This document shows, in pieces, positions 1 to 63,731 of a stretch of DNA of 63,731 nucleotides (the first letter of the stretch is position 1; every line of letters starts with the position of its first letter). The notes beneath the pieces were generated by a model. The model did not search any database. It saw only the letters and a program-made list of their open reading frames with translations, and had not been told where the DNA came from. The stretch lies in NCBI GenBank assembly GCA_947628585.1, contig CANRAL010000003.1, forward strand, positions 1-63,731, written 5' to 3'. The position numbers and the translations under genes are program-made. This DNA is from an uncultured Bacilli bacterium (GTDB lineage: Bacteria; Bacillota_I; Bacilli_A; RF39; UBA660).

Positions 1-2
1 TG

Positions 3-68
3 GACTTTCCAATTAATATATATGATGTTTATGCTGATTATAACTTTAATCCATCACCTCATATCTAA
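3..68 (+). CDS. 3' end of an upstream CDS (partial, runs off the window)
   Basis: Open frame from the window edge to TAA at 66-68 (..DFPINIYDVYADYNFNPSPHI*). Confidence 0.3.
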   Translation, partial: DFPINIYDVYADYNFNPSPHI

Positions 69-77
69 TACACAGCA

Positions 78-117
78 TTTTTTTTTTTAAGTTTACAAAT
101 ATATATATATATATATA
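78..117. repeat. Simple-sequence tracts T11 (78-88) and (AT)9 (99-116) upstream of ORF 141..1727
   Basis: Read directly from the sequence. They lie 25-60 nt upstream of the ATG at 141. Confidence 0.85.
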
Positions 118-140
118 ATAAAAGGGTAAAGTAGGTTTTT

Positions 141-1727
141 ATGAAAAGAAAAATTGCCTTAATCGTAATTGGAGTTGCTATATTAATTAACATTTCAATG
201 CAAATTACTTTTGCTTATATGAAAAGTGAAATTAAAAATAGTGAAAGAGATACTAGTATAACGGTGAATACGTGTACTAATCTTTCCATAGTTGATAATA
301 ATAGCAATTCTATTAAATTAGAAAATACTTATCCTATGGATGATGAAATGGGGTTAACTACGACTCCTTATGAGTTTGAAGTGGCAAATACTTGTGAAGG
401 ATATGCTAATTTTTCTTTATATTTAACTAGTTTAAATGATAATGAAATAAATGATAATAATATTCGCTTTGCTTTAACTGATAGTAATAATAATATTTTA
501 AAAACTGATTTATTAAATTTTAAAAATGTAGCTAATGGTAGTTCCGATTTTACGGAAGATGAGTTAAACGAATTAGATTTAGGAATAAAAGGAAAACATA
601 AAAATATATATAAAGTTTATAGTGATGAAGTTAGAAGCCAAGGAACAAATGCTTATAAATTATATTTATGGATAGATAAAGATACTAAAAATGATACGAT
701 GAATCAAACATTTAAACTAGGTTTATCTATCAAAAAATTAGTTGTCGATACCCAAGAAGAAACTTTTGCTAATTATTTAATAAATAATAAAGATAATACA
801 TTAATTTATCATGATGGAGAAGCAGATTATCCCGAAGAAGAAAATTATAATTTGGAAGCTTTAGATTATTCTTACCGTTATAGTGGGGCAAGTGAAAACG
901 TAAATAATTATGTTTGCTTTGGAGCTGATGTTTGTGAGGGCGAAAAAGATACTCATTTATATCGGATAATTGGATTATTTAAAAATAAAGAAGGAAAGTA
1001 TGAGGCTAAACTTATAAAAGCATTAGAAGCCACAACGACGGAACTAGGAGAAGTTGGTGCATATGATAATTCATCATATAAATTTGCTTGGAATAATAGT
1101 AATGGGGCTGATAGTTTAAATATATGGAAGGACAGTAATTTAAATCATGATAATTTAAATGGTTATTTTTTAAATGATTATTTAGAAGAAAAATGGCAAA
1201 AAATGATTATTGAACATTCTTGGCAAGTCGCGGGAAATGATAAAAGTCTTGTTAGAGATGATCAAAACGCCTTTGGAACTTATGATAGTGAAGTAGGAAA
1301 TAATAAAATAACTTTAGATAATTTAGGTAAATGTGCTATAGATAGTTCTGGTACTCCTTGTACCTATAATGACATTATTCATAATGCGAAAGTTAGTCTA
1401 ATGTATGTAAGTGATTATTTATATGGTGCCAATCCAAAATATTGGTCTTATAATGGTCGTAATTCCAATTCAGATCATACTAGTGATTATGCAGCAAGTG
1501 GAGCAGATAATTGGTTATTTATAAATTCAACAGAATCTATATTAACTAGATTATATGATAAAGGCCATCTTGATTCAATTCTTGTTGTCAGTAGTGATGG
1601 ATATATTTCTGATCGGAATGTAGATGAATTAGAAAGAATAAGACCAACTTTCTATTTATATTATGACGTTTTATACGATGGTGGTAATGGTAGCATACTA
1701 AATCCATATCGTTTATCTTATAATTAA
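141..1727 (+). CDS. Secreted or membrane-anchored protein of unknown function
   Basis: 528-aa ORF with GGT-rich RBS region. N-terminal hydrophobic signal-anchor (IALIVIGVAILINI). C-terminal segment DNWLF...ISDRNVDELERIRPTFYL resembles the ...YSWTRT...AGIRPVLKL segment of ORF 9441..10907. Confidence 0.6.
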   Translation: MKRKIALIVIGVAILINISMQITFAYMKSEIKNSERDTSITVNTCTNLSIVDNNSNSIKLENTYPMDDEMGLTTTPYEFEVANTCEGYANFSLYLTSLNDNEINDNNIRFALTDSNNNILKTDLLNFKNVANGSSDFTEDELNELDLGIKGKHKNIYKVYSDEVRSQGTNAYKLYLWIDKDTKNDTMNQTFKLGLSIKKLVVDTQEETFANYLINNKDNTLIYHDGEADYPEEENYNLEALDYSYRYSGASENVNNYVCFGADVCEGEKDTHLYRIIGLFKNKEGKYEAKLIKALEATTTELGEVGAYDNSSYKFAWNNSNGADSLNIWKDSNLNHDNLNGYFLNDYLEEKWQKMIIEHSWQVAGNDKSLVRDDQNAFGTYDSEVGNNKITLDNLGKCAIDSSGTPCTYNDIIHNAKVSLMYVSDYLYGANPKYWSYNGRNSNSDHTSDYAASGADNWLFINSTESILTRLYDKGHLDSILVVSSDGYISDRNVDELERIRPTFYLYYDVLYDGGNGSILNPYRLSYN

Positions 1728-1755
1728 TTTATATTCATTTTAAAAATAGAATTAT

Positions 1756-2199
1756 TTATTTAACTTTTACTTTAGCTCCAATTTCCCAACTTCTTTGTCT
1801 TTCTAATCTATTTTGTTGGATTTTATCTTCAATAATTTTATTAATTTCATTTTTATCTTCTTTAGTTAAAACAGTGTTAACTTTACTTTCTTCATACCAT
1901 TTTAAAATGGTAATACTTGCTTCAAGTGGTGGTTTTGTTATAGGCTTGGCAAAATCCCATACTGAAGTTTTTTTATTCGTTCTTTCTTTTAATTCTTCAC
2001 TTTTTATATCGAGTAAAAAAGCTTTAAATATTTCTTTATCTTCTAAATTATTTTCTTTTAAAAATAAACTAAAATGTTCGGCAAATATTTTTAAATTTTC
2101 TTTATCTAATAAACTATGAGTCTTTAAAAATTCACTTTCTTTTTTAAAAAAACTTCTTAATATTTTTCTATCTTCTAAAGAAAATACTTTTAAATTCAT
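1756..2199 (-). CDS. Hypothetical protein (K/E-rich, helical)
   Basis: 147-aa ORF. The overlapping + strand ORF 1874..2119 looks like an antisense shadow. Confidence 0.5.
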   Translation of the reverse strand: MNLKVFSLEDRKILRSFFKKESEFLKTHSLLDKENLKIFAEHFSLFLKENNLEDKEIFKAFLLDIKSEELKERTNKKTSVWDFAKPITKPPLEASITILKWYEESKVNTVLTKEDKNEINKIIEDKIQQNRLERQRSWEIGAKVKVK

Positions 2200-2314
2200 T
2201 ATAATGCCTCCTAGAAATATATTGTTTATTATAGCATACTATCAATTAGTTTCATAATTTTTATTTATTAATTTGTATTCTGTGTTATAATAAATACTAA
2301 TTTAGGAGGTAATT

Positions 2315-3235
2315 ATGAATATAAATATTAAAGAATTAATGGATAAAAATTATGAAGTTTTTTTAAAACTAGTAGAATTAGGAATTATCAATAAAGAAGT
2401 AGCTTTTAATGCTGTTTTAGAAAGTAACAATGCTTATTTTATTTATTGTTTTTCTAAAAATATAAAGAATGTAAATGTTGAAAAATTAAGTGATGCAATT
2501 ATCCAAACCAAGAATGCTAAATATATATATTATTTTGCTAGAGATGTAGAAGGCGCTAATATCGAAAAATTGGAAGACGCAATTTGTCAAATTGGTAATG
2601 CTGAAAATATTTATAATTTTGCTAAATTTGTAAAAAACGCTAATATTGAAAAATTACAAAATGCGATTTGTCATACTAATGATGTGGAATGGATTTATTG
2701 GTTTGCTCAAAATGTTGAAGGTGCTAATATTCGAAAATTAGAAGATGCAATGATAAAAACCGAAAATGCCAAATATATATATTATTATACAAACTTAAGA
2801 GGAGCTAACATTGAAAAATTAGAGGATGCCATTATTCAAACAAAACATGCAATATGGATTTATTATTTTGCTAAAGATGTAGAAGGTGCTAATATTGAAA
2901 AGGCGGAAGATGCAATATGTCAAATTGGTTATGCTCAATATATTTATTGCTTTGCTAGAGATATTAAAGGGGCTAATATTAAAAAATTAGAAGACGCCAT
3001 TATTCAAACATATAATATAGGTTGGATTAGTAAATTTGCTAAAGACATTAAAAGAGCTAATAGTGAAAAAATTAATCAAGCTTTGGAAAAAATTCGAAAA
3101 ATGAAAGATGATTTGGCTAATTTAATAATTTCAATAAAAGAACAAAATTATATTGATATATCAAATAATAGACAAAAATATGAACAATTATTTACTGAGG
3201 ATACTCATCCTATGGAAAGAAAGTTAAAATTGTAA
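2315..3235 (+). CDS. Tandem-repeat protein with 8 x 28-aa repeats (consensus NAKYIYYFARDVEGANIEKLEDAIIQT)
   Basis: AGGAGG RBS precedes the ATG. Repeats are visible in the translation from about residue 37 to 260 (nt ~2423-3094). Confidence 0.7.
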   Translation: MNINIKELMDKNYEVFLKLVELGIINKEVAFNAVLESNNAYFIYCFSKNIKNVNVEKLSDAIIQTKNAKYIYYFARDVEGANIEKLEDAICQIGNAENIYNFAKFVKNANIEKLQNAICHTNDVEWIYWFAQNVEGANIRKLEDAMIKTENAKYIYYYTNLRGANIEKLEDAIIQTKHAIWIYYFAKDVEGANIEKAEDAICQIGYAQYIYCFARDIKGANIKKLEDAIIQTYNIGWISKFAKDIKRANSEKINQALEKIRKMKDDLANLIISIKEQNYIDISNNRQKYEQLFTEDTHPMERKLKL

Positions 3236-3307
3236 GATTATTATTAATGAATTTGTTTATTTTAAAAATAAGATATAATAGTAACTTACGAAGGAGAATA
3301 AATACTT

Positions 3308-4345
3308 ATGCCTAAAATTAATTTTAAAGATTATCTTGATAATTATGACGAAATAAAAACAGAAGAAAAGAACACTAAAAAAGTTAATGATTTAAAATAT
3401 CAAAAAGAAAAAGCGAAAGAAATAAATCAAAAGTATATTGAATTAAAGGAGTACTTAGAAATACTTAAAAATAACCTTAACACTGGCTCTATTTCTAAAA
3501 CTGAAATAGAAAAAAATATTAGGGATAATATTAATAATATTCAGTCTTTAATAAGAGATACCTATGATTTATGTAGAAAAAATAGAATATATTCTAATTA
3601 TGTAGATACATTAAAAGGAACTATAGGAGGTTTTTTGGTTTATTTAGTAGTTTTAATAGGAGCTATAGTATGTGAACAACTTGTTATTGTTCCTGGGACT
3701 AGATTAGTTTTCCAAATAATTACTATTTTAATATGGTTAATAACTGATATACTTTTCTCTGCTTTAACTAAGGAGGATGTTCCTACTATTAGTAGTGGTT
3801 TTAAGGCTTTAATTGGCTTACTTCCTTTTAATAATCGTTATTCTTTTACTAAAAATTTTAGTAAATTAAAGAAATTAGAAAAGGAATACAAAATGTTAGA
3901 AAAACAATATGATGAATATTTAAAATATTTAGATAGTTCCGAAAAATCAAAAGTGGGAGAATCTATTATTAGAGAAAAAGAAGTTAAAGATTTATATTTA
4001 TTAGAAATAACTAAATTAGCGAATAAAGTAAAAGAATTACCTATAGATAATGAAAGAAATAATGAAAGAGAAAAATATTTAATCGCATTAGAAAAACTTG
4101 CTGAACTTTATAAAAAAGAAAAAGAAAGTATTATTTTAAAAAATGGACGTGTTCATAGTGAAGAAGAAATAGAATTGGGAATAAATGTTTTAAAACAACT
4201 TGCTTATATTGAAATGCAAATTAATGATAAGATCTATAAAAATAATAATGTTAATTTATTAAACGAAGATTATTTAACTACTTTAGGTAAATTAGATATT
4301 GCTAAAGATAAAAAGTTAAAAAGAACATTGAGCTTAAGAAAATAA
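3308..4345 (+). CDS. Coiled-coil membrane protein (central hydrophobic helices flanked by K/E-rich helical regions)
   Basis: GAAGGAG RBS. Hydrophobic stretches GGFLVYLVVLIGAIV and FQIITILIWLITDILF. Confidence 0.6.
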   Translation: MPKINFKDYLDNYDEIKTEEKNTKKVNDLKYQKEKAKEINQKYIELKEYLEILKNNLNTGSISKTEIEKNIRDNINNIQSLIRDTYDLCRKNRIYSNYVDTLKGTIGGFLVYLVVLIGAIVCEQLVIVPGTRLVFQIITILIWLITDILFSALTKEDVPTISSGFKALIGLLPFNNRYSFTKNFSKLKKLEKEYKMLEKQYDEYLKYLDSSEKSKVGESIIREKEVKDLYLLEITKLANKVKELPIDNERNNEREKYLIALEKLAELYKKEKESIILKNGRVHSEEEIELGINVLKQLAYIEMQINDKIYKNNNVNLLNEDYLTTLGKLDIAKDKKLKRTLSLRK

Positions 4346-4367
4346 TCTGTTAAAATATAACATCACG

Positions 4368-5402
4368 GTGATTAATATGAGTGGTAGAGCTATACCAAGA
4401 TTAGTTAGTATATCAATTGAAGAAGAAAGAGAATTATTAAGTAATTTAACTTTCTCTAATCGGCAAAAATTAATTGAGGGGTATATCCCTTTAGTTAAAA
4501 TACTTATAGAAAAGTATTATGCTGATAGTGATGAAGAAGAATTACTATCTTTTGGTATGGAAGAATTAATTAAATGTATTGATGATTTTAAAAATAGTGG
4601 ACAGGATAATTTATATTGTTATACTTTTTTGAGAATTAAAAAAAGTATGTTTTCTTTTTTGAAAAAAGAGACTGTAAGAAAAAGTAATGAAGAATTTTTA
4701 AGTAAAGAAACATTAAGTGATCAAAATTTAGAAGAAGATTTTATTGTAAAAAATGAAAATGATATAAGATGGAATAAGATATCAGAATATCTTAAAACAA
4801 TAAGTGAAGAAGATTATAAAATACTATATATGTATTATAATTTAGGATATACGCATGAAAAAATCGGTGAGTTATTAAATTATAAAACTAATACGATATC
4901 TTCTAGAAGATTAAGAATTATAAGTAGAATTAAAGTATATTTATTTAAAAATGGGTTATTTAATGAAGATGATTTGACCATTGATGAAAAGAAGATGGCA
5001 AGAAGATTTAAGAGTCCTACCTACGAAGAAGTAATGCCTTCTTATATGTTAAAAAAAGAACATCCCAGTAATGGCATCTTAGAAAAAGAAAAAAGATTAG
5101 AAGAATTAATTAACAAAGATAATTTAGATGATATTAGTAAATATTTGAGCAGTGATGAGATAAATAAGATTTTTATGCTTTTAAAGTCTGATACTTTAAG
5201 GGGTATATTTGGAAATTTAAATATTGAAGATTTCTTTATTATATGTTTAAGATTTGGATTCATTAATGGGAAAAGCTATACTTCTGAAGAAATTGCTTTA
5301 TTTTTAAATATAGATATAGATAAAGTTACTTCTTTAACAAAAGATGTTTTAATAAACTATAAAAAAGTACTTGCAAGTAATGAACCTTCACGTACATTAT
5401 AG
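4368..5402 (+). CDS. Sigma-70-family-like protein with two region-4-type HTH segments
   Basis: Region-2-like segment: IPLVKILIEKYY...FGMEELIKCIDDF. First region-4-like HTH: YKILYMYYNLGYTHEKIGELLNYKTNTISSRRLRI. Second: FFIICLRFGFINGKSYTSEEIALFLNIDIDKVTSL. Confidence 0.5.
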   Translation: MINMSGRAIPRLVSISIEEERELLSNLTFSNRQKLIEGYIPLVKILIEKYYADSDEEELLSFGMEELIKCIDDFKNSGQDNLYCYTFLRIKKSMFSFLKKETVRKSNEEFLSKETLSDQNLEEDFIVKNENDIRWNKISEYLKTISEEDYKILYMYYNLGYTHEKIGELLNYKTNTISSRRLRIISRIKVYLFKNGLFNEDDLTIDEKKMARRFKSPTYEEVMPSYMLKKEHPSNGILEKEKRLEELINKDNLDDISKYLSSDEINKIFMLLKSDTLRGIFGNLNIEDFFIICLRFGFINGKSYTSEEIALFLNIDIDKVTSLTKDVLINYKKVLASNEPSRTL

Positions 5403-5692
5403 ATTAACTATTTTTTGACATGATAAGGTCTTTTTGTTATAATATTAATCGTATTTTTCAGGGGATTAATTTATGGATAAGGCTATACTTTATAATATAA
5501 CAGTAGAAAAAGTTAATAAAAGAATAACTGATTTAAAGACCATTGGTTTTAATTAGTTATGTAATGGAATCTTAAAATAATATTTATTTAATGTAGATTA
5601 CCTAGAAGATAATCCTGAAGCAAAAAAATGGCAATAAAAAATTGAAAGTGTACTACATTTAATAAAAATTATTACATAAGGAGTTGATATCT

Positions 5693-6088
5693 ATGCTTTA
5701 TATCGACAATAAAAATTATAAAATTACGAATCAAAAAATTTTTGTTGGAAAATATATCAAAAATGGTGAAAGCGGTTATAATATTAATATCCAATTATTA
5801 TTTATTGATTCCGATAGTAAAGAACAAGGTTATATAAACTTAGATTTAGGTTTTGAAAAAGATAATGACATAAATAACTTTTTAAATAAGAAATATGATG
5901 GTGTTCCTTTCGAAGATGATATATTTTTTGAAGTATATGATACAAAAAAGTTTTTAGATACGGAAATAGAGAGTAAAATATTAGTTAAATTAAAAGAAAT
6001 AATAGATGATAAAGTCAAAGTTATTTTTGAATTAAATGATGATTTAATTAAGATAAAATTCGATGGCTTTTTAACATTAACTTATTAA
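5693..6088 (+). CDS. Hypothetical protein
   Basis: AAGGAG lies 8 nt before the ATG at 5693 (track start 5684 is TTG). A hairpin plus T-run follows at 6115-6147. Confidence 0.5.
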   Translation: MLYIDNKNYKITNQKIFVGKYIKNGESGYNINIQLLFIDSDSKEQGYINLDLGFEKDNDINNFLNKKYDGVPFEDDIFFEVYDTKKFLDTEIESKILVKLKEIIDDKVKVIFELNDDLIKIKFDGFLTLTY

Positions 6089-6321
6089 AAATGGATATTT
6101 AAAAAAATAAGCAAATCTATCGTTATAATATCTGATAGATATTTTTTGTATAAAGAAATGTTGGCTTAACTTTTTTTATTTGAATTGGATGGTTAATTGT
6201 AACATATTTTGATGATTTTAAAAATTTTCCACTATCACGTTCCATTTCATTACTTATTGTGGTAAAATAATTCCTGTAAAATGAATTAGCAAACGATATA
6301 GATATATTAAAAAGGTGATTT

Positions 6322-7239
6322 ATGGAAGAATATAAGAAAAAATTATTAAAAGATTTTGTTTGGTTAAGAAATAAAATAAATTTTGATTTTATATATGATA
6401 AAAACGAGTTTACTTATAATGATATAAAAAGGTATTATAAAAAGACAAAATACTTATTATATCGCCTAATGGGCTCTAAAGAAGGATATATGCATATTGA
6501 TATTTCAGATGATGGCATTCATCAAAATGGCAAAAATTATCAAACATATCATGTTAATAAAATAAATGAGATAATAAAACAAAATAATTTTAAAAATGTA
6601 CTTGAATTGGGTTGTGGTCAAGGTGCTAATATGGCATATCTTGCTAAAAGAAATCCAGATATATCATTTACAGGTATAGATTTATATCCATCTTTAGACA
6701 AAAAAAATAGAAAATATAATATCAAATTAATTGAAGGAGATTATCATAATTTAGAAAAAATAGAAAGTAATTCTGTCGATTTTGTCTATGCAATAGAGAC
6801 TTTATGTTATTCTACTAATAAAAATCAAATTTTTAAAGAAGTAAATAGAGTATTAAAAAAAGGGGGATTATTTGTCATTTATGATGCTTATTTAAATAAA
6901 CCTAGAAATCAGTTAACTGAAATTGAAGAATTGGGAGCAACATTAGTAGAAAAAGGTTACTATTTAGATGAATTTGAATTTATTGGTAACATTAACAACT
7001 ATATAAAAAAGAATAATTTTAAAGTTATTAAGGCTGAAAACATGAAAAATAAAATAATTAATCATTTATATGCTTATCAAAATAGAATAAAAAAGTATTT
7101 TAAAATGGGAATTATTTTCAAAGTATTTTGTAAACTGATACCTAAAGAAGTGCTAGGTAATATAGTTCCTGTATATTTTATGGCAAACACAGTTGAAATG
7201 GATTTATCAGTTTATTATTATCATAAATTACAAAAATAA
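6322..7239 (+). CDS. Class I SAM-dependent methyltransferase
   Basis: Motif I VLELGCGQGAN, followed by GIDL and LKKGGLFVIYD motifs. Confidence 0.75.
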   Translation: MEEYKKKLLKDFVWLRNKINFDFIYDKNEFTYNDIKRYYKKTKYLLYRLMGSKEGYMHIDISDDGIHQNGKNYQTYHVNKINEIIKQNNFKNVLELGCGQGANMAYLAKRNPDISFTGIDLYPSLDKKNRKYNIKLIEGDYHNLEKIESNSVDFVYAIETLCYSTNKNQIFKEVNRVLKKGGLFVIYDAYLNKPRNQLTEIEELGATLVEKGYYLDEFEFIGNINNYIKKNNFKVIKAENMKNKIINHLYAYQNRIKKYFKMGIIFKVFCKLIPKEVLGNIVPVYFMANTVEMDLSVYYYHKLQK

Positions 7240-7288
7240 TTATAATTGAAAATATTAAAAAGAAATTGTCAATAAACAAAGTAAGAAG

Positions 7289-8908
7289 GTGATTATAGTG
7301 AATCAAGATTTAAAAATTATCAAAAAGAAATATGGAGAAAAGATGGCTCATTTATGTAGAGAGTTGTTTCCAACTATTTTAGAAACTGATGGTTTGCTTT
7401 TGAATTTGATGCTTAGTCATTTTGAGCCAAACCATGATTTATATGATGATATTATAAGTCAAAAAAAAGAAGATGATTTTAAAGATTTTATTTATAATTT
7501 AATAGATATTGAAAAGAATAATAAAATAAAGGTAATTAAAACTCCGAAAGAACTATTAAGTGAAGCTGGTTATGATTTGTATGAATGTAAAACAGAAGAA
7601 GATATTCAAAATTTTAAAAAATATTATGCTCCTGGAGAAACATTATGTACTTTTAAGGGTGGTAGACTAAGTAGATGTCATGTTTTCTTTGCCATAAAAA
7701 AGAATGTCGATGAAATAAAAAGAGAAGATTATCCTAATTCTCAAAGACAAGATGAGTATGGTACAAGTGTTATAAGTATTCAATTTACCAAAGATGAATC
7801 TCATACATTATCTATCAAAAATCGTTATAATCATCATGTTAATAATCCTGATAGTACATTTGGCAATAGTTTAGATAGCATTATTGATGGCTTAACTGAA
7901 TCTTTTGCCGAATTTTATGGTCTTGAGCAGAAACACCCCAATAGTAAATTGGATTTAAATGGTTACGTTTTGGCTAGTGATGGTAAATTATATAAATATA
8001 GTTTAGAAGTAAATAATGTTTATTATTGTCCTAATAATATAATTATTGATAATTTTGAAGTTAAAAGATTTGATAAAGAGAAATATATAGTATTTGAATA
8101 TTTCATTTTAGATCTTGTAAAAAAAGAAGTAAAAGTATATGATGCCGATATAAAAGATTCTTTTCCTAGTACTTTAGTAAATATTCCAAAAATAGAAGTG
8201 AAAAGAAAAGGGGAAGAAAAAGAAATTAAATTTACTTTTCAAGATGATAAAGAAGTAAAAATGGTTTTAGATAAAGATAATAAATTAATAGAACTAGATA
8301 ATCCCATTGTAAAAAATATTGGCGATAATTTTTTGATTTATAATGAAAATTTAAAAATATTATATTTACCAGCTGCTGAAAAAATAGGCGATGATTTTTT
8401 AAGCTATAATTTATCTTTAGTAAAATTTGACTTATCATCTGTGGAGGAAATTGGCGATAACTTTTTATATTATAATAAAAAAATTTATAAGTTAGCTATG
8501 CCACGTGCACGAATAATAGGTAATTTTTGTTTATATCATAATGAAACTATAAAAGAGTTAGATCTTCCAGAACTTGCGGAAGTTGGCAACGATTTTTTAA
8601 CTAATGCTTATGCTTTAATAGAAGTAAAATTACTAAAGTTACAATTGGTAGGTAATAATTTCTTATATAGAGCGTTTTCTTTAAAAAGATTATATTTACC
8701 ATCCACCAAAAAAGTAGGAAATGACTTTTTAAGAACAAGTGTATCTTTAAAAGAAGTGGATTTATCATCCTTAGAAGAAGTTGGAGACAATTTTATGTTT
8801 AGTTATAGAGTTTTTTTTGATAAAAATTTATCTTCCTTTAAAATTGGCAATGGTAATTTTAATTCTTTACTTAAGGAAAATATTAACCAAGATAAAAATA
8901 CAAGATAA
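7289..8908 (+). CDS. Protein with unknown N-terminal domain and C-terminal BspA-type leucine-rich repeats
   Basis: About 8 repeats of roughly 23 aa (..IGDNFL.YN..L..L.LP....) in residues about 340-510. The start may be GTG at 7298. Confidence 0.7.
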   Translation: MIIVNQDLKIIKKKYGEKMAHLCRELFPTILETDGLLLNLMLSHFEPNHDLYDDIISQKKEDDFKDFIYNLIDIEKNNKIKVIKTPKELLSEAGYDLYECKTEEDIQNFKKYYAPGETLCTFKGGRLSRCHVFFAIKKNVDEIKREDYPNSQRQDEYGTSVISIQFTKDESHTLSIKNRYNHHVNNPDSTFGNSLDSIIDGLTESFAEFYGLEQKHPNSKLDLNGYVLASDGKLYKYSLEVNNVYYCPNNIIIDNFEVKRFDKEKYIVFEYFILDLVKKEVKVYDADIKDSFPSTLVNIPKIEVKRKGEEKEIKFTFQDDKEVKMVLDKDNKLIELDNPIVKNIGDNFLIYNENLKILYLPAAEKIGDDFLSYNLSLVKFDLSSVEEIGDNFLYYNKKIYKLAMPRARIIGNFCLYHNETIKELDLPELAEVGNDFLTNAYALIEVKLLKLQLVGNNFLYRAFSLKRLYLPSTKKVGNDFLRTSVSLKEVDLSSLEEVGDNFMFSYRVFFDKNLSSFKIGNGNFNSLLKENINQDKNTR

Positions 8909-8931
8909 AACAGAAAAGAGGAAAATAAGAA

Positions 8932-9219
8932 ATGCAAAAATTAATGATTATTAAAAAAGATAACTATGATTATACTTTACAAGGCAAAGATAATAAGGAA
9001 TATCATTTTAATATAGAATTTTATAATATTGAAAGAAATCCCAACGTTGGTGATTATCTATTTATGTCCGAAAAAATATTACAAGAAAATAATTCTGTTT
9101 TAAGTTTTGATGGTTTAGAAAGTGAATATGGAAGAAAACTAAAAAATGCCAATGATGATGATATTTTGATTTTAGTAATTAATGAAGAAAAAATATACTT
9201 AAAAAGAGTATATGGTTAA
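8932..9219 (+). CDS. Hypothetical small protein
   Basis: 95-aa ORF with a GAGGAAAA RBS region. Confidence 0.45.
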   Translation: MQKLMIIKKDNYDYTLQGKDNKEYHFNIEFYNIERNPNVGDYLFMSEKILQENNSVLSFDGLESEYGRKLKNANDDDILILVINEEKIYLKRVYG

Positions 9220-9440
9220 TTAATATAACAAAATATAATTTAAAATTATTGTTAAATATATTATAATTATTTTAGATGTTTATACGAATATTTTTAGAAA
9301 AAAGAATTAGCAATAAGTAAAAGAATGGATAGAGAAATTGACAATAATAATTTTCGGAACAAACTATTAGCTTTTGAAGAATTTGCAAACGATGTAACAA
9401 TGAGATAAATTATAAAAATAAATATATAGAGGGTGAAAAT

Positions 9441-10907
9441 ATGCTTAATGATGTAAAAATAACTTTAATTACTAAAGAAGAATTTTTTAAAAATGATCAA
9501 AAAGGTTTTTTTAAGCACGATTATCAATTAGATGCTATAAAAAAATATGGAAGCCTAATCTCTGATACTACTTTAGTCAAAATAACTGATGGAAATGGAT
9601 ATTATTCTTGGACTAGAACTAAAGGTGCAGGTAATAAAGTTGGGATAATTGATTCCACTGGAAATTATTCTGAAGTAGTGAGTAATTATCTTCCAGCAGG
9701 GATAAGACCAGTTTTAAAATTGCCTGGTAGAGTAGATAAGATATTTCCAGGCGTAGAGCCTTATTATGAAGGAAAATGTGAATTTGTCGAACTAGGAGAA
9801 TACCCTCAAAATATAAGTGCTGATATTGATTTTCTGTTAGAAACATCATATAAGGAAAATAAATATAAATTAAAAAAGACTGGAAGAGTATTTCATATAA
9901 ATAATCAAATATGTGAAGAATATCAATATATTGATAGTAAAAATTATATTCGATATAGAGTTGATTTAAGAATTTACAAAAGTGTTTATATTAATAGGGG
10001 ATTTGAAAAAGAAAATGGCGAATATATTTGGCTTAATGTTAGACCTGTTAAATGGCTCGTTGATAAAACTGATACTTTAATTTCAGAATATAATTTGCTT
10101 TCGGGGATAATTTTTAGTATGGATGGTTATGATGGTAATTTTGAAAAAACCTATATGTATGATTTTTTAAATAATGTTATGTTTAAAGATATATTTCAAG
10201 ATTACTTACCTAAAAAAGAAGAGGTAAAAGCTGAATCTAAAGAAGAGGCAAAAAAAGAACCTAAAGATAATATTTTACAAATGATTAAAGGATTACTTTA
10301 TAAAACTAAAGAAATAAAAGATGAAGATGATAAAATAAATATTGTTAATGATTTAATGAGTTTAGCAAGACTTTATGCTGATGAACTTATTAAAATTAAA
10401 AATAAAGAAAAAGGTAAATATAAAACTGAAAGAGATTTAATAAGTGAAGGGATATTACCCTATTATGTTTATATTGAAAGAGAAATAGAAAGAGAAATTA
10501 ATATTGATAATAAAGAAAGTAAAAGTCTAGAAATAAAAGAAATAGAGAATAACATAAATAATTTAACAAATAAAGCCAGTTTAATAAGTAATGAAGTAAA
10601 AAGATTAGAGATATTACAAGAAATAGAAAATTTGAGATTAAATTATTTAAATAATTTAGTTAGTAAAAAGAAAAGTTATGAGAAGATAGATTTTACTAAA
10701 CCATTAGAAGAAGTTAAAACAAATAGTGGAGAAGTTAAACTAACATTTATTCCTCCTAAACCAGTATTAATAAAAGAATTGGTAGAAAAAGAATTAGAAA
10801 TAAGTAAAAAAATAAATCAAGAATTAAATAATAATTACATAATAGATGAACTGGTGGATTTAGAAAAGAATGCTAGTGAAATAGTAAAAAGAAAAATATT
10901 TAAATAA
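9441..10907 (+). CDS. Hypothetical protein (N-terminal domain with AGIRPVLKL motif, C-terminal K/E-rich coiled coil)
   Basis: 488-aa ORF with GAGGGTG RBS. Shares a motif with ORF 141..1727. Confidence 0.55.
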   Translation: MLNDVKITLITKEEFFKNDQKGFFKHDYQLDAIKKYGSLISDTTLVKITDGNGYYSWTRTKGAGNKVGIIDSTGNYSEVVSNYLPAGIRPVLKLPGRVDKIFPGVEPYYEGKCEFVELGEYPQNISADIDFLLETSYKENKYKLKKTGRVFHINNQICEEYQYIDSKNYIRYRVDLRIYKSVYINRGFEKENGEYIWLNVRPVKWLVDKTDTLISEYNLLSGIIFSMDGYDGNFEKTYMYDFLNNVMFKDIFQDYLPKKEEVKAESKEEAKKEPKDNILQMIKGLLYKTKEIKDEDDKINIVNDLMSLARLYADELIKIKNKEKGKYKTERDLISEGILPYYVYIEREIEREINIDNKESKSLEIKEIENNINNLTNKASLISNEVKRLEILQEIENLRLNYLNNLVSKKKSYEKIDFTKPLEEVKTNSGEVKLTFIPPKPVLIKELVEKELEISKKINQELNNNYIIDELVDLEKNASEIVKRKIFK

Positions 10908-10983
10908 TTTATATGGTAAATTAATTTATTTAAAACTAGACTATCAATTATTAAATATATTATAATTAATATAGGTGGGTAAA

Positions 10984-11850
10984 ATGAGGTTACATTTTTT
11001 AAAATCGTCATGGGATGACATTATATTATTAGAAGAAAATAATCATTATGCTTTAATAGATACAGGTTTTACAGAACAATTTAAACAAATTCAAAACTAT
11101 TTTACCAAGTTAAATATTAAAAAATTAGATTTTATTTTTTTAACTCATTTTCATCGAGATCATTATGGAAATATTGTTGATATTATTAAAAATTATCAAG
11201 TAGATAATGTATATTTTAAAGATTATAGTGGTCTTGATGGTAAGACCGCGACGGGAATGTCTGCAAGTTTTGAATATCGTCAAGAAGAAATGAATAAATG
11301 TAATTATATAAAAGAAAATATTAGAAAATATAGTAAATTAATTATAATAGATGAGAATATTAGAAATATTAAATTTAATAACCATATTTTTAAAGTGTAT
11401 GCTAGTGATAATAAATTAAATAAAATATTTAATGACAAAAACTCTCCTTATTATAAAAAATATCTTTTAAGTGAGAATTATAATAGTTGTGTTTTATATA
11501 CTAAAATTTATGGTAAAAATATATTATTAAGTGGGGATATAACTGATAGTGAAAAGTATAAAGGTATTGCTTATAAAAATAATTACCAAATTGCTAAAAT
11601 GATTAAGGAGGAGATAGATATTTATAAAGTAGCGCACCATGGAGATATTTATTCTAATAGTAAAGATACTTTAAATATTTATAAACCTAAATATGCTATT
11701 ATAACAAATACTAAAGAAGGATTATTAGACTTAGAAATAGAAAATAATTTAGTATCTTCTAATAAGGATGTAGTAATTTTATATACTGATAAAAATATTA
11801 TATTAGAAATTAATAGTGATGGTAGTATTAAGAATAGTAGAGGTTTATAA
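10984..11850 (+). CDS. MBL-fold metallo-hydrolase
   Basis: HxHxDH motif (LTHFHRDHYGN) and a distal VAHHG. AGGTGG RBS precedes the ATG at 10984. Confidence 0.7.
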   Translation: MRLHFLKSSWDDIILLEENNHYALIDTGFTEQFKQIQNYFTKLNIKKLDFIFLTHFHRDHYGNIVDIIKNYQVDNVYFKDYSGLDGKTATGMSASFEYRQEEMNKCNYIKENIRKYSKLIIIDENIRNIKFNNHIFKVYASDNKLNKIFNDKNSPYYKKYLLSENYNSCVLYTKIYGKNILLSGDITDSEKYKGIAYKNNYQIAKMIKEEIDIYKVAHHGDIYSNSKDTLNIYKPKYAIITNTKEGLLDLEIENNLVSSNKDVVILYTDKNIILEINSDGSIKNSRGL

Positions 11851-13268
11851 TGCGTATTGGTGTTGATATTGATAATGTTTTAGCAAATTTTGATGTCTCT
11901 TTATTAGAAGAATTTCTAAAACACGATAAAACTTTAAGAAATAAAGGAATAATTAATAAAAATGTTTATATAACAAGAGGTATGTTTGATTGGACAGAGG
12001 AAGAATTAAATAGCTTTTATAAGGAAAATATTGAAAGAATAGCCATAAATTTAAAAGTAATTGAAGGGGCTAAAAAATATATTGATAAATTAAGAGAAGA
12101 TGGGCATGAGATATTTATAATTACAGGAAGAAATAATGGAGACTATTCTAACCCTTTTAGAATGACTAAAAAGTGGTTAAAGAAGAATAAAATAAATTAT
12201 GATAAACTCATATTTACTAATGCTTATGAAGTTAATAATAAAACTAAAGCATGTCTTAAATATAATATTGATATTATAATTGAGGATTCCGCTAGAATAT
12301 GTCAAGATTTAGTAGCAAATAATATTAAAACCCTAATTATGGATACACCTTATAATAGAAATTTTAAAATTAATAGAGTACATAATTGGGAAGAAATATA
12401 TAATTACATTGGCAAGATTACTAAAGAGAAAACTAAAGTAATATTAGATACAGATACTTATAATGAATGTGATGATCAATTCGCTTTAGCGTATCTTTTA
12501 AAAAATTCTAATAATTTTACAGTTGAGGCTGTTACAATTGCTCCTTATAAACATTCTTCTAAAAACGAAAGTGTTCAAAGTAATTTAAATAAAAGCTATA
12601 AAGAAGCCCGAAAAATATGTAAATGGTTAAATTTTGATATTAAAAAAATATATAAGGGTTCTTCAAATTTTATTTTGGGTGGCTATAATGAAGATAATGA
12701 GGCAGTTAATAAAATTATTGAAATTGCTCATAAAAATGATAAGACAATAATTTTAGCTATTGGGGCCATTACTAATGTGGCTTTAGCTATTAAAAAGAGA
12801 CCGGAAATAACTGAAAAAATAGAAGTTATATGGTTGGGAGGTAATGATTTAAAATGCCATAATAATTTAGAATTTAATTTTAAACAAGATATTGCGGCTG
12901 TAAAAATTATTTTAAATTCTAAAGTAAAATTAACTATTATCCCTGCTAAAAATGTTACTTCTAAATTAATTATATCTTTAGAAGAATTAAAGAAAAATTT
13001 ATCTAAAAATAAATTAAACAATTATTTAATAAAAAAATTTTATAAAGATGGTTATCATGGTATTCAAGAAAAAAGAGTTATTTGGGATATAGCCGTTGTG
13101 GCCTTTTTAATCAATAATGACTGGTTTAAAACAACATTAATTAGTTGTCCTCTTGTTTTAGAAGATACATCTTATAAATTTACCAATAATAAGCATCAAA
13201 TTATGGTAGTGGAAGATATAAAAGAAAAAGAAATATTTAAGGATTTATTTAGAAAGTTAGGCGAATAA
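11850..13268 (+). CDS. Fusion protein: HAD-type 5'(3')-deoxyribonucleotidase-like N-domain + inosine/uridine-preferring nucleoside hydrolase-like C-domain
   Basis: N-terminal DIDNVL (HAD motif I). Second half begins VILDTDTYNECDDQFAL (DxDxxxDD nucleoside-hydrolase fingerprint). The start overlaps the upstream stop. Confidence 0.65.
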   Translation: MRIGVDIDNVLANFDVSLLEEFLKHDKTLRNKGIINKNVYITRGMFDWTEEELNSFYKENIERIAINLKVIEGAKKYIDKLREDGHEIFIITGRNNGDYSNPFRMTKKWLKKNKINYDKLIFTNAYEVNNKTKACLKYNIDIIIEDSARICQDLVANNIKTLIMDTPYNRNFKINRVHNWEEIYNYIGKITKEKTKVILDTDTYNECDDQFALAYLLKNSNNFTVEAVTIAPYKHSSKNESVQSNLNKSYKEARKICKWLNFDIKKIYKGSSNFILGGYNEDNEAVNKIIEIAHKNDKTIILAIGAITNVALAIKKRPEITEKIEVIWLGGNDLKCHNNLEFNFKQDIAAVKIILNSKVKLTIIPAKNVTSKLIISLEELKKNLSKNKLNNYLIKKFYKDGYHGIQEKRVIWDIAVVAFLINNDWFKTTLISCPLVLEDTSYKFTNNKHQIMVVEDIKEKEIFKDLFRKLGE

Positions 13269-13269
13269 A

Positions 13270-13845
13270 ATGAAATTAACAAAAGATAAGGCTTTAGAAC
13301 TTTTGGAAGATGCCAAAAAAACAACTTTAGACGAAGGGTGGATTATTCATTCTTTATGTGTTGGCGAAACAGCAGGAGTAATTGCTCAAAAATTGAAATT
13401 AGATGTTGATAAAGCCATAACTCTTGGATATATTCATGATATTGGAAAGAGAAATAAAAATACTATTGGTCATGTATTAAATGGTTATGAGTTTTTAAAA
13501 AGTTTGGGTTATGATGAAGAATACTGTAATATTTGTTTAACTCATTCCTATTTAAATAATGACTATCTTTGTACAGCTGGTGGTATTCCAAAAGATATTC
13601 CATTTAGAACTAAATTTATTAAAGAACATGAATATACAATTTATGAAAAAATAATCAATTTATGTGATTTAATGTGTAAACAAAATAGAATGACTTTAGA
13701 AAAAAGATTAATTGATATAATGTTAAGAAAAGGTGTTGCAGAAAATACAGTCTATCATATAAATGAGGCAGAAAAACTTAAAGAAGAAATAGAAAGTATG
13801 ATGGGCTGCTCAGTATATTCGCTTTTTGATGATATAGAAATATAA
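13270..13845 (+). CDS. HD-domain phosphohydrolase
   Basis: H..CV...A and YIHDIGK motifs. The start is 1 nt after the previous stop. Confidence 0.7.
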   Translation: MKLTKDKALELLEDAKKTTLDEGWIIHSLCVGETAGVIAQKLKLDVDKAITLGYIHDIGKRNKNTIGHVLNGYEFLKSLGYDEEYCNICLTHSYLNNDYLCTAGGIPKDIPFRTKFIKEHEYTIYEKIINLCDLMCKQNRMTLEKRLIDIMLRKGVAENTVYHINEAEKLKEEIESMMGCSVYSLFDDIEI

Positions 13846-14032
13846 AAAAGTTTAAAAAATAGGACTTATTAAAATAAAACGAAAATTATCAAAAACATGA
13901 ATGATAAAAATTTAAGTATTGAAGATATAAGGTCATTAGCTAATTTGTATGGACGTGAACTTTCAGAATTTGCAAAATATGCTGATGAAATAATGAAGAG
14001 GTAGAATTACATGTCCGTTTTTGGGTGAAGCA

Positions 14033-14061
14033 TTGACAATTATAGGAAAATACTATACAAT
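14033..14061 (+). promoter_or_regulatory. Orphan sigma-A-type promoter (TTGACA-17-TACAAT)
   Basis: TTGACA at 14033-14038 and TACAAT at 14056-14061. Followed by a hairpin plus T-run at 14075-14109, with no ORF. Confidence 0.35.
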
Positions 14062-14164
14062 GATAATGAAGTTCAGAACTGACAAACACTATGGTGAAGT
14101 CAGTCTTTTAATATAAAGGAGATAAAGAGTTTATAAAAGAAAAAATAATAAACGGTTGAAAGTA

Positions 14165-15475
14165 TTAAATGTTTAATACTTTTTTTAGATAATACATATT
14201 AGTAAAGACAACAAAAAAGATATTAATTATTTCACTTATTACTAAACTATAAATACCAATATGACATAAGGAAAAGATAGCTAAAATAATTAATTTTAAA
14301 AGAACTCCTAATAAGGAAATATTCATAGTTATTTTAGCTTTATCTAATGCTTGTAAAGAAGAAATAATTACTCCTTCGAGGTAAAATAAGACAAAAAAAG
14401 GAGCTAAAATTTTTATATAATTAGATCCACTTGTAGTACGATATAAAGTAAAAAGTAAATTATTTCTAAAAACAAAAATTATAAAAGAAAAAAAGGAACC
14501 AATAATAAAGGCAAAAAGAATACCTTGTTTTATTCTTCTTTTTACCATTGGCATATTTTTTACTTTATAATATTTACTTACTTCGGGTAAAATTGACATT
14601 GATACGGCGGCAATAAAAAAGGAGGGCATAGTAAGTAAAGATAAAGCATAGGCATTATAAATACCATATTCATTTAAGATATAATTATTACTATAACCAC
14701 TTATTAAAAGTAAATTGGTTAAAATAATTGGTTCAAAAAAATAACCAATGTTTCCTACAATGCGACTAGATACGGTTGGTAAGGATATATCTAAAATACT
14801 TTTGGTGGTTTTAAAATTTGGTTGTAATTCCTTTTTATCCAACCGAATTTTTTTAGGTAAAAAGAAAAGAAAAACAATAATGGAAGATATTTCACTAATT
14901 ATAGTTAATAAAACTAAACCAATAACGGCAATTAAAGTACTTTTAAGCATTAATTTAGGTAATACTAAATAAATAATAATTAATCTAATTATTTGTTCTA
15001 TTACGTTACTTGTAGCATGAGGAATCATATTTTGTTTACCATAAAAATAACCTTTAAAAACACTAGAAATAGAAACAAATGGTAGAGTTAGAGCCATAGC
15101 AATTAAAATAGGGTAACTGCGGGGTTCTTTAAGTAAATTAATAGCGATAAATTTTGAAAAAATAAGCATTAAAATAATTAAAACAAAATTAATGGTTAAT
15201 ATTATAAAAGCACTGGTAGATAAAATTTTTAAACATCTTTTCTTAATACTACTATTTTCGGCAATTAATTTGGATATGGCCGTGGGAATGGCTAAAGAGG
15301 AAATAGTTAATAATAAAGAATAAGTGGGAGTTGCAATAGAATATAAAGATACACCTAATTCGCCAATTATTCGCGTATATATTATCTTAATTATAAAGCC
15401 GAGAATTTTCGTTAAAAAGCCACTGATAATTAAAATAAATGTGGATTTTAAAAAGATGTTATCTTTTCTTTTCAT
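14165..15475 (-). CDS. MOP-superfamily polysaccharide/lipid II flippase (MurJ/SpoVB-like)
   Basis: 436-aa polytopic membrane protein. N-terminus FLKSTFILIISGFLTKILGFIIKIIYTRIIG is typical of the family. Confidence 0.65.
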   Translation of the reverse strand: MKRKDNIFLKSTFILIISGFLTKILGFIIKIIYTRIIGELGVSLYSIATPTYSLLLTISSLAIPTAISKLIAENSSIKKRCLKILSTSAFIILTINFVLIILMLIFSKFIAINLLKEPRSYPILIAMALTLPFVSISSVFKGYFYGKQNMIPHATSNVIEQIIRLIIIYLVLPKLMLKSTLIAVIGLVLLTIISEISSIIVFLFFLPKKIRLDKKELQPNFKTTKSILDISLPTVSSRIVGNIGYFFEPIILTNLLLISGYSNNYILNEYGIYNAYALSLLTMPSFFIAAVSMSILPEVSKYYKVKNMPMVKRRIKQGILFAFIIGSFFSFIIFVFRNNLLFTLYRTTSGSNYIKILAPFFVLFYLEGVIISSLQALDKAKITMNISLLGVLLKLIILAIFSLCHIGIYSLVISEIINIFFVVFTNMYYLKKVLNI

Positions 15476-15548
15476 GTTTCACCTTTATTAAATCTTGTAA
15501 TTGTAATATAATGGTTATATAAAATATTATTTAATTTAGGTGAGAAAA

Positions 15549-17687
15549 ATGACTAGTAAAATAACTTTTAAATCTTTAGAAAAAGAATTAAAAAAAAGAG
15601 AAAATTATCAAGAGATATGTGATGCTTATGAATATGCTTTAAAGATGCATGAAGGTATGAAAAGATTAACCGGAGACGATTTAATTGCGCATGTTTTAGA
15701 AGTTACGAAAATATTATTAGATTTAAATGTCGATGATACAACTATTATTGCTTCATTACTTCATGAAGTAATTAATAATGGTACTAGTTCTTATGAAGAA
15801 ATAAAGGATAAATTTGGCTTAGATGTGGCTAATATTGTCGAATCTGTCTCTAAAATAAATAAATTGGAACTTCCTAATAAAGATGAAAGTTCAGCTTACT
15901 ATTTAAGGAAAATATTAATTGGTTTGACGGAAGATGTTCGTTCTTTATACATAAAACTAGCTGATCGACTTCATAATATGAGGACAAATTGGGCAGTTAG
16001 TAAAGAAAAGCAAAAAGAAAAAGCAGAAGAAACTATGGATGTTTTAGTTCCTATTGCGCATCGTTTAGGGATTAATTCCATTAAAAGTGAATTAGAAAAT
16101 TTATCTTTATATTATTTAAAACCCGATGTTTATAATGATATATTGGAAAAATTAAATGATACAGTAAGTAACTTAAATGGTTATTTAGAGGAAATGAAAG
16201 ATGCTTTAATTGATATTTTAACTAATGCGAATATTAAATTTAAAATTAAAGGTCGCGTAAAAAGTGTATATAGTATTTATAATAAATTAAATAATGGAAA
16301 AAAATGGGATCAAATTTATGATATTTTAGCTTTAAGAATTTTTGTCGATAAGGAAAGTGACTGTTATCAAGTTATCGGTTTAATTCATGCTAATTTTCGG
16401 CCAATGCCTAAAAGATTTAAAGATTATATTGCTAATCCTAAAGAAAATATGTATCAGTCTTTACATACGACCGTTTTTGGGGTAGAGGGAAAAATATTTG
16501 AAATTCAAATAAGAACTTATGAAATGGATGAAATCGCGGAAAAAGGGATAGCTAGTCACTGGTCTTATAAAGAAAAAGGAGCTAAAAAAGTTCAAAATAT
16601 TATGGAACAAAAATTAGAATTGTTCCGAAACGTTATTGAAAGTGGGAATAAAGAAGAAGATAATGATTTTGAAGATGCTGTAAATAGTGAAATTTTTTCG
16701 GATTCTATCTACGTTTATACCCCCAATGGGGATTGCTTAGAATTACCTAAGGGTTCAACACCAATTGATTTTGCCTATCGGATTCATTCTAATATTGGGG
16801 ATAAAACAGTTGGTGCTTTAGTAAATGACCAAATTGTGCCTTTAAATACGCTTTTAAATAATGATGATATTATTAGTATTAAAACTAATCCTAATGCCTC
16901 TCCGAATAAAGACTGGTTGAATTTTGTTAAAACTACCCAAGCTAAAAAGAAAATAAAAGCGTATTTTAGTAAACAAGATCGAGAAGAATATATTAATCGG
17001 GGAAAAGATATTTTAGAAAAAGAATTACGGAAAAGAAAACTTAGTTTTAATACCTTATTTAGTAATGAAGCTTTAAAGAAAATTATTACCGATTTAAAAT
17101 TAACTGATTTAGATGATATTTATTTATCAATTGGTTCTTTAAGGTACACAGCCGGTTACATTATAAATTTAGTAAATGAAGAAAAACCGGAAGTAATTGA
17201 TGCCGGTTTAGTAAAAAATAATAATTCTAATTCTAAGACTAACTATAAAGGAACAATATTAGTTGAAGGAGCCAAAGATATATTAGTTAATATTGCCAAA
17301 TGTTGTCTTCCAATTAAAGGGGACGAAATTGTAGGTTATATAACTAAGGGAGATGGAATAACTATTCATAAAAAAAGTTGCAGTAATATTGATTTAGAAA
17401 GTGATCGAATTATAAATGTCAGTTGGAATTATGATAGTAATAATTATTTCCAAACGAATATCTATGTAATGGTAAATGCCAATAAAAATATTATGGCCGA
17501 AATAATCACGGAAATAGGTAAAAAAGATTCTATAGTATTATCATGTAATACTTTAAATAAAGATGATAAAACAATATATGCCATGAATATTAAAGTAAAG
17601 GATAATAAAATGTTAGATACTATTATAAATACCGTTGAAAAAATGAATAATGTTATTAGTGTAAGTAAAGATATGGAGAGTTTATGA
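15549..17687 (+). CDS. relA: Long RelA/SpoT-homologue (p)ppGpp synthetase (hydrolase motifs look degenerate)
   Basis: Motifs ADRLHNMRT, GRVKSVYSIYNKL, YDILALRI and IQIRTYEMDEIAE, plus TGS and ACT regions. AGGTGA RBS precedes the ATG at 15549. Confidence 0.9.
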   Translation: MTSKITFKSLEKELKKRENYQEICDAYEYALKMHEGMKRLTGDDLIAHVLEVTKILLDLNVDDTTIIASLLHEVINNGTSSYEEIKDKFGLDVANIVESVSKINKLELPNKDESSAYYLRKILIGLTEDVRSLYIKLADRLHNMRTNWAVSKEKQKEKAEETMDVLVPIAHRLGINSIKSELENLSLYYLKPDVYNDILEKLNDTVSNLNGYLEEMKDALIDILTNANIKFKIKGRVKSVYSIYNKLNNGKKWDQIYDILALRIFVDKESDCYQVIGLIHANFRPMPKRFKDYIANPKENMYQSLHTTVFGVEGKIFEIQIRTYEMDEIAEKGIASHWSYKEKGAKKVQNIMEQKLELFRNVIESGNKEEDNDFEDAVNSEIFSDSIYVYTPNGDCLELPKGSTPIDFAYRIHSNIGDKTVGALVNDQIVPLNTLLNNDDIISIKTNPNASPNKDWLNFVKTTQAKKKIKAYFSKQDREEYINRGKDILEKELRKRKLSFNTLFSNEALKKIITDLKLTDLDDIYLSIGSLRYTAGYIINLVNEEKPEVIDAGLVKNNNSNSKTNYKGTILVEGAKDILVNIAKCCLPIKGDEIVGYITKGDGITIHKKSCSNIDLESDRIINVSWNYDSNNYFQTNIYVMVNANKNIMAEIITEIGKKDSIVLSCNTLNKDDKTIYAMNIKVKDNKMLDTIINTVEKMNNVISVSKDMESL

Positions 17688-18127
17688 AAGTTTTAGTTCA
17701 AAGAAGTAAGGAAAGTAAAGTATTAGTTAATGGTAAAGAAGTAGGTAAAATTAATAATGGTTTAGTTTTATTTGTTGGTTTTACTAATAATGATAATGAA
17801 GAAATATTAGAAAAAATGGCTAATAAAGTCTGGAATCTTCGAATTTTTGATGATGAACAAGGAATTATGAATAAAAGTATTTTAGATGTAAATGGCCAAA
17901 TATTATCTATTAGTCAATTTACATTATATGCTAATACGAAAAAAGGTAACAGGCCTAGTTATATTGAGGCTTTAAATGGAACTGATGCTTTTAATTTATA
18001 TACTAAATTTAATGCTATTTTACAAGAAAAAGTTAAATTAGAACAAGGGATATTTGGTGCGGATATGCAAGTTTATATTCATAATGATGGACCAATAACT
18101 ATTCTTTTAGAAATGAATCCTAATTAA
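17684..18127 (+). CDS. dtd: D-aminoacyl-tRNA deacylase
   Basis: Motifs SQFTLYA, GNRPSY and NDGPIT. ATGA overlap with the relA stop. Confidence 0.9.
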   Translation: MKVLVQRSKESKVLVNGKEVGKINNGLVLFVGFTNNDNEEILEKMANKVWNLRIFDDEQGIMNKSILDVNGQILSISQFTLYANTKKGNRPSYIEALNGTDAFNLYTKFNAILQEKVKLEQGIFGADMQVYIHNDGPITILLEMNPN

Positions 18128-18178
18128 GTTGTTTCTTGGAATAAAAAAGTCCTTGTTTGAAGGGAGTTTTAAATATTT

Positions 18179-19108
18179 ATGAAAAAGAAAAATAAAAATT
18201 TTAAAATAAATAGAAAATATCGTAAATTAGATAAATGCAATTTACCATTTGAATTTTACGATAAAAATAAGGAAAAATATGAATGGGTAAATTACATAAA
18301 ATATATTGATAATACGATGACATATAATAGGAATAAATATTTAATTGATGCAATAGAAACAATTTGTAAAGTTGGTATAACTTATAATTACAATATTAAC
18401 AATAATTGTAACAATAAAAATTATCAAAGTCATTGTCATAATTTTGATAGTGTATTAAAAGAATTATACTTTTATCCCGAATCTTTTAATATTCCCGATG
18501 AATTCAAAGAAGATTATAGTAAACAAGAATTAAATTTTATTGAGGAAATACAAAAATATTTATTATTTATTAAATTAAAAGATTTCCAATATTCTAAAGA
18601 ATATAAATTAATAGAAGAAAAAGTAACAAAGATATTTAGCCAAGAAAAAATAAATTTAATTGATAAAATTAAAATTGCTTATCTAAATATAAAAAGTCAA
18701 AAAATACTTTATAAAAATAAATTGGCTAGGTGTCATAATGAACGACAAGCAAAATATCAAAATTATGATCACTTAATTCTTTCTAAAGAGAAAATTAAAA
18801 ATATTATAAATAATCACCAAAAATTTTTAATTCGTTATTCTCCTTATTTTAAAAATACTAAAACATTTTCAAGTATTGGAAAAAAATATTTGTTAAAAGA
18901 TGAAAATTATAATATTTTAGCTAGTATAGAAATAATGGAAAATCAGATAATAAAGTTTAAAGATTTTAAACAAGCTATGGCAAAAGAAGTTAAAGATTTT
19001 CAAAATTATAAAAAAGCCTTAAAGAAAAATTATATTGCGTTAGATAAAAGTTTTAATGATGAAAGTTTAATTGTTTATGAAAAGATAAAGGTATTAGAAA
19101 AATATTAA
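18179..19108 (+). CDS. Hypothetical K/N-rich protein
   Basis: 309-aa ORF inserted between dtd and hisS. Confidence 0.5.
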   Translation: MKKKNKNFKINRKYRKLDKCNLPFEFYDKNKEKYEWVNYIKYIDNTMTYNRNKYLIDAIETICKVGITYNYNINNNCNNKNYQSHCHNFDSVLKELYFYPESFNIPDEFKEDYSKQELNFIEEIQKYLLFIKLKDFQYSKEYKLIEEKVTKIFSQEKINLIDKIKIAYLNIKSQKILYKNKLARCHNERQAKYQNYDHLILSKEKIKNIINNHQKFLIRYSPYFKNTKTFSSIGKKYLLKDENYNILASIEIMENQIIKFKDFKQAMAKEVKDFQNYKKALKKNYIALDKSFNDESLIVYEKIKVLEKY

Positions 19109-19214
19109 AATTATCTTGGAGTAGTATCCTAATTAAGCTTTTTACAATTACTTGACATTTTTCTAATTTAGTGATAGGATAATTTTACCTAAAAAAAAGG
19201 GGGTAAAGTTAATT

Positions 19215-19781
19215 ATGAAAGAAAAAGATTTTAATGTCAAAAAAATGTATAGTAAGGAACGAAAGAGTATTTTCTTAAATAGTTTTGGTAAAGCTTTGGC
19301 AATTTCGACAATAATTGCTTCTTTAAGTTTAGCCTCAATTATAACGGTAGTTGATTTAAATGCTTATCTTACAATGGCTTTAATCGTAATAGCCTCATCT
19401 TCAACTATTTATGCAACTTATAAAATGAATAAAATTTATCCTAAAAGAAAGGATAATTATGCAGAAGAAACTCCTCGTTATCAAACAAAAAAAGTAAAAG
19501 AAGAAGTAAAACCCGTTATTAAAAATGAAGAAGAGAAAGAAAAAGAAATATTAAATAATATTTTAAATAATTGGGAATTATTAGATGAATATACTAAAAA
19601 GTTAGTAAAATATAAAGTTAAAAGACTAAGTCTATTACGAAAATTAGCTAAAAATTCCATAGATAAGGGAGAAATGCTTAATTATTCTAAAGAAATGGAT
19701 GAAATTTGGGCTTATTTAAGTTGTATTGATAGTCGTTATATTTCTCGGAAAAGGACAAAGAAGAAAAATGAATGGATCTAA
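19215..19781 (+). CDS. Hypothetical membrane protein (two TM helices, K/E-rich tail)
   Basis: GGGGGT RBS. Hydrophobic segments ISTIIASLSLASIITVV and ALIVIASSSTIYA. Confidence 0.5.
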   Translation: MKEKDFNVKKMYSKERKSIFLNSFGKALAISTIIASLSLASIITVVDLNAYLTMALIVIASSSTIYATYKMNKIYPKRKDNYAEETPRYQTKKVKEEVKPVIKNEEEKEKEILNNILNNWELLDEYTKKLVKYKVKRLSLLRKLAKNSIDKGEMLNYSKEMDEIWAYLSCIDSRYISRKRTKKKNEWI

Positions 19782-20697
19782 AAAGAAAATAAATAAATTT
19801 TATCGTTATCAAAATAATCAAAATACTAATTTAAGAGAAGAAGCTGTAGCTTTATTCAATGGTTTTCAAAAAGATTTAGAAAATGATTTTTATGGTGATG
19901 CGCGGAAAAAAATTGCCTTACTTAAAAAAACAGGATGGAATAGAACCTTATGGAAAGCTCAAAGTGAACTTGAAGCATTGGAATATAATTTTGATAAAGC
20001 TTTTGATTTAATTGATAAATGTGAATATTATCAAAGTAGTCGACCAAGAACTATCGATGATTACAAATATAAAATTGCTACAATTTACCTTATGGAAGGA
20101 AAATTTGATATTGCATATGGCATGTTTATAGAATTATTAAGTAGTCCTACTCATCGTGATATAGCTTTAAAAAAATTAATTCATATTGATTTATTAAATT
20201 ATAATTATGATTTAGCTTTAAAGAAATTAGAAAAGATACCTAATTTAGAAAATGATATTCAAATGGAAAAAGTTCGAATGTGGATTTATTATAATTTAGG
20301 AATGGATATACCTAAAAAGTTAAAAAATAATAATCATTATTTTTATAATCGATTAACTGATAGTTCTGATCAATTATTAGTAAGTCATCTAAAACAATTA
20401 TATTTAACAAATTATAATCGAGACGGATATTGCAAATTATTTTTACCAAATCTAGATTTTTATGCTTTAGTTGATTACGTTAAAAATAATATTGAAAAAT
20501 ATAATGCATTATATTTTAATAATTATCATCGATACATAATGCAATTAGATGAAGTAATTGGAACTGTAAATGGACTTGATACTAAAAATATTTGTATTGG
20601 AACATTAGGTATGGGTGAAACAATATTTTCTATTTATCCAGTTCAAGTATCGAAACAATTTGATAATGAAGGAAAAAGTTTAAAAAGAACTTTATAA
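19768..20697 (+). CDS. Hypothetical helical-repeat (TPR-like) protein
   Basis: The ATG at 19768 is inside the track ORF 19726..20697. Repeated helical pairs are visible. Confidence 0.45.
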   Translation: MNGSKKKINKFYRYQNNQNTNLREEAVALFNGFQKDLENDFYGDARKKIALLKKTGWNRTLWKAQSELEALEYNFDKAFDLIDKCEYYQSSRPRTIDDYKYKIATIYLMEGKFDIAYGMFIELLSSPTHRDIALKKLIHIDLLNYNYDLALKKLEKIPNLENDIQMEKVRMWIYYNLGMDIPKKLKNNNHYFYNRLTDSSDQLLVSHLKQLYLTNYNRDGYCKLFLPNLDFYALVDYVKNNIEKYNALYFNNYHRYIMQLDEVIGTVNGLDTKNICIGTLGMGETIFSIYPVQVSKQFDNEGKSLKRTL

Positions 20698-20698
20698 A

Positions 20699-20728
20699 GA
20701 AAAACAAAAAAACATTGTTTTTCTTTTT
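20699..20728 (+). terminator. Rho-independent terminator
   Basis: GAAAAACAA / TTGTTTTTC stem with a 7-nt loop and a T5 tail. Confidence 0.7.
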
Positions 20729-20776
20729 ATTTATTGGTAATCTGTGGTAAAATATTATCAGAAAAGAGGTAAAAAA

Positions 20777-22033
20777 ATGATTACTAAACCTAAAGGAACT
20801 TATGATTTAATTGGATTAGATAGTAAATTATACCAATATATATATAATACGGTAAATGAATATATGATTAATTATCATTATGAATTTATAAGAACTCCGG
20901 TTTTTGAGGCTACCGAATTGTTTCATCGAACAGTTGGGGATAATACCGATATTGTTACAAAAGAAACTTATGATTTTGTTGATAGAGGAAATAGAAATAT
21001 TACATTAAGACCGGAAGGGACCGCGGGGGTAGTTAGAAGTGTCATTGAAAATAAATTATATGGTAATCGCAATGATGCTTTAAAATATTATTATATTGAA
21101 ACTATGTATCGTTATGAAAGACCTCAGGCTGGAAGATATCGGGAATTAACTCAATTTGGAGTTGAAGTTTTTAATTCTAATTCGATTATGATCGATGCCG
21201 AAGTTATCTCCTTGGGATATAATATTTTAAAAGATTTAGGTATAGATAATTTTACGGTTCAAATTAATTCTTTGGGAGATAAGGAATCAAGAGAAAATTA
21301 TACAATGGCTTTAAAAGAATATTTAAAACCTCATATAGAAGAGCTATGTAGCGACTGTCAAGAAAGATTTAAGAAAAATCCTTTAAGAATTTTAGACTGT
21401 AAAGTAGATAAAGATAATTCTATTTTAAAAAATGTTCCTAAATTAAATTCTTATTTAAATAAAGAAAGCTTAGATAGATATAATAAACTTAAGACTTTAT
21501 TAACGCATTTAGATATTGATTATGAAGAAAATTCTAGTTTAGTTAGAGGTTTAGATTACTATGATGATATTGTTTGGGAATATGTAACTGATAATGATAA
21601 TCTAGCTTTAGGTGGGGGAGGCCGATATAATCATCTAGTTAAAAATTTAGGAGGTCCGGAAATGCCCGCGATTGGATTTGGAATGGGTATTGATAGGGTT
21701 ATTAATGAACTTAAAAAAATACTTGAAGGTAAAGGCGAAATTCCTCATAATATTGATGTATATATTATGGGTATTAGCGAAGAAGAAAAAATCGCAGGCT
21801 TAAAAATAGCTCAAGATTTAAGATTAAATAATGTAATTACGGAAATAAATAATAGTGATTTAAGTTTCAAAAGTCAATTTAAAGTAGCGGATATGCTTCA
21901 AGCAAAATTTTTATTAATTTTAAATAATAATGATTTAGCTAAAGGATTAATTAATGTAAAAGATAATGCTACCAAAGAAGAAATAAAAGTAGATGAAAAT
22001 GAAATTGTAGATTACATTATTGGAAATTTATAG
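20777..22033 (+). CDS. hisS: Histidine--tRNA ligase
   Basis: Motifs RPEGTAG and GGGRYN. An extended -10 (TGgTAAAAT, 20745-20753) lies inside the track start, so ATG 20777 with an AGAGG RBS is preferred. Confidence 0.9.
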   Translation: MITKPKGTYDLIGLDSKLYQYIYNTVNEYMINYHYEFIRTPVFEATELFHRTVGDNTDIVTKETYDFVDRGNRNITLRPEGTAGVVRSVIENKLYGNRNDALKYYYIETMYRYERPQAGRYRELTQFGVEVFNSNSIMIDAEVISLGYNILKDLGIDNFTVQINSLGDKESRENYTMALKEYLKPHIEELCSDCQERFKKNPLRILDCKVDKDNSILKNVPKLNSYLNKESLDRYNKLKTLLTHLDIDYEENSSLVRGLDYYDDIVWEYVTDNDNLALGGGGRYNHLVKNLGGPEMPAIGFGMGIDRVINELKKILEGKGEIPHNIDVYIMGISEEEKIAGLKIAQDLRLNNVITEINNSDLSFKSQFKVADMLQAKFLLILNNNDLAKGLINVKDNATKEEIKVDENEIVDYIIGNL

Positions 22034-22041
22034 GAGGAAAT

Positions 22042-23769
22042 ATGGAAAATATATATCGTAACTGTTACTGTGGAGAATTAAGAAAAACTGATGAAGGAAA
22101 AACAGTTAAAGTAGCTGGTTGGGTTAATTCAATTCGAAATTTAGGTTCTTTAGTTTTTATGACTTTAAGAGATGAAACAGGATTAGTTCAAATAATAAGT
22201 GAAGATGCTAAAGAATTTAGTACTTTAACCAAAGAAAGTACAGTTTCTATAACGGGAATTGTAAGATTACGGTCTGATGTTAATCCTAATATGAAAACGG
22301 GAGATATTGAAATTCTTTTAAAAGATTTAACAGTATTAGGTAAATGTTTAAATACTTTACCTTTTGAAATAAATAGAAGTAAGGAAGCAAGTGAAGAAAC
22401 TAGATTAAAATATCGCTATTTAGATTTAAGAAATCCTTTAGTTCATGACAAAATTTTAAAAAGGATTGAAGTAATTAATTTTTTAAGAGAAACTATGCGA
22501 AGTTTGAATTTTACGGAAATAGCAACACCAATCATCACAGCATCTAGTCCCGAAGGAGCAAGAGATTTTGTTATTCCTTCACGAAATTATAAAGGTAAAT
22601 TCTATGCTTTACCTCAAGCTCCTCAAATATATAAACAATTATTGATGGTTTCAGGATTTAATCGATATTTTCAAATTGCTCCTTGTTTTCGAGATGAAGA
22701 CTGTCGAGCTGATCGGACTTTGGAATTTTATCAATTAGACTTTGAAATGAGTTTTGCAACTGAAGAAGATGTTTATGAAGTTGGAGAAAAGGTTTTTTAC
22801 GATACATTTAGTAAATTTTCTAATAAAAAAGTAAGTCCTAGGCCTTTTAGAAGAATACCTTATAAAGAAGCTATGGAAAAATATGGTTCTGACAAACCAG
22901 ATTTAAGAAATCCTTTAATAATTGAAGATATTACCAATATTTTCTCTAATACAGAATTTAAAGGCTTTCAAAATAAAAAAGTAGTGGCTATAAAAGTAGA
23001 TTCTATTGATAAACCTAATTCTTTTTATAAAAAATGTGAAGATTTCATTAAGGAAAAAGGAGCTGAAGGATTAGCTTATTTAAAATATCAAGAAGATAAA
23101 TTAAATGGTTCAATTGTAAAATTTTTAAGTAATAAGGAAATAGAAGGTTTAATTAAAAAGTTTAATTTAAAAAATGGAAATGTTTTATTCATTTTAGCGG
23201 ATAATAAAAATGTTTTAAAATATGCTGGATTATTAAGAACTAAATTAGGAACAGAATTGGATTTAATTGCCAATGACTGTTTTGAATTTTGTATTATTAA
23301 TGATTTTCCTATGTATGAATACAATGAAGAAGATAAAAAATGGGATTTTGGACATAATCCTTTCAGTATGCCTAAAGGTGGTTTAGAAGCTTTAGAAAGT
23401 GATGATATTGAAAATATTGTAGCTTATCAATATGATTTTGTTTGTAATGGTTGTGAAATGGCTAGTGGAGCGGTTCGAAACCATGATATAGAAATCATGA
23501 AAAAGGCTTTTGCTATCGCCGGATATGATGAAGAAGTAATCAAAAATAAATTTCGCAGTTTATATACTGCATTCCAATATGGAGCACCTCCTCATGCAGG
23601 AATGGCTCCTGGAATTGACCGGATAATTATGCTTTTAACTGATGAAGAAAATTTAAGGGAAGTTCAAGTATTTCCTCCTAATGTATCGGGGATGGATCTA
23701 CTTATGGGTAGTCCGAATACTTTGGATGAAAAACAATTAAGAGAATTACATATTAAAGTAAGAGATTAA
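22042..23769 (+). CDS. aspS: Aspartate--tRNA ligase
   Basis: Motifs FYALPQAPQ, QIAPCFRDED and GAPPHAGMAPGIDR. Confidence 0.9.
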   Translation: MENIYRNCYCGELRKTDEGKTVKVAGWVNSIRNLGSLVFMTLRDETGLVQIISEDAKEFSTLTKESTVSITGIVRLRSDVNPNMKTGDIEILLKDLTVLGKCLNTLPFEINRSKEASEETRLKYRYLDLRNPLVHDKILKRIEVINFLRETMRSLNFTEIATPIITASSPEGARDFVIPSRNYKGKFYALPQAPQIYKQLLMVSGFNRYFQIAPCFRDEDCRADRTLEFYQLDFEMSFATEEDVYEVGEKVFYDTFSKFSNKKVSPRPFRRIPYKEAMEKYGSDKPDLRNPLIIEDITNIFSNTEFKGFQNKKVVAIKVDSIDKPNSFYKKCEDFIKEKGAEGLAYLKYQEDKLNGSIVKFLSNKEIEGLIKKFNLKNGNVLFILADNKNVLKYAGLLRTKLGTELDLIANDCFEFCIINDFPMYEYNEEDKKWDFGHNPFSMPKGGLEALESDDIENIVAYQYDFVCNGCEMASGAVRNHDIEIMKKAFAIAGYDEEVIKNKFRSLYTAFQYGAPPHAGMAPGIDRIIMLLTDEENLREVQVFPPNVSGMDLLMGSPNTLDEKQLRELHIKVRD

Positions 23770-23780
23770 AGGAGAATAAA

Positions 23781-25157
23781 ATGGATTTAAAGGATTTATT
23801 AGCTGATATAAAAAATTATTTAAATAAAGAAGTTCATTTGTGGGGTTGGATTCGAAATCATCGCGATCAAAAAACTTTTGGTTTTATCGATTTTTCCGAT
23901 GGAACTTGTCAAGAACATTTACAAATTGTCTATGATAATAATTTAGCTAATTTTAATGATATAACTAAACTACTAGTTGGATGTGCCATTGAAGTTACGG
24001 GTAAAATTGTCGAATCAAAAGGAAATCAAGCTTATGAAATGCAAGCTAGTAATATTAAATTATTAGGAAATTGTCCTGAAGATTATCCGATTCAACCAAA
24101 AAGACATACTAAAGAATTTTTAAGAGAACAAGCCTATCTTCGGCCCCGAACTAATCTTTTTCAAGCTGTATTTCGGATAAGAAGTATCGCAGCATGTGCA
24201 ATTCATGAGTATTTTCAAAGTCATAATTACATTTATGTAAATACGCCTTTACTTACTACTGCGGATTGTGAAGGATCAGATCAAATGTTTAAAGTAACGA
24301 CTCTTGATTTTAATAATTTACCTTATGATTCCGAACATAAAGTAGATATGAAAAAAGATTTATTTAATAAGCTTACATTTATCACGGGAACAGGGCAACT
24401 TCATGGGGAAGCGTTTGCCATGGCTTTTAAGAAAATTTATACTTTTGGTCCAACTTTTCGAACAGAAAATTCTAATACCAAGACTCATGCTAATGAATTT
24501 TGGATGATAGAACCCGAAATTGCTTTTTGTCATTTAGATGGTTTAATGGATATAGAAGAAGACATGCTTAAATTTGTTGTAAATTATTGTCTATTACATT
24601 GTCAAAAAGAGTTAGAATTTTGTGATAAATTTGTCGAAAATGGTTTAATTGATAAACTAACTAAACTAGTTAATTCTAAATTTACAAGAATTACGCATCA
24701 TGAAGTAATAGATATTTTAAAGAAAGCTAAAGTTAAATGGGAATTTAATCCTGAATATGACGGAGATATAGCTAAAGAACATGAAAAATATATAACGGAA
24801 TATTTTAATGGTCCAGTATTTATTACTAATTGGCCTAAAGATATCAAAGCTTGGTATATGAAACTTAATGATGATGATAAAACTGTAGCCGCCGTAGATT
24901 TGGAAGTACCTGGAGCCGGAGAACTTATGGGTGGTTCTGAACGGGAAGATGATTATGATAAATTAATTAAAAGAGCAAAGGATTTAAATGTTGATGTTGA
25001 CACTGTCGATTGGTTCTGTAATTTAAGAAAATATGGTGGTTGCTTTCATTCAGGCTTTGGAATGGGCTTTGAAAGATTAATAATTTATTTGACGGGAGTA
25101 GATAATATAAGGGATGTAATTCCTTTTCCACGGACTCCGGGAAATTGTGATTATTAA
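23781..25157 (+). CDS. asnS: Asparagine--tRNA ligase
   Basis: Motifs FRTENSNTKTHANEFWMIEPE and GFGMGFERL. Confidence 0.85.
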   Translation: MDLKDLLADIKNYLNKEVHLWGWIRNHRDQKTFGFIDFSDGTCQEHLQIVYDNNLANFNDITKLLVGCAIEVTGKIVESKGNQAYEMQASNIKLLGNCPEDYPIQPKRHTKEFLREQAYLRPRTNLFQAVFRIRSIAACAIHEYFQSHNYIYVNTPLLTTADCEGSDQMFKVTTLDFNNLPYDSEHKVDMKKDLFNKLTFITGTGQLHGEAFAMAFKKIYTFGPTFRTENSNTKTHANEFWMIEPEIAFCHLDGLMDIEEDMLKFVVNYCLLHCQKELEFCDKFVENGLIDKLTKLVNSKFTRITHHEVIDILKKAKVKWEFNPEYDGDIAKEHEKYITEYFNGPVFITNWPKDIKAWYMKLNDDDKTVAAVDLEVPGAGELMGGSEREDDYDKLIKRAKDLNVDVDTVDWFCNLRKYGGCFHSGFGMGFERLIIYLTGVDNIRDVIPFPRTPGNCDY

Positions 25158-25162
25158 ATAGT

Positions 25163-25191
25163 GATAATAGGTAATTACTTATTATCTTTTT
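25163..25191 (+). terminator. Rho-independent terminator after asnS
   Basis: GATAATA / TATTATC stem followed by TTTTT. Confidence 0.6.
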
Positions 25192-25257
25192 CGTTTGACA
25201 AAACATTATTAACTAGTTAAACTATTAATAATGAACTATATAAAAGAAGGGTGAATT

Positions 25258-25560
25258 ATGAAAAAATTTACAAAAGAAATGGTTGATGATTACGCTAATA
25301 AACTTTTAATTGGTTTAACAGAAGAAGAAAATAAATTAGTTTTGGATGAAATGGACATTATTGAAGAAACAATGAATAATATTTTAAAAATTAAAGATAT
25401 TGCTAAAGTTGAACCGATGTGTTATTGTCTTGACGATTTTTCTATTAAATTACGAGAAGATGAAGCTTTAGAATCTTGTGATATAAATGAACTTTTACAA
25501 AATTGTGATATGTATGAAGATCGCGAAATTGTTGTACCAAAGGTGGTGGATAATAAATGA
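25258..25560 (+). CDS. gatC: Glu/Asp-tRNA amidotransferase subunit C
   Basis: 100-aa acidic protein immediately upstream of gatA, overlapping its start. Confidence 0.8.
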   Translation: MKKFTKEMVDDYANKLLIGLTEEENKLVLDEMDIIEETMNNILKIKDIAKVEPMCYCLDDFSIKLREDEALESCDINELLQNCDMYEDREIVVPKVVDNK

Positions 25561-27017
25561 ATTATATGTCTAAAACTTTAGAAGAAATTCATAAATCCTT
25601 AATAAATAAAGAAGTTACTAGTGCGGAATTAATTCAAGAATCTTTACAAAAATCGCATGAAATCGCGGAAAAATGTAATGCTTTTGTAACCATTTTAGAT
25701 GATGCTAAAGCCCAAGAAGTAACCGATAATGTTTTATCAGGTATTCCTTATGGGGTAAAAGATAATTATTCCACCAAAGGAATTCTTACAACTGGTTCTA
25801 GTAATACCTTAAAAGATTATGTTCCTTTTTTTGATGCAACCGCCATTGCTAATTTAAAAAAAGCTGGTGCGGTAATGGTCAATAAAACTGCTTTAGATGA
25901 GTTTGGCATGGGTGGTACTGGAACCAATGCCCATACGGGAATAATTACTAATCCTTGGGATAAAACACGGATGTGTGCAGGATCTTCCGCGGGAAGTGCT
26001 GCAGCTGTTGCCAGTGGTGTCTATCCTTATGCTTTAGGTTCCGATACCGGAGATTCTATTCGTAAACCCGCGGCTTTCTGTGGCATTGTAGGGTATAAAC
26101 CTACTTATGGTATGATTTCGCGATATGGCTTATTTCCTTATGCTTCCAGTATGGATCATTGTGGTGTTTTAACGAGATGTGTTAAAGATGCTGCTTTAGT
26201 AGTTGATGCGATGAAGGGAATCGATGAAAAAGATATGACAAGTTGGGATTCTCAAAATATCCACCTTGCGCAAAGTTTAAATGGTAACGTTGCTAATAAA
26301 AAATTATGTTATATAAAAGAAATATGTGATATTGATAATTACCCTAATGCTACTGAAGAACTTAAAAAACATTTAGAAAACTTCCAAAAAACTTTACAAA
26401 TTTGTGAAAAATTGGGAATAAAAGTAGATAAAGTAAGTATTGATAAAACTTTATTAAAAGCGGAACCGGCAGTTTATGTAGTATTATCCTATGCTGAGGC
26501 TACCAGCAATTTATCTAATTTGACCGGTATTATTTTTGGTCCGCGAGGTAGTGGAAAAAATGTCGAAGAAATGATTAAAGATCATCGAACCAAAGGTTTT
26601 TCACCACTTATTAAAAGAAGATTTGTAATTGGTTCTTATGTTTTACAAAAAGAAAATCAAGAAAAATATTTTAAAAATGCGCAAAGAGTAAGAAGACTTT
26701 TAGTAGATGCTTGGAAAAAATTATTTTTAGAATATGATGGCGTTATTTTACCAGTTAGTACTGGAGGAGCCAAACATTTAGATATTAATTTGGATATTTT
26801 ATCTAAAGATACGGAAATTTTAGAAGAACATTTGCAAATAGCTAATTTTGGTGGTTTTCCTTCTATAACTATTCCTAATGGCTTTATTGATAATTTACCA
26901 GTTGGTGTAAATATCACGGGTAATTGTTATGACGATGAAAACATCTTAAATATAGCCTATGCTTTAGAAAGTAAAATGAATTATAAAAATATGATAGCAG
27001 GTGAAAAACATGAATAA
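25557..27017 (+). CDS. gatA: Glu/Asp-tRNA amidotransferase subunit A
   Basis: Amidase signature GSSAGSAAAVASG...GSDTGDSIRKPA. Confidence 0.9.
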   Translation: MNYMSKTLEEIHKSLINKEVTSAELIQESLQKSHEIAEKCNAFVTILDDAKAQEVTDNVLSGIPYGVKDNYSTKGILTTGSSNTLKDYVPFFDATAIANLKKAGAVMVNKTALDEFGMGGTGTNAHTGIITNPWDKTRMCAGSSAGSAAAVASGVYPYALGSDTGDSIRKPAAFCGIVGYKPTYGMISRYGLFPYASSMDHCGVLTRCVKDAALVVDAMKGIDEKDMTSWDSQNIHLAQSLNGNVANKKLCYIKEICDIDNYPNATEELKKHLENFQKTLQICEKLGIKVDKVSIDKTLLKAEPAVYVVLSYAEATSNLSNLTGIIFGPRGSGKNVEEMIKDHRTKGFSPLIKRRFVIGSYVLQKENQEKYFKNAQRVRRLLVDAWKKLFLEYDGVILPVSTGGAKHLDINLDILSKDTEILEEHLQIANFGGFPSITIPNGFIDNLPVGVNITGNCYDDENILNIAYALESKMNYKNMIAGEKHE

Positions 27018-28437
27018 ATATCAAGCTGTAATTGGAATTGAAATGCATTGTGAACTAAAAAGTAACTCTAAAGTATTTTCTGCATCTCAAAATGAATTTA
27101 GTGAAATACCTAATAGTCATATAAATCCTTTAGATATGGCTTTCCCGGGTACATTACCTGTTTTAAATAAAAAAAGCTATGAAGATGCTTTAAAAATGGC
27201 TTTGGTTTTAAATTGTGAAATTCCTAAATATATGTGTTTTGATCGAAAAAACTATTATTATCCTGATTTACCTAAAGGCTACCAAATAACCCAAAATACT
27301 AGTCCAGTTGGTACTAATGGTTATATAATGGTTCCTTATTTAGATAAAGAAATAAAAGTTTTAATTCATGACATTCACTTAGAAGAAGATTCAGCTTCTT
27401 TGGAACACTTTTTTGATGCTACTTTAATTGATTATAATCGAGCTGGTGTTCCACTTTTAGAACTAGTTACAGAACCTTGTTTTCATAGTGCCGATGAAGT
27501 TTTAGCATTTTTAGAATATATAAGAACAGTCTATCAATATTGTGAAATATCCGATGCCGATTTAAAGAAAGGCCAAGTTCGATGTGATGTCAATGTTTCG
27601 ATTTGTGATTATGATAGTAAGATTTTGGGAACAAAAGTGGAAGTTAAAAATATTAATGGATTTGCTAATATAGTTGAAGCCATTAATTATGAAATTAATC
27701 GGCAAAGTGAGTTAAAAGATTTAGGTAGATACGAAGAAGTAGAACAAGAAACTAGACGTTTTTCAGAAGAAACTGGTATGACTTATCGGATGCGAAGTAA
27801 AGTTGATGCCATTGATTATAAATATTTTATCGAACCTAATATTCCCAAATTTATTATTTCGGAAAGTTTAAAGGAAAAATTAAAAAAGGAAATACCAATT
27901 TTACCTTTAGAAAAGAAAAAACTATACATTAATACCTATAACTTAAATAAAAATGAGGCAAACATTATCATTAAAGATCGTTTTTTAGCTCAATATTTTG
28001 AAGAAAGTGTAAATCTAGGCGTTAACCCTAAAACCACGGCAAATTGGCTAATAACAATGATTTTAGGTTATTTAAATAAATATGATAAAAGTATTAAAGA
28101 AATAAATTTTACACCTCAAGAATTAAAAAAATTAACTATTTATCTGGAAAATGGAACAATTTCTAGTAAACAAGCTAAAGAAATATTCTTTAAAGTTTTA
28201 GAAGAAAATAGGGGAGTAGATAGTTTTATCGATAAGGAAAATACTCAAAATTCTAATAAAGAAGAATTAGAAAAAATAATAGATGATATTCTTTCTCGTA
28301 ATGAAGCTCAAATAAAAGATTATCATAATGGTAAAACAAATCTTTTTGATTTCTTTGTAGGTCAAGTTATGAAAGAAACTAAGGGTAAAGCTAATCCTAT
28401 ATTAACTAAAGAAATATTAAAAAATAAACTTAATTAA
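27010..28437 (+). CDS. gatB: Glu/Asp-tRNA amidotransferase subunit B
   Basis: Motifs VIGIEMHCEL, DYNRAGVPLLELVTEP and a C-terminal GatB/YqeY tail. AGGTGA RBS precedes the ATG at 27010. Confidence 0.9.
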   Translation: MNKYQAVIGIEMHCELKSNSKVFSASQNEFSEIPNSHINPLDMAFPGTLPVLNKKSYEDALKMALVLNCEIPKYMCFDRKNYYYPDLPKGYQITQNTSPVGTNGYIMVPYLDKEIKVLIHDIHLEEDSASLEHFFDATLIDYNRAGVPLLELVTEPCFHSADEVLAFLEYIRTVYQYCEISDADLKKGQVRCDVNVSICDYDSKILGTKVEVKNINGFANIVEAINYEINRQSELKDLGRYEEVEQETRRFSEETGMTYRMRSKVDAIDYKYFIEPNIPKFIISESLKEKLKKEIPILPLEKKKLYINTYNLNKNEANIIIKDRFLAQYFEESVNLGVNPKTTANWLITMILGYLNKYDKSIKEINFTPQELKKLTIYLENGTISSKQAKEIFFKVLEENRGVDSFIDKENTQNSNKEELEKIIDDILSRNEAQIKDYHNGKTNLFDFFVGQVMKETKGKANPILTKEILKNKLN

Positions 28438-28457
28438 AACGATAATATCGTTTTTTT
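28436..28457 (+). terminator. Rho-independent terminator after gatB
   Basis: AACGAT-aat-ATCGTT stem followed by T7. Confidence 0.65.
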
Positions 28458-28512
28458 CTTTAATAAATTAATAAATTATGCTATACTTATCTTAAGGTAG
28501 AAAGAGGTTATA

Positions 28513-29253
28513 ATGAAAGATATAAAAAAAGTTAAAAATAAAATTATTTTAATCTTATCATTAATGATTATTTTACTAATATATTGTTTTATTATGTATA
28601 CTGGTGTAGGTAATAACAATAATAATCCTAATTTTGAAATTATCGATGCCAATAATTTAATAAGTCAAAGATTGTCGGAAGTTATACCTTTTGTTTCTCT
28701 AATAGATAGTAACTTAAATACTGCTTATCAGGCTAAAAAAGTAACTAATAAAAATATCAGTAATCCCATATTTTTAATGAAAGCTTATCAAAATTCTACT
28801 ACTAAATCTAATCAAAGTTTTATGGAAGTATTAAAAAGACTATATGGTAATAACATATTTATAGTTCAAGAGAGCTTCAATTTATCCGGTAGTATTAATT
28901 GTCAATATGATGAAAAACTTTTAAATTATAAATGTAAGGAAACCGATTATGATGGCATAATTTATGATATTAGTCGACAATTTACAAATTTAGGAATAAA
29001 TAATGATAATTATCTTTTAAAAGAAAATATTATTTTTTATAGTAGAGAAGTAGGGGAAGAAGAAATAATTTATAAAGTCTATAATGATTATAATTTTAAA
29101 GAAGAAGTTGGCGAATTTAAAGATACAGATTTAAATCAAGATATAGATACCTATTTATTTAATAATTATGCAAAATATTCTAAAAAATATGTAAGTAATT
29201 TTAAATATAGTAATAATACCTATCGTTGGTTAAGTACTGAGGTAGACCAATGA
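28513..29253 (+). CDS. Membrane-anchored protein of unknown function
   Basis: N-terminal TM (IILILSLMIILLIYCFIM). Own extended -10 promoter (TGcTATACT). Stop overlaps the next start. Confidence 0.55.
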   Translation: MKDIKKVKNKIILILSLMIILLIYCFIMYTGVGNNNNNPNFEIIDANNLISQRLSEVIPFVSLIDSNLNTAYQAKKVTNKNISNPIFLMKAYQNSTTKSNQSFMEVLKRLYGNNIFIVQESFNLSGSINCQYDEKLLNYKCKETDYDGIIYDISRQFTNLGINNDNYLLKENIIFYSREVGEEEIIYKVYNDYNFKEEVGEFKDTDLNQDIDTYLFNNYAKYSKKYVSNFKYSNNTYRWLSTEVDQ

Positions 29254-29672
29254 AAAAAATATGGTTTTTAATAATTATAATTGTTGCAGCATTAGTAGGT
29301 ACTTGCAGTTACTTTTATATTAAAAGTTTAGATAAAAATATTTTATCTATTATAATAAATAAAGAAAATAAGGATTATACCGATGTAGTCTTAACTAATT
29401 ATGAAGAATATCAAGCTTTTATTTCGGAATATAATATTAATGGAAAAATGACGGAAAAGGAATTTGAAAATAAAGATTATATTGCTGATTTTATACCTTA
29501 TGTTAAAAATTTAAAAATTATAAATATTGAAGTTTATTTAGATAGTGATTTAAAAATTGTTTATGAAACTGATCCTATGGTAATGGATAGTGATAAATTA
29601 TTAGTTAATTTTATGCCAATTGATAAAGGGGCTTTACCTAAAATAAATAGCGTAGATAAAGAATTTAAATAG
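29250..29672 (+). CDS. Membrane-anchored protein of unknown function
   Basis: N-terminal TM (IWFLIIIIVAALVGT). Translationally coupled to both neighbours. Confidence 0.55.
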   Translation: MKKIWFLIIIIVAALVGTCSYFYIKSLDKNILSIIINKENKDYTDVVLTNYEEYQAFISEYNINGKMTEKEFENKDYIADFIPYVKNLKIINIEVYLDSDLKIVYETDPMVMDSDKLLVNFMPIDKGALPKINSVDKEFK

Positions 29673-29683
29673 AGGTGGAAAAA

Positions 29684-31501
29684 ATGTTTGGAAAAATTGT
29701 TTATATTAATGATTCAGTAGCTCACATAGCAAATGCTGGTGGAAGTGCTTCAAGTAATGATTTAATGAATATGCATATTATATTTGAAGACAATAATCAA
29801 AGAATATTAGGAGAAATTACCGAAATTAATAGTGATGTTATTAAAGTTAGGTTTCTAGGAGAATATTTAGGAAATAGATATGTTAATGGAGTATTAAGAA
29901 AACCTTTATTGACTTCTAAAATCCGGATAATTAATCGTGAAGAGTTATTAGCCTTAATTGGAACTTATAATGATAAAACTTTTGTTTTAGGTGAAAGTGC
30001 TATTTATAAAGGTTTTAAATTATGTCCTAATGTCAATGATTTATTTTCCAATCATTTAGCTATCTTTGGAAACTCTGGTTCTGGTAAATCATGTGGAGTT
30101 GCCCGAATCGTTCAAAATATTTTTTCTAATCAATATGCAGTTCAATTTAATGCCAATTTATTTATCTTTGATGCATATGGCGAATATAAAAATGCTTTTG
30201 GGAAACTTAATGCGATAAATCCAAATTACAATTATAAATTTATTACGACTAATCCTACTGATCCAACTGATGTTTTATTAAAAATTCCTGTATGTTTACT
30301 TACATTAGATGACATTGCTTTGCTTTTACAAGCCAGTAGTCACTCTCAATTACCTATTTTGGAACATACTATAAAATTAGCTAAAATCTTTTCAATTAAT
30401 TCCGAAGAAACCGAAAAATATAAAAATCACGTTATAGCTAAAGCTATGTTGGCAGTACTATTTAGTAGTGAAACTATTTCCAATAAGAAAAATGAAATTT
30501 TTACAATTTTAGAAGTATGTAATACTAAAGATTTTAATTTTGATTCTACTATTCAAGGCTTAGGATATACTCGTAGTTTAAGTGAATGCTTTGAAATAGA
30601 TTCTAATGGTAATTTTGGAGAATCAGTTCTTATAACGGATTACATTTTAAAACATATTGATGATGAAATTGAAAATATGCCTGCTCCAAGTGATGCAAGT
30701 TATAATCTTCACGATTTAGCTCAAGCCTTAGAATTTACCTTAATTTCTCAAGGCTTCCAACATAATTCCAGTTTACATGATGATGCGATAATCTTAAAAG
30801 TACGGCTTAATTCGATAATTAATAGTAATTTAAATAATTATTTTACCAATGAAACTTTGTCAGTAAAAGATTATATTAATTCTTTAGTAAATTATAATGG
30901 CAAAAAAGCCCAAATTATAAATATTAATTTAGAGGATGTCGATGATGCTTATGCTAAAGTAATTGTAAAAATATTTTCTCGCATGATTTTCGAATTTTCT
31001 AAGTCTTGTGAAAAAAGAGCATCAATTCCTTTCCATTTATTTTTAGAAGAAGCCCATCGATATATTCAAAAAGATAATGATACTTTCCTAATTGGTTATA
31101 ATATTTTTGATCGTATTGCCAAAGAAGGTCGGAAATATGGGGTTATACTAGATATAATAAGCCAAAGACCAGTTGAAATATCTGATACAGTTATTGCTCA
31201 ATGTAATAATTTCTTAATTTTTAAAATGACTCACCCTTTAGATATAAAATATATAGAAGAAATGCTTCCCAATATTTCCGCGGATATACTTGATAAACAA
31301 AAAGTTTTACAACCTGGTAACTGTGTTTGCTTTGGAGGTGCCTTTAAAATTCCTATGATAGTAAAATTAGAGTTACCTAATCCTCTTCCATATAGTTCTA
31401 ACTGTGATGTTTCATCATGTTGGAAAATGGCTGATAATACTCCAAATAATAGTAATATTAATGTCGCTCCTGCTATGCCCACAAGTGGAAATTTTGCTTA
31501 A
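29684..31501 (+). CDS. HerA/DUF87-like P-loop ATPase
   Basis: HAS-barrel-like N-terminus (GKIVYINDSVAHI...GEITEINSDVIKVRFLGE), Walker A GNSGSGKS, Walker B HLFLEEAHRY. GAGGTGG RBS precedes the ATG at 29684. Confidence 0.7.
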   Translation: MFGKIVYINDSVAHIANAGGSASSNDLMNMHIIFEDNNQRILGEITEINSDVIKVRFLGEYLGNRYVNGVLRKPLLTSKIRIINREELLALIGTYNDKTFVLGESAIYKGFKLCPNVNDLFSNHLAIFGNSGSGKSCGVARIVQNIFSNQYAVQFNANLFIFDAYGEYKNAFGKLNAINPNYNYKFITTNPTDPTDVLLKIPVCLLTLDDIALLLQASSHSQLPILEHTIKLAKIFSINSEETEKYKNHVIAKAMLAVLFSSETISNKKNEIFTILEVCNTKDFNFDSTIQGLGYTRSLSECFEIDSNGNFGESVLITDYILKHIDDEIENMPAPSDASYNLHDLAQALEFTLISQGFQHNSSLHDDAIILKVRLNSIINSNLNNYFTNETLSVKDYINSLVNYNGKKAQIININLEDVDDAYAKVIVKIFSRMIFEFSKSCEKRASIPFHLFLEEAHRYIQKDNDTFLIGYNIFDRIAKEGRKYGVILDIISQRPVEISDTVIAQCNNFLIFKMTHPLDIKYIEEMLPNISADILDKQKVLQPGNCVCFGGAFKIPMIVKLELPNPLPYSSNCDVSSCWKMADNTPNNSNINVAPAMPTSGNFA

Positions 31502-31523
31502 AAATAATATTAATTAAATTATT

Positions 31524-31553
31524 AAAAAAATGCCTTATTTTAGGCACTTTTTT
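31524..31553 (+). terminator. Weak rho-independent terminator after the HerA-like gene
   Basis: TGCCT / AGGCA stem flanked by an A-run and a T-run. Confidence 0.45.
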
Positions 31554-31655
31554 AATGTATTAATAATATAATAAGGGGTAAAATTTGCAATTTTTAATAA
31601 AATCTGCTATAATAGTAAACATCCGCGTGAAAGAAAGGGTGTTTATTTAAATATT

Positions 31656-32450
31656 ATGAAAGAATATGTCCTGAGTAACAAAAAAGGGTTACTTTTAGTA
31701 TTAATTGCAGTACTAATAATGGGAGTTATAGAATTTCAAAATAGTAAAAATAATAAGATTTTAAATGAAAAATTAAAATATCAAGTAGTGGAAAGTAATA
31801 ATATGCGAGTAATTAATGCATATGATGCTAAAAAAGCTTTTTTAGAGGAAAATAGTCAAACCATTGCTTTTTATGCTAAAGCTTTTCGAATTAATTTAGA
31901 TACATTAAAAGAACATATATTTAAGGACTATGATTTATTTTTTAAAGACTCAACTATGGTAGATAAAGCTTTAATAGATTATTTATTTACTTTAGAAAAA
32001 AGTGATAAAAATTTATTTAATAATACAATATTAAGTAGTTTTCCAGATAAAGAATATATGTTAAACTTAATAAAATATTTTACTAATATATATCAAAATG
32101 TTGATTTTGCTACAGCCGCAGCTATTGCTCGAATTGAATCAGGTTATCGGGCTCAATATATGATCCAAAATAATAATATTTTTGGTGCTATGGCTAATGG
32201 TAAATTAATTAAATATAAAACTATTGAATATGGTATATTAAAATATATTAAATTATTAAGTGAAAATTATTATGGAAAAGGCCTAACAACCATTTCGGAA
32301 ATAGGGAGGGTATATAATCCAATAATTAACGAAAATGGTTTAAAACAAGCTAATCCTAATTGGGTTTATAATGTAACTAAAGTTACGGAAGAATATGAAA
32401 ATTTTACATCTAATCCTAAAGTGGAAGATTTATTAAATTTTACACTTTAA
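31656..32450 (+). CDS. Membrane-anchored glucosaminidase/muramidase-like peptidoglycan hydrolase
   Basis: N-terminal TM. AAAIARIESGY...NNNIFG resembles the glucosaminidase (FlgJ-type) signature. Promoter TTGCAA-17-TGcTATAAT lies upstream. Confidence 0.5.
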   Translation: MKEYVLSNKKGLLLVLIAVLIMGVIEFQNSKNNKILNEKLKYQVVESNNMRVINAYDAKKAFLEENSQTIAFYAKAFRINLDTLKEHIFKDYDLFFKDSTMVDKALIDYLFTLEKSDKNLFNNTILSSFPDKEYMLNLIKYFTNIYQNVDFATAAAIARIESGYRAQYMIQNNNIFGAMANGKLIKYKTIEYGILKYIKLLSENYYGKGLTTISEIGRVYNPIINENGLKQANPNWVYNVTKVTEEYENFTSNPKVEDLLNFTL

Positions 32451-32462
32451 AATGGAATATAG

Positions 32463-32491
32463 TTGTATAAAAATATTATATTTGATATAAT
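32463..32491 (+). promoter_or_regulatory. Sigma-A-type promoter (TTGTAT-17-TATAAT) driving the non-coding transcript below
   Basis: TTGTAT at 32463-32468 and TATAAT at 32486-32491. Confidence 0.55.
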
Positions 32492-32497
32492 AATAAT

Positions 32498-32678
32498 GTC
32501 TGAAGGATAAGTTTTATTAGTATAAAACCGACTAAGATAAAAATAAGGGAATCTAATTGGCTATGGTGTAGAATGCTTTCCCATTAAGTGAGAAAGAATC
32601 CTAAAGTAGTTCATGTGATTTACCACCTGCGGAGCGCGGGTTTTTATCAAATTAAGACTTTCCTTCGGATATTTTTTT
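32498..32678 (+). ncRNA. ssrS: Candidate 6S RNA (about 180 nt)
   Basis: No ORF. Consensus promoter upstream. The 5' end 32500-32516 can pair with 32652-32668 (about 16 bp, one bulge), giving a long closing stem, followed by a T7 tail. Internal GGGAA/TTCCC stem and a GC hairpin at 32625-32641 (T-run to 32645). Sits directly upstream of the tcdA/yrvM homologue, as B. subtilis 6S-1 does. Confidence 0.45.
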
Positions 32679-32702
32679 ATTTAAAAAATTTGGAGTATAA
32701 AG

Positions 32703-33371
32703 ATGGATGAAAGAATAATTGCTTTAATTGGTGAGGAAGCTAATTTAAAAATTAAAAGTATTAGTGTACTAATTGTTGGCCTTGGAGGAGTAGGCGGAAT
32801 GGCTGCTGAAGCTTTAGTTCGTAGTGGCATTCAAAATTTAACTATTATTGATAAAGACAAATTTGAAATTAGTAATTTAAATCGGCAAATAATGGCAACC
32901 AATGATACAATTAAAGAATATAAAACTGATAGTACTTTAAAGAGATTAAAAAGCATAAATCCTAATATAAATATTACCAGCCATAATATATTTTTAAATG
33001 CCGAAAATATCAATATTTTAAAAGAATATGATTACATTATAGATGCTTGTGATACTATTACTACTAAAATACTTTTAATAAAATATGCTTTAAAGCATCA
33101 AATTAAAATTATTAGTTGTATGGGAACTGGAAAACATTTAAATCCCGAAGAGTTATGCATCACTAGTTTAAATAAAACCTATAATTGTCCTTTAGCTAAA
33201 AAAATGCGAAATTTACTCAAAAAAGAAGGTATTACTACCAATATACCGGTAGTATTCTCTAAAGAAATACCTTTAAATAAAGACGAAAAGATTTCTTCCA
33301 TGATTTTTGTACCAGCCACCGCGGGATTAATGCTAGCTTATTATGTAATTAATGATTTAATTAAAAAATAA
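32703..33371 (+). CDS. tcdA: ThiF-family tRNA threonylcarbamoyladenosine dehydratase (YrvM/TcdA-like)
   Basis: Motifs GLGGVGG and DACD. The size and the neighbouring rarA match the B. subtilis yrvM-yrvN arrangement. Confidence 0.7.
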   Translation: MDERIIALIGEEANLKIKSISVLIVGLGGVGGMAAEALVRSGIQNLTIIDKDKFEISNLNRQIMATNDTIKEYKTDSTLKRLKSINPNINITSHNIFLNAENINILKEYDYIIDACDTITTKILLIKYALKHQIKIISCMGTGKHLNPEELCITSLNKTYNCPLAKKMRNLLKKEGITTNIPVVFSKEIPLNKDEKISSMIFVPATAGLMLAYYVINDLIKK

Positions 33372-33384
33372 TAGAGTTCAACTA

Positions 33385-34359
33385 TTATTTTTTTTCTATT
33401 AAAAATTTAGGTAACATATTAGGATTTTCGGCGTTATAAACTATGTCATATATTATATTTATTAAAGGTAAATTAATTCCTTTATGATTTAATATTTTAT
33501 AAACAACATCTAAAGTATAATATCCTTCAACCGTATTATTGGCTAAAAATTCTTTTATTTTTTGACTATTTTTAGTTTTTCCTATAATATAGCCAAATTG
33601 AAAGTTTCGACTTTTTTCACTAGTACAAGTAAGCATTAAATCGCCAATGCCAGCATAAGTTAAAATTGTTTTAGGATTACCACCCATATAGTAAATAATC
33701 TTTTCCATATCTTGAAGAGCTTCATTTATTAAAAATGCTTGGGTTGATTCGGAATAATTTAAGCCTTTAATAATACCTGAGGCTATTGCAAAACAATTTT
33801 TAATTGCCCCACATATTTGAATTCCAATTATATCCTTACAAGATTTTAATTTTAAATTATCATTACTTAATGCCTTAATTATAATTTTTTCATTATGTTT
33901 ATTTAAACTGGCGATTGCTAAAGCTACAGGATTATTATTAAACATATCTATAGCGAATGTTGGTCCAGATATAACTGATATATTATTAGTAAGTAATTTG
34001 CGTTTAACAATATTAGATAAAAATTCTTCACTGCTTTCTTCAATCCCTTTAGTTGCAATACATATAGCCATATTTTTGTGATAATATGGTTCTATATTTT
34101 GGCATACAATATCAACGTATTTAGATGCACAAGCAATAAAAATAATTTTACAATTTTCTAAGGCTAATTCTAAAGAATCAGTTACATTTATATTTTTAGG
34201 AATATCCGTATTATAAATACTTTTTAGAAAGTGAGTTTTATTAAATTCTTGAGCTATTTCTTTACTTTCAGTCCATAACCATATTTCATTATCCTTTAAA
34301 GCTAATTCTTTAGCTAAAGCTAAGCTATACATTCCGGTTCCAATAACACTTATTTTCAT
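33385..34359 (-). CDS. gpsA: NAD(P)H-dependent glycerol-3-phosphate dehydrogenase
   Basis: N-terminal Rossmann fold (KISVIGTGMYSLALA), GPTFA, GAIKN and C-terminal VEGYYT...LPLINIIYDIV. Confidence 0.75.
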   Translation of the reverse strand: MKISVIGTGMYSLALAKELALKDNEIWLWTESKEIAQEFNKTHFLKSIYNTDIPKNINVTDSLELALENCKIIFIACASKYVDIVCQNIEPYYHKNMAICIATKGIEESSEEFLSNIVKRKLLTNNISVISGPTFAIDMFNNNPVALAIASLNKHNEKIIIKALSNDNLKLKSCKDIIGIQICGAIKNCFAIASGIIKGLNYSESTQAFLINEALQDMEKIIYYMGGNPKTILTYAGIGDLMLTCTSEKSRNFQFGYIIGKTKNSQKIKEFLANNTVEGYYTLDVVYKILNHKGINLPLINIIYDIVYNAENPNMLPKFLIEKK

Positions 34360-35555
34360 TTTTTTCCTTTCATTTCATCGCTAACTCGATTAAGATTTTC
34401 TTCTATTTTATTATTTTTCTTATGATAGTAAATTCTATTTTTAATATTTTTAGGTAAATATTCTTGATATACATAATCATTTGGGTAATTATGAGGATAA
34501 ATATAATCTTTACTAGTTGTTTTAATATGATTTGGAACATTTCCTGTATTACCTTTATGAATATCATTTAAGGCCTCATCAATAGCTAAAATAGCACTAT
34601 TACTTTTAGGGGATAAAGCCATTTCAATAACTATTTCTCCTAAAGGAATGCGCGCCTCAGGTAAACCCACCAAATCTGCCGCTTCAATTGCTGCTCTAAG
34701 TCTGGGTCCCAATCCCGGATTAGCTAAACCAATATCTTCATAGACAATTACACTTAAACGACGATAAATACTATCCAAATCACCAGCCTCAATTAAACGA
34801 GCTAAATAATGCAAAGAAGCATTAACATCACTACCACGAATAGATTTTTGAAAAGCACTCAATACATCATAATGTCCATCTTCATTGGCATCATGAAAAA
34901 AAGCAGGTTTATTATTAATTTCTTTGACAATATCTAAGGTAATGTTTTTATCGACAGTTGAATAATAGGTAACTTCTAATAAATTTAAAGCAAATCTTAA
35001 ATCGCCACTTGCTAAATTACTAATATATTCTAAGGCCTCATCGGTAATCTTAATATTATCTAATTTATCACAAGCCAAACTTAAACCTTTTTTAATATCT
35101 ATACTACTTAATTCTTTTAATTCAAAAATTTGACACCGACTTCTTATAGCCGGATTAATTTTATGATAAGGATTACTAGTCGTTAAACCAATTAAAATAA
35201 TAGTTCCTTTTTCAATATAAGGTAATAATATATCTTGTTTATCCTTATTCATTCGATGAATTTCATCAATAACTAAAACTAATTCTCCATTCATTTTAGC
35301 TTCAATTATAGCATTATCAAAATCACTTTTATTATTAATTGTCGCATTCATAAATTTAGCTTTTAAATTCAATTCATTAATTATGGCATGCGCAATACTA
35401 GTTTTACCAATACCAGGTTTACCATATAATATCATTGAAAAAATTTTTTTATTTTTAACTAAATTATAAAGTATTTTATTTTCCCCAACTAAATGTTGTT
35501 GTCCTATAACTTCTTTTAAACTTTTAGGACGTAAAATATCCGCTAAAATTTCCAT
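34356..35555 (-). CDS. rarA: Replication-associated recombination protein A (AAA+ ATPase)
   Basis: Walker A GKPGIGKTS, Walker B VLVIDEIHR, and C-terminal SAFQKSIRGSDVNASLHYLARLIEAGD. Confidence 0.85.
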   Translation of the reverse strand: MEILADILRPKSLKEVIGQQHLVGENKILYNLVKNKKIFSMILYGKPGIGKTSIAHAIINELNLKAKFMNATINNKSDFDNAIIEAKMNGELVLVIDEIHRMNKDKQDILLPYIEKGTIILIGLTTSNPYHKINPAIRSRCQIFELKELSSIDIKKGLSLACDKLDNIKITDEALEYISNLASGDLRFALNLLEVTYYSTVDKNITLDIVKEINNKPAFFHDANEDGHYDVLSAFQKSIRGSDVNASLHYLARLIEAGDLDSIYRRLSVIVYEDIGLANPGLGPRLRAAIEAADLVGLPEARIPLGEIVIEMALSPKSNSAILAIDEALNDIHKGNTGNVPNHIKTTSKDYIYPHNYPNDYVYQEYLPKNIKNRIYYHKKNNKIEENLNRVSDEMKGKK

Positions 35556-35631
35556 ATAAATACCTCTAGTTATGATTATAACACTTTTTTTTCTTAAACA
35601 ATAGCGGTATAATTAATTAAAGAAGGTAATT

Positions 35632-36513
35632 ATGGACGATTATATTAAAGATTATTTAGATTATTTACAATATGAATTAAAAGTATCGACTAATACTTTA
35701 AAATCTTATCAAGAAAATTTAAATCAATTTGCCTTGTATTATAAATCTCGTAATTTACTTTTACTAACTAAAGACGAAATAAAAGATTTTTTATATAAAA
35801 TGGAAAAAAGTGCTAAAACAAAAGCTCATTATTTGACGGTAATTAATTCTTTTTATAATTATATGGTATTAATTGATAAAATTAAAATAAATCCCGCATT
35901 AACCATCAAAATGCCTAAAATTGCCAAAAACTTACCTAATTATTTAACAATTGAAGAAGTAGATAGACTTTTAGATATAAAACTCCGAAACTTCTATGAT
36001 TATCGAAATAAAGCAATGTTAGAGCTTCTTTATGCTACAGGCACTAGAATTAGTGAATTAATTAATTTAACTTTTAATCAAATAGATTTTGATGAATGCG
36101 TTATTAGAATAATGGGGAAGGGGAAGAAAGAAAGAATGATTCCCGTGAATGACGTTGCCATTGATTATTTAAAAGAATATATAAATAATTATCGCATTTT
36201 TCTCGTTAAAAAAAATAATAATTATGTTTTTCTAAATAAAAATGGAGATCCCATAAGTAGAGTAGGATTCTTTAAAATATTAAAGAAATTGTGTCAAGAT
36301 GCGGGAATTCAAAAAGATGTATCTCCTCATACTTTAAGACATTCTTTTGCTACTCATTTACTTAATAATGGTGCTGATTTAAGAGTTATTCAAGAATTAT
36401 TAGGTCATGAAAATTTAAGTACTACCGAAATATATTCCCATATTAGTAATAAAAAACTCGAGGAAGATTATCAAAATCATCCTCGAGCCAAAATTGAAAA
36501 AGGAATAAAATAA
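35632..36513 (+). CDS. XerC/XerD-family tyrosine recombinase
   Basis: N-terminal SAM-like core-binding domain (YLQYELKVSTNTLKSYQENL). Catalytic motifs ATGTRISEL, HTLRHSFATHLL and LGHENLSTTEIYSH. Confidence 0.85.
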   Translation: MDDYIKDYLDYLQYELKVSTNTLKSYQENLNQFALYYKSRNLLLLTKDEIKDFLYKMEKSAKTKAHYLTVINSFYNYMVLIDKIKINPALTIKMPKIAKNLPNYLTIEEVDRLLDIKLRNFYDYRNKAMLELLYATGTRISELINLTFNQIDFDECVIRIMGKGKKERMIPVNDVAIDYLKEYINNYRIFLVKKNNNYVFLNKNGDPISRVGFFKILKKLCQDAGIQKDVSPHTLRHSFATHLLNNGADLRVIQELLGHENLSTTEIYSHISNKKLEEDYQNHPRAKIEKGIK

Positions 36514-36526
36514 ATCTTTATTTTTT

Positions 36527-36661
36527 CTATTTTGATTCAGAGTTACGTGCACTATTTCTAGCACTATTTTGACTTCTGTTGTTATTACGTGCAGAATTAT
36601 TGGCTTTATTATTATTGCGAGCATTATTTCTTGCACTATTATTATTTCTTGCGTTACTCAT
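36527..36661 (-). CDS. 44-aa N/R/S-repeat peptide (MSNARNNNSARNNARNNNKANNSARNNNRSQNSARNSARNSESK), not in the ORF track
   Basis: GGGAGG RBS 7 nt before the ATG at 36661. The track ORF 36415..36636 is in another frame and looks spurious. Confidence 0.55.
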   Translation of the reverse strand: MSNARNNNSARNNARNNNKANNSARNNNRSQNSARNSARNSESK

Positions 36662-36740
36662 TTTCTTACCTCCCAGTCTTATTATGGCTTAATATTTAAT
36701 TTTTAAACTGCGAAATCATTGGTAAAATATAGTATTTATT

Positions 36741-36769
36741 TTGACAAATAATGGTTTTTAATTTATAAT
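36741..36769 (+). promoter_or_regulatory. Consensus sigma-A promoter TTGACA-17-TATAAT
   Basis: TTGACA at 36741-36746 and TATAAT at 36764-36769, upstream of ORF 36791. Confidence 0.65.
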
Positions 36770-36790
36770 ATACCATTCGAGGTGGAAAGT

Positions 36791-37405
36791 GTGGAAAAAG
36801 TTAAACCAATACCATTAAAATGGAAGAACGTAATAATTGATAATTCTTTACAATATAAACAATTAATAAAAGAACAAGGGTGGAGTAAAGAAGATATTTT
36901 AAGTAAGCTTAATACTGAAGAAAATGCGCAACTATTACATGAATTTTTAAAAAATAAAGAAAATGAAATTAGGGAAGGGTATGGAGAATTAAACCGAACC
37001 GTAATTAATTTTTCTTATCGTTTCTTTGCTACCGAAAGAGTTCATCATCAACAAGAAGAATATACAAAATTATTTCCTTATCGGCAATTTATAAGCATGA
37101 ATGATTACCAATACTTTTTTAATTCAGCTAATGAACAAAATAATATTAAAATTGAAGATAATATTCTTAAAAATATATGTTTGGTAAGAATAACAGTATC
37201 ATTTTATATTAATGATATGCATCTAGAAATAGTTTCTCCATTTAAATTGGGTGAAGAAATGGTAATTAATTTTAATAAATTTAGATCTTATTTCCAAAAT
37301 CTAGGATATAAATTAAGAGATTTAAATTTAATGGATGTTTTATATAATCCCGAAGAGTTATATACAATTGACTATGATTTAGAAAGAAAAAGAACAAAAA
37401 AATAA
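36791..37405 (+). CDS. Hypothetical protein
   Basis: GAGGTGG RBS 5 nt before the GTG at 36791 (track start 36782). Confidence 0.5.
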   Translation: MEKVKPIPLKWKNVIIDNSLQYKQLIKEQGWSKEDILSKLNTEENAQLLHEFLKNKENEIREGYGELNRTVINFSYRFFATERVHHQQEEYTKLFPYRQFISMNDYQYFFNSANEQNNIKIEDNILKNICLVRITVSFYINDMHLEIVSPFKLGEEMVINFNKFRSYFQNLGYKLRDLNLMDVLYNPEELYTIDYDLERKRTKK

Positions 37406-37437
37406 TAATGTTCTTTTTTTTACATATATTTTAAAAG

Positions 37438-38202
37438 GTGAGGAAAATGCAATTAATAAGTGCTTTATTAATTTCTAGCTTGGCTGGATTATCTACCATA
37501 ATCGGAGGATTAGTAATTTTCTTTAAGTTTAAAGAAAAGAATATTAATAAATTTATTACTGCTTCTTTAGCCTTTTCTTTAACGATTATGATTGGGATTA
37601 GTATTACTGATTTATTACCCGAATCCACTTATATTTTATTAAGTAATTATGGCATTACTAAAGGTATTATTTTAACTTTAATTTTATTTATATTAGGTAT
37701 TTTTTTAATTAAATACTTAAATAAATTAATTAAAAATACCGAAAACAAAAAATCCGATTTATATAAATTAGGAATCTTAAATATGTTAGCCTTAATATTA
37801 CATAATTTTCCTGAAGGTATTGCTACATTCATGAGTAGTTATAAAGATATAAATTTAGGATTAAAATTATCTTTAGCCATCGCTTTTCATAATATACCTG
37901 AAGGTATTAGCATAGCTGTACCAATTTATTATGCCACCAAAAGCAAAAAAGAAGCATTATTAAAAACATTATATTCGGGAGTTGCCGAACCAATTGGGGC
38001 CATTTTAGCCTACATTTTTTTAAGCAATTATATAACGGATAATTTAATCAGTATAGTTTTAATTTTAGTCGCCGGAATAATGATTTCTTTAGCTATTGAA
38101 GGTTTATTACCTAAAGCTCAAAAATATAAATTAAATAGATATTTATATTTAGGAATGTTTCTAGGTATTATTTTAATTTTATTTAATTATTTTGTATTTT
38201 AA
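37438..38202 (+). CDS. zupT: ZIP-family zinc transporter
   Basis: Motifs HNFPEGIATF and HNIPEGISIAVP in a polytopic membrane protein. Confidence 0.8.
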   Translation: MRKMQLISALLISSLAGLSTIIGGLVIFFKFKEKNINKFITASLAFSLTIMIGISITDLLPESTYILLSNYGITKGIILTLILFILGIFLIKYLNKLIKNTENKKSDLYKLGILNMLALILHNFPEGIATFMSSYKDINLGLKLSLAIAFHNIPEGISIAVPIYYATKSKKEALLKTLYSGVAEPIGAILAYIFLSNYITDNLISIVLILVAGIMISLAIEGLLPKAQKYKLNRYLYLGMFLGIILILFNYFVF

Positions 38203-38368
38203 AATGAAGTAGGAGACTCATTCAATATATTTATATTAATTATTTATAAAAATGTTTGTTCGTATACAATAATCATTATATATAATATAAAGTATAATTA
38301 AAATAATATCTTTATAAATATTATAATTATATATTAATATATTGTTTTTATTTTCTTTTCGAAGAGTT

Positions 38369-38396
38369 AGTTAACATAATATGACATTACATAACA
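38369..38396 (+). other. Left junction site (attL): AGTTAACATAA-TATGAC-ATTACATAACA
   Basis: The first 14 nt are shared with the other two sites. The remaining 14 nt are identical to the internal junction. Confidence 0.7.
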
Positions 38397-38424
38397 ATAA
38401 AAAGGCGCTTTGGAGCGTTTTTTT
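38397..38424. terminator. Bidirectional terminator between rep/att and the RHH gene (copy 1)
   Basis: AAAAAGGCGCT-ttgg-AGCGTTTTTTT, with an A-run and a T-run on either side. Confidence 0.55.
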
Positions 38425-38474
38425 ATTAAAAATATATAAAATATTTGCTTTTTTATAAATGTTTCTAAAAAGGG

Positions 38475-38627
38475 CTAATTTGAGCTTTTTTTGTTATTTT
38501 CTTCAAGCCATTTTAAAATTATTGTTTCTACTAGATTTGATAAAGTTCTATTTTCTTCTTGGGCAATATTATCTAATTCTTTTTTAACATCTTCTGTAGT
38601 TCTAAAAGTTATTGTTGTTGGTTCCAT
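38475..38627 (-). CDS. Ribbon-helix-helix (CopG/Arc-type) transcriptional repressor, 50 aa, not in the ORF track
   Basis: Translation MEPTTITFRTTEDVKKELDNIAQEENRTLSNLVETIILKWLEENNKKSSN, with a beta-strand then two helices. GGAGTG RBS 5 nt before the ATG at 38627. Confidence 0.7.
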   Translation of the reverse strand: MEPTTITFRTTEDVKKELDNIAQEENRTLSNLVETIILKWLEENNKKSSN

Positions 38628-38773
38628 TTTTTCACTCCTTTGTACATTTATTATAAAATGTTTAATTTACTATTGAAATGTACACATGTGTATGCTATTA
38701 TATACTTGTACACAAGAATATTCAATTGTGTATTACTACTGATTTACTCCTAATCAGTAGTTAAGGAGAAATA
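38628..38773. promoter_or_regulatory. Divergent promoter/operator region (copy 1)
   Basis: + promoter TTGAAA (38673) -17- TATTAT (38696). Five TGTRYA motifs at 38641, 38679, 38687, 38707 and 38727. Perfect palindrome ACACATGTGT at 38682-38691 inside the spacer. Hairpin at 38735-38761. Confidence 0.55.
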
Positions 38774-38977
38774 ATGACTGACGAAGAATTTGTATTGGAA
38801 CTTTATTCAGATATCCGCCAAGATTTGAAAAGAATAGTAAACGAAGAAAATGACTATTTTAATGTAAAATTTTGGGGAACAGATATTGTTGAAAGAGTAC
38901 AACATATGTGTCGTTTAAAAAAAGCAATTTTAAAGCGAAAGGAGTGTAATAATGAAAACAAAAGCACTAGTAATTGA
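38774..38977 (+). CDS. Phage protein of unknown function (67 aa)
   Basis: AAGGAG RBS. First gene of the + strand operon. Confidence 0.6.
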   Translation: MTDEEFVLELYSDIRQDLKRIVNEENDYFNVKFWGTDIVERVQHMCRLKKAILKRKECNNENKSTSN

Positions 38978-39161
38978 CCATTACAACTTTGAAAAAAACG
39001 GACGTAAATATGAGGGTTATAAATTTATGGTTAACCTTGGTACTTATGGCTCAGTTTATGCAAATGGACAAAGTGATGACGAATTAAAGCTATTTAATGA
39101 ATATGACGTTATTGTTTCGTATTCTTATGGTAAATGGCTTGTAAATGAAGTTATTAAATAA
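38952..39161 (+). CDS. Small phage protein, possible gene-V-like ssDNA-binding protein (69 aa)
   Basis: AAGGAG RBS. Beta-rich, K/Y/G-rich sequence. The size and the position just before the coat gene fit. The functional call is inference only. Confidence 0.35.
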   Translation: MKTKALVIDHYNFEKNGRKYEGYKFMVNLGTYGSVYANGQSDDELKLFNEYDVIVSYSYGKWLVNEVIK

Positions 39162-39211
39162 CGCAAGTTATTTGATATAAAAAATTAGGAGTAGAAAGGA
39201 GAGCCTAGGTA

Positions 39212-39400
39212 ATGGAAGGCGCAAAAGTTGGAATGCAAGCAATTGTTGAAAGTCTAACGAGTGGTATAACAAGTGCTGGTTTATTTGGTACTGTTGCAGA
39301 AATTATGCCATTTATCGTTATAATGATTGGTTTTGCCTTTGGTTATAAAGTTTTACGCAAAGTCGTAAAAGGTGCTTCTAAGGGTAAAGCTAATATTTAG
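39212..39400 (+). CDS. Major coat protein-like (62 aa)
   Basis: MEGAKVGMQAIVESLTSGITSAGLFGTVAEIMPFIVIMIGFAFGYKVLRKVVKGASKGKANI has an acidic/polar N-terminus, one hydrophobic helix and a K/R-rich C-terminus. AAGGAGAG RBS. A strong hairpin terminator follows directly. Confidence 0.7.
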   Translation: MEGAKVGMQAIVESLTSGITSAGLFGTVAEIMPFIVIMIGFAFGYKVLRKVVKGASKGKANI

Positions 39401-39403
39401 TAG

Positions 39404-39430
39404 GTTAGAGCAATGCTCTAACTTAATTTT
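39404..39430 (+). terminator. Hairpin terminator/attenuator after the coat gene (copy 1)
   Basis: GTTAGAGC-aat-GCTCTAAC stem followed by TTAATTTTT. Confidence 0.65.
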
Positions 39431-39442
39431 TATGGAGGTATT

Positions 39443-39574
39443 ATGAATAAATTAAAAAATGTTTTATTTTATATTAGTGGTTTTTTTATTGGTCTTAGAT
39501 GGAAAATTTGGAACAAGCAAATGGACAGGGCTATAGAGAAATACTATAAAAAATCTAATAAGAAAGGGAAGTAA
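39443..39574 (+). CDS. 43-aa hydrophobic/basic micro-protein (pVII/pIX-like candidate), not in the ORF track
   Basis: MNKLKNVLFYISGFFIGLRWKIWNKQMDRAIEKYYKKSNKKGK. GGAGG RBS 4 nt before the ATG. Confidence 0.55.
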   Translation: MNKLKNVLFYISGFFIGLRWKIWNKQMDRAIEKYYKKSNKKGK

Positions 39575-39576
39575 TA

Positions 39577-39690
39577 ATGTTTGATGTTTGTTTAGTTTTA
39601 TTTAATCAATTAGTACAGTTATTGCCTGATTTAATAGTTTTATATATTTTATTTGACTTAATTGGCGCTTTATTGTTTGGACGGAGGTAA
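39577..39690 (+). CDS. 37-aa hydrophobic micro-protein (pVII/pIX-like candidate), not in the ORF track
   Basis: MFDVCLVLFNQLVQLLPDLIVLYILFDLIGALLFGRR. Starts 2 nt after the previous stop and ends 1 nt before the next ATG. Confidence 0.5.
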   Translation: MFDVCLVLFNQLVQLLPDLIVLYILFDLIGALLFGRR

Positions 39691-39691
39691 T

Positions 39692-40039
39692 ATGGAAAAT
39701 GTATTTTTGCCTGTTGATAATATTAGCGATTATTCTTGTTATTCTATCTCAGCCAATGGCGAATATATTCGTGCGTATAAAGATATTCCACGAAATAACT
39801 CTTCTTCTTCTTATGTTGATTATTACATTAATTCTCATTATTTGGAAGTTCCTGGATACCAAACTTGGAGCCAATACTCTAATTTGCCCGTTTGTATGGA
39901 TAGCAATGTTATAACTAATGATTTTTATTATAGAAATGATTTTGCTGATATTTTAATTATACTTTTAATTTTATCTATTTTTTGTATTTATATACCTTTA
40001 AAAATATTTAGCAAGTTATTTAAAAGAGGTGGCTTATGA
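39692..40039 (+). CDS. Phage membrane protein (115 aa, C-terminal TM anchor)
   Basis: GGAGG RBS before the ATG at 39692 (track start 39662 is TTG). C-terminal ILIILLILSIFCIYIPLKIF followed by basic residues. Confidence 0.6.
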   Translation: MENVFLPVDNISDYSCYSISANGEYIRAYKDIPRNNSSSSYVDYYINSHYLEVPGYQTWSQYSNLPVCMDSNVITNDFYYRNDFADILIILLILSIFCIYIPLKIFSKLFKRGGL

Positions 40040-41046
40040 TAAAATTTAGTTTTAAAACTTTTTTACGTTATGTTTTAATGGCTCTTGCTTTTACTTTAGT
40101 TTCTATATGTTTTAATTCTTGTGATGTTTCAGCATCTGCTCTTCAATTAGAAAATAACGGTACACAATTTTATGTCGGTGGTTCACTTTCAAAGTATTAT
40201 GATTTACTACAAGGCGATACTTTGCCATCTAATTTCACAAATGGAAATACTTTCTGGGTTGGCTTTAAATTTAAGTCTACTGATAGAAATTTAACTAAAG
40301 GTTCTTTTACATCTATAGTTTCTATTTGTTCTACTGGTAATTTTCTATATGATACTGCTGGGCTTGAATATATTGGAACAAATGGTAGATGTGATGTCAA
40401 CGGATATGAGGGTTGGGCTCACTTGTATTTTATAACTTGGACTCCTACCTGGTGGACTGTTACAAAATTAAGTGATACTGTTGTTGATTTGCAATTTGAG
40501 GGTACTTTTAACTCTTATGTAGCTCACGGATTAGGTTATAGTGTTCCTTTTGTTTTTTCTTCTATTGTGACCTATCAAACTGGCGATAGTGAGCTACTTA
40601 ATATTAAACAACAAATAGCTAATGGTAATAAATTGGATAGTTTAAATCAAACGCAACAACAAACTAATGATAAATTAGATGACCTTAACGATAACATTAC
40701 TTCTTCTGATACTTCTTCTGCTGAAAATAAAGGTTCTTCATTTTTTGAAAACTTTGAAGATAAAGATTATGGCTTAAGTGATGTCATTACTATGCCTTTA
40801 TCTTTTATTCAAAAAATTAGTAGTGGTACTTGTACCCCTTTAACAATGCCTATACCTTTTGTAAAATATGATCTAACTCTTCCTTGTATGTCCGAAATAT
40901 ATAGTTCATATTTTGGCGATATATTAAAAATCTATCAAACTATAACTTTTGGAATAATAGCTTATGGTATTTGCATTAATATTTTTGCCACCGTCCGAGG
41001 TTTTAAAAATCCTGACGAAGATAGAGTAGAGGTGTTGGACTTATGA
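40036..41046 (+). CDS. pIII-like minor coat/adsorption protein candidate (336 aa)
   Basis: N-terminal signal peptide (YVLMALAFTLVSICFNSCDVSASA), N/Q/S/T-rich linker (QQQTNDKLDDLNDNITSSDTSSAENKGSS) and C-terminal TM anchor (ITFGIIAYGICINIFATV). ATGA overlap with the upstream stop. Confidence 0.55.
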   Translation: MIKFSFKTFLRYVLMALAFTLVSICFNSCDVSASALQLENNGTQFYVGGSLSKYYDLLQGDTLPSNFTNGNTFWVGFKFKSTDRNLTKGSFTSIVSICSTGNFLYDTAGLEYIGTNGRCDVNGYEGWAHLYFITWTPTWWTVTKLSDTVVDLQFEGTFNSYVAHGLGYSVPFVFSSIVTYQTGDSELLNIKQQIANGNKLDSLNQTQQQTNDKLDDLNDNITSSDTSSAENKGSSFFENFEDKDYGLSDVITMPLSFIQKISSGTCTPLTMPIPFVKYDLTLPCMSEIYSSYFGDILKIYQTITFGIIAYGICINIFATVRGFKNPDEDRVEVLDL

Positions 41047-41342
41047 TTAATGCTTTAATAATGGGTGTATTTAATGTAATCATTAAATTAGTTGATGTTA
41101 TTTTGGCTCCTATTGATTTATTAATATCACAATTTTTGCCTAGTTTATCAAGTGGGATTTCTGCTATAGGTTCAATGTTTGCTTATGCTGGTAATATGCT
41201 CGGATTTTTAGTTTCTTTGACTGGTTTATCTCAAGAAGCTTTAAGTCTTATAGTTGCATATTTTACTTTTAAACTAACCGTACCATTAATGATTTCAGGT
41301 ATTAAAACTGCGGTTCGTTGGTATAATGCATTAAAAATTTAG
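41043..41342 (+). CDS. pVI-like hydrophobic minor coat protein candidate (99 aa)
   Basis: Three hydrophobic segments. ATGA overlap with the upstream stop. Confidence 0.5.
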   Translation: MINALIMGVFNVIIKLVDVILAPIDLLISQFLPSLSSGISAIGSMFAYAGNMLGFLVSLTGLSQEALSLIVAYFTFKLTVPLMISGIKTAVRWYNALKI

Positions 41343-41351
41343 GAGGATTTT

Positions 41352-42002
41352 ATGTTTAAACTATTAATTATTTTACTAATTGTTGCTTTTTTATTTTCAA
41401 TGCGAAAAGTAAAGATTAAATTTAGTACTTTCTTTAAAAAGGGCTTTGCTCCTAAAAGAGGGAAGTTTGGGGTTTATTGTTATTGTGGTAAACAAGGGCA
41501 AGGAAAAACATATTCTGCCGTCGAGTTTTTACTTCATAATAAGAATATGCCTATTTATAGCAATGTTTCTTCTATTAAGGGATTAGATTATACTTATTAT
41601 TCTGGATTCGACGAGTTATTAAACTTGCGAGATAAAACTGACTGTATAATATTTCACGATGAAATATTCACTGCTTTAACTAAGTCTAGTAAAATGACAA
41701 CCGAAGTATTAGACTTTTTATCTCAAATGAGAAAACGACGTATTATTTTTATCACTACTGCTCAAGAGTGGCTCGAAATAAATATAACTTTGCGTCGTTA
41801 TTGTCGTTATCAAATAGAGTGTCATATTTTAAACTTTTTAGGTCTTGGTATTCTTATTAAAGATATGTATGATGCCGAGCAAATGAAATGGAGTAATGAA
41901 GAAAATGAGTATGTGGCGCCTATGATAGAGAAAACTATTAGTAAATGTAATTTAAAGGTTGCAAATAGTTATGATACTTTTGAACAAATAAAAAACAAAT
42001 AA
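41352..42002 (+). CDS. pI/Zot-like morphogenesis P-loop ATPase with N-terminal TM helix (216 aa)
   Basis: TM LLIILLIVAFLFS, Walker A GKQGQGKT, Walker B CIIFHDE. AGGAGG RBS. Confidence 0.6.
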   Translation: MFKLLIILLIVAFLFSMRKVKIKFSTFFKKGFAPKRGKFGVYCYCGKQGQGKTYSAVEFLLHNKNMPIYSNVSSIKGLDYTYYSGFDELLNLRDKTDCIIFHDEIFTALTKSSKMTTEVLDFLSQMRKRRIIFITTAQEWLEINITLRRYCRYQIECHILNFLGLGILIKDMYDAEQMKWSNEENEYVAPMIEKTISKCNLKVANSYDTFEQIKNK

Positions 42003-42097
42003 TATTTTTCTTGGTTGTAGTGTAACACGACCAAGAAAATATTCTCCCCTGATTTTATTGTCAAGAGTGCGAAGCATTTACTTGCTCTTGACAATAA
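42001..42097 (+). other. Two long hairpins in the phage intergenic region (copy 1)
   Basis: Hairpin 1: TTTTCTTGGT (42006-15) / ACCAAGAAAA (42030-39), extendable with one bulge. Hairpin 2: TTATTGTCAAGAG (42055-67) / CTCTTGACAATAA (42085-97), a 13-bp perfect stem with a 17-nt loop. Confidence 0.8.
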
Positions 42098-42189
42098 ACT
42101 TCCTCGTATCATAATTTTGTTTCTTTAAAAAAGAAAAATTTTAATTTTCTCCTTTTTTAAAGGTAATTTTAAAATATAAATATTAATTT

Positions 42190-42266
42190 TTGTCTCTTTT
42201 AAGAGACAACCTTGTTCCAAATTACTATATGTACTACGACTATATAGTAATTTGTGCTTTTTGTGC
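42190..42266 (+). other. Candidate rolling-circle double-strand origin (copy 1)
   Basis: Palindrome TTGTCTCTT-tt-AAGAGACAA at 42190-42209. Hairpin AAATTACTATAT (42219-30) / ATATAGTAATTT (42242-53) with loop GTACTACGACT carrying TACTACGAC (42232-40). Two TTTGTGC direct repeats at 42251 and 42260. Confidence 0.7.
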
Positions 42267-42351
42267 AGAGCCCTGAGAGTGCATATATTCGGGAAATTTT
42301 TGAAAAAAGCGAACAAAATTGTTCGTATTGTATTTTTGGAGGATTTTATTT

Positions 42352-42951
42352 ATGAAAAAAGCTAATTTTAATAATACTAGTAGTGAAGAAATTGTTGATA
42401 AAAGATACAGAAATTTTATGCTCTTATTGTACCCCGAGTGGAGGGACTACGAAAATATACTACAAGATATTAAAGGCAATTTCAAACGTTATGCATATAT
42501 TAAACATATACCTGAAGAATCTGAAAAAAAAGAACACGTTCACTTAATCCTTTCTTTAGATAACCCTAGAACAATAGAAAGCTTATCTAAAAGAGTAGGG
42601 ATACCTAAAAATTTAATACAAAGTATTAAGGGCTTGCGTGGTTCTTGTCGATATTTAGTTCATATGGATAATGAAGAAAAATTTCAATATAATCTCGACC
42701 AGGTAATAGTATCCAATGCATTCAAAGACACGTTTTTTAAGTCTTTCGACGACTTGTTTAGCGAGGAAGAAATGCTTGATAATATTTTCTCATTTATAGA
42801 AGATAACAAACATCTTGATAGAATTATATTGGAAGTTGAACTTGTTAAATTTGTAAATGCAAACGGATTTGCTACAATTTTCAAAAGATACTATAACTCT
42901 ATATGTAAGTATATTAACTATGTTTCCGACAATGAAGTTAACATAATATGA
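42352..42951 (+). CDS. RepB (pMV158/Rep_2-family) HUH rolling-circle replication initiator, 199 aa
   Basis: NFMLLLYPEW (compare FLLYPES in RepB), HUH motif EHVHLIL, Tyr motif CRYLVHMDNE. GGAGG RBS before the ATG at 42352 (track start 42319 is TTG). Inverted repeat CGAACAA-aa-TTGTTCG at 42310-25 in the leader. Confidence 0.75.
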   Translation: MKKANFNNTSSEEIVDKRYRNFMLLLYPEWRDYENILQDIKGNFKRYAYIKHIPEESEKKEHVHLILSLDNPRTIESLSKRVGIPKNLIQSIKGLRGSCRYLVHMDNEEKFQYNLDQVIVSNAFKDTFFKSFDDLFSEEEMLDNIFSFIEDNKHLDRIILEVELVKFVNANGFATIFKRYYNSICKYINYVSDNEVNII

Positions 42952-42963
42952 CATTACATAACA
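42936..42963 (+). other. Internal junction (attP-type site): AGTTAACATAA-TATGAC-ATTACATAACA
   Basis: Identical to the 28-mer at 38369. Overlaps the last codons and the TGA stop of rep copy 1. Confidence 0.7.
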
Positions 42964-42991
42964 ATAAAAAGGCGCTTTGGAGCGTTTTTTT
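42964..42991. terminator. Bidirectional terminator (copy 2)
   Basis: Identical at offset +4567. Confidence 0.55.
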
Positions 42992-43041
42992 ATTAAAAAT
43001 ATATAAAATATTTGCTTTTTTATAAATGTTTCTAAAAAGGG

Positions 43042-43194
43042 CTAATTTGAGCTTTTTTTGTTATTTTCTTCAAGCCATTTTAAAATTATTGTTTCTACTA
43101 GATTTGATAAAGTTCTATTTTCTTCTTGGGCAATATTATCTAATTCTTTTTTAACATCTTCTGTAGTTCTAAAAGTTATTGTTGTTGGTTCCAT
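43042..43194 (-). CDS. RHH repressor, copy 2
   Basis: Identical at offset +4567. Confidence 0.7.
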   Translation of the reverse strand: MEPTTITFRTTEDVKKELDNIAQEENRTLSNLVETIILKWLEENNKKSSN

Positions 43195-43340
43195 TTTTTC
43201 ACTCCTTTGTACATTTATTATAAAATGTTTAATTTACTATTGAAATGTACACATGTGTATGCTATTATATACTTGTACACAAGAATATTCAATTGTGTAT
43301 TACTACTGATTTACTCCTAATCAGTAGTTAAGGAGAAATA
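43195..43340. promoter_or_regulatory. Divergent promoter/operator region (copy 2)
   Basis: Identical at offset +4567. Confidence 0.55.
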
Positions 43341-43544
43341 ATGACTGACGAAGAATTTGTATTGGAACTTTATTCAGATATCCGCCAAGATTTGAAAAGA
43401 ATAGTAAACGAAGAAAATGACTATTTTAATGTAAAATTTTGGGGAACAGATATTGTTGAAAGAGTACAACATATGTGTCGTTTAAAAAAAGCAATTTTAA
43501 AGCGAAAGGAGTGTAATAATGAAAACAAAAGCACTAGTAATTGA
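43341..43544 (+). CDS. Phage protein of unknown function (67 aa), copy 2
   Basis: Identical. Confidence 0.6.
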   Translation: MTDEEFVLELYSDIRQDLKRIVNEENDYFNVKFWGTDIVERVQHMCRLKKAILKRKECNNENKSTSN

Positions 43545-43728
43545 CCATTACAACTTTGAAAAAAACGGACGTAAATATGAGGGTTATAAATTTATGGTTA
43601 ACCTTGGTACTTATGGCTCAGTTTATGCAAATGGACAAAGTGATGACGAATTAAAGCTATTTAATGAATATGACGTTATTGTTTCGTATTCTTATGGTAA
43701 ATGGCTTGTAAATGAAGTTATTAAATAA
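43519..43728 (+). CDS. Possible ssDNA-binding protein, copy 2
   Basis: Identical. Confidence 0.35.
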   Translation: MKTKALVIDHYNFEKNGRKYEGYKFMVNLGTYGSVYANGQSDDELKLFNEYDVIVSYSYGKWLVNEVIK

Positions 43729-43778
43729 CGCAAGTTATTTGATATAAAAAATTAGGAGTAGAAAGGAGAGCCTAGGTA

Positions 43779-43967
43779 ATGGAAGGCGCAAAAGTTGGAA
43801 TGCAAGCAATTGTTGAAAGTCTAACGAGTGGTATAACAAGTGCTGGTTTATTTGGTACTGTTGCAGAAATTATGCCATTTATCGTTATAATGATTGGTTT
43901 TGCCTTTGGTTATAAAGTTTTACGCAAAGTCGTAAAAGGTGCTTCTAAGGGTAAAGCTAATATTTAG
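43779..43967 (+). CDS. Major coat protein-like, copy 2
   Basis: Identical. Confidence 0.7.
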   Translation: MEGAKVGMQAIVESLTSGITSAGLFGTVAEIMPFIVIMIGFAFGYKVLRKVVKGASKGKANI

Positions 43968-43970
43968 TAG

Positions 43971-43997
43971 GTTAGAGCAATGCTCTAACTTAATTTT
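43971..43997 (+). terminator. Hairpin terminator after the coat gene (copy 2)
   Basis: Identical. Confidence 0.65.
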
Positions 43998-44009
43998 TAT
44001 GGAGGTATT

Positions 44010-44141
44010 ATGAATAAATTAAAAAATGTTTTATTTTATATTAGTGGTTTTTTTATTGGTCTTAGATGGAAAATTTGGAACAAGCAAATGGACAGGGCTA
44101 TAGAGAAATACTATAAAAAATCTAATAAGAAAGGGAAGTAA
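44010..44141 (+). CDS. 43-aa micro-protein, copy 2
   Basis: Identical. Confidence 0.55.
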   Translation: MNKLKNVLFYISGFFIGLRWKIWNKQMDRAIEKYYKKSNKKGK

Positions 44142-44143
44142 TA

Positions 44144-44257
44144 ATGTTTGATGTTTGTTTAGTTTTATTTAATCAATTAGTACAGTTATTGCCTGATTTA
44201 ATAGTTTTATATATTTTATTTGACTTAATTGGCGCTTTATTGTTTGGACGGAGGTAA
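44144..44257 (+). CDS. 37-aa micro-protein, copy 2
   Basis: Identical. Confidence 0.5.
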   Translation: MFDVCLVLFNQLVQLLPDLIVLYILFDLIGALLFGRR

Positions 44258-44258
44258 T

Positions 44259-44606
44259 ATGGAAAATGTATTTTTGCCTGTTGATAATATTAGCGATTAT
44301 TCTTGTTATTCTATCTCAGCCAATGGCGAATATATTCGTGCGTATAAAGATATTCCACGAAATAACTCTTCTTCTTCTTATGTTGATTATTACATTAATT
44401 CTCATTATTTGGAAGTTCCTGGATACCAAACTTGGAGCCAATACTCTAATTTGCCCGTTTGTATGGATAGCAATGTTATAACTAATGATTTTTATTATAG
44501 AAATGATTTTGCTGATATTTTAATTATACTTTTAATTTTATCTATTTTTTGTATTTATATACCTTTAAAAATATTTAGCAAGTTATTTAAAAGAGGTGGC
44601 TTATGA
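44259..44606 (+). CDS. Phage membrane protein, copy 2
   Basis: Identical. Confidence 0.6.
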   Translation: MENVFLPVDNISDYSCYSISANGEYIRAYKDIPRNNSSSSYVDYYINSHYLEVPGYQTWSQYSNLPVCMDSNVITNDFYYRNDFADILIILLILSIFCIYIPLKIFSKLFKRGGL

Positions 44607-45613
44607 TAAAATTTAGTTTTAAAACTTTTTTACGTTATGTTTTAATGGCTCTTGCTTTTACTTTAGTTTCTATATGTTTTAATTCTTGTGATGTTTCAGC
44701 ATCTGCTCTTCAATTAGAAAATAACGGTACACAATTTTATGTCGGTGGTTCACTTTCAAAGTATTATGATTTACTACAAGGCGATACTTTGCCATCTAAT
44801 TTCACAAATGGAAATACTTTCTGGGTTGGCTTTAAATTTAAGTCTACTGATAGAAATTTAACTAAAGGTTCTTTTACATCTATAGTTTCTATTTGTTCTA
44901 CTGGTAATTTTCTATATGATACTGCTGGGCTTGAATATATTGGAACAAATGGTAGATGTGATGTCAACGGATATGAGGGTTGGGCTCACTTGTATTTTAT
45001 AACTTGGACTCCTACCTGGTGGACTGTTACAAAATTAAGTGATACTGTTGTTGATTTGCAATTTGAGGGTACTTTTAACTCTTATGTAGCTCACGGATTA
45101 GGTTATAGTGTTCCTTTTGTTTTTTCTTCTATTGTGACCTATCAAACTGGCGATAGTGAGCTACTTAATATTAAACAACAAATAGCTAATGGTAATAAAT
45201 TGGATAGTTTAAATCAAACGCAACAACAAACTAATGATAAATTAGATGACCTTAACGATAACATTACTTCTTCTGATACTTCTTCTGCTGAAAATAAAGG
45301 TTCTTCATTTTTTGAAAACTTTGAAGATAAAGATTATGGCTTAAGTGATGTCATTACTATGCCTTTATCTTTTATTCAAAAAATTAGTAGTGGTACTTGT
45401 ACCCCTTTAACAATGCCTATACCTTTTGTAAAATATGATCTAACTCTTCCTTGTATGTCCGAAATATATAGTTCATATTTTGGCGATATATTAAAAATCT
45501 ATCAAACTATAACTTTTGGAATAATAGCTTATGGTATTTGCATTAATATTTTTGCCACCGTCCGAGGTTTTAAAAATCCTGACGAAGATAGAGTAGAGGT
45601 GTTGGACTTATGA
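44603..45613 (+). CDS. pIII-like protein, copy 2
   Basis: Identical. Confidence 0.55.
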   Translation: MIKFSFKTFLRYVLMALAFTLVSICFNSCDVSASALQLENNGTQFYVGGSLSKYYDLLQGDTLPSNFTNGNTFWVGFKFKSTDRNLTKGSFTSIVSICSTGNFLYDTAGLEYIGTNGRCDVNGYEGWAHLYFITWTPTWWTVTKLSDTVVDLQFEGTFNSYVAHGLGYSVPFVFSSIVTYQTGDSELLNIKQQIANGNKLDSLNQTQQQTNDKLDDLNDNITSSDTSSAENKGSSFFENFEDKDYGLSDVITMPLSFIQKISSGTCTPLTMPIPFVKYDLTLPCMSEIYSSYFGDILKIYQTITFGIIAYGICINIFATVRGFKNPDEDRVEVLDL

Positions 45614-45909
45614 TTAATGCTTTAATAATGGGTGTATTTAATGTAATCATTAAATTAGTTGATGTTATTTTGGCTCCTATTGATTTATTAATATCACAAT
45701 TTTTGCCTAGTTTATCAAGTGGGATTTCTGCTATAGGTTCAATGTTTGCTTATGCTGGTAATATGCTCGGATTTTTAGTTTCTTTGACTGGTTTATCTCA
45801 AGAAGCTTTAAGTCTTATAGTTGCATATTTTACTTTTAAACTAACCGTACCATTAATGATTTCAGGTATTAAAACTGCGGTTCGTTGGTATAATGCATTA
45901 AAAATTTAG
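45610..45909 (+). CDS. pVI-like protein, copy 2
   Basis: Identical. Confidence 0.5.
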   Translation: MINALIMGVFNVIIKLVDVILAPIDLLISQFLPSLSSGISAIGSMFAYAGNMLGFLVSLTGLSQEALSLIVAYFTFKLTVPLMISGIKTAVRWYNALKI

Positions 45910-45918
45910 GAGGATTTT

Positions 45919-54469: not shown

Positions 54470-55570
54470 TTATTCTCCTAAAAAGTCTCTAAGTTTTTTC
54501 GCCCGAGATGGATGCCGAAGTTTTCTTAATGCTTTGGCTTCAATTTGTCTAATTCTTTCTCTAGTTACATTAAAACGTTTTCCTACTTCTTCTAAAGTAT
54601 GACAAGTTCCATCAATAAGACCAAACCGCAATTCTAATACTTCTTGTTCTCGAGCTTGTAAAGACATTAAAACTTCTTTAATTTCCTTTTTTAACATCTC
54701 ATTTTCGGTAAATTCTTCAGGTGATAGGCAAGATTCATCTTTTAGAAAATCCCCAAAATTAGAATCTTCTTCTTCACCTATTGGTGTTTCTAAAGATAAT
54801 GGTTCTTGACTTATTTTTAGAACTTCCCTAACTTTTTCAGGAGAAATATTCATTTTTTTAGCAATTTCTTCTTCAGTAGGATCCCGATTTAAATCCAAGG
54901 TTAATTGTCTTTGAACGCGAGTCAATTTATTAATAGTTTCGACCATATGAACGGGTACCCTAATAGTTCGCGCTTGATCGGCAAGAGCCCGGGTAATAGC
55001 TTGACGAATCCACCAAGTAGCATATGTAGAAAATTTGTAACCTTTGTCATAATCAAATTTATCTACTGCTTTCATTAAGCCAATATTACCTTCTTGAATT
55101 AAATCTAAGAAAAGTAATCCCCGACCAACATATCTTTTGGCAATACTAACAACTAACCGGAGATTTGATTCCGCTAAAATTCTTTTAGCTTCTTCATCCC
55201 CTGCGGCAACTCTTTTACTGATTTCCATTTCTTGTTCGGGACTCAATAAAGAAATCCGACCAATTTCTTTTAAATACATTCTAACGGGATCATTAATATT
55301 GGTATCTTTCGTGATATCTTCTTCTACAAGAATAATATCTTCAATTTTTTCATTTTTCTTTCGAACATTACCGCTTTCATCCACATCACTTTCAGGGATA
55401 ACATTAATGTTATTTTCGACAAATTTATTATATAATTCGTCTAAAGCATCACTATCAATTTCTAAACCTTTTAATTCTTCCGCTAATTGTTCAAAAGTTA
55501 TAAATCCTTTTTCTTTTCCTAATTTAATTAAACTTTCTTCGCGTTCTTGCAATGTCTTAATTTTCTTCAT
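54470..55570 (-). CDS. rpoD: Primary sigma factor
   Basis: Motifs [33 protein letters not shown] and [25 protein letters not shown]. Confidence 0.95.
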
Positions 55571-55572
55571 AT

Positions 55573-57282
55573 CTACACTTCCTTTTTTATTTCCGCTAAT
55601 TTATTTAATATTTCCAACTTTTTATTTATATCTACTTCATTTTTTAAACTTTGTTTTAAATTTTTTATTTCATCTTTTTTTAATTCATTTATAATAACAT
55701 CTAAACACGTGTTAAATTCTTCCATATTAATATCATTAATAGTATTAATAATTTGACTTACTTCCGGCCATATTTCTTTATTATCCGCAATAAAAGTCGT
55801 AAAATCGGCAATATTTATTCCATTATGATTATTATAATAATATATTATTTCACTCGCTATTATTCTATCCGTTTTATCCTTAAAATATCCTAATTTTTCC
55901 TTATATATTCGAATATATTTAGAATCATTCATCATAGCATATAAAATATAATTTTTCGCAATTTCATACTTGGTTTTTATTTTCTTTACTACTTTAGGTT
56001 TTTCTTCTTTTACTTCCTTAACCTTTAAGTTACTTTTTAGAATATCTTTATCAATGTTGTAAGTCTTACTTAAATTATTTAAAACCATCTCCTTTGTTAA
56101 ATTATCATATTCATCTAAGCTGGATAAAACTTCCTTGATGTATTTTACCACATCATTTAAAGAATTTAAATCTTTATTTTGCGATAAATACTTTAATTTA
56201 AAATCAATATAGGTGGGAGCATGATTTAAACAGTCTTTTAAAGCATCAATTCCCTTAGAACGAATATATTCATCGGGATCTTTAGCACCACTTAAACGAA
56301 CTACGGAAACTTCAATTTTATTTTTTACTAACTTTTCGCCTACATCAATTGTCGCATCTAAGCCAGCCTTATCATTATCTAGCATCAATAAAACTTTAGC
56401 GTGAGTTTTAGCAATTTCTTTTATCTCTTCGTTAGAAATAGCTACTCCCATTAAAGCAACAACATTTTTAATACCCCAACTACTTAGCATTATCGCATCC
56501 ATATTGCCTTCAACTATTATTATAGTTTTACTTTCTTTAATATATTTTTTCGCATTATGATAATTAAATAGTATTTGACTTTTTCGATAAATACTAGTTT
56601 CTTTGGTATTCATATACTTACTTGCAACACTTTCCGTATAAATTCTTCCCGTGAAAGCAACTATTTCGCCACTCATATTCTCAATAGGAATCATTATCCG
56701 ATAAGAAAAAAAGTCATAAACATCAATTCCAGATTTAGTTATTAACCCCACCTTTTCCATTTCATCAAAAGAAAAGTTTTTTCTTTGTAAAAAGGTATTT
56801 AATTCTTTACTATCTAAAGCTAAACCAATTTTAAATTCTTTTATTATATCCTCATTAATACCACGATTTAGCAAATATTTTTTGGCCTCTAACCCTTTAT
56901 CAGTATTTAAATTATTCGAATAATATTTTGCTGCCAAATCATACATTTCATATTCTCTTTTGGAAACTTTATTTTCTTTTTCTAGATTTACTTTTAAATT
57001 ATAACCAATTTTTTCAGCTACTATTTTGACAGCTTCTAAAAAATTAACATTTTCATATTTCATAATAAAACTAAAGACATTACCACCAGTTCGACAGGTA
57101 AAGCAATTAAATATCTGCCGGTCAGGAGAAACAACCAAACTCGGAGAATGATCATCATGAAAAGGACATACTGCTACATAATTTTTGCCTTTTCGTTGTA
57201 ATTGCAAATAATCACCTATTACGTCCACTATATCGGCTTCTTGTCGTATTTTATTTATTTCGGTTTCTTCAATATATCCCAT
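55573..57282 (-). CDS. dnaG: DNA primase
   Basis: Zinc finger [11 protein letters not shown]...[20 protein letters not shown]...DNDKAG. Confidence 0.95.
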
Positions 57283-57312
57283 TTTTTCCCTCTACTTATA
57301 TATATTACGGTT

Positions 57313-58203
57313 TTATGCCTTATTTCCTTTATTTTTTGGTAATTTTATTTTAATTTTAGAAAAATTTAGCAAAATACTGCCAATTAAAATAGCTAAATAA
57401 ACTCCATCATAATAACTTAAGAATTTTGAAAATAATGCTGCCAAAATGCCAATAAATCCACTATAAATAATTTTTTTCATCTTAGTATTAGGGCTATGAA
57501 AATTATTACTAGCAACAAAAATAAAAGCAAATAATACATTAGCATTAAATAAAAAATTAAAATCAAACTTTTTATTTATTAAAAAATCTCCACCTATTAA
57601 AAGAAAATAACATAAATAACTGACAAGAGGAATTAAACTTTTAATACTTTTTCGATAACTTAAATAAATAAAAGCCCAAATGAGAAAAATAAAGCTAGTT
57701 CCAGCCCACGGACCTATTTGATGCCCTAATAAAATATCCCAATAATTATAAGAATAATTATAATTAAGTTCCAAAGTATTAGCATAATTATAATTAAAAT
57801 TTCCTAAAAAGAAACCAGTCATTAATAATTTTAATAAAGATACTTCACTAAATTGCCATTCTTTCTTAAAAAAACTAATAATAACTAAAAAGATAACCAT
57901 AATTGTATAAATATAAATATTAGTATTCCAACTTATCATTAGGCTAAAAACTAAAAAATTTATAAATTCATAATTTAACTGAAAATGCTTTTCTTTCCCC
58001 AAAATATATAAAGTATAACCTAATATACTAATTAAAGAATAAATTAAAGGATAAAATATTTTACTTAAAGAAATTAAATTTTTTTGATACATTAAATAAC
58101 CATTTTTATATAAACCAAATATTATTAAAGGTACTAAGGCAATAATATAATCTAAAACAATACTTTTTTCATTTTTTTTATCATGAACTATCATTTTTTT
58201 CAC
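57313..58203 (-). CDS. Polytopic membrane protein, RnfD/NqrB-like (degenerate)
   Basis: N-terminal LDYIIALVPLIIFGLYKNG resembles RnfD. No obvious SGAT-type flavinylation motif. Overlaps the upstream RnfC-like gene. Confidence 0.4.
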   Translation of the reverse strand: MKKMIVHDKKNEKSIVLDYIIALVPLIIFGLYKNGYLMYQKNLISLSKIFYPLIYSLISILGYTLYILGKEKHFQLNYEFINFLVFSLMISWNTNIYIYTIMVIFLVIISFFKKEWQFSEVSLLKLLMTGFFLGNFNYNYANTLELNYNYSYNYWDILLGHQIGPWAGTSFIFLIWAFIYLSYRKSIKSLIPLVSYLCYFLLIGGDFLINKKFDFNFLFNANVLFAFIFVASNNFHSPNTKMKKIIYSGFIGILAALFSKFLSYYDGVYLAILIGSILLNFSKIKIKLPKNKGNKA

Positions 58204-59321
58204 CTTACCTTATTTTTAATATTTATATAACAGGGACAAACATAATTACATAAACCACAATGAATACATTTAGAATTTTTACTATTATTTTCCTTTAAAG
58301 GATTTATTCCCATAGGACAAATATTTACACATCTTCCACAATTTATACAGCGATGAGCCCTAATTTTTTTATTAGGTATTATTAAAATAATTTTAATAGC
58401 ATCATCAATTATTACATCATCACTTAATAAAGGATTACCTTGCATTAATCCATTAATCATAATGGTACTATCATTTTTAATAGTATAATTTTTAAGTAAC
58501 TCTTTTAAAGAAGTTCCTTTTTTTATTTTAACAACTTCGCCCTTTTCTTTTAAATTAATACCCCCAATAGAAACTAAAAAATCTTCTCTTTTTACACCTT
58601 TAGTCAATAAATCATATAAATCAATTGCTTCCCTTATATTTAAATATAAGGAATTTCGAACATCAACTTTAAAATATTCTTTAAAAGCAAATTCTTTTTC
58701 CAATAAATATAAATCATCAGCCAAAGAAATATTAATAAAAGGATAAGTTCCAATAGTACTTATACATTCTTCAATTATCGAACTATCACAGTCTTTTAAA
58801 TAAATATTACATTTCTTACAATTATATAAAATTCTTAAACCTTCAATTAAATTAAGTATATCATTTAAGTTTTCTTTAAAAAGCATAATATTTGTTTTAC
58901 TATAAGGTTCATCTTCAATAATATTAATTATTATATTATCTACTTGCTTAATACTTTTAAATTTATTAAGTAAATTTTTATCTTTTTTTAATGATTCTAA
59001 TAAAAAAGAATATGTTAAATTTTTTAAACTTTTTCTTTTAAAATTATTTCTTTTTTCCCGAAAATCATTTTTAATAACTAGACATTTTTGATTTTTACCA
59101 TCAATAAACATATTCTTTAAACCAAATATATTTCCAGAAATAGGACTAGTAATATTATAGTTATTTAAAAATAAATAATCATCTTTATAGACATAATCAT
59201 TTTGATTATATTTTAATTTATTATTATTAAGGGGTATGTAAATATAATCAGGGTTTAAAAATTCCTTGATACTTTCTTTAATTATAATGGTATCAGGTTT
59301 TTCTAAATGAATAAATTTCAT
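58200..59321 (-). CDS. RnfC-like protein with 2 x [4Fe-4S] ferredoxin motifs (no NADH/FMN-binding glycine motif seen)
   Basis: CINCGRCVNICP and CIHCGLCNYVCP at the C-terminus. SLBB-like KIKKGTSLKELL...INGLMQGNPL. N-terminal TSPISGNIFGLKNM. Confidence 0.5.
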   Translation of the reverse strand: MKFIHLEKPDTIIIKESIKEFLNPDYIYIPLNNNKLKYNQNDYVYKDDYLFLNNYNITSPISGNIFGLKNMFIDGKNQKCLVIKNDFREKRNNFKRKSLKNLTYSFLLESLKKDKNLLNKFKSIKQVDNIIINIIEDEPYSKTNIMLFKENLNDILNLIEGLRILYNCKKCNIYLKDCDSSIIEECISTIGTYPFINISLADDLYLLEKEFAFKEYFKVDVRNSLYLNIREAIDLYDLLTKGVKREDFLVSIGGINLKEKGEVVKIKKGTSLKELLKNYTIKNDSTIMINGLMQGNPLLSDDVIIDDAIKIILIIPNKKIRAHRCINCGRCVNICPMGINPLKENNSKNSKCIHCGLCNYVCPCYINIKNKVR

Positions 59322-59375
59322 ACTACCACCATTTAGATTATACAATAAATAATGACGAAAAAAAAGCCAAAAGCA

Positions 59376-61169
59376 TTATTTTTCATGGGAAATTTCGGTA
59401 TTATTAGTAGTAAACTTTTCTAAAAATTCTTTTAATTTAATAGCCACATTTAAAGGAACTATTTTTTGTAATTCCTCAACTGGTGCTTCTTTCATTTTCA
59501 CAACACTGCCATATTTTTTAATTAAAGCTTTTTTTCTTACATCGCCAATACCTTCAATATTATCTAAAATACTTTTAATACTACCTTTACTTCTAATTTG
59601 TTTATGATAATTAATAGTATAACGATGGACTTCATCTTGAATTCGAGTTAAATAATGAAAAATATCACTACTTCTTGGAATTTCAATAATTTCTAAAGTC
59701 TCTCCATCAATAAGTTCATTGGTTCGATGCTTATCATCTTTTTTTAAACCACATACTTTTATATTTAAATTTAGACTTTTTAAAACGTCATTACAAGCAT
59801 TTATTTGATTAATTCCACCATCAACTAAAATTAAATCGGGAAAAGTTAATTTATCTACTAAAACTCGATAATAACGGCGATATATTACTTCTTTCATTGT
59901 ATTATAATCATCATTTTTATCGACACTAATTTTATACTTTCGATATTCTTTCCGAGCTGGTTTACCATTTAGAAAAACTACCATTCCACTTACAGCAAAA
60001 GAACCAAAAAGATTAGAATTATCAAACGCTTCAATTCGATCTAAAGTATCTAAATGTAATAATTCTTGCAATTCTTGATTAGCTCCTTCTGTTCTTTTTT
60101 CATTTCTTTCAATAATCTTTAGTTCTTGTTCTAATGCTATTTTAGCATTATTATAAGCCATAAGTAATAATTCCTTTTTCTTTCCTTTTAAAGGAGTATA
60201 TACTTTAGTATTTAAAATATTACCAATAATTTCTTTATTAATATTATCGCAAACAATTAATTCTTTTGGTATTTCATGGTTGGTATAAAAGTTTAAGATA
60301 TAACCATTTATTTCATCAATTTCATCTTTTATTAGATAAAATTTTTCATTACTTCCCCCCACAATTTTCCCATTTCTTAAAAATAAAATTTGGACTGATA
60401 TTATTCCATCATCTAAATAATAGTTTAAAACATCCCGATTAATATAATCATGAATTTCTACTTTTTGCTTATCTAAAATAATATTAATAAATTTTAATTC
60501 TTCTTTTAAAGTTTGGGCTGCCTCAAAATTTAAATTATTAGATAATATTTCCATTTTTTCCATTATTTTATCTTTGATAATTTTATTATTACCTCTTAAA
60601 AAACTTAAAATATCCCGTTCCATATTTTGTAATTTTTCATGGTCAATATCTTTCATACAATAGCCTAAGCATTCATTAATATGATAATATAAGCACACCT
60701 TTTTAGGATTCCCTTCACACTTTTTTAAAGGATATAGGCGATTAATTAAATTAACTATTCTCCGAGCTGCATATACATTAGGATAAGGCCCAAATAAAAT
60801 CTTTTTATCCTTTTTCTTTATTGAAGTATACCTTGATACTTTAAGTTTAGGATAAGGTTTTTTAATGTATTCGATATAAGGATAAGTTTTATCATCTTTA
60901 AGTAAAATATTATATTTAGGATTATATTGTTTAATTAAATTAAGTTCTAAAATAAAAGCTTCTTGTTCCGTTTTCGTAGTAATATAAGTAAAATCGGTTA
61001 TTTCACTAACTAATTTTAAGGTTTTTCCCGTCACATTTCCTTTAAAATAACTATTTACCCGTTTATATAAATCTTTAGCTTTACCAACATAAATTACTAC
61101 ATTATTTTTATTACGCATTTGATAGCTTCCTGGCAAATGAGGAATAGTTTTTAACTTTTCTTCTAGCAT
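59376..61169 (-). CDS. uvrC: Excinuclease ABC subunit C
   Basis: GIY-YIG motif (PGSYQMRNKNNVVIYVGKAKDLYKRV), a UVR domain and a C-terminal HhH. Confidence 0.95.
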   Translation of the reverse strand: MLEEKLKTIPHLPGSYQMRNKNNVVIYVGKAKDLYKRVNSYFKGNVTGKTLKLVSEITDFTYITTKTEQEAFILELNLIKQYNPKYNILLKDDKTYPYIEYIKKPYPKLKVSRYTSIKKKDKKILFGPYPNVYAARRIVNLINRLYPLKKCEGNPKKVCLYYHINECLGYCMKDIDHEKLQNMERDILSFLRGNNKIIKDKIMEKMEILSNNLNFEAAQTLKEELKFINIILDKQKVEIHDYINRDVLNYYLDDGIISVQILFLRNGKIVGGSNEKFYLIKDEIDEINGYILNFYTNHEIPKELIVCDNINKEIIGNILNTKVYTPLKGKKKELLLMAYNNAKIALEQELKIIERNEKRTEGANQELQELLHLDTLDRIEAFDNSNLFGSFAVSGMVVFLNGKPARKEYRKYKISVDKNDDYNTMKEVIYRRYYRVLVDKLTFPDLILVDGGINQINACNDVLKSLNLNIKVCGLKKDDKHRTNELIDGETLEIIEIPRSSDIFHYLTRIQDEVHRYTINYHKQIRSKGSIKSILDNIEGIGDVRKKALIKKYGSVVKMKEAPVEELQKIVPLNVAIKLKEFLEKFTTNNTEISHEK

Positions 61170-61243
61170 AAAACTTCACCTAAATTTATTATACTACAAA
61201 ATAAAGGAAAAATAAGATATAATATTTTTAAGGTGAAAAAGTT

Positions 61244-61594
61244 ATGCAACTAATAAATACTAGTTTAATTGAAGAAAAAAAATCCAAATTTTTAGGATTT
61301 GCTTACCAAATAAATGATCTTAACGAAATTAAAATAATCATAAAGGAATTAAAAGAAAAACATTCCAAGGCAAAACATATAGTATATGCTTATAAATTAA
61401 AAGAATCCGCGGGAAAAACTGATGATAAAGAACCAAATGGCACCGCGGGCAGTCAAATATATAATTTAATTGAATTAAAGAAATTAGATAATATTTTAAT
61501 TGTTGTCGTTCGTTATTATGGAGGAACAAAATTAGGAGCTGGGCTTTTATCGCGAACATATAAAAATGCCGCGATCGCGGCTTTAGAAAATTAA
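61244..61594 (+). CDS. IMPACT/YigZ-family N-terminal domain protein (short form)
   Basis: Motifs KSKFLGFAY, DDKEPNGTAGSQI and VVRYYGGTKLGAGLLSRTY. No C-terminal DUF1949-like part. Confidence 0.7.
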   Translation: MQLINTSLIEEKKSKFLGFAYQINDLNEIKIIIKELKEKHSKAKHIVYAYKLKESAGKTDDKEPNGTAGSQIYNLIELKKLDNILIVVVRYYGGTKLGAGLLSRTYKNAAIAALEN

Positions 61595-62530
61595 TTATTT
61601 TTTTCTAGTTCTATTCATATTTGGATTATCATTATCTAAATATTCATTTAAACTATTCCAATTTTGAACATAGTTTGAGTATATTTTACTTAAATCATTT
61701 ATTATTAATTCCTTAATTTTTTCTATAGATAAGTTTTTAGCTTCTCCTTTAGTTTCCATAATTATAATATCATCAAAATCATCGGTATATTTCCAAATAA
61801 CTTCTCCTCCCGCGATTTTATAAGAAAATTCTTCTTTTTGGGTAAAGGTTCGATTATCACAAGTATAATTATTAGCATTTATTATTTTTTCTAATATTTC
61901 TTGAGGATCATCTTCATCTGTTAATAAATCCATCATTATTTTAGAATAATTATCTAAAATAATGTTTTCTTGTTCTTTTACCGAAAGTTTTTCGATTGGT
62001 CCAGTAACTTCTAAAATCTTTATTCCTTTCTTTTTAATTAAATACACTACTTTACTACTTCCTTCGTCAGTAATAATATTTAAAGTTTTAATTAAATCAT
62101 TATTGATATATCTTTTTTCCATAATCATAAATGCCTTAAAGCCAGTTGGTCTTTTAGCATATTCTTGTTTTTCATAATTTTCTAATGGTACTAAATTATT
62201 TTTATAATGACTTAACATATCATTATAAAATTGATCATAATTTTTTAATATTCTAAATGGAATAAAAATATTTAACCCTAAAGAAAAAATCATCTTATTT
62301 AGGCTAGAATCTTTTTCCTTTTCCTTTTCTTTATCACTTATATTAGAACTATTATTTAGTTTAATTGTAAAACCAGAATCAGTAATAGATTTTAAAAAGG
62401 AAAAAACTAAAGATGTATATAAGGCCACAGACATAACTACTGATGAGGCATAAAAAACAAGTAATGGAAGTATTAATTTCATAATTATTATATTTATCAT
62501 TTTTTTCACCTGTAAAAAATATGATAACAC
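61595..62530 (-). CDS. Hypothetical membrane-anchored protein
   Basis: 311-aa ORF with N-terminal hydrophobic helices. Confidence 0.5.
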   Translation of the reverse strand: MLSYFLQVKKMINIIIMKLILPLLVFYASSVVMSVALYTSLVFSFLKSITDSGFTIKLNNSSNISDKEKEKEKDSSLNKMIFSLGLNIFIPFRILKNYDQFYNDMLSHYKNNLVPLENYEKQEYAKRPTGFKAFMIMEKRYINNDLIKTLNIITDEGSSKVVYLIKKKGIKILEVTGPIEKLSVKEQENIILDNYSKIMMDLLTDEDDPQEILEKIINANNYTCDNRTFTQKEEFSYKIAGGEVIWKYTDDFDDIIIMETKGEAKNLSIEKIKELIINDLSKIYSNYVQNWNSLNEYLDNDNPNMNRTRKK

Positions 62531-62560
62531 CTTAACTAATTTAATACAAGAAAAAAATAG

Positions 62561-62860
62561 TTAAATAATATCATTAACTATTTTCTTTAATTCTTCAATA
62601 TTCCGGAATCCAATTTCTTTTTTTACTTCTTTGCCATCTTTAAAAAAGATTAAAGTGGGAATACTCATAATACCAAATTGTTTTGCAATATCGGGAAAAA
62701 GATCAACATTTACTTTTAAAACATTAATAAAAGTAACTTCTTCTAGTATGGGAGCAAGCATTTGACAAGGTCCACACCAATCAGCATAAAAATCGACAAG
62801 GAAAGGATCATTTTGAATAATATCCTTTAAATTTTCTCCTTCTTTTAAATGTTTAACCAT
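62561..62860 (-). CDS. trxA: Thioredoxin
   Basis: WCGPC active site and MSIPTLIFFKDG. Confidence 0.9.
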   Translation of the reverse strand: MVKHLKEGENLKDIIQNDPFLVDFYADWCGPCQMLAPILEEVTFINVLKVNVDLFPDIAKQFGIMSIPTLIFFKDGKEVKKEIGFRNIEELKKIVNDII

Positions 62861-62873
62861 AAAACCTCCTTAT

Positions 62874-63566
62874 TTAAGAGAATGTTACATTCTCTATATC
62901 TATTTTATTTTTTTCTCCTAATTTTTCGACATCTTCGACACTAATAATATTATAATGAATTAAAGTAGATAAAACTTGAACGTTTAATTCTTTTCTATTT
63001 TCACTTTTAAAATTATTAGCTAATTTATTTATATCATTTAAAGCCAAAGTAGTTTTGTTCATTACGGTACTCATAAATGGCATTCTTTCTAGTAAAATTA
63101 TTCCCATTTCACTATCTTCTACATAATTCGTTGTCGCAGGAATATGGAAAAGAATAAATATTACGATGAAAGCAAAAGCAATACCTTCGATAGCTCCTAA
63201 AATTAAGCCTAAAATTTTAGAAGGAATAGCCAAAACAATAGTCATTTTAAGTAATTTTTCGACTAAGCCAGACAAGGAAACAAAAATGTTTAAAATACAA
63301 TATAAAACGACATAAATTACAACGAAGGATACTAATTCATAAATTAAAATACTCATCGCGGAAACACCACTAAAAATACCACCAAAATCAAAGAATGGCA
63401 ATTTATCCATTAAAAAATTAGCGACTACCCCTTTAAAACTATAGGCAACAATTGCTACACAAACTGTTCCTAATAATTGTACTAAACTTTTAATTACTCC
63501 TTTTTTAAAACCAAAAAGACCACCAAAGACTAAAAAAACTATAATTATAATATCAACAAAATTCAC
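62874..63566 (-). CDS. cvpA: CvpA-family membrane protein
   Basis: N-terminus MNFVDIIIIVFLVFGGLFGFKKGVIKSL, with 4 TM helices. Confidence 0.7.
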   Translation of the reverse strand: MNFVDIIIIVFLVFGGLFGFKKGVIKSLVQLLGTVCVAIVAYSFKGVVANFLMDKLPFFDFGGIFSGVSAMSILIYELVSFVVIYVVLYCILNIFVSLSGLVEKLLKMTIVLAIPSKILGLILGAIEGIAFAFIVIFILFHIPATTNYVEDSEMGIILLERMPFMSTVMNKTTLALNDINKLANNFKSENRKELNVQVLSTLIHYNIISVEDVEKLGEKNKIDIENVTFS

Positions 63567-63731
63567 TAATAAACCCTTCTTTCTATTAACATAATTATAT
63601 TATAAAAGAGATGAAAAAAAAAGTCAATTATGATAAAATAATTAAAGAGGGAGATAGTCTGAAAGAAAAAATAAAATTTATTTTATAAAAATATTAAAAA
63701 AAGGGCAGACTTCCCCTTACCCCAAAGAAAG

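Follow-up and report, generated by a model that had tools for sequence, protein, structure and literature searches.

The locus at positions 42190-42951 raises the question of how a small inovirus-like prophage initiates the replication of its genome. The window analysed here, a stretch of 63,731 nucleotides (63.7 kb) from an uncultured Bacilli bacterium, had been read in a first-pass annotation as carrying a pMV158-type plasmid replication module inside a phage. Sequence comparisons, profile searches and structure prediction make it very probable that this region comprises the double-strand (plus-strand) origin and the initiator gene of an inovirus-like prophage of about 4.6 kb, both of the pMV158/pE194 rolling-circle family.

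Organization of the tandem prophage

The integrated element is composed of two units, 38369-42935 and 42936-47502, of 4567 bp each and 100% identical in sequence. As the prophage is a perfect tandem duplication, a second origin and a second rep gene are found 4567 bp downstream of the first. The main features of the element are listed below.

38369-47516, + strand: whole integrated element, two inovirus-like genomes in tandem plus the attR core
45919-46569 (copy 1: 41352-42002), + strand: Zot/pI-like morphogenesis ATPase, directly upstream of the origin-bearing intergenic region
42352-42951, + strand: rep copy 1, 199 aa from ATG with GGAGG upstream, initiator of the RepB/Rep_OBD family
42936-42949, no strand: att core AGTTAACATAATAT, the junction between the prophage copies (the attP present within the array)
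43042-43194 (copy 1: 38475-38627), - strand: ribbon-helix-helix (RHH) protein of 50 aa, downstream of rep on the opposite strand
46785-46821, + strand: origin hairpin copy 2, identical to copy 1 (nonamer 46799-46807; repeats 46818-46833)
46919-47527, + strand: rep copy 2, with the C-terminus changed by the host junction (...VNIIYII* versus ...VNII* in copy 1)
47503-47516: attR core, right end of the element

The duplication of the whole element had gone unmentioned in the first-pass annotation. The element is integrated at a dif-like site and has no integrase gene, and the att core at 42936-42949 overlaps the final codons of rep copy 1. All genes but one are on one strand. The Zot-like ATPase matches PHROG 197 'Zot-like' with an E-value of 1e-5 and the Pfam Zot family with 18.7 bits, which is under the cutoff of 20.3, and with the Zot annotated in bajarodino virus 28 it shares 37% identity (E = 3e-37). 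Several small ORFs of membrane type and a protein of 336 aa also occupy the positions usual for them, and most of the remaining ORFs have no family match.

The RHH gene had been put forward as the other hallmark of a pMV158 replicon, an assignment that did not hold. It scores under the Pfam cutoffs for RHH_5 and RHH_1, its best PHROG matches are Arc-like repressors, and it is located downstream of rep on the opposite strand. Its position, strand and weak, non-specific matches rule it out as the CopG homologue of the replicon. A 'repressor protein' is annotated at the position of this gene in the GenBank relatives, and the gene is probably a phage repressor that stands outside the rep operon.

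The origin hairpin and its flanking repeats

The intergenic region 42003-42351, the sole sizeable one of the phage, contains the following elements around the hairpin.

42190-42209, no strand: 9-bp palindrome TTGTCTCTT-tt-AAGAGACAA, just 5' of the origin hairpin
42218-42254, + strand: origin hairpin, counterpart of IR-I of pMV158
42232-42240, + strand: nick nonamer TACTACGAC, assigned by analogy with TACTACG/AC of RepB
42310-42325, no strand: palindrome CGAACAAAATTGTTCG, between the origin and rep, a possible operator

The arms of the stem-loop on the + strand, AAATTACTATAT (42219-42230) and ATATAGTAATTT (42242-42253), form a perfect A/T-rich stem of 12 bp, or 13 bp once the pair C42218/G42254 is counted in. 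The loop GTACTACGACT is 11 nt long and carries TACTACGAC, within which cleavage is predicted, by the same analogy, between G42238 and A42239 of the + strand. Two TTTGTGC direct repeats follow on the + strand at 42251-42257 and 42260-42266 with a start-to-start distance of 9 bp, the first one overlapping the right arm of the hairpin at its base. They are likely the repeats to which Rep would bind, the counterpart of the proximal direct repeats (PDR) of pMV158. Direct reading of the sequence placed the hairpin with its TACTACGAC loop, the palindrome and the TTTGTGC repeats exactly where the first-pass annotation had located them.

The nonamer TACTACGAC occurs twice in the 63.7 kb, both times on the + strand and once per prophage copy, against an expected count of 0.06; none of 100 shuffled sequences contained it at least twice. 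Folding of 42185-42275 as single-stranded DNA gives -15.4 kcal/mol compared with -3.5 ± 1.8 kcal/mol for shuffled sequences (z = -6.7). The morphogenesis genes are all on the + strand, which agrees with the earlier claim that the nicked strand is the coding strand.

Upstream of the origin hairpin, a strong promoter-like site (11/12 matches) is present at 42088-42115, and the stretch 3' of the hairpin is T-rich. Further large hairpins are found in the same intergenic region at 42006-42039 and 42054-42098. Among the relatives, hairpins are frequent upstream of the origin with no conservation of their sequence; therefore, none of them is claimed as a minus-strand origin or packaging hairpin. Similarly, relatives often show some small hairpin of unrelated sequence at the position of the palindrome 42190-42209. 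Between the origin and rep, no cluster of direct repeats (distal repeats, or bind locus) was detected within 42267-42351, and there is no ORF and hence no copG-rep operon. The palindrome 42310-42325 was considered as a general equivalent of the bind locus and dropped, as it is present in only 5 of 20 loci. A shallow search for antisense-RNA control gave no obvious candidate.

Rep belongs to the RepB family of initiators

The Pfam search assigned Rep to Rep_OBD (Rep_2, PF01719) with 55.7 bits against a cutoff of 24.6 (E = 7e-15), the match spanning profile positions 3-118 of 121. PF01719 is the sole Pfam family matching Rep; Phage_CRI (gpII, PF05144), Rep_trans (PF02486) and the other HUH families of Pfam gave no match at E ≤ 1. 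All 120 Rep homologues among the matches listed carry PF01719 as well. The exact Rep protein sequence is not on record in the assembly index.

Rep is only 24% identical to RepB of pMV158, and BLASTP showed 29% identity to plasmid Reps with TACTACGAC origins (E = 4e-17 and 1e-15). The residues His52, His62, His64, Tyr101, His104 and Tyr113 are invariant across the phage and plasmid Reps and align with His39, His55, His57, Tyr99, His102 and Tyr115 of RepB, of which all but His102 have their roles given in PMC5030251. Rep has in this way the HUH motif with further metal ligands, the catalytic tyrosine within a YLxH motif and the counterpart of Tyr115. The counterpart of RepB Asp42 is ambiguous because the clade of the window has a 4-residue deletion at this place; Glu55 is a candidate. 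The motifs that the first-pass annotation had listed as common with RepB are indeed present, but their spacing is similar rather than the same, with 37 versus 43 residues from LLYPE to HxH and 37 versus 42 residues from HxH to the tyrosine.

The AlphaFold model of Rep (pLDDT 79) displays a beta/alpha domain at residues 19-100 and a helical region at residues 122-193. The model thereby predicts an N-terminal HUH nuclease/origin-binding domain followed by a C-terminal helical domain. This is the two-domain layout of the family, in which the helical domain serves oligomerisation, Rep assembles as a hexameric ring and the nonamer is cut site-specifically with Mn2+. A Foldseek search of this model against the PDB returned RepB as all of the best 8 matches, with full-length alignments of 202-211 columns. 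As these alignments run over about 200 columns, the structural match takes in both domains. The next structures, circovirus Reps, follow with E-values about 1000-fold worse. Sequence searches of the PDB, either with the single Rep or with a 24-sequence profile, did not reach RepB, so that structure comparison was required. The profile match, the aligned catalytic residues and the structure matches together bear out the earlier identification of a RepB-like HUH initiator of the pMV158/Rep_2 family.

Conservation of the origin among relatives

In 18 of 19 related loci, TACT[A/G]CGAC occupies the loop of a hairpin that precedes rep and shares its strand, so that the hairpin and its loop are a recurrent feature of the related elements. 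The nonamer is 39-165 nt upstream of the tblastn match to Rep in these 18 of 19 loci, and merely 39-76 nt separate it from rep in many relatives. The hairpin is disrupted in one of the 19 loci (L002). Two of the relatives, L008 and L018, are circular contigs of 4.0-4.4 kb.

The stems vary in length from 9 to 14 bp and the loops from 9 to 16 nt, and base pairing is kept throughout. Pairs were counted by a script anchored on the CAAA/TTTG base of the hairpin, because MAFFT, applied to the origins, put the left arms out of register wherever the loops are of unequal length. The 19 sequences contain 14 distinct stems, all fully Watson-Crick paired, and two-sided (compensatory) changes occur at 5 stem positions. 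Direct repeats of the TTTGTGC type are kept in each of the 18 loci whose hairpin is intact. In L015, the two repeats are altered jointly with the inverted copy of the left arm, to TTTGGG/CCAAA; both direct repeats are changed in L013 too, and the repeat of the L013/L015 type reads TTTGGGT.

In the reverse test, the origin pattern alone was used as a metagenome query, and all 7 contigs retrieved (7/7) have a Rep homologue directly downstream, which makes the origin motif a specific probe. Scans of IMG/VR returned neither relatives of Rep nor the origin pattern. A blastn search with the 66-nt origin against GenBank phages and PLSDB plasmids yielded chance-level matches only; by these searches, the origin outside the nonamer is without nucleotide-level homology to deposited replicons.

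Comparison with pMV158-family plasmids

The pMV158 origin is nicked at TACTACG/AC in IR-I (PMC1851628, PMC5030251), with two 7-bp proximal direct repeats to the right; such proximal repeats occur in all members of the family and distal direct repeats in 'most' of them (PMC1851628). Since only 'most' members have the distal repeats, these are not a strictly defining feature. In the pMV158 sequence, the same nonamer is present in a hairpin loop upstream of repB and on the strand of repB. Indeed, pMV158, a plasmid of L. reuteri and a plasmid of S. epidermidis all have TACTACGAC in a hairpin loop, directly followed by short direct repeats.

The phage and pMV158 have in common the Pfam family PF01719 of the initiator, its catalytic residues and its predicted two-domain fold. 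In addition, both have an inverted repeat ahead of rep whose loop presents the identical 9-nt TACTACGAC on the rep strand, and two 7-bp direct repeats directly right of the hairpin, with GTGC within the repeats of either system. On the other hand, the phage clade has A/T-rich stems of 9-14 bp compared to a G/C-rich stem of 6-7 bp in pMV158, and the repeats of the phage, unlike those of pMV158, overlap the right arm of the hairpin. The distance from the nick site to rep is about 120 nt in the phage versus about 410 nt in pMV158. The phage does not have the copG gene that precedes rep in pMV158, and neither the three 11-bp distal repeats nor the antisense RNA II of pMV158 were found. Moreover, the module is carried by a phage genome that has inserted into a dif-like site, whereas pMV158 is a plasmid with mob and resistance genes. 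The phage module is therefore a pared-down plasmid module, in which the nic locus (hairpin, nonamer and proximal repeats) is directly followed by rep.

Comparison with other inoviruses

Inoviruses with Rep_2 initiators have already been catalogued as iPF_00199 'Rep_2' with 71 members (Roux et al. 2019, Supplementary Table 5); apart from this supplementary table, we found no main-text literature on bajarodino or Rep_2/PF01719 inoviruses. The gut inoviruses in GenBank (bajarodino, e.g. PQ006156; porcine 'Inovirus sp.' MT1352xx/MT1353xx; Dulem) are of the same size class, 4.2-5.9 kb. The gene order is common to both as well, with Zot, the intergenic origin, rep, a reverse-strand repressor, small ORFs and proteins of ~337 aa and ~100 aa, and that of the prophage matches PQ006156 and PQ006177. 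Their Reps belong to the same family with 28-37% identity. The proteins are annotated in these GenBank records but the origin never is; its architecture is alike, a hairpin with a conserved loop, direct repeats and then rep. However, the loop of the bajarodino type is GGGCTACGTCT instead of TACTACGAC, the repeats differ too (TGTAATTTA, TGTGTAGC), and none of 4 GenBank gut inoviruses checked has the pMV158 nonamer upstream of rep. As the loop of these distant relatives differs, the exact nonamer is a feature of the clade and not of all Rep_OBD inoviruses.

The first-pass annotation had further described the genome as a chimera of a plasmid replicon and an inovirus morphogenesis module. The divergence of Rep (33% identity) from GenBank inoviruses with the same gene order is paralleled by that of the Zot-like ATPase (37%). 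This comparison indicates that the Rep module is old in the phage clade, so that the chimera holds in a deep evolutionary sense only and not as a recent event.

Similar to gpII of the Ff phages (f1/M13) and RstA of CTXphi, the phage Rep would start rolling-circle replication with a nick on the + strand, at an intergenic origin beside the initiator gene. CTXphi also resembles the present prophage in its tandem copies at a dif-like site and in having no phage integrase. Nevertheless, the initiator family is different: the phage Rep is of the Rep_OBD family and matches neither Phage_CRI nor Rep_trans, and gpII has no HUH motif (PMC8056398).

Alternative readings of the locus

The hairpin precedes the rep ATG by about 120 nt and is likely within the leader or promoter of the gene, downstream of the promoter-like site at 42088-42115 and ahead of T-rich sequence; it might accordingly be a transcriptional element of rep (operator, attenuator or terminator), with replication initiating elsewhere. 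We consider this extremely improbable: invariance is seen in the loop and not in the stem alone, and the loop sequence is the one that biochemistry has defined as the nick site for the family of Rep. Loops of 9-16 nt on all-A/T stems are ill-suited to an intrinsic terminator, the terminator scan called none there, and the plasmid relatives have the same arrangement at a proven origin. The Ff phages have their packaging signal and both origins, all of them hairpins, grouped in one intergenic region, and the present hairpin also sits in the sole sizeable intergenic region. A role mainly as packaging signal or minus-strand origin, with the plus-strand nick at another site, is still highly unlikely, since a minus-strand origin would not need a conserved nick sequence, the nonamer with its flanking repeats is the nic-locus signature specific to the family of the neighbouring Rep, and the hairpins at 42006-42039 and 42054-42098 are free for such roles.

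It may also be asked whether the element is a virus at all. The weak Zot/pI match, the lack of a family match for most other ORFs and the failure to find close relatives in IMG/VR would fit an integrated rolling-circle plasmid or another non-viral element, whose origin and Rep serve plasmid maintenance only. The gene order, however, is that of faecal GenBank records classed as Inovirus, with a Zot-like protein at 37% identity, and the small membrane-type ORFs and the 336-aa protein are in the positions usual for them, with all genes but one on the same strand. Tandem integration at a dif-like site without an integrase gene is typical of inoviruses; tandem prophages of this kind are known from CTXphi-type phages. 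A non-viral element is thus very unlikely, and we retain the reading of the locus as the plus-strand origin and initiator gene of an inovirus-like prophage.

Proposed mechanism

Based on homology with the pMV158 system, we propose the following replication cycle for the phage. Rep would bind the TTTGTGC repeats at the base of the hairpin and just 3' of it on supercoiled replicative-form DNA. The binding would aid the extrusion of the A/T-rich cruciform, whereby TACTACGAC becomes single-stranded in the loop. Tyr101, together with a metal ion held by His52, His62 and His64, would then cut the + strand at the G42238/A42239 bond, and the 3'-OH might be extended by the host helicase and polymerase. 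When one round is done, the regenerated origin would be cleaved a second time, and strand transfer there would release a circular + strand, which may return to the replicative form or be exported by the Zot-like machinery.

Implications

The phage adds a member to a known pattern and involves no new mechanism. The nic-locus design of pMV158, a loop nonamer with adjacent 7-bp repeats, is kept almost unchanged in a virus, in which the copy-control parts of the plasmid, copG and the distal repeats, are dispensable. It is another case of replication modules common to plasmids and single-stranded DNA phages. Models by Kazlauskas et al. in 2019 reportedly put pE194/pMV158-type Reps near the root of the Reps of single-stranded DNA viruses, and module sharing between plasmids and phages bears on such models.

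In vitro, Reps of the pMV158 family reportedly nick each other's origins (PMC1851628). As the phage shares the exact nonamer, cross-talk between phage and pMV158-family plasmids in vivo is conceivable, although we regard it as rather unlikely. If it took place, pMV158-type plasmids in the same cell could be set into rolling-circle replication by the phage Rep, and plasmid single-stranded DNA might leave in filamentous particles; plasmid Reps could, in turn, trigger or disturb the prophage. With its two origins, the tandem array could further let Rep free a complete + strand from the chromosome without excision, in a CTXphi-like manner. A testable origin, down to the predicted cleaved bond, is now at hand for a widespread uncultured group of tiny gut inoviruses, whose hosts appear to be uncultured, Mollicutes-like gut Bacilli.

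Probable origin hairpin and initiator protein

The first-pass annotation had ascribed a pMV158-type replication module to the inovirus-like prophage, and each element it described (palindrome, hairpin, loop nonamer, TTTGTGC repeats and the initiator gene rep) was located in the window.

Features of the prophage and its origin region (window positions)
38369-47516: whole tandem element
38369-38382, 42936-42949 and 47503-47516: att core AGTTAACATAATAT
42190-42209: palindrome TTGTCTCTT-tt-AAGAGACAA
42219-42230 and 42242-42253: arms of the perfect origin hairpin; the stem is 13 bp counting C42218/G42254
Hairpin loop: 11 nt, GTACTACGACT, including the nonamer TACTACGAC (predicted nick sequence) at 42232-42240
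42251-42266: two TTTGTGC direct repeats, 9 bp apart
42310-42325: palindrome CGAACAAAATTGTTCG, about 30 nt 5' of the rep start codon
42352-42951: rep, 199 aa, ATG at 42352 and stop codon ending at 42951, preceded by GGAGG
43042-43194, minus strand: ribbon-helix-helix (RHH) protein, 50 aa

As the whole element is duplicated, the 63.7-kb window contains exactly two copies of the nonamer, each on the plus strand; the expected count is 0.06, and none of the shuffled sequences contained at least two. Folding of 42185-42275 as single-stranded DNA gave -15.4 kcal/mol versus -3.5 kcal/mol in shuffles (z = -6.7). By homology, the hairpin region and rep very probably constitute the plus-strand origin and its initiator.

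The Rep protein matches the Pfam family Rep_OBD (PF01719, formerly Rep_2) over nearly the whole profile with 55.7 bits (cutoff 24.6, E = 7e-15), and no Pfam match to gpII, Rep_trans or other HUH families was obtained even at E<=1, in agreement with the family proposed earlier. BLASTP against RepB, the pMV158 initiator, using a sequence identical to PDB 3DKX chain A, revealed 24% identity, with HVH paired with HYH and YLVH with YLTH. Two plasmid Reps, from origins likewise bearing TACTACGAC, share 29% identity with Rep over 171-183 residues (E = 4e-17 and 1e-15). The residues His52, His62, His64, Tyr101, His104 and Tyr113 are invariant in the alignment of phage and plasmid Reps as well as in 24 members of the phage clade, and correspond to His39, His55, His57, Tyr99, His102 and Tyr115 of RepB. 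Apart from His102, these RepB residues are described as metal ligands, the catalytic tyrosine and a conserved structural tyrosine (PMC5030251). A short deletion at the position of RepB Asp42 makes the counterpart of this residue in the phage clade ambiguous; the D42A mutant of RepB retains about 90% activity (PMC5030251).

Searches of PDB by sequence alone did not reach RepB, indicating that Rep is strongly divergent. An AlphaFold model built from the clade alignment (pLDDT 79) comprises a beta/alpha domain at the N-terminus and a helical one at the C-terminus. The best eight Foldseek matches of this model in PDB are all pMV158 RepB, with full-length matches over 202-211 columns; the nuclease domains of circovirus Reps come next, their E-values being about 1000-fold higher.

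Comparison with plasmid origins

pMV158 (NZ_MZ396393.1) contains a single TACTACGAC at 442-450, in the loop of a GGGGGG/CCCCCC hairpin and on the same strand as copG (655-792) and repB (853-1485). RepB cuts 5'-TACTACG/AC-3' in the loop of hairpin IR-I, solely when it is unpaired, and its contacts are with the right IR-I arm plus two adjoining 7-bp proximal direct repeats, GTGCCPuA; 84 bp downstream, three distal repeats of 11 bp form its high-affinity site (Ruiz-Maso et al., PMC1851628). The nick sequence and proximal repeats are found in all family members and the distal repeats in most (PMC1851628). The same nic locus is present in two more plasmids among the Rep matches, from L. reuteri and S. 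epidermidis, where the repeats GGTCAAA and GTGCATT, respectively, adjoin the hairpins.

As in pMV158, all parts of the nic locus are present in the phage module, with order and orientation unchanged; the GTGC core is common to the repeats of the phage, pMV158 and the S. epidermidis plasmid. Unlike in pMV158, no gene lies between the phage origin and rep. No distal repeat cluster was found in this interval, which in many phage relatives offers too little room for one, and a search of limited depth identified no antisense-RNA copy control at the module.

The RHH gene had been regarded as the other hallmark of the pMV158 replicon, a claim we do not retain. The gene lies 3' of rep, on the other strand and in divergent orientation to the structural genes; its product matches RHH_5 and RHH_1 below the Pfam cutoffs and has Arc-like repressors as its best PHROG matches. 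A 'repressor protein' is annotated at the equivalent place in GenBank relatives, and we read the RHH protein as a putative phage transcriptional repressor. The palindrome CGAACAAAATTGTTCG, which might be an operator for Rep or the RHH protein, is limited to 5 of 20 loci (here and in L001, L002, L010 and L011), where it lies between origin and rep.

Conservation of the origin

Searching one genome per species yielded 19 loci with Rep relatives of 51-74% identity, all in metagenome-assembled gut genomes whose labels read uncultured Bacilli, Tenericutes or, once, Clostridia. The hairpin and loop sequence are kept in 18 of them, with TACT[A/G]CGAC on the Rep strand in the loop of a perfect hairpin, 39-165 nt 5' of the Rep match. 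When anchored on the conserved CAAA/TTTG base, the 19 sequences compared comprise 14 distinct stems, every one fully Watson-Crick paired, with two-sided compensatory changes at five stem positions; the nonamer is fixed while loop length ranges from 9 to 16 nt. TTTG[T/G]G-[C/T][A/T]-TTTTG[T/G]G follows the hairpin in every case. In L013 and L015, TTTGTG is changed to TTTGGG in both repeats jointly, and in L015 an inverted copy at the left-arm base changes along with them. A repeat bound by a protein, unlike neutral sequence, would be expected to change in this way, which marks the two repeats as putative Rep-binding sites. The sole relative without the nonamer, L002, keeps the right arm and both repeats (L002:5830-5900) but has a substituted loop and left arm (...GACTGTAGCGACACTATAAGTTGAGCTAGGACTATAATGTAATTTGTG...), perhaps as a defective copy or a rearranged origin.

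In the reverse direction, scanning metagenome contigs by the origin pattern alone gave seven contigs, all with a Rep homologue (51-65% identity) directly downstream on the same strand and four with a Zot-like gene upstream. Members of the clade derive from gut metagenome-assembled genomes of rabbit, human (including Hadza) and water deer. Neither Rep peptide patterns nor the origin pattern found close relatives in IMG/VR, and the clade therefore seems absent from that viral catalogue.

Carrier phage and alternative readings

Upstream of the origin lies the gene for a 216-aa Zot/pI-like protein, which matches PHROG 197 with E = 1e-5 and falls slightly short of the Pfam Zot cutoff. Bajarodino virus 28, which comes from rodent faeces and has a circular genome of 4902 nt, encodes an annotated Zot with 37% identity to this protein (E = 3e-37). 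This virus and others have the same gene order as the window, with Reps 28-37% identical to ours. That the element is a plasmid and not a phage is thus very unlikely. The Reps of relatives are labelled 'plasmid replication protein' or 'replication initiator protein' in GenBank. The terminal overlaps of the L008 (4.4 kb) and L018 (4.0 kb) contigs indicate that these are circular. The product of a 62-aa ORF at 43779-43967, hydrophobic in its core and basic at the C-terminus (...KVLRKVVKGASKGKANI), has no Pfam or PHROGs match and looks like a candidate pVIII-type major coat protein.

The more distant bajarodino viruses 28 and 20 (L022:720-810, L023:940-1060) also share the origin architecture of hairpin, conserved loop, direct repeats and rep. 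However, their loop is GGGCTACGTCT and they carry other repeats (three copies of TGTAATTTA; TGTGTAGC), suggesting that, as Rep diversifies, so do the specificities of nick site and repeats. The identities to GenBank inoviruses indicate that Rep and the morphogenesis ATPase diverged in parallel from bajarodino-type relatives. The Rep module is an ancestral trait of the phage clade, not a recent graft, and the idea of a recent chimera of replicon and inovirus is abandoned; the pMV158-type Rep and hairpin origin of the first-pass annotation stand.

A role of the origin hairpin as packaging signal or minus-strand origin is very unlikely, and a purely transcriptional element is more improbable still, set against a fixed loop nonamer followed by a Rep gene. 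The intergenic region has two more large hairpins, at 42006-42039 and 42054-42098, which are candidates for minus-strand origin, packaging signal or rep promoter. The latter, whose perfect stem of 14 bp carries TTGACA in either arm, is followed by a promoter-like site at 42088-42115 (11 of 12 positions match). Relatives have hairpins in the corresponding part, of unrelated sequence.

The replicon is a new, pared-down member of the pMV158 type; replicon and carrier phage both belong to known kinds. Kazlauskas et al. (2019) assign inovirus Reps to five HUH clusters and report their free exchange with plasmids; none of the passages matched in that study places an inovirus in the pE194/pMV158 cluster. 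The inovirus protein family iPF_00199 (71 members) is listed as 'RCR, Rep_2' (Roux et al. 2019, Supplementary Table 5); together with the GenBank annotations, this means that the protein-level link was already catalogued. Our literature search found no paper on the origin of these phages, and the origin, its exact match to the pMV158 nick sequence and the covariation support appear to be new detail.

Proposed mechanism and tandem arrangement

By homology, we propose that Rep would bind the TTTGTGC repeats, and that the A/T-rich cruciform would be extruded on the supercoiled replicative form. Tyr101, with the metal held by His52/His62/His64, would cut the plus strand between G42238 and A42239, and host enzymes would extend the 3' end. 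Cleavage of the regenerated origin and joining would free a circular plus strand for duplex conversion or export. Except for the repressor gene, every gene has its coding sequence on the strand predicted to be nicked, as in other inoviruses and as noted before. The proposal gives an uncultured group of gut phages an origin that can be tested precisely, and cross-talk of Rep and origin with pMV158-family plasmids is possible.

The prophage consists of two 4567-bp copies, head to tail with 0 mismatches (38369-42935 and 42936-47502), so that origin and rep recur at 46785-46821 and 46919-47527, respectively. L009, with three att cores at 4661-bp spacing, is therefore also tandem. Release of the plus strand from a chromosomal array without excision has been described for CTXphi. 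Here, the two origins (42232, 46799) bracket exactly one genome with a reconstituted attP, so Rep could likewise release a full plus strand without excision; the duplication may also be an assembly artefact.

The reconstructed empty site, AGTTAACATAATATATATTATTTAA, is dif-like, matching at 18 of 19 bases the reverse complement of the B. subtilis dif sequence. The 4.6-kb genome has no integrase gene, and therefore the phage probably integrates via host Xer recombinases. The same att core flanks the relatives in L003, L007, L009, L010, L016 and L019. attP overlaps the 3' end of rep (42936-42951; 47503-47527 at the host junction), and Rep ends in ...VNII* in the phage or junction form versus ...VNIIYII* at the host junction. 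Both C-termini are seen among database Rep homologues, indicating that many deposited homologues are integrated copies.
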